Of a stretch of DNA of 35,547 nucleotides, positions 1-35,547 are shown piece after piece. Below the pieces are notes generated by a model, which made no database searches, was not told the origin of the DNA, and saw only the letters and a list, made by a program, of their open reading frames with translations. Origin of the DNA: an uncultured Verrucomicrobiota bacterium (GTDB taxonomy: Bacteria; Verrucomicrobiota; Verrucomicrobiia; Limisphaerales; CAZIFU01). Location of the stretch: the NCBI GenBank assembly GCA_964539075.1, contig CAZIFU010000263.1, forward strand, positions 1 through 35,547. The letters are read 5' to 3'. Each line of letters opens with the position of its first letter. The stretch's first letter is position 1. Both the position numbers and the translations under genes were made by a program.

Positions 1-630
1 CTTTCGGCCGTGGAGACGAAGGTCATTCCCACCGGCGACATCCCGGTCACGGCCATCCGCACCTTGAGCCAATCCAAGGACGATTACGGTTTTATCAGCC
101 GGCGTGCGGAGCAGGTTTTTGGCAAGGTCCGCGCCGCCGACGCGGACAAACTCAAGCTGATCGCCGCGAAGAAAAAAATGATTCTCGGCGGCCAGCCCGA
201 CATCGCGGCGGGGCACGAGGTGGCGAAGAAAACCTGCCTGGTGTGCCACAAATTTTACGGCGAAGGCGCGGAAGTCGGCCCGGACCTGACCGGCTCGGGG
301 CGCTCGACGCTTGAGGCGCTCTTGGCGAACGTCATTGATCCGAACCAGATCATCGGCAAAGGCTACGAGAACGTGGAGATCGAAACCAAGGACGGTCGCA
401 GCGTCAGCGGCCGGGTGATCGAGGAGAGTGGCGCGCGCGTGAAACTGCTTTCCGCCGGGCCGAAGGAGGATGTCGTGGCGCGTTCGGACATCGAGCGGAT
501 GCGGGTCAGCGAACTGTCGGTGATGCCCGAAGGGCTGGAACAAATGCCCGACGCGGATTTTCGCAACCTGATCGCCTTCCTGCTCAACCCACTACAGGAA
601 GGGAAGCCTTTCAACTGGCAGGACAACTGA
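1..630 (+). CDS. C-terminal part of a heme-binding (cytochrome c-like, CxxCH) domain protein of the Planctomycete/Verrucomicrobium type; 5' end lies outside the window
   Basis: The reading frame is open from nt 1 to the stop at 628-630. The CLVCHKFYGEG heme-binding motif is present. The tail ...SELSVMPEGLEQ... is typical of the PSCyt/putative heme-binding domain family. Confidence 0.7.
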   Translation, partial: LSAVETKVIPTGDIPVTAIRTLSQSKDDYGFISRRAEQVFGKVRAADADKLKLIAAKKKMILGGQPDIAAGHEVAKKTCLVCHKFYGEGAEVGPDLTGSGRSTLEALLANVIDPNQIIGKGYENVEIETKDGRSVSGRVIEESGARVKLLSAGPKEDVVARSDIERMRVSELSVMPEGLEQMPDADFRNLIAFLLNPLQEGKPFNWQDN

Positions 631-632
631 GG

Positions 633-1769
633 CTACTTCATCCGACGCAGCACGCGCACGCGGTGCGCTTCGCTGTCGCCGATGAAAATCGAGCCGTCCG
701 CGTCCACAAACACGCCGTGCGGCCGGGACATTTTGCATTTCAGCGGGTCGCCGTCCGGGCCGTCGCCCTTCTCACCGGTGCCGGCGATCAGTTCGAGCGT
801 GCCATTTTTCACGTCGATCATCCGAATGGAGTGGCTCTCGGTGTCGGCGAGGTAAACGTTGCCGTCCGGACCGACGCTCAATCCTTTGGGGCCGGACAAC
901 GCCGCCCGTGTAGCCGGGCCGCCGTGGCCGGTGAATCCTTTCTGGCCGTTGCCGGCCGCGTGATGAATCGTTCCGGTTTTGAGGTCCAGTTTGTAAACCG
1001 CGTTGCCTTCGCGCAGCGCCAGCCAGAGATTGCCCGCCTTGTCGAAATCAATCGCGCGCGGGCCGTTCAAGGGAGCGCCGGAAATTTTCGCGCCGTCGGG
1101 CGCCGGCGCTTTTTGCCCCGTGCCGGCGAACGTCCGGATGACACCGGTCTGCATGTCCACCTGGCGGATGCGGTGGTTGCCGATATCGCAGATATAAAGG
1201 CCGCCGCGCGAATCGAACTGGAGGCTGTGCGGTTGGGTCATCGCCGCCTGGGTGGCCGGGCCGCCGTCGCCGGAGAACCCGGGCTGGCCGGTGCCGGCGA
1301 CGGTCGAGATGATTTTTGTTCTGGCGTCCACGCGACGGACCAGGTGGCTCTTCATTTCCACGAAGAACAGATTGCCCGCTTTGTCGAAACGGATTTCGTA
1401 AGGCTCGTTGAGCTGCGCCTGGAGCGCGGGACCGCCATCGCCGGAATACCCGCGCTGGCCCGTGCCGGCCACGGTGGCAATTTTTCCGTCGGGGGAAATT
1501 TTGCGGATGCAATGATTCCCCATGTCACAGAGGTAGAGCGCGCCGTCCGGCCCACGGGCGAGGCCGAAAGGATTGTTCAACTTCGCCGCCGCCGCCGGGC
1601 CGCCATCACCGGAAAAACCAGCCTGGCCGGTGCCGGCAAAAGTTTCGATCGCCCACTTCCCGCCCGCCGCGGCCGCCGGCAGGGAAACGAAGCCCGGCAC
1701 GAAGGCCGTCACGCTGACGGCGAGGATCACGCAGGCAAAAACGCGTCGTGTAAAACGGAATAAGGTCAT
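633..1769 (-). CDS. Secreted NHL-repeat beta-propeller protein
   Basis: The 483-aa track ORF was trimmed to the internal ATG at 1769, which is followed by the signal peptide MTLFRFTRRVFACVILAVSVTAFV. There are at least five repeats of the GTGxxGxSGDGGPA...L..P NHL pattern. The ATG overlaps the upstream gene's stop by 4 bp (ATGA). Confidence 0.8.
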   Translation of the reverse strand: MTLFRFTRRVFACVILAVSVTAFVPGFVSLPAAAAGGKWAIETFAGTGQAGFSGDGGPAAAAKLNNPFGLARGPDGALYLCDMGNHCIRKISPDGKIATVAGTGQRGYSGDGGPALQAQLNEPYEIRFDKAGNLFFVEMKSHLVRRVDARTKIISTVAGTGQPGFSGDGGPATQAAMTQPHSLQFDSRGGLYICDIGNHRIRQVDMQTGVIRTFAGTGQKAPAPDGAKISGAPLNGPRAIDFDKAGNLWLALREGNAVYKLDLKTGTIHHAAGNGQKGFTGHGGPATRAALSGPKGLSVGPDGNVYLADTESHSIRMIDVKNGTLELIAGTGEKGDGPDGDPLKCKMSRPHGVFVDADGSIFIGDSEAHRVRVLRRMK

Positions 1770-3430
1770 GCGCCTTTGGCCGCGCTCGCGGCGAAATTGC
1801 GTCCGCGATACTGGCTGGCAACAACCACGAAAACCACCGCGACCCCGAATGTCAGCAGCGCGAAGAACAGGAAGCGCCCCGGGCTGACCGACGCATCGCC
1901 GTGGCCGCCGCCGAGCGAAGTCACCAGGGCGATCAGGAGCTGACCGATCGAGTTGGTGAGCAGCCAAAAGCTCATGATCGTGCTCTTCATCGAAGGCGCG
2001 GCCTGGCTGAACGCGAATTCCAGCCCCGTGACGGACACCAGCACCTCGGCAATCGTAATCACAAGGTAGGGACCGGTCTGCCACATCACGCTCATCTTTG
2101 CGCCGCCGTCAATCTGCGTTTGCAGCCACGCGACCAGCAGGTAGGACGACCCGGCCAGGAACATTCCAGCAGATATGCGGCGCAGTTGGGAGACGCGCAC
2201 GCCGAGTTTTTCCACGGCAGGATACAACCAGAAGGTCATCAGCGGGATGAGCACCATCACCAGCAGCGGGTTCATGGACTGCATTTCCTCCGGGCCAATG
2301 GTCCAGGAAAATTTACTGCCGAACAAATCGAATGCCGGCGTCCACGCCACCATCTGAGTGCCTTGGAGCACCCAGGTGGAACTGTTCTGTTCGAACAGCG
2401 CCCAGAAGATGGGGATCCAGGCAAAAACCGTCAGGATCGGACTGACGGACCGGGCGGCTTCAATCTCCGCGTCACTGAACCGGCTCCGGGCCGCCGACCA
2501 GAACGCGTCCGGCAAATTGGTCCATTTCAGCAGCACGCCGGCGAGCAGCAGCGCATACCAGAGGCCGATGATGACGAGGGTCACCTGGCCAACGAACGGA
2601 TGGGCGTTGTGACTCAAGGAAACGTACACCATCAACGGCACGGCCAGCAGGGGCAGACCGAGACTCGACAGGAAGTTCGCGACCACCGCCAGCGTCAAAA
2701 AGCCCTGGTTGCGGTCAAAGTTTCGCAACGCTGCCAGGTAAACTTTGACGAAGCCGGCGGTCTTGGTCTCCCTCGCTGGCGGCTTGCGCACATAGTGTTT
2801 GGTGCCGAGCCAGAAGATGAGCGTGGCCAGGCCCATCAGGATGCCCGGCACCCCGAACGCCCAGCCGTAGCCGCGGTGGCGGGCGATCGCCGGGATGACG
2901 AGGAACGAAAAAAACGAGCCGAAGTTGACCGAGAAATAAAACGCGCCGTAAGCTTTTTGCAGCAAGTGCTGCTGGTCCGCGCGGAACTGGTCGCCGACGA
3001 ACGCCGACACGCAAGGCTTGATGCCACCCGAGCCGAACGCAATCAGCGACAAACCGGTGTAAAGGCAAATCAACTTGGCGCCCACGGTGGTGAAGCAGTC
3101 CGCGGTGGCCAGCACGCCATGCCCCAGACAGTAGAAGAGCGAGATGTAAAGAATCGTGTGGTAGCGGCCCCAGAGCCGGTCGGCGACCCAGGCGCCGAAC
3201 AGCGGCATGAAATACACGGCAAAACCAAAGACGTGCATGATCGTCGTGGCCGTGTCTTTCGTCTGCAGCAGCGTCTGCGTGATGTAAATGGCGAGGATGC
3301 TGCGCATCCCGTAGTAGCTGAAGCGTTCGCAGGCCTCGTTGCCGACGATGAACTTGATTTGCGCCGGAAACCGGCCGGTGCGCGCGGCCGGAGCGGCCGC
3401 GGTGGCGGAGGCGGTATCAGACGTTGCCAT
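1766..3430 (-). CDS. Proton-dependent oligopeptide transporter (POT/PTR2 family, DtpT-like MFS)
   Basis: The start was trimmed to the ATG at 3430. The POT signature ACERFSYYGMRSILAIYIT is present, and the protein is a polytopic 12-TM-like hydrophobic protein. Stop and start overlap with the downstream NHL gene. Confidence 0.85.
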   Translation of the reverse strand: MATSDTASATAAAPAARTGRFPAQIKFIVGNEACERFSYYGMRSILAIYITQTLLQTKDTATTIMHVFGFAVYFMPLFGAWVADRLWGRYHTILYISLFYCLGHGVLATADCFTTVGAKLICLYTGLSLIAFGSGGIKPCVSAFVGDQFRADQQHLLQKAYGAFYFSVNFGSFFSFLVIPAIARHRGYGWAFGVPGILMGLATLIFWLGTKHYVRKPPARETKTAGFVKVYLAALRNFDRNQGFLTLAVVANFLSSLGLPLLAVPLMVYVSLSHNAHPFVGQVTLVIIGLWYALLLAGVLLKWTNLPDAFWSAARSRFSDAEIEAARSVSPILTVFAWIPIFWALFEQNSSTWVLQGTQMVAWTPAFDLFGSKFSWTIGPEEMQSMNPLLVMVLIPLMTFWLYPAVEKLGVRVSQLRRISAGMFLAGSSYLLVAWLQTQIDGGAKMSVMWQTGPYLVITIAEVLVSVTGLEFAFSQAAPSMKSTIMSFWLLTNSIGQLLIALVTSLGGGHGDASVSPGRFLFFALLTFGVAVVFVVVASQYRGRNFAASAAKGA

Positions 3431-3565
3431 AAATCGTTGGTGCCGGGACGGGCTGTTCCTTAGCGCAAGGGGAGCGGCCTGGCGAGAATTTTTTCCCAAT
3501 GGACCGGCCCGCGGGTGTTTCTCAGCGTTGAGGACGTCCGACGCAGGAGTCGAAAAGTTCCAAAT

Positions 3566-3680
3566 TCCAAGCTCCAACCTCCAGAGAAACATCAAACTCC
3601 AAGTCTCAAAGGGCGCCTGAAACGTTGTTTGGTGTTTGAGATTTGTAGCTTCTCTGGTGCTTGGAGGTTGGAGCTTGGTG
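3566..3680. repeat. Imperfect palindrome of about 110 bp in the divergent intergenic region between the POT transporter gene and the 3796 membrane-protein gene
   Basis: ccaagctccaacctccagagaa ... ttctctgg(tgcttgg)aggttggagcttgg, with an inner pair caaactccaagtctcaaa/tttgagatttgtag. Confidence 0.5.
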
Positions 3681-3795
3681 CTTCGCTCATCCCATGCTCA
3701 GATGTGATGCGGCCGGCGCGCGTCTTAAAATGGTCCGCGCCGGGATGCCTTTTTCCGGCTGTTGCCCGGCGGCGGCAACTTGCTAAAAGAACCGT

Positions 3796-4299
3796 GTGGC
3801 AGACATTTATTGGAACCTTTTCACCGAATTGGTGCGTACGCCCTTTGAGCACGTGGACCTCATCTGGGGCATCGTGCCGCTTTACTTCGGCTGGCTGGTC
3901 AACGAACTGACCTCCAACAAAGCCTCCTATCGCACCGCGCTCAACACCGGTTTCAGCTTCCTGTGGGCCGGGGCGCACTGGACCTGGCAAGCCCTGGCCG
4001 CGCGCCCCGCCGCCATACCCAAGGTGAACCTCGACACCTTGCTGGCCGTGAACGTGATGGTGACGCTGCTGGTATTGTGCCTGGGCGTCGTGGCGCTGGT
4101 GAGCGGCTTGCGGCGGAAATTTCCGCGCCACGGGTCCTTCCTCGGTCACGCGCGCTTCGGCAATTATTTCATGATCGCCCTCTTCCCGATGCAGGCGCAT
4201 TACCTGGCGTGGACGTGGGACCGCGTGATTGCGATCCTGATTTTTGCCTTGCCGCTGTGGGTCGTGCTCCACTTCGGGCTGGCGCCGCTCCGCAAATGA
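3796..4299 (+). CDS. Hypothetical small integral membrane protein (4-5 predicted hydrophobic helices)
   Basis: 167-aa ORF with a GTG start. It has several 18-22 residue hydrophobic stretches. It lies divergent from the POT gene. No recognisable family. Confidence 0.5.
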   Translation: MADIYWNLFTELVRTPFEHVDLIWGIVPLYFGWLVNELTSNKASYRTALNTGFSFLWAGAHWTWQALAARPAAIPKVNLDTLLAVNVMVTLLVLCLGVVALVSGLRRKFPRHGSFLGHARFGNYFMIALFPMQAHYLAWTWDRVIAILIFALPLWVVLHFGLAPLRK

Positions 4300-4400
4300 A
4301 GGGCTCTCCGGCCGCGCGCCTGACAGGTCCTGAATTCCCCGTAATTCCCTTTGACTCAAGGGAACGCTCCGTTATCCTGTCGCGCCTGTGTGGGTTTCTT

Positions 4401-5657
4401 ATGGCGAAATTGACGGTCAACGATGTGAATTGGCGCGTCCGGCGCGTCCTGGTGCGCGTGGATTACAATGTGCCGATGGAAGAAAAAAACGGCGAGATGA
4501 TCATCACCGACGCCACGCGCATCCAGGAAACACTCCCGACGCTCGAATGGCTCATCCGCCAGGGCGCCCGCCTCATTCTGGCCGCGCACCTGGGCCGGCC
4601 CAAGGGCCAGCGCGAGCCGTCGCTATCCCTGCGCCCCGTGGCCGCCAAGCTCGCCGATCTGCTCTGCCGTCCGGTGGCGTTCGTGGACGATTGCATCGGA
4701 GAAAAGGTTGAAAAAACCGCCGGCCTGTTGAAAGAAGGGGACGTGCTGATGCTGGAAAATGTCCGCTACTATCCCGAGGAGGAGGCCAACGACCCGGCCT
4801 TCGCCGAAAAGCTCGCCCGGGTCGCGGACGCTTACGTGAACGACGCCTTCGGCGCGGCGCATCGCGCCCACGCTTCGACCGAGGGCGTGGCGCGGGTCAT
4901 TGCCCGGCGCGGCGGACCGTGCGCGGCGGGCCTGCTCATGGAACGCGAACTCAAATTCCTCGGCGACGAACTCGAGGCGCCCGCCCGCCCGTTCGTGGTC
5001 ATTCTCGGCGGCGCCAAGGTTTCGGACAAAATCAAAGTCATTGACCGCCTGCTCGAAAAGGCCGACACGATCTTGATCGGCGGCGCCATGACCTACACGT
5101 TCCGACTCGCGCACGGCCGGCAGACCGGGAAGTCGCTCGTCGAACCGGACAAGGCCGACCTGGCGCGCGCGGCCGAGGCCAAGGCGGCGAAGCGCGGCGT
5201 GCAATTCCTCCTGCCGGTGGACGACGTTGTCGCCACTCCGGTGGACTCGGGCCGGCTCAACAAAAAGGGCAGACCGGTGTTCGACCTGCAAAACCCGCGC
5301 GTCCACACGCAACCGGACTTCCCGGTCGACGCGCAAGGTCTGGACATCGGTCCGGCGACGACCGGGCGTTACGCCGAGGTGATCCGCGCCGCGAAGACGA
5401 TTCTCTGGAACGGCCCGATGGGGATGTTCGAGGATCCGCGATTTGCCGAGGGCACGTTCGCCGTTGCGCGCGCGGTGGTGGCGGCCACACAGGAAAACGG
5501 CGCCAGGAGCATCATTGGTGGCGGCGACAGCGTGAAGGCGCTCAAGGTCTGCCAGCTCGGCGAGCAGGTCACCTTCATGAGCATGGGCGGCGGGGCGAGC
5601 CTGGAGTTTCTGGAAGGCGCGGTGTTGCCGGGCGTCGCCGCCCTCACTGACAAGTAA
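4401..5657 (+). CDS. pgk: Phosphoglycerate kinase
   Basis: The start was trimmed to ATG 4401 (MAKLTVNDV...). Matching motifs are RVDYNVP, LAAHLGRPKG, ILGGAKVSDKI, the canonical length of about 418 aa, and the conserved pgk-tpiA synteny. Confidence 0.95.
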   Translation: MAKLTVNDVNWRVRRVLVRVDYNVPMEEKNGEMIITDATRIQETLPTLEWLIRQGARLILAAHLGRPKGQREPSLSLRPVAAKLADLLCRPVAFVDDCIGEKVEKTAGLLKEGDVLMLENVRYYPEEEANDPAFAEKLARVADAYVNDAFGAAHRAHASTEGVARVIARRGGPCAAGLLMERELKFLGDELEAPARPFVVILGGAKVSDKIKVIDRLLEKADTILIGGAMTYTFRLAHGRQTGKSLVEPDKADLARAAEAKAAKRGVQFLLPVDDVVATPVDSGRLNKKGRPVFDLQNPRVHTQPDFPVDAQGLDIGPATTGRYAEVIRAAKTILWNGPMGMFEDPRFAEGTFAVARAVVAATQENGARSIIGGGDSVKALKVCQLGEQVTFMSMGGGASLEFLEGAVLPGVAALTDK

Positions 5658-5668
5658 TATCATCCTTT

Positions 5669-6436
5669 GTGGACAAACAACGCAAACTCCTCATCGCCGG
5701 CAATTGGAAGATGAACAAGACCGTGGCCGAGGCGCTGGACCTCGTCAACGGTCTGAATCGCGAGCTGGGCAACGTGAAGGAAGTGGACATCGTCATCTGC
5801 CCGCCGTTCACCGCCTTGAGCGAAGTTTCCAAGGCCATGCTCGATTCCAAGAGCATCCGGTTGGGCGCGCAGAACATGAGCGAGCACAATTTCGGCGCAT
5901 ACACCGGCGAGATTGCCGCCGGCATGCTCAAGGAATTCTCCGTGCGCTACGTCGTCCTCGGCCACTCCGAACGGCGGCAGTATCAGAAGGAGACCGACGC
6001 TCTCATCAACGCCCGGACCAAGGCGGCGTTGGCGGCGTCGCTCAAGCCGATCGTTTGCGTGGGTGAAACGCTGGCCGAACGCGAGGCCGGCCTCACGGAG
6101 AAAGTCGTCGGCGCGCAGATGCAAGGGTGCCTGGCCGGTCTGACAAAAAAGCAGATGGAAGAAACCATCCTCGCCTACGAACCGGTCTGGGCCATCGGCA
6201 CCGGCAAAAACGCGACCGCCAGACAGGCGCAGGAGGTGCACGCCTTCCTCCGGCGGCAACTGGCCAGACTCTTCACCGAAGCGGTTGCCAAACGGGTGCG
6301 CCTGCTCTACGGTGGCAGCGTGAAACCCTCCAACGCCCGCGAGTTGATGAGCCAGTCTGACGTGGACGGGGCGCTGGTGGGCGGAGCTTCATTGGAAATC
6401 CGCAGTTTTTCCGACATCGTGAAAAATTCCATCTGA
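5669..6436 (+). CDS. tpiA: Triosephosphate isomerase
   Basis: GTG start 11 nt after the pgk stop. Motifs IAGNWKMN and AYEPVWAIGTGK (TIM signature), with GGASLE near the C-terminus. Confidence 0.95.
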   Translation: MDKQRKLLIAGNWKMNKTVAEALDLVNGLNRELGNVKEVDIVICPPFTALSEVSKAMLDSKSIRLGAQNMSEHNFGAYTGEIAAGMLKEFSVRYVVLGHSERRQYQKETDALINARTKAALAASLKPIVCVGETLAEREAGLTEKVVGAQMQGCLAGLTKKQMEETILAYEPVWAIGTGKNATARQAQEVHAFLRRQLARLFTEAVAKRVRLLYGGSVKPSNARELMSQSDVDGALVGGASLEIRSFSDIVKNSI

Positions 6437-6448
6437 CAACAACGACCT

Positions 6449-6880
6449 ATGAGCTTATTGATCGGATTTTTGACGTTCATCCTGGTGATGAACTGCCTTT
6501 TTTTAATATTGCTGGTGCTGGTTCAACTGCCCAAGAAGGACGCCGGCGCGGGCACGGCCTTCGGCGGCGGCGCCACCGACGCGTTGTTCGGCGCGGGCAC
6601 CGGCAACGTGTTGACCAAACTCACCAAATACTCCGCCGGGGTTTTCCTGGGCCTTTCACTCCTGCTGTCGGTCCTCAACATCAGCGCGCATACCCGGAGC
6701 GGCGAGGGCTTGAAAAGGGAGTTGGAAAAGAAAGCGCGTGTTCCGGCGCCCGCCGTGCCCGATTCGGTCAAGTTGCCCGCCGGCTTCTCGAACACGAATC
6801 AGTCTCCCGGCACCAGCGGCATCGGCCAGCTCAATATCATCGTCCCGACGAACCCACCGCCGGACGCACCGAAGAAATAA
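6449..6880 (+). CDS. secG: Preprotein translocase subunit SecG (with extended Pro-rich C-terminal tail)
   Basis: Two TM helices flank a Gly-rich loop GAGTAFGGGATDALFGAGTGNVLTKLT, which is characteristic of SecG. The tpiA-secG synteny is conserved. Confidence 0.8.
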   Translation: MSLLIGFLTFILVMNCLFLILLVLVQLPKKDAGAGTAFGGGATDALFGAGTGNVLTKLTKYSAGVFLGLSLLLSVLNISAHTRSGEGLKRELEKKARVPAPAVPDSVKLPAGFSNTNQSPGTSGIGQLNIIVPTNPPPDAPKK

Positions 6881-6902
6881 CTTCGTGCCAGGAAGGCGCG
6901 TC

Positions 6903-6937
6903 GGGCGCCGCGGAAAAACTTCCGGCGGCGATTTTTC
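6903..6937 (+). terminator. Putative rho-independent terminator after secG
   Basis: GC stem cgccgcgg/ccggcggcg with loop aaaaactt, followed by ATTTTTC. Confidence 0.5.
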
Positions 6938-7016
6938 AATTGTGGTATGAGGCATGAGGTATGAATGCATCGGGACGCGCCTTGAGTTTCATATTTCCCG
7001 CCTCATACCTCATACT
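6938..7016. repeat. REP-like imperfect palindrome built on the GGTATGAGG / CCTCATACC motif. It overlaps the start codon and signal-peptide codons of the downstream binding-protein gene.
   Basis: ggtatgaggcatgaggtatgaatgcat...cgcctcatacctcatac. The same motif recurs at 10567-10660. Confidence 0.6.
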
Positions 7017-8604
7017 TTTCCTCCTCGCCGCCTGCGCCCGCCGCGAGCCGCCCGCCGACCTGGTCATCATCAACGGCGCCGAACCCGGCTCGCTCGACCC
7101 CGCCCTGGCCATCAGCCTGGAGGAGTTGCGCGTGGTGACGGCGCTCTTCGAGGGCCTGCTGCGCTACGATCCTCAAACCGGCCGGCCCGTTCCGGGACTG
7201 GCCGACCGCTGGGAAGTTTCGCCCGACGGCCGGACCTGGACGTTCCACCTGCGCACCAACGCCGTCTGGTCCACCGGCGAACCGATCCGCGCGGACGACG
7301 TGGTGTATTCCTGGCGGCGCGTGCTCGACCCGGCCACGGCGAGCGATTACGCGGGCCAGTTATTCTACCTCAGCAACGCCGAGGCCTTCAACAGCGGCAA
7401 ACTCAAGGATCCGTCGCAAGTGGGCGTGCGCGCGCTCGACGACTTTACTGTCGAGGTCGAGTTGAACCATCCCACGGCGTTTTTCCTCGACCTTTGCGCG
7501 TTTCAAACGCTCGCCGTCGTGCCGCGGCAAACCATCGAAAAGCTCGGCGATCGCTGGTTGCGCGCGCGCCCGTTGCCGGTGAGCGGCCCGTATCAACTCG
7601 AGGCCTGGCGCGTGAACGACAAGGTGCACCTGCGCAAAAACCCGCGTTACTGGGACGCCTCCCACACGCACTGCGAGCGGGTGGACCTGCTCCCGATCAC
7701 CACGCCCAACACCGCGTTCAACCTTTACGAGGCCGGCCACGCGGACATCATCTGGGACAAGGAACTCGTGCCCGCCGAACTCCTCGAAGTGCTCCGCACG
7801 CGGCCCGACTACCATGCTTTCGATTATCTCGGCACCTACTTCCTGCGCTTCAACACGACCCGCAAACCGTTCGACGATCCGCGCGTCCGCAAGGCGCTCA
7901 CGCTCGCCATTGACAAGCAGCGCCTCGTCGAAAAAATCCTCAAGTCCGGCGAAAAAACCGCCACGCATCTCGTGCCGCCGGGCGTGGCCAATTACCAGTC
8001 CCAGGCCGGCCTGCCGCATGATCCCGCGCAGGCGCGGCGGCTGCTGGCCGAGGCGGGCTATCCGGGCGGCAAAGGGTTCCCCGCCTTCGCCTACCTGTTC
8101 GATTCCGCCGCCGGGGGCGCGGCGAAAATTCACGCGAAGATCGCCGTGGAAATCCAGCAGATGTGGCGGCAGGAACTCGGCGTCCAGGTCGAGCTGCGCC
8201 AGATGGAAAAAAAAGTTTACCTCAAGGCGCAGACGTCGCTCGACTATGACGTGAGCCGCAGCAGTTGGATCGGCGACTACAACGACCCGAACACGTTTCT
8301 CGATTTGTTCATGAGCAACAACGGCAACAACCGCACCGGCTGGAAGAACGCGTCTTACGACCGGTTGATGCGCGCGGCCAACATGGAAATGGATGTCGCC
8401 CGGCGCGCCGCGCTGTTGCGCCAGGCCGAGGCGATGCTCGTGGCCGACGAGGCGCCGATCGCGCCGATCTATTTTTACAGCGGGTTCAACTACTTCAATC
8501 CCGACCGCGTGGCCGGCATTTACCCGAACCTGCTCGACCTGCACCCGATCAACGCCATCCGAAAATTGAGCGGCGTGAGGCGGGCAGCGAGGAATGACCC
8601 ATGA
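6961..8604 (+). CDS. ABC transporter substrate-binding lipoprotein, family 5 (OppA/DppA-like peptide/nickel)
   Basis: Lipobox LLAAC after a hydrophobic N-terminus. The family-5 SBP region DRWEVSPDGRTWTFHLRTNAVWSTGEPIRADDVVYSW is present. It is followed by two permease genes. Confidence 0.9.
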   Translation: MNASGRALSFIFPASYLILFLLAACARREPPADLVIINGAEPGSLDPALAISLEELRVVTALFEGLLRYDPQTGRPVPGLADRWEVSPDGRTWTFHLRTNAVWSTGEPIRADDVVYSWRRVLDPATASDYAGQLFYLSNAEAFNSGKLKDPSQVGVRALDDFTVEVELNHPTAFFLDLCAFQTLAVVPRQTIEKLGDRWLRARPLPVSGPYQLEAWRVNDKVHLRKNPRYWDASHTHCERVDLLPITTPNTAFNLYEAGHADIIWDKELVPAELLEVLRTRPDYHAFDYLGTYFLRFNTTRKPFDDPRVRKALTLAIDKQRLVEKILKSGEKTATHLVPPGVANYQSQAGLPHDPAQARRLLAEAGYPGGKGFPAFAYLFDSAAGGAAKIHAKIAVEIQQMWRQELGVQVELRQMEKKVYLKAQTSLDYDVSRSSWIGDYNDPNTFLDLFMSNNGNNRTGWKNASYDRLMRAANMEMDVARRAALLRQAEAMLVADEAPIAPIYFYSGFNYFNPDRVAGIYPNLLDLHPINAIRKLSGVRRAARNDP

Positions 8605-8725
8605 CCAAGGCCCAATGACAAAGGAATTCCCCAGGGGCAATTCCCAAATAGAATATGGCGCTGAACCACGGCCTTGCGTCATTGGAATTTGGTCATTCCT
8701 TTGTCCTTGGTCATTGGACCTTGGA
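8590..8725. repeat. REP-like inverted-repeat array of AATGAC / GTCATT units in the binding-protein/permease intergenic spacer
   Basis: gaatgacccatgaccaaggcccaatgacaaaggaattcc ... gcgtcattggaatttggtcattcctttgtccttggtcattgg. The arms are extensively complementary. Confidence 0.55.
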
Positions 8726-8736
8726 CCTTTCGCACA

Positions 8737-9657
8737 ATGATGACTTATTTCCTCAAACGCCTCGCCTTCCTCGTCCCGCTGCTGCTGGTCATCAGTTTCC
8801 TGGCCTTCCTGCTCGTGCGCGTGGCGCCGGGCGGGCCATTCGACAAGGACCGCGCGCCGGCCTCGCCGGAGATCGAGCGCAACCTCAAGGCCAAATATCA
8901 TCTCGACGAGCCGCTGCTCCGCCAATACGCCCGCTTCCTCGGCGGCCTCGCGCAGGGCGACTTCGGTCCGTCGCTCAAATACCGCAATCACGACGTGACC
9001 GACCTGATCCTGCAAGGGCTGCCGGTCTCGCTGGCGCTGGGCTGGCTGGCCTTTGGCTTCGCGCTTGGGCTGGGCATCCCGTGGGGCGTGTTCCTGGCGG
9101 TGCGCCGTGGGCAGCTCGCCGACTTCGGCTGGGGCCTGCTGGCGTTGCTGGCGGTGTGCGTCCCGGGCTTCGTCGTCGGGCCGCTGCTGGTGATGGGGCT
9201 GGCCGTGTGGTGGCAGTGGTTCCCCGTGGCGTTGTGGGAATCGGCGCGGCACGCGATATTGCCGACGATCACGCTCGGCCTGTTTTTCGCCGGCAAGATC
9301 GCTCGGCTGATGCGCGAGAGCATGACGGCCACCTTGCAGGCCGGGTTCATCACCGCCGCGCGCGCGAAGGGCCTGGGCGAAGGCGCGATTCTTTTCCGGC
9401 ACGCCTTGCGTCTGGCCGTGCTGCCGGTGGTTTCCTATTCCGGGCCGATGCTGGCCGATCTGCTCACCGGCTCGTTCGTGGTCGAAAACATTTTTCAACT
9501 TCCCGGCGTGGGCGTGTTCCTGGTGAACAGCTCGCTCAACCGTGACTACACGATGGTCGTCGGCCTGGTGCTGCTTTACGCCGCGCTGCTGCTCGTGTTG
9601 AACCTGCTGGTGGACGTGGCCTACGTGCTGCTGGACCGGCGCGTGACTTTGCATTGA
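8737..9657 (+). CDS. ABC transporter permease (OppB/DppB-like)
   Basis: The start was trimmed to the ATGATG at 8737/8740 (MMTYFLKRLAFLVPLLLVISFLAFLL...). The conserved YHLDEPLLRQY region is present, with six TM segments. Confidence 0.9.
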   Translation: MMTYFLKRLAFLVPLLLVISFLAFLLVRVAPGGPFDKDRAPASPEIERNLKAKYHLDEPLLRQYARFLGGLAQGDFGPSLKYRNHDVTDLILQGLPVSLALGWLAFGFALGLGIPWGVFLAVRRGQLADFGWGLLALLAVCVPGFVVGPLLVMGLAVWWQWFPVALWESARHAILPTITLGLFFAGKIARLMRESMTATLQAGFITAARAKGLGEGAILFRHALRLAVLPVVSYSGPMLADLLTGSFVVENIFQLPGVGVFLVNSSLNRDYTMVVGLVLLYAALLLVLNLLVDVAYVLLDRRVTLH

Positions 9658-9658
9658 A

Positions 9659-10567
9659 ATGGAAACGCCCGCCCATCCGCCGGGAGCCTGGCGGCGCTTT
9701 GCGCGCAACCAGCCCGCCCTTTTCAGCGCCGTCGCGCTGCTGGCGCTCATCGCGGTGGCAGCGCTCTGGCCGTGGCTGGCGCCGTACGCGCCGGAAACAT
9801 TGAGCGACGCGCAATTCGCGCCGCCCGACGCACAGCACTGGTTCGGCACCGACGTGCACGGCCGGGACCTGCTGACGCGCACGCTGTACGGGGCGCGCAT
9901 TTCGTTGCTAGTGGGCGCGGTCGGCGCGGGCGTGAGCCTGGTCATCGGCGTCTTGTGGGGAGCGGTGGCCGGTTACGTGGGCGGCCGGTGGGACGGGGCG
10001 ATGATGCGCTTTGTGGATGTGCTCTATTCGCTGCCGTCCATCGTGTTTGTGATCGTGTTGATCACGACGCTGGAACAATTCTTCCGGCAATGGCTCGCGC
10101 GCATCTTCTCCGCCGACCTCGGCGCGACGGCGCGGCTGGTGTTCCTGTTCGTCGGCCTGGGAGCGGTGTCGTGGTTGACGATGGCGCGGATCGTGCGCGG
10201 GCAGGTGCTGTCCTTGCGGCATCAGCCGTTCGTCGAGGCCAGCCGCGCGCTGGGGGCGGGTCATGCGCGCATCATTTTCCGCCACATCCTGCCGAACGTT
10301 TATGGCATCATCATCGTGTATCTCACGCTCACGGTGCCGTCGGTGATTTTATACGAGTCGTTCCTGAGCTACCTCGGCCTGGGCATTCAGCCGCCCCAGG
10401 CCAGCCTCGGCTCGCTCATCGCCGAGGGCGCGGGGCAGATCAACCCGATTCGCATTTACTGGTGGGTGATTGTCTTCCCGGGCGCGTTGCTCGCGGTGGC
10501 GCTGCTGGCGCTGAATTTTCTGGGCGACGGTTTGCGCGACGCGCTTGATCCGAAGGCAGGTGGCTGA
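9659..10567 (+). CDS. ABC transporter permease (OppC/DppC-like)
   Basis: The start lies 1 nt after the oppB-like stop. It has the binding-protein-dependent permease fold with the SLRHQPFVEASRALGA EAA-loop region. Confidence 0.9.
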   Translation: METPAHPPGAWRRFARNQPALFSAVALLALIAVAALWPWLAPYAPETLSDAQFAPPDAQHWFGTDVHGRDLLTRTLYGARISLLVGAVGAGVSLVIGVLWGAVAGYVGGRWDGAMMRFVDVLYSLPSIVFVIVLITTLEQFFRQWLARIFSADLGATARLVFLFVGLGAVSWLTMARIVRGQVLSLRHQPFVEASRALGAGHARIIFRHILPNVYGIIIVYLTLTVPSVILYESFLSYLGLGIQPPQASLGSLIAEGAGQINPIRIYWWVIVFPGALLAVALLALNFLGDGLRDALDPKAGG

Positions 10568-10660
10568 AGGTATGAGGTATGAGGTATGAATTATGAAGTA
10601 CCCGCGCCTCAACGCACGTCCCTTCCTCATCCTTCATAACTCATCATTCATACCTCATAA
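10567..10660. terminator. Bidirectional hairpin/REP element (GGTATGAGG family) between convergent genes
   Basis: aggtatgaggtatgaggtatgaattatgaag ... cttcataactcatcattcatacctcataactcac. Arms of about 30 bp lie between the stop at 10567 (+) and the stop at 10662 (-). Confidence 0.55.
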
Positions 10661-10661
10661 C

Positions 10662-12071
10662 TCACTTCTGCGTCGGCGCGGGCAGGTTGAGCGCGGTGCG
10701 CAGTTGGGCCTGCAATTGCGGCTGGAGTCCGTGCTCCGGATCCAGCAGGCGGTCGAGCGCCTCCCGCTTCAATTGCGGCAGCGGCGGCAGGCCGACACGC
10801 TTTAACTGCGTCGCGAACCGGAGTTGGTGCTGTTGCCAGATCTGCTCGGCGAGATGTTCGTGGCCGGCGGCCTGGTCGTTTTCTCCCAACGCCAGATAAG
10901 TGAAGGCGGTGGTCAAAATCCCATCAATGTACCCCTTGATTCTGTCAATCGAAGCGCCCGTGAGTTGGTCGCTGACGCGCTCGACGGCGAACCGGTCGAG
11001 GTCCAGATCGGCCGCCACGGCGTCGGGATATTTCGCCCGCAAGGTGGCCAGCCACTGAGCCGCTTCGGATCGGCGGTTGAAAACGTAAAACAAGGAAACC
11101 ACGTGCGATAAAAAAAACTTGTGCCCGGAGCCGATGCGCTCGCGGGATTCGGGTTCCGCGGCGAGCATTTCTTCATAGGCGGCATTGGCCCTGGCGACGA
11201 GGTCGAGATTGGGGCCGAGTTCGAATTGCCCTTGCGGGTTGGGCACCACGCGCCCGCGCAGGCAGGACATTTGCATGGACTGATAAACCACCCGCCGCAG
11301 GAAGTGCAGGTCCTGCTGCCGGCCTTTTTCCAGGCCGAGCTTGGCCCAGTAAATGGCGTGGGCGTCCGGCAAGCGCCAGTCCAGCGGGCCGTACTCCTCG
11401 TCCACTTCCTTCATCCGCTGCGGGTCGAGCTTGTAAGTGTCCCGCAGCAGTCGGGCGCGGGCCTGCGCGTCGGCGTTGGTCGGATTCATCAGCGCCGCGA
11501 AGTCGGGCCGGCCCGAACCCAGCGCGCGCGTCATTTCCTCGGCCCACGACTGCTTATAGTACATGTGGGCGTCGTCCATGATGTAGCCGATCTTGTGCTG
11601 GAAGAACCAGGCCAGCTCGCGGTAGATCAGCCCCTCCCGCGGATTGTAGGCCAGCGCGTCGTCGCGCAGCAGTTCGACGCCGCGCCGGACCCACAGCCAG
11701 CGGTCGTGCGGGTCGGTGAATTTGACCGAGATGTTGTAGGCCATGTTCCAGCTTTGATAAACCCAGACGAGGACAAAGTGCGGCTCCAGTTTGGTGATCC
11801 AATCGGCCAGTTGCGCCATCTCAAAATATTTCCCCTGGTCCTGCAACTCGGTCGCGCGGATCCAGAGCAGGTTGGCGATCAAACCACGGAAACCGCCCAG
11901 TGCGACCGTGGTGAAGGCGAGCACGGGCGGCGCATTCTTCAGCGGCTCGACGCGCGTCAAGCCGAGCCGGGCGCGGTCCTGGTTCAGCCGGCGCTGCGTG
12001 AAACCGGACCCGCAAAGCAACACCAGCGCGAGGGCCGCCAGGACCAGCTTGTAGGCTTTGGCGCGGTTCAT
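10662..12071 (-). CDS. Hypothetical signal-anchored, largely alpha-helical protein; last gene of the ABC-2 transporter operon
   Basis: The start was trimmed to ATG 12071 (MNRAKAYKLVLAALALVLLCGSG). This start overlaps the upstream stop (TAATG). No recognisable catalytic motifs. Confidence 0.6.
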   Translation of the reverse strand: MNRAKAYKLVLAALALVLLCGSGFTQRRLNQDRARLGLTRVEPLKNAPPVLAFTTVALGGFRGLIANLLWIRATELQDQGKYFEMAQLADWITKLEPHFVLVWVYQSWNMAYNISVKFTDPHDRWLWVRRGVELLRDDALAYNPREGLIYRELAWFFQHKIGYIMDDAHMYYKQSWAEEMTRALGSGRPDFAALMNPTNADAQARARLLRDTYKLDPQRMKEVDEEYGPLDWRLPDAHAIYWAKLGLEKGRQQDLHFLRRVVYQSMQMSCLRGRVVPNPQGQFELGPNLDLVARANAAYEEMLAAEPESRERIGSGHKFFLSHVVSLFYVFNRRSEAAQWLATLRAKYPDAVAADLDLDRFAVERVSDQLTGASIDRIKGYIDGILTTAFTYLALGENDQAAGHEHLAEQIWQQHQLRFATQLKRVGLPPLPQLKREALDRLLDPEHGLQPQLQAQLRTALNLPAPTQK

Positions 12072-13450
12072 TAGGTTCCTTGCGCGGTGGCCAGTTCGCG
12101 CCGGTTGAAAATGGTGATGCCAATCGCGCCGATCAGGCCGCTCATGAGCACCAGGATTTGCGTGAAGGCCAGTCCGAGCTGGCCCCAAGTGATGCTCCGG
12201 CCCGTGCTCAAGGCGTCAATGGGCGAAAAGCCCTGTACCAGGTTGATCACTTTCAGCAATGCCTTGAAGGCCGGCAGGACCACCCAATCCACCCAGCTCG
12301 AACCGCGCTCGCCGGTTTCGTGGTTCACGTCCATGATCGAGCCTTGCTGGATCACCCCGGCGAGTGTCCCGCTGGACAACACGATCAGCAGCACGCTGAG
12401 GGAAAAAAATGCCGCCACCGGAAACGACAGCCCGCTGGCCGACGCCAGCCCCAGCGACGCCAGCAGGCCCAGCCAGCAAAACACGATCAGCAGGCCGCGG
12501 ACAAAATTCAGGCCGAAGCCGCCTTCGCGGTAGAGCACCTCGAGGCCGTCTTCCAGCGGAAAGACCAGCGCCGTCTGGCTCCGGTTGCTGCACTCGACGT
12601 TGAGCCGGCCCTGTTCATCGAGCAGGGCGGTGGGCACCTGCAATTCATGAAATGTCTCCGCCGCCAGGCGCAGCGTGAGCTGCGAGCGTGGCCGGTCCGG
12701 TGGGCCGGCCTCCCAGACCGTGTCGTACGTGCCGGTGGCGCTCTTTTGTGCGGCGTAAAATTTCACGCGCAGATAAAGCGTCTGGCCGCGCAACGAATGT
12801 TTCACCGGGCCGAGATCAACCGTCCAGCGGCGCAAAAAATTCGGCGGCACGACCTCGTGCTGGGCTTTGATGTCCGCGCGGAGTTGTCTGCGCAACAGTT
12901 CGAGGTTGACGCCTTCGAGGGACATTTCCCTGGGTTTTTTTTCAAGCACGCGCTCGACATCGCGCTCGAGGTCCGGCGGCGGCTCCCTGGCCGAACCACG
13001 TGCCACCAGCACTTCGTTGAAAAGGATCGCCCGCTGGTCCACGGGCTGGGTGGGCAGGCCGTTCGCGCGCCAGATCAGGAGGAAAAAAAGCGCGCTGCCG
13101 GAGAGCGCCAGCAGCAGCGCATTGAGCGCCATGATGCCCAGCCATTTGCCCAGCCACACCTGCCAGCGCGCCACCGGCTTCACGTCGAGCATTTGCGCCT
13201 GGCATTCCGCGATGTCGCGCGCGAGCGTGCCGCAGCTCAGCCAGAGCGTGGCCAGGCCCAGCAGCACGGTGATGAGGCCCAGATTGTAGGTGAGCATGAT
13301 CTGGATGAAGCCGCGCGCCGTGCCGTCGTCCTTGATGACCAGCGGCAGGCCGATCACCGCGCCCAGCAGGAGGACCGCGAGCACTTGAAAGAGGCGGAAA
13401 CGGACCGCCGATTTCAATGTCAGCCAGGCGATGGCGAGCAGCGGTTGCAT
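12071..13450 (-). CDS. ABC-2-type transporter permease with a large extracytoplasmic loop
   Basis: N-terminal and C-terminal clusters of TM helices flank a hydrophilic domain of about 170 aa. It lies downstream of an ABC ATPase gene on the same strand. Confidence 0.65.
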   Translation of the reverse strand: MQPLLAIAWLTLKSAVRFRLFQVLAVLLLGAVIGLPLVIKDDGTARGFIQIMLTYNLGLITVLLGLATLWLSCGTLARDIAECQAQMLDVKPVARWQVWLGKWLGIMALNALLLALSGSALFFLLIWRANGLPTQPVDQRAILFNEVLVARGSAREPPPDLERDVERVLEKKPREMSLEGVNLELLRRQLRADIKAQHEVVPPNFLRRWTVDLGPVKHSLRGQTLYLRVKFYAAQKSATGTYDTVWEAGPPDRPRSQLTLRLAAETFHELQVPTALLDEQGRLNVECSNRSQTALVFPLEDGLEVLYREGGFGLNFVRGLLIVFCWLGLLASLGLASASGLSFPVAAFFSLSVLLIVLSSGTLAGVIQQGSIMDVNHETGERGSSWVDWVVLPAFKALLKVINLVQGFSPIDALSTGRSITWGQLGLAFTQILVLMSGLIGAIGITIFNRRELATAQGT

Positions 13451-13508
13451 CAGGTGAATCTCAAACGGCAGAATTCGGCTCGAGTCGTGACTTTGAAATG
13501 GAAAGATT

Positions 13509-13952
13509 CCCTCACCCCGGCCCTACCCATGAACCGAGCGTTCGGTGTCCACCCTTTAGGGTGCTCGGCGACCGGGGACACGCTGAAGCGTGGACACCAA
13601 ACGACGCGGCCCGGTTCAGGGGCCCAATTCGTGAGCCTCGGCGGTTCATGGAATCTCTCCCGGTGGAAGAGGAGGAATCGTTGCCAGCGTGTTCGCAGTT
13701 TGAGCGCGCCTGTTTCGGCGAGAGACGGGATGCGGTTCTCCCTCTCCCTCCGGGAGAGATTCCACGGCCCGCACAAAGCCGCGAATTGTGTCCCTGAACC
13801 GGAGAAAACCGAGCTTGGCCGCGTCAGCGTCTTGGACTGCGCCAGTCCTCTGGCGCTTTGGAAGCCGTGGGTTGTCGAAAGCGCCAGAGGACTGGCGCAC
13901 TCCAAGACCTGGCGGTGATACGAACGGTTCATGGGTAGTGCCGGGGTGAGGG
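13509..13952. mobile_element. Non-coding structured element of about 445 bp, bounded by 28-bp terminal inverted repeats (MITE-like) with nested internal hairpins
   Basis: Left end ccctcaccccggccctacccatgaaccg and right end cggttcatgggtagtgccggggtgaggg are 27/28 complementary. Internal 14-bp perfect inverted repeat ggaatctctcccgg/ccgggagagattcc. A hairpin with 31-bp arms at 13829-13908. The motif cggttcatgg is re-used three times. There is no credible ORF. Confidence 0.5.
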
Positions 13953-13993
13953 CGATTTTAATCTGCATCATCCCGGATTCCACAACGTCATCC

Positions 13994-15190
13994 TCACTTC
14001 GGTTTGCCCAGCAGCGAGGAAAGTTTTTCGTTCGCCTCCGACAAGTCGGCGGGCTTGGTCGGTTCGCCACTGGGCGGCGCAGCGGGCGCAGGTTTCGGTT
14101 GGGTCAACGTTTCGAGCCGGGCCGCGTCAACGGTTTCCTTGGGCGCGACTTCCACTCTCACCGCCGGTTCGGTCCTCGGCGCGGTCAAACGGTCCAGCAC
14201 TCTCGCCGTGCGGTCCGGCCCCACGGCCTCGCCGCGCAGGTAGGCGGCCACCGGGCTGCCGGCCATCGCGCCGGACGTTTCGGCCGCGCTTTGCCGCGCT
14301 TTCTGCACCACATCGAGGAAATAGCTTTCGAGGTTTTGCGTCGGGTTATCAATCTGGATGCGGTCGGCAGCGACGTCCTGCCGGATGATCTCCAACACGC
14401 GCTCGAGCGTCTGGCGCGGCAACACCGGCGTGGTGATGCGGATCGAGTCCGGGCGCGCGAGCAATTCCTTGAGCGTGCCCATCGCCTGCACCTTGCCGCC
14501 GTACAACACCGCCACGCGGTCGCACACGTCCTCCACGTCGGCCAGCAGGTGGCTGCTCAGGAGCACGGTCTTGCCGCGGCGCGCGAGGGCGAGGATCAAA
14601 TCCTTCACCTCGCGGCAGCCGATGGGATCGAGGCCGGACGTCGGCTCGTCGAGAATGATGAGGTCGGGGTCATTGATGAGCGCCTGGGCGAGGCCGATGC
14701 GGCGCTGCATGCCTTTGGAAAACTCGCCCACGGCGCGGCGGCTCACCTGGCGCAAGCCGACCATGTCGAGCAGTTGCGCGGTGCGCGTGCGGCGTTGGTC
14801 GGCGGGCAGCTCGAAAAGATTTCCGAAAAAGTCGAGCGTCTCGGCCGAATCGAGGTAGCGGTAGAGATACGATTCCTCGGGCAGATAACCGATGCGCGAC
14901 TTGGTGGCCACGTGGCGCGGCGAATGGCCGAAGACTTCGATGTGGCCTTTGGTGGGATGGAGCAATCCGAGCAACAGTTTGACGGTCGTGGATTTGCCCG
15001 AGCCGTTGGGGCCGAGCAGGCCGAAGACTTCGCCGCGCCGGATTTCAAAATCAATAGTGTCCACCGCCCGCGCCTTGGTGCGGCCCCAGAAGTCCTTGAA
15101 GACCTTCGTCAGGCCGCGCACCGCGACGACGACCTCGTTGGAGTGCGGACTGGGGAGTGCGGAGTGCGGAGTGGGTTCAACGGCGATCAT
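13994..15190 (-). CDS. ABC transporter ATP-binding protein (ABC-2 subfamily) with a Pro/Ala-rich C-terminal extension of about 110 aa
   Basis: Walker A GPNGSGKST, signature FSKGMQRR, Walker B LIILDEPTSGLD and the H-loop SSHLL are all present. A GGAGAG Shine-Dalgarno lies in the 16-nt spacer after the upstream gene. Confidence 0.9.
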   Translation of the reverse strand: MIAVEPTPHSALPSPHSNEVVVAVRGLTKVFKDFWGRTKARAVDTIDFEIRRGEVFGLLGPNGSGKSTTVKLLLGLLHPTKGHIEVFGHSPRHVATKSRIGYLPEESYLYRYLDSAETLDFFGNLFELPADQRRTRTAQLLDMVGLRQVSRRAVGEFSKGMQRRIGLAQALINDPDLIILDEPTSGLDPIGCREVKDLILALARRGKTVLLSSHLLADVEDVCDRVAVLYGGKVQAMGTLKELLARPDSIRITTPVLPRQTLERVLEIIRQDVAADRIQIDNPTQNLESYFLDVVQKARQSAAETSGAMAGSPVAAYLRGEAVGPDRTARVLDRLTAPRTEPAVRVEVAPKETVDAARLETLTQPKPAPAAPPSGEPTKPADLSEANEKLSSLLGKPK

Positions 15191-15206
15191 ATCTGCGTCA
15201 CTCTCC

Positions 15207-17210
15207 TTACGCCGGCTTCGGCGTCAACTGCGTGACAGTTTCGTGCGCGCGGCCGCCCGTGGTGCCCGGCGGCTCGACGGGGCCGGGTTGATAATGCTCC
15301 AATTCCTCGCCTTGCCGCACGAGGCGGGCGCTGTTGAAGACCACGATCAGTGAGCCGGCGTTTTGCAGCACGGCCGCGAGCACGGGATTCAAATAGCCGA
15401 ATGCCGCCAGCACCAGGCCGCCAATAATGAACAGCACGCCGAGCAGAAAATTCTGGTTGATCACGCCGCGCGTGCCGCGCGAAAGCTGCACCAAAAACGG
15501 CAGCCGCCGCAGATCATTGTTCATCAGCGCAATCGTCGCGCTGTGGATCGCCACTTCGCTGCCGGCCGCGCCCATCGCGATGCCCATGTCGCCGGCGGCC
15601 AGCGCGGGCGCGTCGTTCACGCCGTCGCCGACCACCGCGACGCGATAGCCTTTGGCCTTCATCTGGCGGACGAACTCGACCTTGTCTTGCGGCAGGCACT
15701 CGGCCAGCACTTCGCCGCAGCCGATTTCACCCGCCACGCGGGCTGCGACGGGCTGGCGGTCGCCGGTGACCATCGCGATGCGCCGCACGCCGTGCTGCAA
15801 CAAGTCGGCGAGCGACTCGCGCGCTTCGGCCCGCGTCTCGTCCTGCAAACCGACCCAGCCGAGGCACTGGCCGCCGCGCGCGACGAAGACCACGCTGAAG
15901 CCTTCGGCTTCGTTCAAATCCACCGATTTCAGAAAATCCTCGCGAATGCCGTTGTCCTTGAGCCATTGCGCGCGGCCGATGATGACGGGTGCGCCGTCCA
16001 CCTCGGCGGTGATGCCGCGCCCGGCCGCTTCGGCGAAATTTTTCGGCTCGGCCAGCGGCACGCCCGCTTCGGTGGCCAGTTGCGCGAGCGCCTTGGCCGT
16101 GGGGTGGTTGCTGTATTTTTCGGCGGACGCGGCGAGCCGGAGCAATTCTGCCGGCGTCGTGCCCGCCAGCGGCGCGAGGCGGCTGACGACGAGCACGCCC
16201 TTGGTGAGCGTGCCGGTTTTGTCGAAGATGAAGGCGTTGATCTTCGCGGCCAGTTCGATGTCGCTGACGTTTTTGATGAGAATGCCCAGACGCGCGGCGG
16301 CGGAGAGCGCGGCCACCATCGCGGTCGGTGTGGCGAGAATGAACGCCGAGGGACAGGCGACGACGAGCACGGCGATGACGCGGCTCAAGTCGTGCGAGAA
16401 CGCCCAGACCAGCGCGCCGATGACCAGCACGAGCGGCGTGTAGTAACCCATGTATTGGTCAATGAGCCGCATGATCGGCAGCTTGGTTTTCTCGGCGGCG
16501 AGGATGAGTTCCTGCACCTTGCCCAGCGTCGTGTCGTGGCCGGCGCGCGTGACGCGGATTTCCAGGACGCCGGTGAGGTTCTGCGTGCCGGCAAAAACTT
16601 CGTCGCCGGGCTTTTTGTCCACGGGCAGCGATTCGCCGGTGATGTTGGCCTGGTTGAACGCGCCCTGGCCGTTGACGATGACGCCGTCGGCGGCCACGTT
16701 GTCGCCGGGGCGCACGCGGATCATGTCGCTCACGGCGAGGGCCTGGACGGGAACTTCTTCCTCGACGCCGTTGGCGAGACGGCGGGCCTTGGTGGGGGTG
16801 AGCTTGATGAGCGATTCAATCGAGGCGCGCGCGCCGGCGGCGGTGCGGGTTTCGATGATTTCGCCGATGGACATGAAGAAGGCGACGATGCCGGCGGTCT
16901 GGTAACCGCCCGAGGCGAAGGAAGCGAGCACGGCGATGCCGACCAGTTCGTTGATGCCGAGGATGCCGCGGCGCAGGTCCTGGATGGCCGTCCAGACGAT
17001 GGGGTAGCCGAGGATGATGGCGCCGAACATGGCGCTGAGGCCCGCGACCATGGCGGCCTGGTCAAACGCGCGCTCGACGATGAACGAGTTGATGATGAAG
17101 ATCAGGCCCACGAGCGTTTGCGGGAGGCGATAAGGAACCTGCTCCGTGCTCCGGCGGGCGGGCGCGGTCCCGGCGGGCAATTCCTGGGCGATGGGCAATG
17201 AGTCAGCCAT
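15207..17210 (-). CDS. P1B-type (heavy-metal) cation-translocating P-type ATPase, lacking an N-terminal HMA metal-binding domain
   Basis: DKTGTLT phosphorylation motif, a CPS motif in the TM helix (VVACPSAF), plus MVTGD and GDGVNDAPAL. The protein is about 667 aa and starts directly with TM helices. Confidence 0.85.
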   Translation of the reverse strand: MADSLPIAQELPAGTAPARRSTEQVPYRLPQTLVGLIFIINSFIVERAFDQAAMVAGLSAMFGAIILGYPIVWTAIQDLRRGILGINELVGIAVLASFASGGYQTAGIVAFFMSIGEIIETRTAAGARASIESLIKLTPTKARRLANGVEEEVPVQALAVSDMIRVRPGDNVAADGVIVNGQGAFNQANITGESLPVDKKPGDEVFAGTQNLTGVLEIRVTRAGHDTTLGKVQELILAAEKTKLPIMRLIDQYMGYYTPLVLVIGALVWAFSHDLSRVIAVLVVACPSAFILATPTAMVAALSAAARLGILIKNVSDIELAAKINAFIFDKTGTLTKGVLVVSRLAPLAGTTPAELLRLAASAEKYSNHPTAKALAQLATEAGVPLAEPKNFAEAAGRGITAEVDGAPVIIGRAQWLKDNGIREDFLKSVDLNEAEGFSVVFVARGGQCLGWVGLQDETRAEARESLADLLQHGVRRIAMVTGDRQPVAARVAGEIGCGEVLAECLPQDKVEFVRQMKAKGYRVAVVGDGVNDAPALAAGDMGIAMGAAGSEVAIHSATIALMNNDLRRLPFLVQLSRGTRGVINQNFLLGVLFIIGGLVLAAFGYLNPVLAAVLQNAGSLIVVFNSARLVRQGEELEHYQPGPVEPPGTTGGRAHETVTQLTPKPA

Positions 17211-17376
17211 AAGTGAAATCCTTAATCTATTCGTTTGCGAACAACGCGGAATTCCAACCGACGACGGTTCAAATCAGACAAACGCCCTCCCGCCGCGCAG
17301 TCCCGCAGGGACGGCTGAAATCAATCATCCAAATCGTTCTCGACATATTTTGGTCGCCCTTTTTGGGCTTCAGGTA

Positions 17377-18468
17377 TCACGGCTTCGGGGTTTCTTTGGC
17401 CGGCGGTTTTTCCGGCTCGCGGTTCAGTTGCAGGCGCAGTTCGCGCGTTTTGCCGTCGGCGCGGGTGGGCAGAAAAACCTTGTCTCGCGCGTTGGCCAGC
17501 ACGCGCTCCATCGTCCCGGTCAGCAGCCGCCGCTGGAACAATGCCGGGTCTTTCTGATATTGCGGCAACTGGTCGGTGAAATACCGCGCGTCGGCGGCGA
17601 CCGCTTGCACGACCTGGTTGCTGGTTGTGACGCCGGCGCTGACGATGGCCTGGGCCTCACCGATGGCCTTGCGCGTCGCCTGATCGGCCAGCCCGCGCGC
17701 CTCGCTGATCTTTTTGCCGCGGTCCTGCGCGGCGGACTGCACGGCGTCGAACGCGGGCCGCACGGCCAGCGGCGCGCTGGTCTGGACTTCGCTCGGGTCA
17801 AGGGCAACGCCGAGGTTCAGCTCGTCAATCTTCCGGTTCACGCGCGCGAGCACGAGTTCCTTGAAGCCGCTGGTGTCCTTGTAGAGCGCCGCGTCCGCGC
17901 TGTAACGGGCCGAGGCGTAGAAGAGCGCGTTGTTCAACACGCCTTGGAGCACGTTGGTGATGTTGGCGAAGGTGAAGTGGTAGGTCAGCGCGTCCGCCGG
18001 GCGGATGTGATACTTCAACGTCGCGCGCACGTGGATGATGTTGCCGTCGCCGGTCAACGTGTAGCCGTCCACGCCGGGGGCGAGGGACTCGCGCGCTTCG
18101 GGTTCCTTGCCGGCGGCCTCCAATTCGGGCGTCGTGGCATACCAGCCGACGCTCGAAGTGATCGTGTGGCTCTCGCCAATGGGAATGCGGACGATCTCAT
18201 CAATGGGCCGGGGAAAGGACCAATGCCAGCCGGGCCGCAGCAATTGCTCGCCGCCGGCGCCAACCGGCCGGCCGAAGCGGAGCAGGACGGCGACCTGGTT
18301 CGGTTCCACCACGAACATGCCGGAGAAAAGGAACACGAGCGCCAGGCCGGCCATCAGCCACTTGACGATGCGGAAGCTGCTGCCCAGCGCCTCCGCCAGC
18401 GCCTGCGTGCCGGCGTCCTCGAGGGCGGCGGTTGCGGCGGGCGGACGCTCGCGTTCGGAATGTTCCAT
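17377..18468 (-). CDS. hflK: SPFH/band-7 protein, HflK-like
   Basis: An N-terminal TM helix is followed by an SPFH domain and a C-terminal coiled-coil/Ala-rich tail. It is adjacent to an HflC-like gene. Confidence 0.8.
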   Translation of the reverse strand: MEHSERERPPAATAALEDAGTQALAEALGSSFRIVKWLMAGLALVFLFSGMFVVEPNQVAVLLRFGRPVGAGGEQLLRPGWHWSFPRPIDEIVRIPIGESHTITSSVGWYATTPELEAAGKEPEARESLAPGVDGYTLTGDGNIIHVRATLKYHIRPADALTYHFTFANITNVLQGVLNNALFYASARYSADAALYKDTSGFKELVLARVNRKIDELNLGVALDPSEVQTSAPLAVRPAFDAVQSAAQDRGKKISEARGLADQATRKAIGEAQAIVSAGVTTSNQVVQAVAADARYFTDQLPQYQKDPALFQRRLLTGTMERVLANARDKVFLPTRADGKTRELRLQLNREPEKPPAKETPKP

Positions 18469-18561
18469 GGGGTCTAGGGTCTAGGGTTTAGGGTCTGGGG
18501 GGCCGGGGTCTGGGTTCTCGGGTCTCGGGTCTGGAGTCCGGGTCCCAAGAACCCAGACCCT
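18469..18561. repeat. Tandem array of about 11 G-rich heptamer units (GGGTCTA/GGGTTTA/GGGTCTG...) ending in an inverted copy (agaacccagaccc)
   Basis: gggtctagggtctagggtttagggtctggggggccggggtctgggttctcgggtctcgggtctggagtccgggtcccaagaacccagaccc, located in the hflC-hflK spacer. Confidence 0.7.
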
Positions 18562-18651
18562 GTTTCTCCAGCGGGCCGGACAAGCTGAAGCTTGAACTCC
18601 GAACGGGCTGAACATGGCGTTGGCGTGGTAAACTTCATGTGCGTGCTCTCG

Positions 18652-19581
18652 TCATTTCTTCTGCGTCGGTGAAGGCGCGGCGGGTGGCGGCGCTTCGGTC
18701 CCCGGCGAGTGCAGCATGTTGAACGGCGGCGTTTGCTGGTCGAGAATCAACGTCGTGCGTTCCTTCGTCGCAAGTTCGAGCGCCTTGAGATCGAGGAGGA
18801 AGTTGGCCAGGCGCGGATTTTTTTCAAAAACAGCGAGAAACTTCGCGGCCTCGGCGTCGGCCTGGCCGCGCAGAACGGTCGCTTCGGCGTCAGCCTTGGC
18901 GAGGATTTCCTGGCGCTGGCGGTCGGCGTCGGCGCGGATGCGGATGGCCTCGGCCTCGCCTTCGCCGGTGAATTGTTTGACGAGTTGCTGGCGCTCCTCG
19001 CGCATCCGGTCGAAGACCTTGGCGGTGATGCTTTCCGGCAGGCCGAGCTGTTTGATGCCGACGAATTTGATTTCGATGCCGTAACTGTCCACCGCCTTGC
19101 GCTGCAGGTCGGTTTCCATTTTCTTTTCGATCTCGTCGAACTTGAGGTCCTGCTCGTTGGTGGAGATGAAGTCGGCGAAGGCATACTGGCTGACGACGCC
19201 GTTCTTGGTGTCGCGCACCTGGGCTTCGAGGGTCTGCTCGGCGCGGGCGAGGTCGCCCTGGTCGAAGCGTTCGAGGAACATCCTGGGATCGGCGACGCGC
19301 CAGCCGACGTAGAGGTTGATGAGCAGGTTGCGACCGTCGCGGGTGGCGGTCTGCTCGAAGCGGCGCTCGAAGGTGTGGATGCGGTTGTCGAAGGTGTAAA
19401 CGTTCTGGATCGGCCAGGGGAGCTTCCAGTAGAGGCCGGGCGTGGTGAGGGTGCGCGAGTATTTGCCGAAGGTGGTGACGACGGCGACGTGCGTCTGGCG
19501 CACCTGGAAGGCGAAGAGGAGCAGGGCGAAAATCACCAGCAACACGGCGCCGGTGAACAGGGTGATGGTGTTTCGTTTCAT
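18652..19581 (-). CDS. hflC: SPFH/band-7 protein, HflC-like
   Basis: N-terminal TM helix. HflC-like motifs FDRMREERQ, GEGEAEAIRIRADADRQ and AEAAKFLAVFEKNPRLANFLLDLKALE are present. Confidence 0.85.
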   Translation of the reverse strand: MKRNTITLFTGAVLLVIFALLLFAFQVRQTHVAVVTTFGKYSRTLTTPGLYWKLPWPIQNVYTFDNRIHTFERRFEQTATRDGRNLLINLYVGWRVADPRMFLERFDQGDLARAEQTLEAQVRDTKNGVVSQYAFADFISTNEQDLKFDEIEKKMETDLQRKAVDSYGIEIKFVGIKQLGLPESITAKVFDRMREERQQLVKQFTGEGEAEAIRIRADADRQRQEILAKADAEATVLRGQADAEAAKFLAVFEKNPRLANFLLDLKALELATKERTTLILDQQTPPFNMLHSPGTEAPPPAAPSPTQKK

Positions 19582-19628
19582 GGGTGTAAGCGGTAATTGA
19601 GATAAAACATAATTTGAAATTGGATCGC

Positions 19629-19715
19629 CCTCACCATGAAGCGGAGCACCCCCTCACCCCATCCCTCTCCCCCAATGGGGGAGAGGGTGCCCGAAGGGCG
19701 GGTGAGGGGGAGGGG
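19629..19715. terminator. Nested GC-rich palindrome (likely terminator of the upstream minus-strand gene, at the promoter region of hflC)
   Basis: Perfect palindrome ccctctcccccaatgggggagaggg (19663-19687), nested inside ccctcacc...gggtgaggggg arms. AT-rich sequence follows on the transcribed (-) strand. Confidence 0.45.
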
Positions 19716-19741
19716 ACGGTTCAGGGGTTGCAAGGGCGTGT

Positions 19742-21610
19742 TCATTTCGATTTCGCATCGGGCAGTGAAATGTCGAGCAGATCGGTCCGGATTTTGTCTT
19801 CCAAGTTGAGCAGGATGATATCCTGCGTGTTGGTGACGGCTAGGACGTACTTGCGCACGGGGCCGACGGCGCGGACCAGTGTATCAAGGTAGGCGCGCCG
19901 CGAATAGACGGTGGGCGAGGCTTTGTAAGCGGCGAGCTGGTTGGTGAATTGCGCGGCGCGCGCCTCGGCGCCGGCGAGTTTGTTCACGCGATAAACTTTC
20001 GCTTCGGACAACCGCTTCGCCGCTTCGGCCCCCGCCAGCGGAATGGTTTCGGCCCGGTAGCCTTCGGCCTGGTGAATTTTCGCGGCCTTCTCCTGCACGG
20101 CGCCGATCACATCCTCGTACGCGTCGGCCACGCGGACGGGCGGATGAATGTCCTGCAACCCGACCAACAGCACGCGCGCGCCGAGGCCCAGCGCGTCGGC
20201 GTGCGTCTGGATGCGGTCACGGATGGTTTGCGCGGCGCGGAGCCGGCCGGTGGTCATCACGTCCTCGAGGTCCACGCTCAGGAGATAACGGACGACTTCG
20301 CGGTTGGCGATGTCTTCGAGCAATCGGGCGGCGTCGCGGTGCCGGCCCGCCCAGGCGAAGACGTTGGTGACCTGGTATTGGACCGGGATGTTGACCGAGA
20401 GCAGATTGACCGGCACGGCCTGCTCGACGGTGGTGGTGGCGCTGCGCGTGGCCTCCCGGCTGGCGACGAGAAGATTGAATTCTTCGGCGGTGTGTTTCTT
20501 CGTCCAAAGGGCCACTTCCTCCTTGCCCGGTTTCTCTTCGTGGACGAAACCGACTTCGAAGCTGCGGATTTTCGCGGCGGCGTAGCGATAAACTTTGTCA
20601 ACGGGCCAGGGCCACTTGAGGTGGAAGCCGGCGTCGAGCGCCGCGCGGCCGGCGACCGGCTGGCCGAAGCGTTCGAGCAACCCCTGCTCGCCCGGCTCGA
20701 TGATGACAAACGTGGTGGACAGAAACAGCACGCCGAGTTGCAAGAGCACGAGCCAGGCGATGGCGCGTTCGAGAAAACGGTAGAACCAGGTCTCGGAAAC
20801 CTTGAAACCGAACTGGTAATCGAGCGCCTGCGCGGCGGTGGTGATGACGCCGTCGGGCTGGCCGAGCAGGTCCACGAGGCGGCTTTCATAAAGGGGGCGG
20901 GCGGCCTGGCCTTTGATGCGGGGGCGGTAGATTTCGAGCAGGAGGTTCAGGGCGGTTTCCAGGGCCGCAAGCGCGAGGATCACGCAAAATGCGCGAGCCA
21001 CCCAAAGGTCGAACCTCGGGAAGCCGAACCACGCCGCCGCCTCCGTCACCGTCACGACACAGCACAGCAACGCGCCCAGCATCAGGTAACCCGCCCCGGG
21101 CCGGAGGAGGCGCTGCTTTTCCAGACGCGCGATGCCGGCGGAGTATTTGCCCAACAGGAAGAGCACCAGCGCGAACAGCGCGAACAACGCCAGCGCGATC
21201 GTGACGCGGGCGACGATGGGTGGCGTCGCCCTGGCCAGCACGCGCCAGAACCAGGCGGCCGCGCCGCCTTGCAACAGCAGCAGCAACACGGTGAAGGCCG
21301 GCACCAGAAACCGCTCAAACTGCGCGCGGGCACGGGCTGCCGGGAAGGTTTCGGTTTCCGCGCTGAAGAGGGCCGCGCTGCTCCGGGCGCGGGTCAGTTC
21401 GTCGTATTCAAGTTTCTCCAGCCGTTCGCGCGCCTCCAGCCGCATCTGGAAACAACTCAGGGCGGCGACGAGGAAACCCAGGCCGAGGAAAAAAACCGCG
21501 CCCAGTCCGCTGGCGCTGTTCGCGTGGCGGGCCACCAGGGCGCAGGCGAAGCCGATTACCAGCAGCGCCCCCAGATTGGTCAGGCCGATTTTTTGAAGGT
21601 TGCGGTTCAT
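19742..21610 (-). CDS. Fusion protein: N-terminal polytopic membrane domain of about 300 aa (about 7 TM) plus a C-terminal SPFH/band-7 (HflK/C-like) domain
   Basis: The hydrophobic N-terminal half runs up to ...VLFLSTTFVIIEPGEQGLLERFGQP, where the SPFH domain begins. The C-terminus is Ala/Glu-rich and HflK-like. Confidence 0.75.
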   Translation of the reverse strand: MNRNLQKIGLTNLGALLVIGFACALVARHANSASGLGAVFFLGLGFLVAALSCFQMRLEARERLEKLEYDELTRARSSAALFSAETETFPAARARAQFERFLVPAFTVLLLLLQGGAAAWFWRVLARATPPIVARVTIALALFALFALVLFLLGKYSAGIARLEKQRLLRPGAGYLMLGALLCCVVTVTEAAAWFGFPRFDLWVARAFCVILALAALETALNLLLEIYRPRIKGQAARPLYESRLVDLLGQPDGVITTAAQALDYQFGFKVSETWFYRFLERAIAWLVLLQLGVLFLSTTFVIIEPGEQGLLERFGQPVAGRAALDAGFHLKWPWPVDKVYRYAAAKIRSFEVGFVHEEKPGKEEVALWTKKHTAEEFNLLVASREATRSATTTVEQAVPVNLLSVNIPVQYQVTNVFAWAGRHRDAARLLEDIANREVVRYLLSVDLEDVMTTGRLRAAQTIRDRIQTHADALGLGARVLLVGLQDIHPPVRVADAYEDVIGAVQEKAAKIHQAEGYRAETIPLAGAEAAKRLSEAKVYRVNKLAGAEARAAQFTNQLAAYKASPTVYSRRAYLDTLVRAVGPVRKYVLAVTNTQDIILLNLEDKIRTDLLDISLPDAKSK

Positions 21611-21617
21611 GCCTGGT

Positions 21618-22577
21618 TCAACTCAACTCGCGTTCTTCAAACAAGAGCAACGCGAGTGCCAGCGAGGCGCCCAGGTAGCCCACGACGTAGCCGAAGGCCT
21701 TGGCGAGGTAGCTCCACGGGATCGCCTTGCCCGGCTCCAGCGCGTCGGCCAGCCAGAAAAGCTGCCAGTTGGGCACGAGGGCGTACAGGCCGGCGGCCCA
21801 CCAGGAACCGGCTTCGGCCCGTTGCCCGAACAAATAGTCGGACATCAGGCCGAGCACGAACACGCCGGAGCAGATCGCCAGCGTCGGAATCATTTCAAAG
21901 CGCGTCGAGCACGCCAGCGCCAGCCCGGCGAGAATCCACAGCGCGAACAAAATCAAAATCCCCGCCGGCACCATGCGCCAGTCCACGGGGGAAACCTCTC
22001 CGCTGCGGTCCACGTGCACGGAAAACAAGAGGAGCGCCACGAACGCGATCGTCGCCATCAGCACGACGCCGAAAACCGCGTCCGACACAAAAGGCCGGCC
22101 GAGGAAAAAATTGCTGAACCCGCCCAGCGCGAAGCCCAGAGCCAGCGCGCCGTAAAACGCCAGCAACGCCGGGATGTCCGCGCTGCCGTAGGCATCGAAG
22201 GCCATGCGGCTGGCGAGCAGCGCGCTCAGCAGGTTGACGTAGGTGAAAAGGGTGAGCGCCGCCGCCAGGCCGGTGTATTTGGCGAGGAGGAATTGCGCGC
22301 GCCCGACGGGTTTGGCCAGCACGGCCAACGCGGTGCCGGTGCGGATTTCGTGCGCCACCGAGGCCGACGCGCTGACCACGGTGCCGAACAGGCCCGTCAG
22401 GAACAGCAACGCGAGCACGCTGTCCTTGACGAGCTTGCTGTCCTCGCCGAAACCGAAGTAGGGCACACAGGCGAGGAACACGCCGAAGGCCGCCGAACTG
22501 GTCATCAACAGCAGAAAGACCGGCTGGCGCACCAATTCCATGAAAGCATTGCTGGCGATGGCAATATATTGTCGCAT
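21618..22577 (-). CDS. ABC-2 family permease-like integral membrane protein (no cognate ATPase adjacent)
   Basis: The N-terminus MRQYIAIASNAFMELVRQPVFLLL is typical of ABC-2 permeases. The protein has 6 TM segments. Its stop is 8 nt before the downstream SPFH-fusion start. Confidence 0.65.
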   Translation of the reverse strand: MRQYIAIASNAFMELVRQPVFLLLMTSSAAFGVFLACVPYFGFGEDSKLVKDSVLALLFLTGLFGTVVSASASVAHEIRTGTALAVLAKPVGRAQFLLAKYTGLAAALTLFTYVNLLSALLASRMAFDAYGSADIPALLAFYGALALGFALGGFSNFFLGRPFVSDAVFGVVLMATIAFVALLLFSVHVDRSGEVSPVDWRMVPAGILILFALWILAGLALACSTRFEMIPTLAICSGVFVLGLMSDYLFGQRAEAGSWWAAGLYALVPNWQLFWLADALEPGKAIPWSYLAKAFGYVVGYLGASLALALLLFEERELS

Positions 22578-22669
22578 CCGGGTATGCGGTTGTGCCTCAC
22601 TTTACGAAGCCGGCCGGCGAATGCAAACCGTTAATGCGGGCGGGGCTGAATTTGAAGTGAAGAATCGGC

Positions 22670-22698
22670 TTGGTGGACAGGCGCATTTCCTGTAAAAT
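22670..22698 (+). promoter_or_regulatory. Putative sigma70-like promoter (TTGGTG-N17-TAAAAT) upstream of the island's first gene
   Basis: Hexamers at 22670-22675 and 22693-22698 with a 17-nt spacer. A strong GGAGGA Shine-Dalgarno lies 5 nt before ATG 22782. Confidence 0.3.
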
Positions 22699-22851
22699 GC
22701 CTGAGTCGAGGTATTTTGTAATTGGAATAACAAACAATTTGCGTAGCTTGGCTACGGGCTGACAATGCGCTGGAGGAAAACATGAAAGGCAAATACGGGT
22801 TTATCGTCGGAATAGTGGTGTGGGTTCTTTCGAGTTCTGTTTCGAAGGCCA

Positions 22852-24786
22852 TTGAAGACCTGCATTTCAAGGTGCAAGGCTCCGAATGTGTTGTTCGATT
22901 GGCCGAGCGTTGAAGGGGAGACATACATGATTGTTTATCGCGAAACGATGGAGACCAATACGCCTTGGTATTTCCTGGCAACCAACGTCCCGGCTGCGAC
23001 CGGCACGAATCGGACTTCGTTTGTGCATACGAATGGGGCGGATTGTTCCGGCGGTGGAGGCATGGGGATGATGACGCCGGCCGGCTCCGGAGGCGGTTCT
23101 ATGGCCGAAACCATATCGGAACAGTCTGTGGGCTGCGAATCGAAAGATTCGACATCCGGCACTACCGATTCGTATCAGTTTCCGGCTTTTCCTTGGGATA
23201 AGGAAACACAAGAGAAAATCGCCGCCACCTTTCCAGGATTATTGCCACTTTTGCCTTGGGATGAAGAAACGCAGAAGCAGATAATTTTTTACTATGAACA
23301 GTCCAAGTCCAATTCATCATCTTCTCAAGGTGGCGTGGCGGTAATGAGCAGCGAGAGTGGGGGCGGGGGCTGCAAGGTGAGTGGATTTTACAAAGTCCTC
23401 CGAGTCGGAACCTGGATTGAACATTTGACGAACAACATGCCCGTCTCAGGACTTCTACTTGTCGGTGTCGAAGCAGGACATCCTGACGGAGAACTACAGA
23501 GCGTCACTTTAACCATTGATGGGTCTCCAGTACCGCATTCTGCAAGGAAGATTTCTCCATTCGGCGACCGCTACTTTGTTGCGGACACCACGCGCTATAG
23601 TAATGGCGAACACGAGATCCAGGCCCACTCGACATTTGTACTCAAGGATATTACGGGGGATGATGTTCCTTTCCTCCTCGTTGATAGTCCGGCCATCACT
23701 CTCCAATTCACAAACGTGGTCACGTTCGAAGAATGGAGCGAACTTTTCGGTGAGACGAATTGTTGTTTCACGATCCATTCGACAATCTTTGCAGCCAACT
23801 GGCAGATCCAAATCGTGAACGAGCAGCAAGTTTTGCTCAAAACATTGAGCGGACAAACCACCAATGGGCTGATTGATGTCCAATGGGATTTACGAAACTC
23901 CCAAGGACAACTCCAAACCAGTGGCGTTTTCAATTCAAGCGTGACCATCACAGCTCTAAACACGAACGCTGGGCCAAACCAAGCGACGCAGCAGGCACCT
24001 GTGAAGCTACAGCAAGTGAAAAATTGGCCTGGAGTCGGCCAATGGGTATTTGCCCGTCAATTGCTTTTTACGAATTACAACAACTCTGAAGATTTCTATG
24101 ATATTATGGATTCAGTGGTTGCCTTGGGGGTCGAATGGGGAATCCAGCCTCCACAACCGCCACGGCAATCAGGAAAGCCTTGGTATATTCACTACACGAA
24201 TGACCTAGCGTCTACGCGCTCGAACGATTGGAACGTATTGAGACAGGCATTGTCCAATTCTGTCGTGAGAAACTTCTATTACTTTGGTCACGGGGGTACG
24301 TTTCTGGGTAACGACTTTCCATACGGCATCGATTCGGGCGAGATGAGTATTTTATTGAAGATTTCGCTTCCCAATCATCCAAACTATCGTCCCCTTCGTT
24401 TCGCCTGGCTAGACGGTTGCGCCACGGCTGCGGACGATTGGGCAACACAGTTTGGCATCCAGGCCAGGCCGGATGTTTCGCTGGACTTTTACAAGACAAA
24501 TGGAACACGTCCCGGCGCATTTTGTGGCTTTGCGAACAGTATTTACGCAAGAAATCACTATACTCCGGATAATACGTTGGACTTGGATTTTGCTTATTAT
24601 CGTTCGAACTTCGTTTTTTATTGGCAAGAGATTGGAGCTACTCTAAAGAGCTCGCACCAGCAAGCAGATCAGCTTACACCAGAGCAAGACCCCGATTACC
24701 CCTTTCACTCGTACTTGAAAATCTACGGCTACAGTGAACTGCTTTACGGTCAATATAATCAGCCAGACGACTGGCCTCTGCCATGA
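22852..24786 (+). CDS. Multidomain secreted-type protein with Fn3-like and Ig-like domains and a C-terminal clan-CD (caspase/gingipain/separase-like) cysteine peptidase module. The 5' end is apparently frameshifted relative to a signal-peptide ORF starting at 22782.
   Basis: Candidate catalytic dyad: a hydrophobic strand plus FGHGG (NFYYFGHGG), and about 49 residues later a hydrophobic strand plus LDGC (FAWLDGCATA). There is a Gly-rich linker and beta-rich Ig-like segments. Composition is markedly lower in G+C than the flanks. The track ORF starts at a weak TTG. The first in-frame ATG is at 22927. Confidence 0.65.
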   Translation: MKTCISRCKAPNVLFDWPSVEGETYMIVYRETMETNTPWYFLATNVPAATGTNRTSFVHTNGADCSGGGGMGMMTPAGSGGGSMAETISEQSVGCESKDSTSGTTDSYQFPAFPWDKETQEKIAATFPGLLPLLPWDEETQKQIIFYYEQSKSNSSSSQGGVAVMSSESGGGGCKVSGFYKVLRVGTWIEHLTNNMPVSGLLLVGVEAGHPDGELQSVTLTIDGSPVPHSARKISPFGDRYFVADTTRYSNGEHEIQAHSTFVLKDITGDDVPFLLVDSPAITLQFTNVVTFEEWSELFGETNCCFTIHSTIFAANWQIQIVNEQQVLLKTLSGQTTNGLIDVQWDLRNSQGQLQTSGVFNSSVTITALNTNAGPNQATQQAPVKLQQVKNWPGVGQWVFARQLLFTNYNNSEDFYDIMDSVVALGVEWGIQPPQPPRQSGKPWYIHYTNDLASTRSNDWNVLRQALSNSVVRNFYYFGHGGTFLGNDFPYGIDSGEMSILLKISLPNHPNYRPLRFAWLDGCATAADDWATQFGIQARPDVSLDFYKTNGTRPGAFCGFANSIYARNHYTPDNTLDLDFAYYRSNFVFYWQEIGATLKSSHQQADQLTPEQDPDYPFHSYLKIYGYSELLYGQYNQPDDWPLP

Positions 24787-25955
24787 CAGGTTTTATGTTG
24801 GAATTGACAGCGGACTATGCAGCCTCCGTCCTCATGGCTATCCTGCCGGCCATTTCAGATTTTGCTGGCAAACTGGATTTAGCCGTTCCTGCTCCCCTCA
24901 GCACCAATGACGTGGCTCGCTTTGTTTGCCATCGCATCCCCGGACAATTTGGTGGCCAAGTCGTCTTAAAGAACGGCCTGCGGTTCTTGTATCAAGGCGG
25001 TATCGTGCAAAGCTTCGAGAGCACCAACTGCTATTCAACGCTGCAAGTCCCAGAGCTTGCCGAACGCTTCATTGCTGTACCAAAGATTTCACGCGAAGAA
25101 GCGGTCGCCATCACACGACAGAAACTTACGGAGCTTGGTTACAGACCCGAAAGCTGTTTTGTTTTGCCAGCACCCAAGGTGGAAGGTCCACATGACATTG
25201 GCTTGGGCGTGGTGCCGCACTTTGAAATCACTTGGCTGGACCCGCGTGATGGCACCCGGAGAATTCTGGTCGAAATAAACGGCGCAAACAGACACATCGA
25301 GCGATTGGAAGTCTTGGCGCCTGAATTTGAGCATCCGCCGCCGGTCTTGAGCGGGGCGCACCGCGAAAAGCAGCTTAAGAACGCTTCATTGGACCGCCGC
25401 AACACCGAGCGCGTGGCCACCACTGCGGAGCTACTTGGCCAACTGGACGCGCAAGTGGCGGAATTCTCCAAACGGCTCGGTCTATCGGTGCCTCGCCTGA
25501 CCGAGCAATCCGTCGCCATCATTAAACGATTCACCAGCTCCCATCAGATGGACGTGTGGCTAACATCGGGCGAGCGATTTCGTTTTGAGCCAGACAATCG
25601 ACTGTTCGGTTTCTTTAATCCTGGAAGTTTCTTCCCTCGCGAGACGACGAACCGCGTGCAAAGCTTCTTTGGAAAATCGGCTATTTCCGACGAGGAAGCC
25701 GAAACGATTGCACGCAAGTCGCTCGCAAAACTGGGTTATCAAGCGCCGAAATTAGGTTTGGACAAGCCGGCCCGCATTCGAAAGCCCGTAATCATCGGCA
25801 ATTATTCCATCCCGCGTACTGATTTTGCTTGGGATGTCGGAGAGGGGTTAGAACTACGTGGATTTTTAGCCGTAGAAGTAGATACTCAGAAAGCTCGTAT
25901 TACTTCCATCAGGGTAAGCGATGCGGAGCGGTCTTTATTGCCATTAAAGAAATAG
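24783..25955 (+). CDS. Hypothetical protein made of two tandem units of about 175 aa, each ending in a PepSY-like segment (possible peptidase-inhibitor/chaperone partner of the upstream gene)
   Basis: The ATGA start overlaps the upstream stop. Internal repeat 1 is ISREEAVAITRQKLTELGY...RILVEINGANRHIERLEV. Internal repeat 2 is ISDEEAETIARKSLAKLGY...FLAVEVDTQKARITSIRV. N-subunit repeat VARFVCHRI..LRFLYQGG parallels VAIIKRFTS..FRFEPDN. Confidence 0.65.
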   Translation: MTGFMLELTADYAASVLMAILPAISDFAGKLDLAVPAPLSTNDVARFVCHRIPGQFGGQVVLKNGLRFLYQGGIVQSFESTNCYSTLQVPELAERFIAVPKISREEAVAITRQKLTELGYRPESCFVLPAPKVEGPHDIGLGVVPHFEITWLDPRDGTRRILVEINGANRHIERLEVLAPEFEHPPPVLSGAHREKQLKNASLDRRNTERVATTAELLGQLDAQVAEFSKRLGLSVPRLTEQSVAIIKRFTSSHQMDVWLTSGERFRFEPDNRLFGFFNPGSFFPRETTNRVQSFFGKSAISDEEAETIARKSLAKLGYQAPKLGLDKPARIRKPVIIGNYSIPRTDFAWDVGEGLELRGFLAVEVDTQKARITSIRVSDAERSLLPLKK

Positions 25956-25961
25956 TTTAAT

Positions 25962-26924
25962 ATGTCCGTCGAAATCCATCCGCAACCGGGCGCGCTGGCG
26001 AAATTTGGCAGCGAGTTTTCCGCGCTCTGGCGGGCGTTGCCGAACAAGGGTCTGTTCTTCGGCCTGCTGGCGGCCTGGCTGGCGCTGTTCCACGTCGCCG
26101 GCAACTCGACGTTTGGTTATTACGACACACCCTCGCTGCTGCGCTGGTTATACCTCGCCTACACCCAGGAGCAGTCGGAGGACGGGCTGGGACTGGTGAT
26201 GCCCGTGGTGGTGCTGGGATTGTTGTGGTGGAAGCGGGGCGAGTTGCTGGCGTTGCCGCGGGGGCTGTGGTGGCCAGGATTGGCCGGGCTGGCGGCGGCG
26301 CTCTTCACGCACGTGGCCGGCTACATGATCCAGCAGCCGCGCGTCTCGGCGGTGGCGTTGCTGACGGGCGTTTATTTCCTCGTCGGCCTGGTGTTCGGAC
26401 GCGCCTGGCTGCGGGCGATTTCTCCCCCTTTCGTGCTGCTGGGATTTTGCGTTCCGGTCAGCTCGTTGATCCAGAGCATTTCGTTTCCGCTGCGGCTGCT
26501 GGCCACCCAAATCACGGCGGGCATCAGCCAGCATGTGCTGGGGATTCACATCGTGCGGGAGGGGACGAAGCTGCTGGACGCCAACGGCACTTATCAATAC
26601 GATGTGGACGTGGCGTGCAGCGGCATCCGCAGTCTGGTGGCCATTTTCGCGCTGGCGCTGATATATGGGTGTATCGCGTTGCGATCGAACCGGCGGCGGG
26701 CGTTGATGGTGGCGGCGGCCTTTCCGCTGGCCATCGCGGGCAATGTGTTCCGGCTGACGAGCATCATCCTCGCGGCGGAGGTGTTCGGGCGCGGGGCGGG
26801 AAACTTTGTGCACGAGCAACTCGGCCTGTTGCCCTACCTGCCGGCCTTTGCGGGCGTGATGTTGCTGGGGCATTGGCTGCGCGAGCGCAAAGCGTCCCTG
26901 CCTCTGGAGGTCGGGCTGGCATGA
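25962..26924 (+). CDS. Exosortase (XrtA/EpsH-like transpeptidase)
   Basis: Polytopic 8-TM protein with the active-site region DVDVACSGIRS and the AGNVFRL (N..R) motif. It starts 6 nt after the stop of the island's second gene. Confidence 0.85.
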   Translation: MSVEIHPQPGALAKFGSEFSALWRALPNKGLFFGLLAAWLALFHVAGNSTFGYYDTPSLLRWLYLAYTQEQSEDGLGLVMPVVVLGLLWWKRGELLALPRGLWWPGLAGLAAALFTHVAGYMIQQPRVSAVALLTGVYFLVGLVFGRAWLRAISPPFVLLGFCVPVSSLIQSISFPLRLLATQITAGISQHVLGIHIVREGTKLLDANGTYQYDVDVACSGIRSLVAIFALALIYGCIALRSNRRRALMVAAAFPLAIAGNVFRLTSIILAAEVFGRGAGNFVHEQLGLLPYLPAFAGVMLLGHWLRERKASLPLEVGLA

Positions 26925-27691
26925 AACAAAAAGAGTGGATCGTGTTGGGCGTCGCGCTGGCGTTGATCGGCGGCGCGGGGGGCCTGCTGCAATATCTCAA
27001 GGCCCATCAGCGGCTCGGCGCGCCCGGCCTGAAGGTGCGCGCGGTGCCCGGTGATAACAAGCTGGCGATCGAGTTGCCGGCACAGTTGCCGGGCTACGAT
27101 GCTAAGGCCATGGAAGCCAGCGCGGCGGAAATTGGCGGGCTGCCGCGCGACACGACCTTCGGCAAAATGCTTTATCGGGCGCCGGACGGTTTTGAAACGC
27201 TGGTCAACGTCGTGTTGATGGGGACCGACCGCACGAGCATCCACAAGCCGCAGTTCTGCTTGAAAAGCCAGGGCTGGGACATTGACCGGAGCGACGCGGC
27301 GACGGTGCCGATGTCCCGTCCGGTCCCGTATGATTTGCCGGTGATGAAGCTGACCACGACGCGGACCGGCAAGCTGGCCGACGGGCGGACGATCACGGTG
27401 CGGGGGGTTTATGTCTATTGGTTCGTGGCCGACCGGTCGCTGACCGCCAGCCATTGGGCGCGGATGTGGCGGATGGCCCGGGAACTGTTTCGCACCGGGG
27501 CGCTGCAACGCTGGGCCTATGTGACCTGTTTTTCCAACTGCCTGCCGGGGCAGGAAGAGGCGCTCTTCAACCGGATGAAACAATTCATGGCCGCCGCGGT
27601 GCCGGAGTTTCAACTGGCGGTGGGCCAGACTCAGGCCGAGGCGCCCGGGCCCGACCCGGTATTGACGGGGTTGCCGCTGCCAATCAAGTAA
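26921..27691 (+). CDS. Exosortase-associated EpsI-family protein
   Basis: ATGA overlap with the exosortase stop, and a GGAGG Shine-Dalgarno. An N-terminal TM anchor is followed by a periplasmic domain. This is the canonical xrt-epsI pairing. Confidence 0.75.
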   Translation: MKQKEWIVLGVALALIGGAGGLLQYLKAHQRLGAPGLKVRAVPGDNKLAIELPAQLPGYDAKAMEASAAEIGGLPRDTTFGKMLYRAPDGFETLVNVVLMGTDRTSIHKPQFCLKSQGWDIDRSDAATVPMSRPVPYDLPVMKLTTTRTGKLADGRTITVRGVYVYWFVADRSLTASHWARMWRMARELFRTGALQRWAYVTCFSNCLPGQEEALFNRMKQFMAAAVPEFQLAVGQTQAEAPGPDPVLTGLPLPIK

Positions 27692-27780
27692 ACGGCCAAT
27701 CGGTCGCCTGAGTACGCCTTGCGGGTCGCCGGGGCAGGGAACATTGAACCCGGGCAGTCAGGCCGACGGAAGCTTGAATC

Positions 27781-29181
27781 ATGTTGCGCCGCCAAAAACA
27801 AATTCGCACGCAGATCCGCCAGATCGTGGACATCTGCATTTTCGGCGTGAGCCTGGGGCTGGCGCATTGGCTGCGATCCATTTCGCGCATCGAGGTTTTT
27901 GGCGGCTCGGCGGAAATCCAGCCTTTTGCCGAGTACGTGTGGCTCTACGCCATCATTCTTCCCTTTGCGCCGCTGTTGCTGGAATCGCAGGGATTCTACA
28001 GCCGCGCGCTGCTGCCCTCGCGCCGCACCACGGCCTGGCAACTCCTCAAGACCTGCGCGCTGGCGGTGATGGGCGTGATCCTGGTGATGTTCATTTTCAA
28101 AATCCAACTGGCGCGTTCGGTCATCATTGTCTTCGGGGTCATCAGTTTCGTGCTCGTGATGCTCAAGGAAGAACTGGTCCGCATCTGGCTGGTTTCCAAA
28201 GTGGGCCAGGCGCAGTTGATGAAGCGGCTCATTGTGATCGGCACGAAGGACGACACCGAGCGGCTGCGGCTCGATCTGGAACGGCTGGCGCCGCATGACA
28301 TGGTCATCCCGGCGCAACTGGACTTGAACGAGTTCCCGCTGGAGAGGCTGGTGGACCTGATGCACGAACATTCCGCCAACGGCGTGATCATCAGCCCGAA
28401 GCGCGTTTTCTTCGAGAAAATCGAACGGGTCATCCAACTTTGCGAGCGGGAAGGGGTGGAGGTCTGGCTGCTGGCCGATTTTTTCAAAACGCAAATTTCC
28501 CTCACGTCGCTGGACGATTTTTTCGGCCGGCCGATGCTGGTGTTTCGTTGCGGGCCGGAGGCCTCGTGGCAGCGGCTGGCCAAGGACGTGCTCGACGTGG
28601 GGGGCGCTTTTCTGCTCGTCGTCCTGTTGACCTTCGTGGTGCCGTTTTTGCCGCTGGTGGCGCTGTGGCTCAAGCTCGGTTCGCCGGGGCCGGTGTTTTT
28701 CCGCCAGCAGCGCAGCGGCTTGAACGGACGGCCCTTCACCATGCTGAAGTTCCGCACCATGGTTTCCAACGCCGAACAACTCAAGCAGGAGCTGGCGATC
28801 TTCAACGAAATGGAAGGGCCGGTCTTCAAATTGACCAACGATCCGCGCGTCACGCCCATTGGCCGCTGCCTGCGCAAGTGGAGCATTGACGAATGGCCGC
28901 AGTTGTTCAACGTGCTGCGCGGCGAGATGAGCCTCGTCGGCCCGCGGCCGCTGCCGGTGGACGAAGTGCAACGGTTCGACGACCCGGCGCACCGGCGCCG
29001 CCTCAGCGTCAAGCCGGGCATCACGTGTTTGTGGCAGGTGAGCGGACGCAACGAGGTGCGGGACTTCAAGGAGTGGGTGCGTCTGGACCTGGAATACATT
29101 GACCACTGGTCCCTGTGGCTTGACATCAAAATCCTCCTGCGCACCATACCGGCGGTCTTCCTCGGCACGGGGGCCAGATAA
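27781..29181 (+). CDS. Exopolysaccharide-priming polyprenyl-phosphate sugar phosphotransferase (WbaP/EpsB 'bacterial sugar transferase' family)
   Basis: N-terminal TM helices and a C-terminal catalytic domain with PGITCLWQVSGRNE and the SLVGPRP motif. Confidence 0.9.
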   Translation: MLRRQKQIRTQIRQIVDICIFGVSLGLAHWLRSISRIEVFGGSAEIQPFAEYVWLYAIILPFAPLLLESQGFYSRALLPSRRTTAWQLLKTCALAVMGVILVMFIFKIQLARSVIIVFGVISFVLVMLKEELVRIWLVSKVGQAQLMKRLIVIGTKDDTERLRLDLERLAPHDMVIPAQLDLNEFPLERLVDLMHEHSANGVIISPKRVFFEKIERVIQLCEREGVEVWLLADFFKTQISLTSLDDFFGRPMLVFRCGPEASWQRLAKDVLDVGGAFLLVVLLTFVVPFLPLVALWLKLGSPGPVFFRQQRSGLNGRPFTMLKFRTMVSNAEQLKQELAIFNEMEGPVFKLTNDPRVTPIGRCLRKWSIDEWPQLFNVLRGEMSLVGPRPLPVDEVQRFDDPAHRRRLSVKPGITCLWQVSGRNEVRDFKEWVRLDLEYIDHWSLWLDIKILLRTIPAVFLGTGAR

Positions 29182-29293
29182 ACCATCATGCCACCGGGCA
29201 ACGCTTCACGCGCAAAGGCTCCCTCCTCCGAGGCGCCGGATGTTCTGGGAAACAGGTCCCGGACGTTCCAATGGAGTCAGAAAGCCCGCGTTG

Positions 29294-29484
29294 AATGACG
29301 AATGACAAAATCCTAATGACGAAAGAATGACGAAGGCCCTCAATGACTAATGAGCGGTTCGCCTAAAAAAATGTTGCGGAGCGCAGCAGGCCGGCATGGG
29401 AGGCAGTTCCCGGCCGGCAGAGGCCATTGGGATTTCGTCATTCGGATTTCTTTCGTCATTCGAGCTTCGTCATTAGTCATTCCC
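29294..29484. repeat. Large inverted array of the 7-mer AATGACG (left arm, 4-5 copies) and CGTCATT (right arm, 4-5 copies) around a GC hairpin, sited in the UXS promoter/leader region
   Basis: gaatgacgaatgacaaaatcctaatgacgaaagaatgacgaaggccctcaatgactaatgag ... tttcgtcattcggatttctttcgtcattcgagcttcgtcattagtcattcc. Confidence 0.6.
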
Positions 29485-29534
29485 GAGTTGAGCCAGTCTG
29501 CCCCTTAAAAATATCGAGCCACCGGCGAGGCATT

Positions 29535-30503
29535 ATGCCTGTGAAAAAAAATCGCCCAAAAAAATCAACCGGCCCCGTTTCCGTGGTGACCGGCGGCGCG
29601 GGCTTTTTAGGATCGCACCTCACCGATCTGTTGCTGTCGCGCGGCCACCAGGTCATCGCGATAGACAATTTCGTCACCGGCAGCGTGGACAACATCGCGC
29701 ACCTGGGCGGCCACCCGCGCTTCCGGTTCATCCAGCAGGACGTGACCGAGTTTATTTTTCTGGAAGAGGCGGTGGATTTCGTCTGGCACTTCGCCTCGCC
29801 CGCCAGTCCGGTGGATTATCTGGAACTGCCGATTCAAACGCTCAAAGTCGGCTCGCTGGGCACGCACAAGGCGCTGGGCCTGGCCAAAAACAAAAAGGCG
29901 CGCTTTCTCCTGGCCTCCACCTCGGAAGTATACGGCGACCCGCTGGTGCATCCGCAAACGGAGGATTACTGGGGCAACGTCAACCCGGTCGGCCCGCGCG
30001 GCTGTTACGACGAATCCAAACGCTTTGCCGAGGCGCTGACGATGGCCTATCACCAGGAACACCGCGTGGCGACCCGCATCGTGCGCATCTTCAACACCTA
30101 CGGCCCCCGGATGCGCCTGCGCGACGGCCGGGTGGTGCCGGCCTTCATGGCGCAGGCGCTCGAGCACCGGCCGCTCACCGTGTTCGGCAACGGGACCCAG
30201 ACGCGGAGCTTTTGTTACTGCTCGGATTTGATCGAAGGCATTTACCGGCTGATGTACAGCGCGACGCATCTGCCCGTGAACATCGGCAATCCGCACGAGC
30301 TGACGATGCTGGAATTTGCGCGGGCGGTGATCCGGGCGACCGGCTCGAAAAGCAAAATCATTTTCAAGCCGCTGCCGCAGGACGATCCGCGGCAGCGCCG
30401 GCCCGACATCACCCGGGCGCGGGCGTTGTTGAAGTGGTCGCCTCAGGTTTCGCTGGCGGAGGGATTGAAGAGGACGATTGCCTATTTCCGGAAAAAAATC
30501 TGA
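29535..30503 (+). CDS. UDP-glucuronate decarboxylase (UDP-xylose synthase) / NAD-dependent epimerase-dehydratase
   Basis: The start was trimmed to ATG 29535 (MPVKKN...). The upstream part of the track ORF is encoded by the repeat element. Motifs [10 protein letters not shown] (Rossmann), STSEVYGDP and the YxxxK region are present. Confidence 0.9.
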
Positions 30504-30521
30504 GCCGGCCCGCGCCGGCCG
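30504..30521 (+). terminator. GC hairpin (gccggc ccgc gccggc) immediately after the UXS stop; weak T-tract
   Basis: Perfect 6-bp GC stem 1 nt after the TGA stop. A T-rich stretch lies about 25 nt downstream. Confidence 0.3.
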
Positions 30522-30642
30522 TCCGAACCGCAACCGGATTTGATTTTCTGTTTGACCGCCGGGCGGGATTGCAGTAAGCACAAACACCGCTTTCTCACAC
30601 CGTGCGAATTTGGGCTGGCCATAAAGTCGTTTACAGGGGAAA

Positions 30643-32466
30643 GTGTTGTGCGCACCGATGCTGAATTCAAAGTCATTTTTAAGCCTCGATTTCGGGGCCG
30701 GCAGTCTCAAGATGGCGGAGTTTGAAGTGACCGAAGCCGGCTCCCTTCGCCTCAAGCAGTTCGGCGTCAAATCCCTCGGCCAGGAAGGCGCCCAGGACAA
30801 CACGCGCGAAGCGTCCATTCTGCAGGCGATCCGCGAGTTGCTGGCCGAGAAACATTTCACCGCCCGGAACATCAACGTCTGCGCGCCGGGGTTTCACGTC
30901 TTTTCCAAGTTTGTCAAGCTGCCGCCGGTGGACACCTCCAAGGTCACCCAGATCATCCAATACGAGGCCCAGCAAAATGTCCCCTTCCCGCTCGAAGAAG
31001 TGGTGTGGGACTTCCAGATTCTGGGCGCCGCCGCTTCGGGCGAACTGGAAGTGCTGCTCGTTGCCATCAAGGCCGACATCGTGGAAGGGCTGTTTCGCAC
31101 GGCGGAGGCCGCCGGCCTGCGCCTGGAACTGGTGGACGTTTCCCACGCTGCGCTCAACAACGCCTTTCGCTACAATTACGGCGACCTGGACGGCTGCACC
31201 ATGTTGCTGGACATCGGGGCCAAGACCAGCAACCTGTTGTTTTTCGAAAAGGGCAAGGTCTATTCGCGCAGCATCAACATCGGCTCCAACTCCATCACGC
31301 AGGATTTTGCCACCGAATCGCGGCTCTCCTTCGCCGACGCGGAACGGACCAAGACGGAAAAGGGGTTTGTCAGCCTGGGCGGCGCCTACGAGGAGCCGGA
31401 GGATGCGCAGGCGGCGGCGATTTCCAAAATTGCCCGGCAGGTGATGACGCGCCTGCACATCCAGGTCAATCAGACCATCCAATTTTACCGCGGCCAGCAG
31501 GGCGGCTCGGCGCCCGCGCGCCTGTTCCTGGCCGGCGGGGCCTCGATCATGCCCTACACGGCGCAATTTTTCGCCGACAAATTGAGCGTGCCCGTCGAGT
31601 ATTTCAATCCCTTCCGCAGCATTGAAATTGATCCCGCCGTTGCCCTGCCCGAACTGGAGAAGGCGGCCCATTGCTTTGGCGAAGTGGTGGGCCTGGGGCT
31701 GCGCAACCTCGCGCACTGTCCGGTCGAGTTGAACCTGATGCCCAAAAGCTCGATTCAAAAGCAGCAGTTCAGCCAGAAGCAGCCTTATTTCGTCGCCGCC
31801 GTGTTCGCCCTCGTGCTGGTCGTGTTTGCCTACGGGTTGTTTTACAAAAAGCTCGTCGCGGTCAAGCAGTCGACGCTGGAGGATTTGGGCGCGCGTGTGG
31901 ACCCCTTGAAAGTCCAGGAGGCGGCGCTGAAAAAGGCCCAGAACGACTTGAAGAAAACTCAAGGCGAAGCCGACCAATATGTGAGCTGGATCGAGGACCG
32001 GCAGTATTGGCCCGAGTTGTTGACCGAATTGCGCCGCGTCCTCCAGCAGACCGAGCGGAACACTTTTAGACCGGGCCAGCCGACCGGCGTCTGGATTGAA
32101 AACCTCGGCATCCAGACCGACGTTCCCCCGCCCAAAACGGAGGAGGCCAACCCCGAAGAACCGGCGCCCGAAGAACCGGGCACCGCGCAGCCGCACTCCC
32201 GCGTGCCGACGCCCGCGGAAGCGGCCGTCGCGGGCACCAACGAGGTCGCCTATCTCAAGCTCACCTGCCGCGGGGTCAACCTCAATAGCGTATCGCCCTC
32301 GGCCAATTCCGACCTGGCCTTTGCGCTGGCGCGCGAGCTGCAAGCCAGCCCGCTGTTGGACAAGGAGGGCACGCAGCTTACGGGCACGCTCGAGCCGGTG
32401 GAAGACTCCGCCGTGACCTTCAACTTCGGCGTGACTTTGAAATTAAAACGCCCATTGAAATTTTAG
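30643..32466 (+). CDS. Type IV pilus-type assembly protein: PilM (actin-like ATPase fold) fused to a PilN-like TM plus coiled-coil C-terminal region
   Basis: The N-terminus FLSLDFGAGSLKMA is PilM/FtsA-like, spanning about 350 aa. A single TM helix (YFVAAVFALVLVVFAYGLFY) follows, then a coiled-coil and a Pro/Glu-rich tail. GTG start with an AGGGGA Shine-Dalgarno. An alternative ATG is at 30658. Confidence 0.75.
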   Translation: MLCAPMLNSKSFLSLDFGAGSLKMAEFEVTEAGSLRLKQFGVKSLGQEGAQDNTREASILQAIRELLAEKHFTARNINVCAPGFHVFSKFVKLPPVDTSKVTQIIQYEAQQNVPFPLEEVVWDFQILGAAASGELEVLLVAIKADIVEGLFRTAEAAGLRLELVDVSHAALNNAFRYNYGDLDGCTMLLDIGAKTSNLLFFEKGKVYSRSINIGSNSITQDFATESRLSFADAERTKTEKGFVSLGGAYEEPEDAQAAAISKIARQVMTRLHIQVNQTIQFYRGQQGGSAPARLFLAGGASIMPYTAQFFADKLSVPVEYFNPFRSIEIDPAVALPELEKAAHCFGEVVGLGLRNLAHCPVELNLMPKSSIQKQQFSQKQPYFVAAVFALVLVVFAYGLFYKKLVAVKQSTLEDLGARVDPLKVQEAALKKAQNDLKKTQGEADQYVSWIEDRQYWPELLTELRRVLQQTERNTFRPGQPTGVWIENLGIQTDVPPPKTEEANPEEPAPEEPGTAQPHSRVPTPAEAAVAGTNEVAYLKLTCRGVNLNSVSPSANSDLAFALARELQASPLLDKEGTQLTGTLEPVEDSAVTFNFGVTLKLKRPLKF

Positions 32467-32467
32467 C

Positions 32468-33412
32468 ATGCTCTGGCTTAAACGAAATTTGTTCCTGGCG
32501 GGTTGGGGCGTGGTGGCCCTGGGCCTGATGGCGGTGGCCTTCTACTTCCTTTTTTCCGTCCGCTCCCAGCACGACGCCGTCAGCGGGCAACTGAACCAGG
32601 CCACGGTGGAACTCCAGCGTCTTTACCAGTCCGAGCCGTACCCTGAATCCAAAAACGTTCAAGCCATCAAGCAACAGCAGCAGCAGGTCGCCGACTTGCT
32701 GCTGGAAGTCAAAAAACACATCCCGCCGCCGCCGGCGGGCCGGATGGACACCGCCAGCTTCAAGAAGCTGGTGGACGATTCGGTTTTCAAACTCAAACGC
32801 GAGGCGGAGGCGGCCCGGGTGACGCTGCCGCCCGGCTGGGATTTCACCTTCACCGTGCAACGCAAGGCCATGCGCTTCGCCCCGGGCACCATCGAGCCGC
32901 TGGTCGCCCGGTTGGAGGAGATCAAGGCCCTGTGCGCGGTTCTGTTCCAGGCCCGCGTGCCGTCGCTGGACAGCCTGCGCCGCGTGGCCGTGTCGGCCGA
33001 CGAACTGGAAAGTGGTTCGTACGATTACCTCACGCAATCAGTGGTGACCAACCCGCTCACCGGCCTGGTCAGCGTCCCTTATGAGGTGGCGTTCACCGGG
33101 TTCAGCGCCGAACTGGCCACGGTGCTCGATGGGTTGGTGAAAGCGTCGAAGTTTGTCATCGTGAAAAACATCGCCGTCGAACCGGCCCCGGCCGTGACCA
33201 ACCTGCCGCCGGTGGGCGTGGCCGTCCGTTATGTGGCGCCCCCTCCCCCGCCTTCCGACAACCCGGACGAGGAAACCGAGAAACCAGTCCCGGTGTTTCT
33301 CCCACCGGGCGCTCCCGCGGCCAGCAGGAGCGGCCTGATCACCCTCCTCCATCCCCAATTGCTGCACATCACGCTTTTGCTCGACGTGGTCGCTCCGCCG
33401 GCGGTCAAATGA
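32468..33412 (+). CDS. PilO-like pilus assembly protein resembling Akkermansia Amuc_1100 (recollection-based)
   Basis: N-terminal TM anchor and coiled-coil. The segment VPYEVAFTGFSAELATVLDGLVKASKFVIVKNIAVEP parallels the PLEIAFQGD...FTVNSIRIRNE region of Amuc_1100 as I remember it. Pro-rich linker and hydrophobic C-terminal strand. Confidence 0.55.
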   Translation: MLWLKRNLFLAGWGVVALGLMAVAFYFLFSVRSQHDAVSGQLNQATVELQRLYQSEPYPESKNVQAIKQQQQQVADLLLEVKKHIPPPPAGRMDTASFKKLVDDSVFKLKREAEAARVTLPPGWDFTFTVQRKAMRFAPGTIEPLVARLEEIKALCAVLFQARVPSLDSLRRVAVSADELESGSYDYLTQSVVTNPLTGLVSVPYEVAFTGFSAELATVLDGLVKASKFVIVKNIAVEPAPAVTNLPPVGVAVRYVAPPPPPSDNPDEETEKPVPVFLPPGAPAASRSGLITLLHPQLLHITLLLDVVAPPAVK

Positions 33413-34218
33413 TCCAGCGCATGGATTTTATAAAAAGACATTACGAGAAGGTCCTCCTGAGCGTGGTGCTGCTGGGCATGGTCGTGTATGCGGCGCTGTT
33501 GCCGGGGAAAATCAACCAGGAGCATGCAGCGCTCAAAGCCAAGCTCGACAACATCATTCAAGGCCTCAAAAAAGATATGCCGCCGCTGGATTTGAGCCGG
33601 CAGGAGGCGGCCCTCAACAAGCTGCGCAACCCCACCCCGCTCATCATTTCCGGTTCGCACAATCTCTTCAATCCGGTGAAGTGGGTGCAAAAGCCAACCG
33701 GAGAAAGAATCAAGCTGGCCAACCCGGACGACATCGGCATCAAGGCCGTGGTCGTCACCAAAATCACCCCGTTGAAGCTCACGGCTACCTACCAGGGTAT
33801 CAGCGGCGCCGGCAGCCCGGTGCGCTACAAAATTATCCTGCAGGACGAAGCGGCCCCGACGCCCGGCGGCCGCCGTCCCATCTCCCGCACCGTGCGAGAG
33901 GGTGAAAAGAACGACCTCGTTCGTTTGGCCAAGGTCAATGGGCCGCCCGAGGATCCAACTTCACTGGTCCTCGAACTGTTGAAGAGTGCTGAAACGATCG
34001 AGATCGGCAAAGCCAAAACGTTCGAGCGCGTGAACGGTTATGAGGCGGAAATGAAATATGATCTGGAAAACAAACCGTTCCGCAGCCAGCGCGTCAATAT
34101 GAAGGTCACCGTGGACGACGAAATTCATATTATCGTTGATATCAATGAGAAGGGTGTGCTATTCCAAGCCGAATTAAACCGAGAACGGACATTCCGACCA
34201 CTGGCGGCTGCGCCATGA
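33409..34218 (+). CDS. Hypothetical signal-anchored pilus-cluster protein (PilP-like position; Amuc_1099-like by synteny)
   Basis: 4-nt overlap with the upstream gene. N-terminal TM (VLLSVVLLGMVVYAALL). Beta-rich C-terminal domain. Confidence 0.55.
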   Translation: MIQRMDFIKRHYEKVLLSVVLLGMVVYAALLPGKINQEHAALKAKLDNIIQGLKKDMPPLDLSRQEAALNKLRNPTPLIISGSHNLFNPVKWVQKPTGERIKLANPDDIGIKAVVVTKITPLKLTATYQGISGAGSPVRYKIILQDEAAPTPGGRRPISRTVREGEKNDLVRLAKVNGPPEDPTSLVLELLKSAETIEIGKAKTFERVNGYEAEMKYDLENKPFRSQRVNMKVTVDDEIHIIVDINEKGVLFQAELNRERTFRPLAAAP

Positions 34219-34262
34219 CCATTTTCCTTGCCGAGGCCAGCCCACTGAACCGGAGACCAACC

Positions 34263-35547
34263 ATGATTAAAGCGCTCACCACCACTTTAAGCTTGCTCTG
34301 CTTGCTGGGGGCCGCCTCCCCGCTCGCCGCGCAACCCGACCCGGCCCGGAAGGCGGAGGAAGAAGCCGTGCGCCGGCAGGAGGCGATCCTCCAGGCGCAA
34401 CAATCGTTGGCCATGGCGCAGGCCACCCTGAAACAGGGCGACCTCTTCAAGGCCGCCAAACAATTCGAGGAAACCCTCGCCACGGTCCAGAAAGTCAGCG
34501 TCGGTCTCGAAAAAGAGCATGAACAGGCCGTGGCCGGGTTGGCGGCGGTGAACCTGCAACTGGCCCAAATGGCCCAGCGCCGGGGCGACTACACCGAAGC
34601 CAACAACCGCGTGGTGCGGATTTTGAAGGTGGACCCCCACAACGCCGCCGCCCTCAGCTTCAAAGTGGGCAACGATAAAATCATCGAGTCGCTCAGAGGC
34701 CGTCTACCCAGTCCCGAAGCCCAGGCGCAGGTGCCCGCCATAGCGGAGGAACAAATCCGCGTCAACACCCTGGTCCGCGACGGCAAGCTGCTCTATGAAA
34801 TGGGCAAACTGGACGAAGCGGAGGCCAAGCTCACGCAGGCCACCCGGGCGGACCCCGAAAACCGCGCCGCCTTCTATTATCTCAGCCTCATCCATGAGGC
34901 CCGTTACAGCCAGGAAGCCCGCAAGCGCGATGACTCCGCCAAACAGGCCATCGTGGAGGTGGAAAGAGCCTGGAATCCGCCCATCAAGCGCGACCTCCTG
35001 CCCGTGCCCAATCCCATGGCCAATCCCAACCTGGTTTATACCGGCAAAGGGCGGCAGACGATTTTCCAGAAATTGAGCCAGATCCAACTCAAGGAAGTGC
35101 AATTCGACGGCCTGCCCTTGAGCGAAGTCATCAAATACCTCAGTGATGAGGCCAAGAAACTCGACCCGGAAAAGCGCGGCATCAATTTCATCATCAACTC
35201 CAACGCCGATTCGCCCTCCGGCGCCCCGTCGGTCACCGTGGACCCGACCACCGGCGCGGCCATTCCCGTGCCTCCTGCCGAACCGGTGGACCTGAATATT
35301 GTCACCATCAAAATCATCCCGCCCATCAACGATGTCACCCTGGCCGAGGTGCTGGACGCGATTGCCAAAGTGGCGGACAAGCCGATCAAATACTCCGTGG
35401 AAGATTACGCTGTCGTGTTCACCCAGAAGAGGCCCGAAGCGGTCCAGATGTATTCGCGCCAGTGGCGGGTCAACCCGAACACTTTTATTCAAGGCTTGGA
35501 AAGCGTCTCCGGAATCTCTTTCGGGGCCTTGGACACCGGCAGCGGTG
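34263..35547 (+). CDS. Secretin (PilQ/GspD family), N-terminal part with a TPR-like region and STN domain; continues beyond the window
   Basis: ATG at 34263 with a GGAGA Shine-Dalgarno. Signal peptide LSLLCLLGAASPLAAQ. TPR-like helical region. The secretin/TonB short N-terminal (STN) region LKEVQFDGLPLSEVIKYLSDEAK...NFII is present. The frame is open to the window end. Confidence 0.75.
   Translation, partial: MIKALTTTLSLLCLLGAASPLAAQPDPARKAEEEAVRRQEAILQAQQSLAMAQATLKQGDLFKAAKQFEETLATVQKVSVGLEKEHEQAVAGLAAVNLQLAQMAQRRGDYTEANNRVVRILKVDPHNAAALSFKVGNDKIIESLRGRLPSPEAQAQVPAIAEEQIRVNTLVRDGKLLYEMGKLDEAEAKLTQATRADPENRAAFYYLSLIHEARYSQEARKRDDSAKQAIVEVERAWNPPIKRDLLPVPNPMANPNLVYTGKGRQTIFQKLSQIQLKEVQFDGLPLSEVIKYLSDEAKKLDPEKRGINFIINSNADSPSGAPSVTVDPTTGAAIPVPPAEPVDLNIVTIKIIPPINDVTLAEVLDAIAKVADKPIKYSVEDYAVVFTQKRPEAVQMYSRQWRVNPNTFIQGLESVSGISFGALDTGSG

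Follow-up and report, generated by a model that had tools for sequence, protein, structure and literature searches.

The 445-bp non-coding block that separates the ATPase and permease genes of an ABC-transporter operon probably consists of two units, joined head-to-head, of a lineage-restricted, hairpin-rich interspersed repeat, comparable to REP/BIME or REPIN-type dimers. The best reading of the results is that of a REP/BIME-like non-autonomous repeat which was inserted into the operon and would be co-transcribed with it. The window, i.e. the whole stretch of DNA that was analyzed, is an entire MAG contig of 35.5 kb, and the genome representatives scanned did not include the source MAG. In a first-pass annotation, the block had been described as a MITE-like mobile element with 28-bp terminal inverted repeats (TIRs) or, alternatively, as a cis-regulatory or RNA-stability structure of the operon. 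Part of the first description stands, since the block is non-coding, is one member of a dispersed family of repeats and represents an insertion compared with the usual tight junction, but it is not one element: instead of a single 445-bp element with its own TIRs, we found two inverted units of about 150-220 nt without TIRs of their own. The "TIR" is simply the right end that the two inverted units share. The coordinates are given in Table 1.

Table 1 Positions of the repeat pair, its parts and the neighbouring genes in the window
Feature	Position	Strand	Basis or remark
Whole composite, two repeat units head-to-head	13509-13952		inverted repeats I1, I3, I4; fold z; unit decomposition
Unit L	13509-13671	minus	nhmmer scaffold hit 13678-13611, E = 1.2e-16
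Unit R	13738-13952	plus	nhmmer scaffold hit 13735-13802, E = 1.3e-16
Central spacer between the units	13672-13737		outside both scaffold HMM hits; no match to loci L001-L005
Left arm of the "TIR"	13509-13536		reverse complement of the unit L right end; CTAC 13523-13526, CCATGAACCG 13527-13536
Right arm of the "TIR"	13925-13952		unit R right end; CGGTTCATGG 13925-13934, GTAG 13935-13938
Cargo hairpin H1, GGTGTCCAC.../...GTGGACACC, alternative inner pairings	13539-13603		inverted repeat I4
Cargo hairpin H3, 34-nt arms, 94% complementary	13829-13908		inverted repeat I2
P4 5' arm, unit L, CCCTGAACCGG on the minus strand	13611-13621	minus	pairs with 13527-13536
P4 5' arm, unit R, CCCTGAACCGG	13792-13802	plus	pairs with 13925-13934; leaves one recurrent C-T mismatch
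P3 mini-hairpin, unit L, TGAACC...GGCTCA on the minus strand	13632-13648	minus	alignment A1, pair counts
P3 mini-hairpin, unit R, CGGC...GCCG	13765-13781	plus	alignment A1, pair counts
ABC transporter ATPase, intact; upstream gene of the junction	13994-15190	minus	Pfam ABC_tran, E = 2.3e-31
ABC-2-type permease, 459 aa, intact; downstream gene of the junction	12071-13450	minus	relatives carry PF12679
Small relative between two Band_7 genes	19628-19730	minus	DNA fold z = -5.4

Structure of the block and of its units

The left ends of both units face the centre of the composite and their GTAG-tagged right ends face outward, so that the terminal arms (13509-13541 / 13920-13952, 33 nt each) are 91% complementary. 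All structural features listed in the first-pass annotation were recovered. The 28-mer core of the arms is complementary at 27 of 28 positions, and a 28-mer pair with three or fewer mismatches was expected 0.00 times according to 100 dinucleotide-preserving shuffles of the window, within which no second copy of the pair occurs. The 14-bp perfect inverted repeat (GGAATCTCTCCCGG / CCGGGAGAGATTCC) lies within an imperfect one of 70 nt (13611-13680 / 13733-13802), the strong internal hairpin corresponds to H3 (arms 13829-13862 / 13875-13908), the alternative pairings GTGTCCAC/GTGGACAC belong to the H1 hairpin, and the reused terminal motif CGGTTCATGG is found at 13642 as well as at 13925; the complement of this motif is present at 13527, and variants of it with one mismatch at 13612 and 13792. 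The block ends also encode LTPALPMNR on both strands as had been noticed, which gives rise to the spurious ORFs 13450-14070 (minus) and 13417-13797 (plus), neither of which has a Pfam match. The predicted folding energies were -292.5 kcal/mol for the minus strand (z = -16.7) and -310.6 kcal/mol for the plus strand (z = -16.3), against about -180 to -190 kcal/mol for the shuffles; the block is thus far more stable than its shuffled versions on both strands (z about -16). The proposed comparison with Rfam, run at the gathering score and at E <= 10, returned no family at the gathering score and only sub-threshold generic long-hairpin models, e.g. microRNA precursors. The central spacer does not belong to the family of repeats.

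Each unit reads, in order, GGGGAGAGATTCCA, a small covarying hairpin (P3), GATTTGTGCCCCTGAACCGG, the cargo hairpin and CCGGTTCATGG-GTAG-GG. GGGGAGAGATTCCA, P3 and the GATTTGTGCC that follows it form a conserved scaffold of about 50 nt, which precedes P4, an 11-12-bp stem (CCCTGAACCGG / CCGGTTCATGG) with one recurrent C-T mismatch that is asymmetric in nearly all copies. P4 encloses the cargo, a near-perfect but hypervariable hairpin of 54-135 nt. The invariance of GGAGAGATTC and CCCTGAACCGG is in part an artefact, as the search pattern fixed both. The tag directly after CCGGTTCATGG is GTAG in 9 of 16 right ends and a G-N-N-G variant in most others, the seven non-GTAG units having GTCG, GTGG, GCAG, GGAG (two units), GGCG and ATAG. 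Copies from the same MAG resemble each other only between GGGGAGAGATTCC and CATGGGTAGGG, with unrelated flanking sequence, and these two termini are not inverted copies of each other, i.e. the unit has no TIR of its own.

The two units of the window share this layout and also have in common a lineage-specific GAATTG and a long right end (GCCGGGGTGAGGG). Unit L, on the minus strand, consists of a small hairpin (CTCTTCC/GGGAGAG), scaffold, P4, H1 and the right end CGGTTCATGG-GTAG-GGCCGGGGTGAGGG; unit R has the small hairpin CTCCCTCTCCC/GGGAGAG, scaffold, P4, H3 and CGGTTCATGG-GTAG-TGCCGGGGTGAGGG. Both have matches in other loci, with 81% identity over 182 nt for unit L (L003/L004) and 81% over 189 nt for unit R (L005). 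In the variable part of the scaffold, unit L is 85% identical to L024 and L011 and unit R 88% to L006, whereas the scaffolds of the two units are only 62% identical to each other. Since each scaffold is closer to units in other MAGs (85-88%) than to that of the other arm and the cargo hairpins differ, the two arms have different origins, and the units belong to different sub-lineages of the family.

The cargo hairpins themselves are not tied to one kind of unit. The H1 cargo is found again in L003 (2140-2210) and in two spurious ORFs, P0001 and P0002 (a look-up of P0001 gave no record), and the H3 cargo in L005, where its loop is inverted, in L007, L009 and L019, and in the spurious ORFs P0003-P0008. 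These ORFs from elsewhere match either the H1 part or the H3 part of the block. Furthermore, one cargo hairpin occurs behind differing scaffold/P3 classes and differing cargo behind one class.

The P3 helix is 83% paired, with changes on both sides in four of its five pairs; its score was reached by none of 500 shuffles and collapsed in the slid-partner controls. The compensatory changes in P3 and the recurrent P4 mismatch show that the structure is under selection. A host function could account for this as well, and the covariation would be no less expected if a protein recognised the hairpin as DNA. Palindromy is present at the DNA level: over 11 units, the summed folding energies of the two strands were -863 and -858 kcal/mol, with 53 and 46 G-U pairs, and the H3 loop is flipped in L005.

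Distribution of the repeat and its place in the operon

A pattern scan of genome contigs gave 21 loci, of which 17 have the full architecture, across 10 MAGs labelled for the most part Verrucomicrobia, Pedosphaera or Limisphaerales. The family is a small one in public data, with 17 exact-pattern matches in 185,579 species genomes. Counted by exact pattern, a Pedosphaera MAG has at least five of the copies, a different MAG three and a third MAG two. Based on crude gene calls, these 17 units lie at unrelated intergenic sites, and in the few cases with reliable calls their orientation relative to neighbouring genes is mixed. Single units are the commonest form, besides inverted dimers and clusters such as L003; a second head-to-head dimer (L013, 3630-3910) carries cargo different from that of the window pair. 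The 445-bp composite was not found again in the scanned genomes, a set without the source genome. A sole match in a viral contig was discarded as a chance match inside coding sequence.

No clean direct repeat that could be a target-site duplication flanks the block (...GGAAAGATTC / CGATTTTAAT...), and comparing units within MAGs revealed neither a duplication nor a conserved flanking target. Several further ideas were considered and dropped. That the unit entered an older CCCTCACCCCGGCCCTCTCCCC hairpin, within its 3' arm, was rejected as a general rule, since in L011, L017, L021, L019 and L026 what follows the right end is not complementary to what precedes the left hairpin, and a fixed short 5' target as in IS200/IS605 was rejected because the sequence on the 5' side of GGGGAGAG varies from copy to copy; by eye, the core motifs do not match the RYYYAAC/GTTRRRY of integron attC sites. 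A Pfam scan of 26 ORFs of the window revealed no transposase, and a crude search of all examined loci for an HUH...Y..NP motif, as a sign of a mobilising enzyme, yielded two matches in low-complexity frames that are not credible. L005 contains an IS110-family element.

The spacer between the ATPase and permease ORFs measures 543 nt, which is unusually long, as had been remarked: orthologous junctions usually have 14-60 nt, so that the spacer of the window corresponds to an insertion into a normally tight junction. Among 67 orthologous ATPase-permease junctions from metagenome loci, 43 have spacers of at most 60 nt without structure and none carries a repeat unit, and not one P4 module was found in 0.5 Mb of orthologous loci. 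The alignments of the ATPase orthologues reach residue 398 and those of the permease orthologues start at residue 1. The closest permease relative is only 63% identical, so that only distant orthologues could be compared, and no strict empty site was found among them. At the same junction, seven other lineages (L034, L044, L058, L059, L065, L067 and L083) have strong hairpin repeats unrelated to ours. Exact look-ups of the ATPase and P-type ATPase proteins of the window gave no record, and that of the permease gave two short Logan contigs only, both of which stop inside the element. These short-read contigs break at window position 13550, and it is the repeat pair that makes short-read assemblies break at the block. 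A scan of the block detected no promoter-like or terminator-like site, and the pair is therefore expected to be transcribed through.

Comparison with known repeats, alternatives and a possible mechanism

The family adds a new example to a familiar, "junk-like" type of bacterial intergenic repeat and is in itself quite ordinary. GTAG-tagged REPs pair up as head-head dimers whose GTAG ends point outward; they occur in Verrucomicrobia, where families were reported in Opitutus terrae (Di Nocera et al. 2013, PMC3733652). Like REP/BIME and these tagged REPs, the window family is extragenic and palindromic, with what may be an unpaired GTAG-like tetranucleotide beside the stem, and, as with the latter, it comes as singles, inverted dimers with outward GTAG and clusters, in mosaic motif combinations. 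Its predicted co-transcription inside an operon is a further REP-like trait. Within ABC-transporter operons, REPs are found in malE-malF and hisJ-hisQ. Nevertheless, REPs are 20-40 nt long with 5-13-bp stems and 2-20-nt loops, whereas our units have about 150-220 nt, a conserved ~50-nt scaffold with a covarying hairpin before the stem and, as the "loop" of the tagged stem, a near-perfect hairpin of 54-135 nt. The tag lies here 3' of the stem on the strand that reads GTAG; in E. coli REPs it lies 5' of the stem, so the polarity appears to be opposite. In addition, a RAYT gene was not found in a crude motif search of the loci.

In REPINs, which replicate as a doublet, both arms are copies of one REP of roughly 25 nt (Bertels and Rainey 2011, PMC3116915). 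The window pair resembles them as two inverted repeat copies and a spacer forming one long hairpin, non-autonomous and intergenic, but its arms measure 150-220 nt, differ in cargo and belong to separate sub-lineages, and the family consists mostly of singles. The TIRs adjoining TIRYT genes share the motif GGGGWSAS and are organised as dimers or clusters (PMC3733652). The G-rich motifs GGGGTGAG, from the outer TIR, and GGGGAGAG, from the left end of our unit, agree with this consensus, which is only an 8-nt degenerate one, and no TIRYT gene was seen beside any unit. With MITEs, the Correia elements of Neisseria, the ERIC/IRU of enterobacteria and the BOX of S. pneumoniae the family shares a size of about 100-450 bp, intergenic location, predicted co-transcription and strong hairpins, and with BOX elements also modularity with variable inner modules; however, MITEs have their own TIRs and target-site duplications, which the unit lacks, and there is no sequence similarity to Correia, ERIC/IRU or BOX elements, none of which matched in the Rfam scan. 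Finally, the lack of TIRs and of a target-site duplication, the subterminal imperfect hairpins and the asymmetric ends recall the PATEs derived from IS200/IS605. Those insert 3' of a fixed 4-5-nt target, while the bases 5' of our units vary, and neither a TnpA nor a TnpB gene was seen.

Other explanations of the block have to be weighed against a pair of repeat units. A single 445-bp MITE, moved as a whole by a DDE transposase that binds its 28-bp TIRs, would account for block ends complementary far beyond chance, for the insertion relative to the orthologous junctions and for the GAATTG and GCCGGGGTGAGGG common to both units, owing to which the pair could act as one REPIN-like entity in the source genome. 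We nonetheless regard it as improbable: the arms differ in cargo and their scaffolds are nearer to units of other MAGs, singles are the commonest form and within-MAG copies have no TIR in common, the 28-mer pair is not repeated in the window, the other dimer has different cargo and no target-site duplication was seen. It is likewise unlikely that the block is a domesticated RNA-stability or processing element, kept since its strong structure would benefit the host by setting the ATPase/permease stoichiometry via differential mRNA decay or RNase III. The predicted structure is extremely stable on the transcribed strand, read-through is expected as no terminator is present, and seven other lineages have hairpin repeats at this junction; besides, the REPs in the malE-malF (E. 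coli) and hisJ-hisQ (Salmonella) spacers stabilise the upstream mRNA. However, most orthologous junctions do with a short spacer without structure, intergenic spacers simply tolerate such repeats, and the junction hairpins of the other lineages are unrelated in sequence, which fits a permissive site equally well.

A structured ncRNA gene or a cis-regulatory RNA (riboswitch, attenuator) specific to the transporter operon could claim the very strong predicted fold and the covariation in P3, but it is contradicted by the lack of positional conservation, since the units are missing from all 67 orthologous junctions examined and adjoin unrelated genes in both orientations; with both strands folding equally and no Rfam family reaching the gathering score, we give such an RNA very little credence. 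An assembly artefact deserves hardly any weight either, and the same holds for a genuine gene that encodes a small protein (the 206-aa ORF 13450-14070, minus strand). The block lies in a MAG contig, short-read contigs break inside it and a stop-free frame runs across the whole element. Even so, the ATPase-then-permease order is the conserved one, so that the contig is not chimeric at the junction. On the permease side, the first 42 nt of the element (13509-13550) are borne out by independent Logan contigs. The frame is open because the sequence is palindromic and GC-rich, and the ORF has no Pfam match, its sole relatives being partial matches to other hairpin copies.

For the preferred reading, a head-to-head pair of repeat units, we propose that the units spread at the DNA level, helped by an enzyme whose gene lies elsewhere. 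The enzyme would probably be of the HUH/Y1 type (RAYT/TIRYT-like) or another recombinase that recognises hairpins and acts on folded single strands. Recombination at the shared stems may have reshuffled cargo hairpins and scaffolds. Operon transcription would run through the pair, and the RNA could then fold into a four-way structure of roughly -300 kcal/mol, which probably uncouples the ATPase and permease cistrons and may be an exonuclease barrier or an RNase III target. Such an incidental effect on mRNA stability or processing is plausible, and would be a side effect rather than the reason for the presence of the element.

In terms of annotation, the repeat pair accounts for a 543-bp gap in a transporter operon that is otherwise tight, and for three ORFs there that are spurious. 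The analysis also delimits a family of repeats, including its boundaries and its consensus, in the Pedosphaera/Limisphaerales part of Verrucomicrobiota; descriptions of repeats from this phylum are scarce. REP-like traits (an apparent GTAG tag, outward-facing dimers, mosaic clusters) are joined in it to two unusual ones, namely a conserved scaffold that includes a mini-hairpin with covariation, and a tagged stem looped by an interchangeable long perfect hairpin. It is tempting to speculate that the unit is a structure-selected "hairpin holder", loosely attC-like by analogy, in which the scaffold and the 12-bp stem with its obligatory C-T mismatch would be the site for a putative single-strand-specific enzyme that exchanges or installs long hairpin cassettes. 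We consider this quite unlikely, but the mixing of cargo and scaffold classes and the asymmetric P4 mismatch, not otherwise explained yet, lend it some support. Should an enzyme recognising the mismatched stem be found, the family could serve to study the recognition of single-strand hairpins.

Elsewhere in the window, the small relative between the two Band_7 genes lacks the scaffold and has a P4-like stem (CCATGAAGCG / CGGTTCAGGG) that encloses a CCCCCTCACCCC...GGGGGAGAGGG hairpin.

The block and its operon

The block lies in a minus-strand operon delineated by direct reading, ORF calls and Pfam. The spacer between the ABC ATPase and permease genes, which the first-pass annotation had singled out as unusually long, was measured at 543 nt. 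Inverted-repeat analysis recovered every structural feature listed there for the block, and the complementarity of its ends withstood a shuffled control: the terminal 28-mer, confined to two sites within the window, was matched in 0 of 100 shuffles with up to 3 mismatches allowed. The predicted fold is a four-way junction, with a closing stem and three hairpins, of -292.5 kcal/mol on the minus strand and -310.6 kcal/mol on the plus strand (z of about -16 to -17). An open frame without stops spans the block and encodes LTPALPMNR at both ends, which accounts for the spurious ORFs as had been proposed. The Rfam scan of the window gave nothing at gathering score; microRNA-precursor and SRP models, which simply reward long helices, came closest below the threshold. 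Neither a sigma-70-like promoter nor an intrinsic-terminator-like site was found in the block, and operon transcription should therefore pass through it.

Features of the operon and of the block (window coordinates)
Feature	Position	Strand	Details
P-type ATPase	15207-17210	minus	ORF/Pfam
ABC ATPase	13994-15190	minus	ORF/Pfam
Permease	12071-13450	minus	459 aa; relatives carry PF12679
Further ORF		minus	508 aa; same operon
Terminal arms	13509-13541 / 13920-13952		33 nt, 91% complementary; 28-mer core 27/28
Hairpin H1	13539-13603
Imperfect inverted repeat	13611-13680 / 13733-13802		70 nt
Hairpin H3	13829-13908		34-nt arms, 94%
Unit L	~13509-13671	minus	cargo H1
Unit L, scaffold match	13678-13611	minus	HMM
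Unit R	~13738-13952	plus	cargo H3
Unit R, scaffold match	13735-13802	plus	HMM

The P-type ATPase and ABC transporter genes have three consecutive minus-strand SPFH/Band_7 genes upstream (17377-18468, 18652-19581 and 19742-21610), with which they possibly form one long membrane-associated gene cluster.

A dispersed family of modular repeat units

The block is modular. Its translated open frame, searched against 5.8 billion predicted proteins, retrieved only eight spurious ORFs, each covering 18-41% of the query; P0001 and P0002 matched the H1 part, and P0003-P0008 the H3 part. Their contigs carry the same pieces differently arranged, namely a 640-nt intergenic cluster containing H1 and a different hairpin (L003/L004) and a piece bearing H3 (L005). 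In the block and in these contigs the pieces are always bracketed by CCCTGAACCGG ... CCGGTTCATGG, with GGAGAGATTC ahead.

A scan for GGAGAGATTC-N20-40-CCCTGAACCGG in a single genome for each of 185,579 species returned 21 loci, among which L008, L015, L018 and L023 were discarded as chance matches within unrelated sequence. A single architecture is common to 17 of the 21: from 5' to 3', a usually present small hairpin (CTCTCCCC-loop-GGGGAGAG), ATTCCAYG, the mini-hairpin P3, CGATTTGTKCCCCTGAACCGG, a near-perfect "cargo" hairpin of 54-135 nt whose sequence varies among copies, (C)CGGTTCATGG, and a GTAG-like tag followed by GG, at times with a G-rich extension resembling GGGGTGAGGG. Ten MAGs hold the 17 units; most of these MAGs are labelled Verrucomicrobia, Pedosphaera or Limisphaerales, and three of them contribute five, three and two units, respectively. 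When copies from the same MAG were aligned, likeness began at GGGGAGAG and ended at GGGTAGGG, with unrelated flanks, which fixes the unit boundaries.

Searched with a scaffold HMM, the 35.5-kb window yielded two units and no more; they are arranged head-to-head across a 66-nt spacer, so that the supposed 445-bp MITE is unit L plus unit R. The 28-bp complementarity is real, yet it is not an element's own terminal inverted repeat (TIR) but the right ends of two units (CGGTTCATGG-GTAG-(G/T)GCCGGGGTGAGGG), and the inner 70-nt repeat corresponds to their scaffolds facing each other. A MITE was rejected, as the aligned units have neither TIRs of their own nor an evident target-site duplication; an IS200/IS605-type element was likewise set aside because the unit lacks a fixed target. 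Over the scaffold's variable portion, L006 and L017 match unit R at 88% and 85% identity, and both L024 and L011 match unit L at 85%, whereas the two units share only 62%. Judged by sequence, the arms are thus of different origin and not a recent duplication. Both units have GAATTG (GATTTG in most others) and a long right end, which suggests a genome-specific sub-population or homogenisation between arms.

A second head-to-head pair was found in L013 (3630-3910); its cargo is different and its central hairpin shared. A smaller, scaffold-less relative occupies window 19628-19730, in a 160-nt spacer between two Band_7/SPFH genes, with stems CCATGAAGCG / CGGTTCAGGG around the hairpin CCCCCTCACCCCATCCCTCTCCCCC...GGGGGAGAGGG...GGGTGAGGGGG.

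Some units (L007, L009, L019 in CAYHFK01... and L022 in CAYWCK01...) come from MAGs labelled "uncultured Bifidobacterium" or "Bifidobacteriaceae", and their cargo is ~90% identical to that of Verrucomicrobiota units; the taxonomic assignment of these bins, which stem from third-party co-assemblies, looks doubtful. Besides, two Logan short-read contigs with the permease (L001, L002) end at window 13550, 42 nt into the element, and at the contig ends of L024 and L025 the cargo hairpin passes into G-rich low-complexity sequence: the units break or corrupt assemblies.

Insertion at the ATPase-permease junction

We fetched 80 metagenome loci with permease relatives (36-61% identity), 67 of which have the ATPase gene upstream. 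The spacer, whose length is approximate as it was taken from tblastn alignment ends, is <=60 nt in 43 of these 67 loci, 61-130 nt in 9 and longer than 130 nt in 15. Neither the scaffold nor the P4 module (the stem enclosing the cargo) occurs in any of the 80 loci (0.5 Mb), and the element is therefore lineage-specific at this junction, where the block is an insertion. Since the closest permease found anywhere is only 63% identical, the comparison is with distant orthologues and not with an exact empty site from a sister strain. Several longer spacers hold unrelated palindromic repeats, as lineage-specific strong hairpins (L034, L044, L058, L059, L065, L067, L083) representing seven or more other lineages, and the junction is either a permissive spot for palindromic repeats or one favouring them. 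In L085 the long gap instead extends the permease in frame at its N-terminus, starting MTRRFEIYRNTDRQ..., and sequence like it occurs in the long gaps of L084, L086-L088 and L091.

The window has further inverted repeats close to or at the ends of ORFs (6941-7012, 8593-8729, 10568-10664, 18495-18571 and 29293-29482), their arms being short tandem repeats such as TGAGGTA x3 against TACCTCA, or AATGACG-type heptamers; L044, L065 and L067 have comparable "tandem-repeat hairpins" at their ATPase-permease junction.

Selected structure and relation to known repeats

Aligning 19 scaffolds gave 83% pairing for the P3 helix, with two-sided changes in 4 of its 5 pairs (CG/UA, AU/GC, GC/CG); its score was reached by 0 of 500 shuffles, and all slid-partner controls collapsed. 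The P4 3' arm is CATGG in 14 of 16 units, the 5' arm being fixed by the search pattern. The helices are under selection. P4 also keeps a single C-T mismatch of constant polarity. Its conservation, in a stem that is perfect apart from it, suggests that a folded single strand is recognised.

No strand bias was seen: over 11 complete units, summed folding energies were -863 and -858 kcal/mol on the two strands, with 53 and 46 G-U pairs, and crude gene calls place units in both orientations relative to adjacent genes. Furthermore, the H3 loop is reverse-complemented in L005 (615-628) relative to the window (13863-13874), L007, L009 and L019, with flanks in the same orientation; inversions of this flip-flop kind typically arise when long inverted DNA arms recombine. 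Together these observations favour palindromy kept at the DNA level. Cargo and P3 types are not strictly linked. The hairpin ahead of H1 is TGAACC...GGCTCA in the window but GAACG...CGTTC in L003, two P3 classes precede the "GGAGCGCCGGCG" cargo, and the CGGCCCG class carries H3 plus two other cargos. The family thus evolves as a mosaic, like BIMEs and BOX elements.

The block is best read as a REP/BIME-like interspersed palindromic repeat, a well-known class of element. The first-pass annotation was right in what it observed and partly right in its interpretation: the block is an insertion belonging to a dispersed repeat family, but not a single MITE. In our units the tag seems to sit on the other side of the stem than in the E. 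coli REP consensus. REP super-families with an unpaired GTAG tag at one end occur in Verrucomicrobia (Opitutus terrae) and Planctomycetes, often as head-head dimers 20-100 bp apart with GTAG ends outward, as in the window pair, and may form larger folds (Di Nocera et al., PMC3733652). The same study describes TIR repeats adjoining RAYT-like "TIRYT" genes, whose common motif GGGGWSAS is matched by GGGGTGAG and GGGGAGAG of the units. The units differ substantially from REPs: they are 5-10 times longer, have a long interchangeable hairpin inside the tagged stem, and carry a conserved scaffold ahead of that stem. No RAYT/TIRYT gene was found in the window by a Pfam scan of ORFs, nor in the fetched loci by a crude motif search.

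We infer that the units spread in trans through a hairpin-recognising single-strand enzyme, for which the HUH/Y1 type is the best guess, and that modules are exchanged through recombination at shared stems. That scaffold and mismatched stem form a dedicated folded recombination site for swapping hairpin cassettes seems improbable to us. Read-through transcription would yield an RNA structure of about -300 kcal/mol, according to the predicted fold, which would uncouple the ATPase and permease cistrons. By analogy with the REPs that sit in malE-malF and hisJ-hisQ, it could impede 3'-5' exonucleases or recruit RNase III.

In L005, an IS110-family transposase gene (929-2275; DEDD_Tnp_IS110 and Transposase_20) starts ~230 nt past the H3-bearing unit (region 505-735), with a lone CCATGAACC half-site in between and the far end of the IS beyond the contig. 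Since REPs are known targets of IS110 elements (PMC1525189), the units may be such targets as well.

Follow-up and report, generated by a model that had tools for sequence, protein, structure and literature searches.

Two genes in the window, by which we mean the whole 35,547-nucleotide stretch of DNA that was analysed, stand out from their surroundings by their base composition (Table 1). Maximum-likelihood change points were placed at 22496 and 25975, with a GC content of 0.505 between them and 0.648 outside. The cassette is also the lowest-GC 3384-nt segment of the contig (elsewhere the minimum is 0.60, with a standard deviation of 0.015), and genes 1 and 2 have GC contents at third codon positions (GC3) of 0.53 and 0.56, respectively, vs 0.83-0.86 for the neighbouring genes. 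The sharp GC drop described in an earlier, sequence-only reading is therefore real, and both the change points and the roughly 30-point difference in GC3 mark the stretch as foreign in composition. As that reading had it, the drop covers two genes coupled by an ATGA overlap (24783-24786), and gene 1 is preceded by a strong Shine-Dalgarno sequence (GGAGGA, 22772-22777, 4 nt 5' of the ATG). The σ70-like promoter that had been assigned to the cassette was not recovered: a promoter scan of the whole stretch returned three sites, which is the number expected by chance, and none of them lies in the leader.

Table 1. Features of the two-gene cassette and its leader.
Feature	Position	Strand	Basis and remarks
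AT-rich leader, from the divergent ABC-2 gene to gene 1	22578..22781	+	Sequence; GC drop starts here
Gene 1 fragment A: ATG, Sec-type signal peptide (MKGKYGFIVGIVVWVLSSSVSKA), first strand IEDLHFKVQGS, out-of-frame residues, TGA	22782..22913	+	43 codons from ATG 22782 to TGA 22913; collinear with the N-termini of homologues P0002-P0008
Probable 1-nt insertion site (one A of AA), +1 shift of gene 1	22885..22886	+	Deletion of one A restores the match to homologues
Gene 1 body	22852..24786	+	644 codons from first in-frame start; 619 aa annotated from ATG 22927
Predicted clan-CD (caspase/gingipain/legumain-fold) domain of gene 1	24004..24783	+	Fold comparison, dyad conservation
Gene 2, tandem PepSY-like partner, 390 aa	24783..25955	+	ATG overlaps gene 1 stop (ATGA); no signal peptide
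Gene 2 module 1: long helix and 4-strand sheet, then helix and 4-strand sheet, as two predicted PepSY/cystatin-like subdomains	24783..25367	+	
Gene 2 module 2, paralogue of module 1	25368..25952	+	22% identity to module 1

Since the composition changes abruptly on either side and the contig stems from a metagenome, an assembly or binning artefact, with the low-GC stretch as a chimeric join to DNA of another organism, had to be considered. We regard it as exceedingly improbable. Independent per-run assemblies match the window at 100% identity, that of SRR9952632 over 7860 nt and that of SRR9952630 over 5753 nt, and an assembly chimera was rejected on this basis. Both cross the right-hand junction, the leader and the ABC-2 start codon, and that of SRR9952632 also crosses the left boundary at 22496. 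Furthermore, the cassette is AT-richer than its own flanks at 63 of 66 other loci. The two-gene stretch is a genuine, compositionally foreign cassette. Its description as an island holds for the deviant composition, but no flanking repeats, integrase or tRNA were found beside it, and the cassette has a low GC content in nearly all of the other genomes too. A transposase adjoins the pair at a single locus only (L004), and searches of plasmids, phages and IMG/VR did not return any homologues.

Gene 1 had been read as one open frame starting with a signal peptide. The peptide is indeed present, but it is separated from the gene body by a frameshift that had been overlooked: fragment A is read in a different frame, owing to a 1-nt insertion near 22885. 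Deletion of one A at this site results in the sequence GSDVLFDWPS, matching GSDVILNWPS of homologue P0002, and removal of any single base within 22876-22895 gives a 667-aa protein that is collinear with the homologues, across which the signal peptide is kept. The extra base is identical in both per-run assemblies, and fragment A was called as a separate 43-aa open reading frame in two assemblies other than that of the window. The frameshift in the window copy is real. Because the insertion detaches the signal peptide, this copy is probably export-defective or decaying, and the system may therefore not work at all in the host organism. Gene 1 is broken by a frameshift at about 10 loci in the family, and the positions of the breaks differ. 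Programmed +1 frameshifting was rejected, as neither a slippery nor a stop-codon context is present at the break, the invariant WPS motif would be missing from the product, and the other loci break elsewhere. A fusion of genes 1 and 2 via -1 frameshifting was likewise rejected, since a slippery site is lacking and the genes are differently spaced at other loci.

The body of gene 1 consists of a WPS..GETY β-sandwich, Gly-rich linkers, two PWD.ETQ repeats (PWD repeat at 23187-23282), two Ig-like domains and the C-terminal clan-CD domain. Of the Ig-like domains proposed earlier, the second shows a weak FlgD-Ig match for residues 299-367 (23746-23952). Two fold-comparison methods assigned the modelled C-terminus to the α/β/α sandwich fold of clan CD, as the sequence-only reading had anticipated with its caspase/gingipain/separase-style module; the structure model is of moderate confidence (pLDDT 60, alignment of 8 sequences). 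The best Foldseek match of the domain was a legumain-cystatin complex, and peptide asparaginyl ligases and the GPI transamidase are also among the matches. In the motifs FYYFGH(480)G and FAWLDGC(523) the His precedes the Cys (codons 24289-24291 and 24418-24420), and each follows a hydrophobic strand, with modelled strands 88-94 and 133-137 ending just ahead of the two motifs. The dyad had thus been placed correctly behind its strands, but the spacing is 43 residues and not about 49. Both residues are essentially invariant: the Cys is conserved in 84 of 84 domains, the His in 83, and Arg473, Arg516 and Arg553 in 81-84. The residue before the Cys is Gly in 74 domains, Ala in 8 and Ser in 2.

Searches against named families, including the suggested comparison with Peptidase_C25 and other clan-CD families, did not yield a significant match. 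Pfam gave none for the window protein or for 61 other members, and the single Peptidase_C25 match (1/62, E 0.021) fell short of the cut-off. NCBIfam and PADLOC hold no family for gene 1 or gene 2, and PDB sequence-profile searches with alignments of 8 and 62 sequences returned no clan-CD match, only FlgD-Ig for the middle domain. As judged from the model, the C-terminal domain represents a new sequence family of clan-CD fold. Because the His-Gly ... Gly/Ala-Cys dyad is conserved, gene 1 most likely encodes an active cysteine endopeptidase or transpeptidase. Nothing at the level of sequence or fold separates a ligase from a hydrolase.

The ligases and the transamidase among the fold matches also fit a non-degradative role, with gene 1 acting in peptide ligation or transpeptidation, as a surface protein that processes itself or as a catalytically silent adhesin, and the partner serving as regulator or scaffold instead of inhibitor. 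The Ig domains of gene 1 are adhesin-like, and some relatives are 1600 aa long and carry Big_9/cadherin-like domains. The N-terminal module of signal peptide and WPS β-sandwich recurs in other secreted proteins, and in L015 it is fused to a partner. But catalysis is favoured by the near-invariance of the His, the Cys and three Arg residues, and no substrate-like gene is conserved near the pair. We therefore consider such a role rather improbable.

Gene 2 had been described as internally duplicated, with PepSY-like repeats, and both points were borne out. Single-module homologues match both halves (E 1e-32 for module 1 and 1e-11 for module 2), and a good model, built from a 4-sequence module alignment, predicts the PepSY fold for the modules, with a helix packed on a 4-stranded antiparallel sheet; cystatins are among the fold matches. 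At the sequence level the relationship lies mostly below the Pfam threshold: PF03413 gave no match at E<=10 for the window gene 2 and nine other modules, and was matched by 6 of 83 family members (best E 2e-5). On these profile matches, we regard the gene 2 family as a divergent PepSY relative. The sole homologue found by a word-index search was P0010, which adjoins P0002, with the same result for a 10-module alignment, and the family members were therefore gathered from the DNA of gene 1 loci. The window protein has neither a membrane anchor nor a signal peptide. About two thirds of the partners lack a signal peptide as well, and about one third have one.

The pairing of the two genes is conserved. 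A partner lies directly downstream in 73 of the 75 gene 1 homologues with room for it, gene 1 is found upstream in 12 of 14 partner loci in the reverse census, and across loci the gaps are short or the genes overlap. The loci are almost all from Verrucomicrobiota MAGs, and gene 1 homologues form 1368 cluster representatives (50% identity, E<=1e-3). Several genomes carry multiple copies of the cassette. At least three distinct loci (L016, L055, L084/L085) carry, behind the full pair, a truncated gene 1 tail with a divergent, complete partner, and tandem extra partner genes occur at L001, L039 and L060. No recurrent third gene was found in the flanks of the pair. The cassette belongs to a large unnamed accessory family of Verrucomicrobiota. 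The sequence-only reading had not recognised the combination of a protease with a PepSY partner, and the literature that we searched likewise contains no paper tying PepSY to clan CD.

In the window, the pair is followed by an exosortase gene (Xrt), an EpsI/DUF3485 protein and an EPS priming glycosyltransferase. The Xrt start codon (25962) lies only 6 nt behind the gene 2 stop and, in line with the poor ribosome-binding site noted earlier, lacks a Shine-Dalgarno sequence; no terminator-like site was found in between. This arrangement, together with the fact that clan CD includes sorting transpeptidases such as the GPI transamidase, would be compatible with Xrt-linked maturation, in which protease and partner would share a transcript with Xrt and serve in the processing or sorting of PEP-CTERM proteins. 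The pair does recur elsewhere, but not beside xrt genes: a phmmer census with the window's Xrt as the only query, which very divergent exosortases could escape, covered 5-8 kb around the pair or partner and found no exosortase at any of 88 other distinct loci (72 from genomes, 16 from metagenomes). Neither protein carries a PEP-CTERM tail. Gene 1 ends in ...GQYNQPDDWPLP and gene 2 in ...AERSLLPLKK, with neither a transmembrane segment nor a PEP motif as read from the sequence. Furthermore, GC3 of the pair and of Xrt differ by about 30 points, and therefore they were not inherited together; gene 1 is frameshifted in the window, whereas Xrt is intact. A metagenome scan with an exosortase probe found no relatives with an "empty site", in which ABC-2 lies directly beside Xrt. 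We therefore consider maturation linked to Xrt very improbable and do not retain the functional tie suggested before. Among the loci compared, the adjacency occurs only in the window genome, and it is incidental, by accident of insertion. To assign the pair to the exosortase pathway is inviting but mistaken.

On balance, the observations are best explained by a foreign cassette for a secreted clan-CD peptidase and a trans-acting PepSY chaperone-inhibitor that came to lie next to Xrt by chance, an explanation that we hold to be probable. Gene 1 would be exported by the Sec pathway as a multi-domain protein of β-sandwich, linkers, two Ig-like domains and peptidase domain. Gene 2, translationally coupled to it, would provide two tandem modules with two PepSY-like domains each. 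Bound to the peptidase domain, the partner would then serve as chaperone-inhibitor, in effect a prodomain provided in trans, and keep the enzyme silent until release, as PepSY propeptides do for M4/M36 peptidases. By analogy, it most likely acts in trans as YpeB does for SleB, YpeB being a PepSY chaperone-inhibitor of an enzyme encoded in its own operon (PMC13556211). A further precedent comes from the fold matches, with the legumain-cystatin complex as the best one for gene 1 and cystatins among those of gene 2. The window partner lacks the signal peptide that the protease family has, and therefore the two proteins may not share a compartment. This stretches the chaperone-inhibitor model towards a cytoplasmic safeguard of the staphostatin type.

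The lack of a signal peptide in most partners would also fit an effector-immunity pair, with gene 1 as a secreted caspase-fold toxin in the "Tox-Caspase" sense and gene 2 as the immunity protein for the producer and its kin. Caspase-like domains have been described as C-terminal toxin domains that are exported by the T2SS and other routes (PMC3482391). The AT-richness relative to the host (63/66 loci), the multiple copies in several genomes and the frequent frameshifts in gene 1 point in the same direction; the units of truncated tail and partner resemble orphan toxin-immunity modules, and the tandem extra partners are likewise in keeping with this reading. But conservation in the family lies in the C-terminal domain, which is no variable tip on a constant carrier. 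There are no Rhs, CDI, T6SS, T7SS or PVC markers, no recurrent neighbour gene, and no matches to Pfam Tox/Imm families or in PADLOC. Export of a third of the partners but not of the rest would be unusual for an immunity family tied to one compartment, and the role known for PepSY domains is that of chaperone-inhibitor of a cognate enzyme rather than of immunity protein. We therefore judge an effector-immunity pair to be unlikely, although less so than the non-degradative role, and prefer the peptidase with its chaperone-inhibitor. A more far-reaching version, which we put forward tentatively and with slightly more doubt than confidence, would make this the first clan-CD family under zymogen control by a separately encoded PepSY array, in a widespread, AT-rich, multi-copy and often decaying cassette that may be an effector/antidote module in interbacterial conflict.

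Clan-CD peptidases, among them caspases, legumains, gingipains, separase and CHAT, have central roles in cell death, virulence and anti-phage defence, and each known family is kept silent in its own way. The family described here, which has no Pfam, NCBIfam or PDB entry, comprises more than 1300 cluster representatives at 50% identity, and a PepSY-array protein follows it almost invariably. Should the partner be a chaperone-inhibitor in trans, PepSY domains would gain a third class of client enzyme, and a principle known from metallopeptidase propeptides and SleB/YpeB would also cover caspase-fold enzymes. The pair would further provide a simple two-protein system for how such enzymes stay inactive, and a function for a common "hypothetical protein" pair of soil and freshwater Verrucomicrobiota.

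Among known systems, the gingipains RgpB/Kgp (MEROPS C25, clan CD) share about 11% identity with gene 1, and Peptidase_C25 gave just the one sub-threshold match. Their domain order is reversed, the Ig domains of gene 1 being N-terminal, and gene 1 has neither a cis prodomain nor a T9SS C-terminal domain; its presumed regulator is the separate PepSY protein. Legumain and other asparaginyl endopeptidases (C13, clan CD) are eukaryotic, carry a C-terminal prodomain in cis and show no sequence similarity to gene 1. The cystatin of legumain, unlike gene 2, is a single small domain, and its gene shares no operon with that of the enzyme. SleB-YpeB of Bacillus likewise combines an enzyme and a tandem-PepSY chaperone-inhibitor in one operon, but SleB is a lytic transglycosylase and not a peptidase, YpeB is membrane-anchored in contrast to the window partner, and the system is Firmicute and sporulation-specific. 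The FTP/PepSY propeptides of M4/M36 are covalently joined to their metallopeptidase, whereas gene 2 encodes a separate protein beside a putative cysteine peptidase of another clan. In staphopain-staphostatin and SpeB-Spi, the gene for a secreted cysteine protease is followed in the operon by that for a dedicated inhibitor without a signal peptide, an arrangement that the window partner fits. However, these proteases are papain-like (clan CA) and staphostatins are β-barrels instead of PepSY domains, while a third of the gene 2 family is exported.

The sequence-only reading had described a sharp drop in G+C content over two ATGA-coupled genes, and the compositional measures agreed with this. The sliding G+C fraction falls from 0.63-0.68 to 0.46-0.55 over ~22600-25960, and a two-change-point likelihood fit places the edges of the low-G+C stretch at 22496 and 25975 (0.505 inside, 0.648 outside). 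All other 3384-nt windows of the contig have a fraction of at least 0.60 (sd 0.015). It is in codon usage that the two differ, with a GC3 of 0.53 in gene 1, encoding the candidate clan-CD protease, and of 0.56 in gene 2, encoding its PepSY-type partner, compared to 0.83-0.86 in the flanking ABC-2, SPFH, exosortase and sugar-transferase genes. The two genes lie on the + strand and their stop and start codons overlap as ATGA.

The low G+C content is not peculiar to this contig. Among homologous loci L001-L076, the cassette is AT-richer than its surroundings in 63 of the 66 that are flanked by 3 kb or more (median cassette-minus-flank difference -5.9 GC points, with the most extreme value, -12.2, in the window). 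Therefore, low G+C is a trait of the cassette itself wherever it is located, rather than the mark of one recent insertion, and is consistent with an accessory unit that is often exchanged. The DNA around it shows neither flanking repeats nor a tRNA or integrase, and plasmids, phages and viral contigs yielded no relatives. Of the proposed "island", the deviant composition thus holds, but the hallmarks of a mobile element do not.

Features of the window and the order of the gene 1 parts
Feature	Position	Strand	Remark
Separate 43-codon ORF: signal peptide and first strand of gene 1	22782-22913	+	frame split
Body of gene 1	22852/22927-24786	+	+1 frame
Gene 1 part 1: signal peptide, conserved Ala at its end			consensus of homologues
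Gene 1 part 2: small WPS..GETY beta-sandwich			consensus of homologues
Gene 1 part 3: Gly-rich linkers with PWD.ETQ repeats			consensus of homologues
Gene 1 part 4: two Ig-like domains, second FlgD-Ig-like			consensus of homologues
Gene 1 part 5: C-terminal domain, ~260 residues			consensus of homologues
63-nt direct repeat in gene 1 linker	23187-23282		two (F/L)PWD.ETQ..I motifs amid Gly-rich stretches
Three SPFH/Band-7 paralogues in a row	17377-18468, 18652-19581, 19742-21610	-	operon (17377-22577) divergent from cassette
ABC-2-type membrane protein	21618-22577	-	same operon, after the SPFH/Band-7 genes
tRNA-Ser called by ARAGORN, 95 nt	7447-7541	-	within oligopeptide-binding protein gene (6961-8604)
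Second, smaller G+C dip (0.54-0.58)	29200-29600		between EPS priming glycosyltransferase and epimerase genes

Gene 1 is preceded by the strong Shine-Dalgarno sequence that had been noted (GGAGGA, 4 nt upstream of ATG 22782). The exosortase gene (Xrt) indeed starts 6 nt past the stop codon of gene 2, with no ribosome-binding site of its own at that ATG. A σ70-like promoter, also claimed for the cassette, was not detected by a promoter scan of the leader, and the three sites in the whole stretch equal chance expectation. The cassette sits between the divergent ABC-2/SPFH operon and an Xrt-EpsI-glycosyltransferase operon, and may now be a source of read-through transcription. Since Rfam gives no tRNA at its gathering score at the position of the ARAGORN call, the latter is probably a false positive.

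Pfam, NCBIfam and PADLOC have no model for the gene 1 family. A word-index search recovered only seven relatives; an exhaustive profile search yielded 1368 cluster representatives (E<=1e-3), of which 341 reached E<=1e-30. The predicted catalytic dyad of the C-terminal domain is strongly conserved, with Cys523 kept in 84 of 84 full domains, nearly always preceded by Gly or Ala, and His480 in 83 (window numbering). Arg473, Arg516 and Arg553 are kept in 81-84 of them, which suggests an acidic or carboxylate P1. AlphaFold2 predicted an α/β sandwich for residues 385-644 (pLDDT 60, pTM 0.65, eight-sequence alignment) with His and Cys right behind consecutive strands, and legumain was the top Foldseek match. 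This speaks for the C-terminal clan-CD-style module that had been proposed. Profile comparisons did not recognize it: a sequence-profile search of the PDB returned no clan-CD entry, and Peptidase_C25 was touched by only one of 62 family members (E 0.021). We conclude that gene 1 represents a new sequence family with a predicted clan-CD fold and intact dyad residues. A ligase, transpeptidase or adhesin would be as compatible with these data as a hydrolase.

The linker motif also occurs in P0002, the closest homologue of gene 1. In some long relatives (P0099, P0139 and P0151, 1600-1640 aa; P0143, P0159), the Ig-plus-protease part stands at the end of proteins carrying Big_9, cadherin-like and PKD domains, which suggests surface-adhesin contexts for the catalytic domain. 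The signal peptide and 'WPS..E(S/T)F' beta-sandwich of gene 1 also head other secreted proteins without a protease domain (L021:11155-12417, L030:3810-4805, L088:449-2038); this looks like a Verrucomicrobial N-terminal module that several proteins share.

In contrast to the sequence-only reading, gene 1 of the window is not one intact gene with a signal peptide, but is split between two frames by a 1-nt insertion. Its homologues have signal peptide and body in a single frame. Removal of any one base within 22876-22895 restores a collinear 667-aa protein; dropping one A at 22885-22886 gives GSDVLFDWPS, where P0002 reads GSDVILNWPS. The public annotation starts the protein at ATG 22927 (619 aa), without signal peptide. 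An assembler error does not account for the extra base: over 7.9 and 5.8 kb, the independent per-run assemblies of SRR9952632 and SRR9952630 match the window with 100% identity, and this covers the insertion site and the ends of the low-G+C stretch. A chimeric contig is thereby ruled out as well. Some ten homologues of gene 1 are likewise split into two frames (at L012, L029, L033, L036, L039, L048, L052, L067 and L075), at positions that vary along the protein with no conserved break site, reflecting either frequent pseudogenization in this family or indel errors in long reads.

Gene 2 consists of two homologous modules of ~195 residues each. The model of module 1 shows two helix-plus-four-strand units (pLDDT 79.6, pTM 0.75). 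The Pfam PepSY model does not match the window protein, but six of the 83 members examined are matched by it (best E 2e-5). Together, model and matches identify each module as two divergent PepSY domains, four in total, in agreement with the internal duplication with PepSY-like segments described before. The window gene begins directly at the first helix with only eight open codons upstream, so its product has no signal peptide. A signal-peptide-like extension is present in about 31 of 88 partners (L015, L017, L031, L041, L051, L057, L060, L074 and others) and absent in the other 57, the window's among them. At L015:9869-12067, both partner modules are fused behind a carrier of signal peptide, WPS beta-sandwich and Ig domain as in gene 1.

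A gene 1 motif scan of genomes gave 72 loci, nearly all in Verrucomicrobiota MAGs, with several genomes contributing two or three. The partner-module profile located a partner less than 700 nt downstream in 59 of 76 gene 1 copies; with the iterated profile, it lay directly downstream in 73 of the 75 copies with room. Conversely, gene 1 was found directly upstream in 12 of 14 metagenome loci chosen by the partner motif and with upstream room. The pair thus recurs elsewhere, but no third gene does: the commonest neighbor occurs in six of ~70 loci. Among the genome and metagenome loci surveyed, an exosortase adjoins the pair in the window only, which contradicts Xrt-linked processing, and neither protein carries a PEP-CTERM tail. 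Therefore, the postulated functional tie to the Xrt system is not supported, and the cassette seems to have landed between two operons by chance.

Gene 1 and gene 2 could conceivably encode an effector and its immunity protein. C-terminal caspase-like toxin domains have been described (PMC3482391), and the cassette is AT-rich and multi-copy, with gene 1 often frameshifted. Moreover, at three loci a complete pair is followed by a truncated gene 1 tail and a divergent, complete partner gene (L016:11194-12196; L084:4588-6236, equal to L085:1143-2791; L055:10719-11514). Of the protease domain, the tail retains no more than the final 60-125 residues, and at L016 and L084 both tail and partner are just 27-41% identical to the resident pair. 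These units bring to mind toxin-immunity modules of the orphan type, or else tandem pairs that have decayed. However, it is the C-terminal domain that the family conserves, markers of delivery systems are absent, and partner localization is mixed, with signal peptides predicted in some partners and not in others.

No paper in the literature searched joins PepSY with clan CD, caspases or Verrucomicrobial cysteine proteases, and public records annotate both proteins as hypothetical. The folds are already known, but neither the gene 1 sequence family nor a clan-CD enzyme paired with a PepSY array in trans appears to have been described, as had been suspected. Taken together, this is a solid and testable new family and pairing, rather than a new principle, and without the exosortase link proposed; this genome's representative is a frameshifted copy.

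Gene 1 homologues carry a Sec-type signal and, according to the structural prediction, a clan-CD fold with conserved dyad; the PepSY-array partner is translationally coupled, and pairing is near-obligate. We propose that the partner would bind the catalytic domain as a chaperone-inhibitor, acting as a prodomain in trans. A cis prodomain like that of the gingipains is absent from gene 1, so that one acting in trans could have a place. Legumain has an inhibitor with the cystatin fold. The chief problem is the cell compartment, given the 57 partners without signal peptide; for these, the nearest parallel is a cytoplasmic safeguard of the staphostatin or Spi type. PepSY propeptides of M4 and M36 peptidases act as chaperone-inhibitors in cis. 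The closest functional precedent is SleB-YpeB, in which the PepSY domains come from a gene of the enzyme's own operon; they have been proposed to wrap around the enzyme, to inhibit it and to be needed for its stability (PMC13556211).
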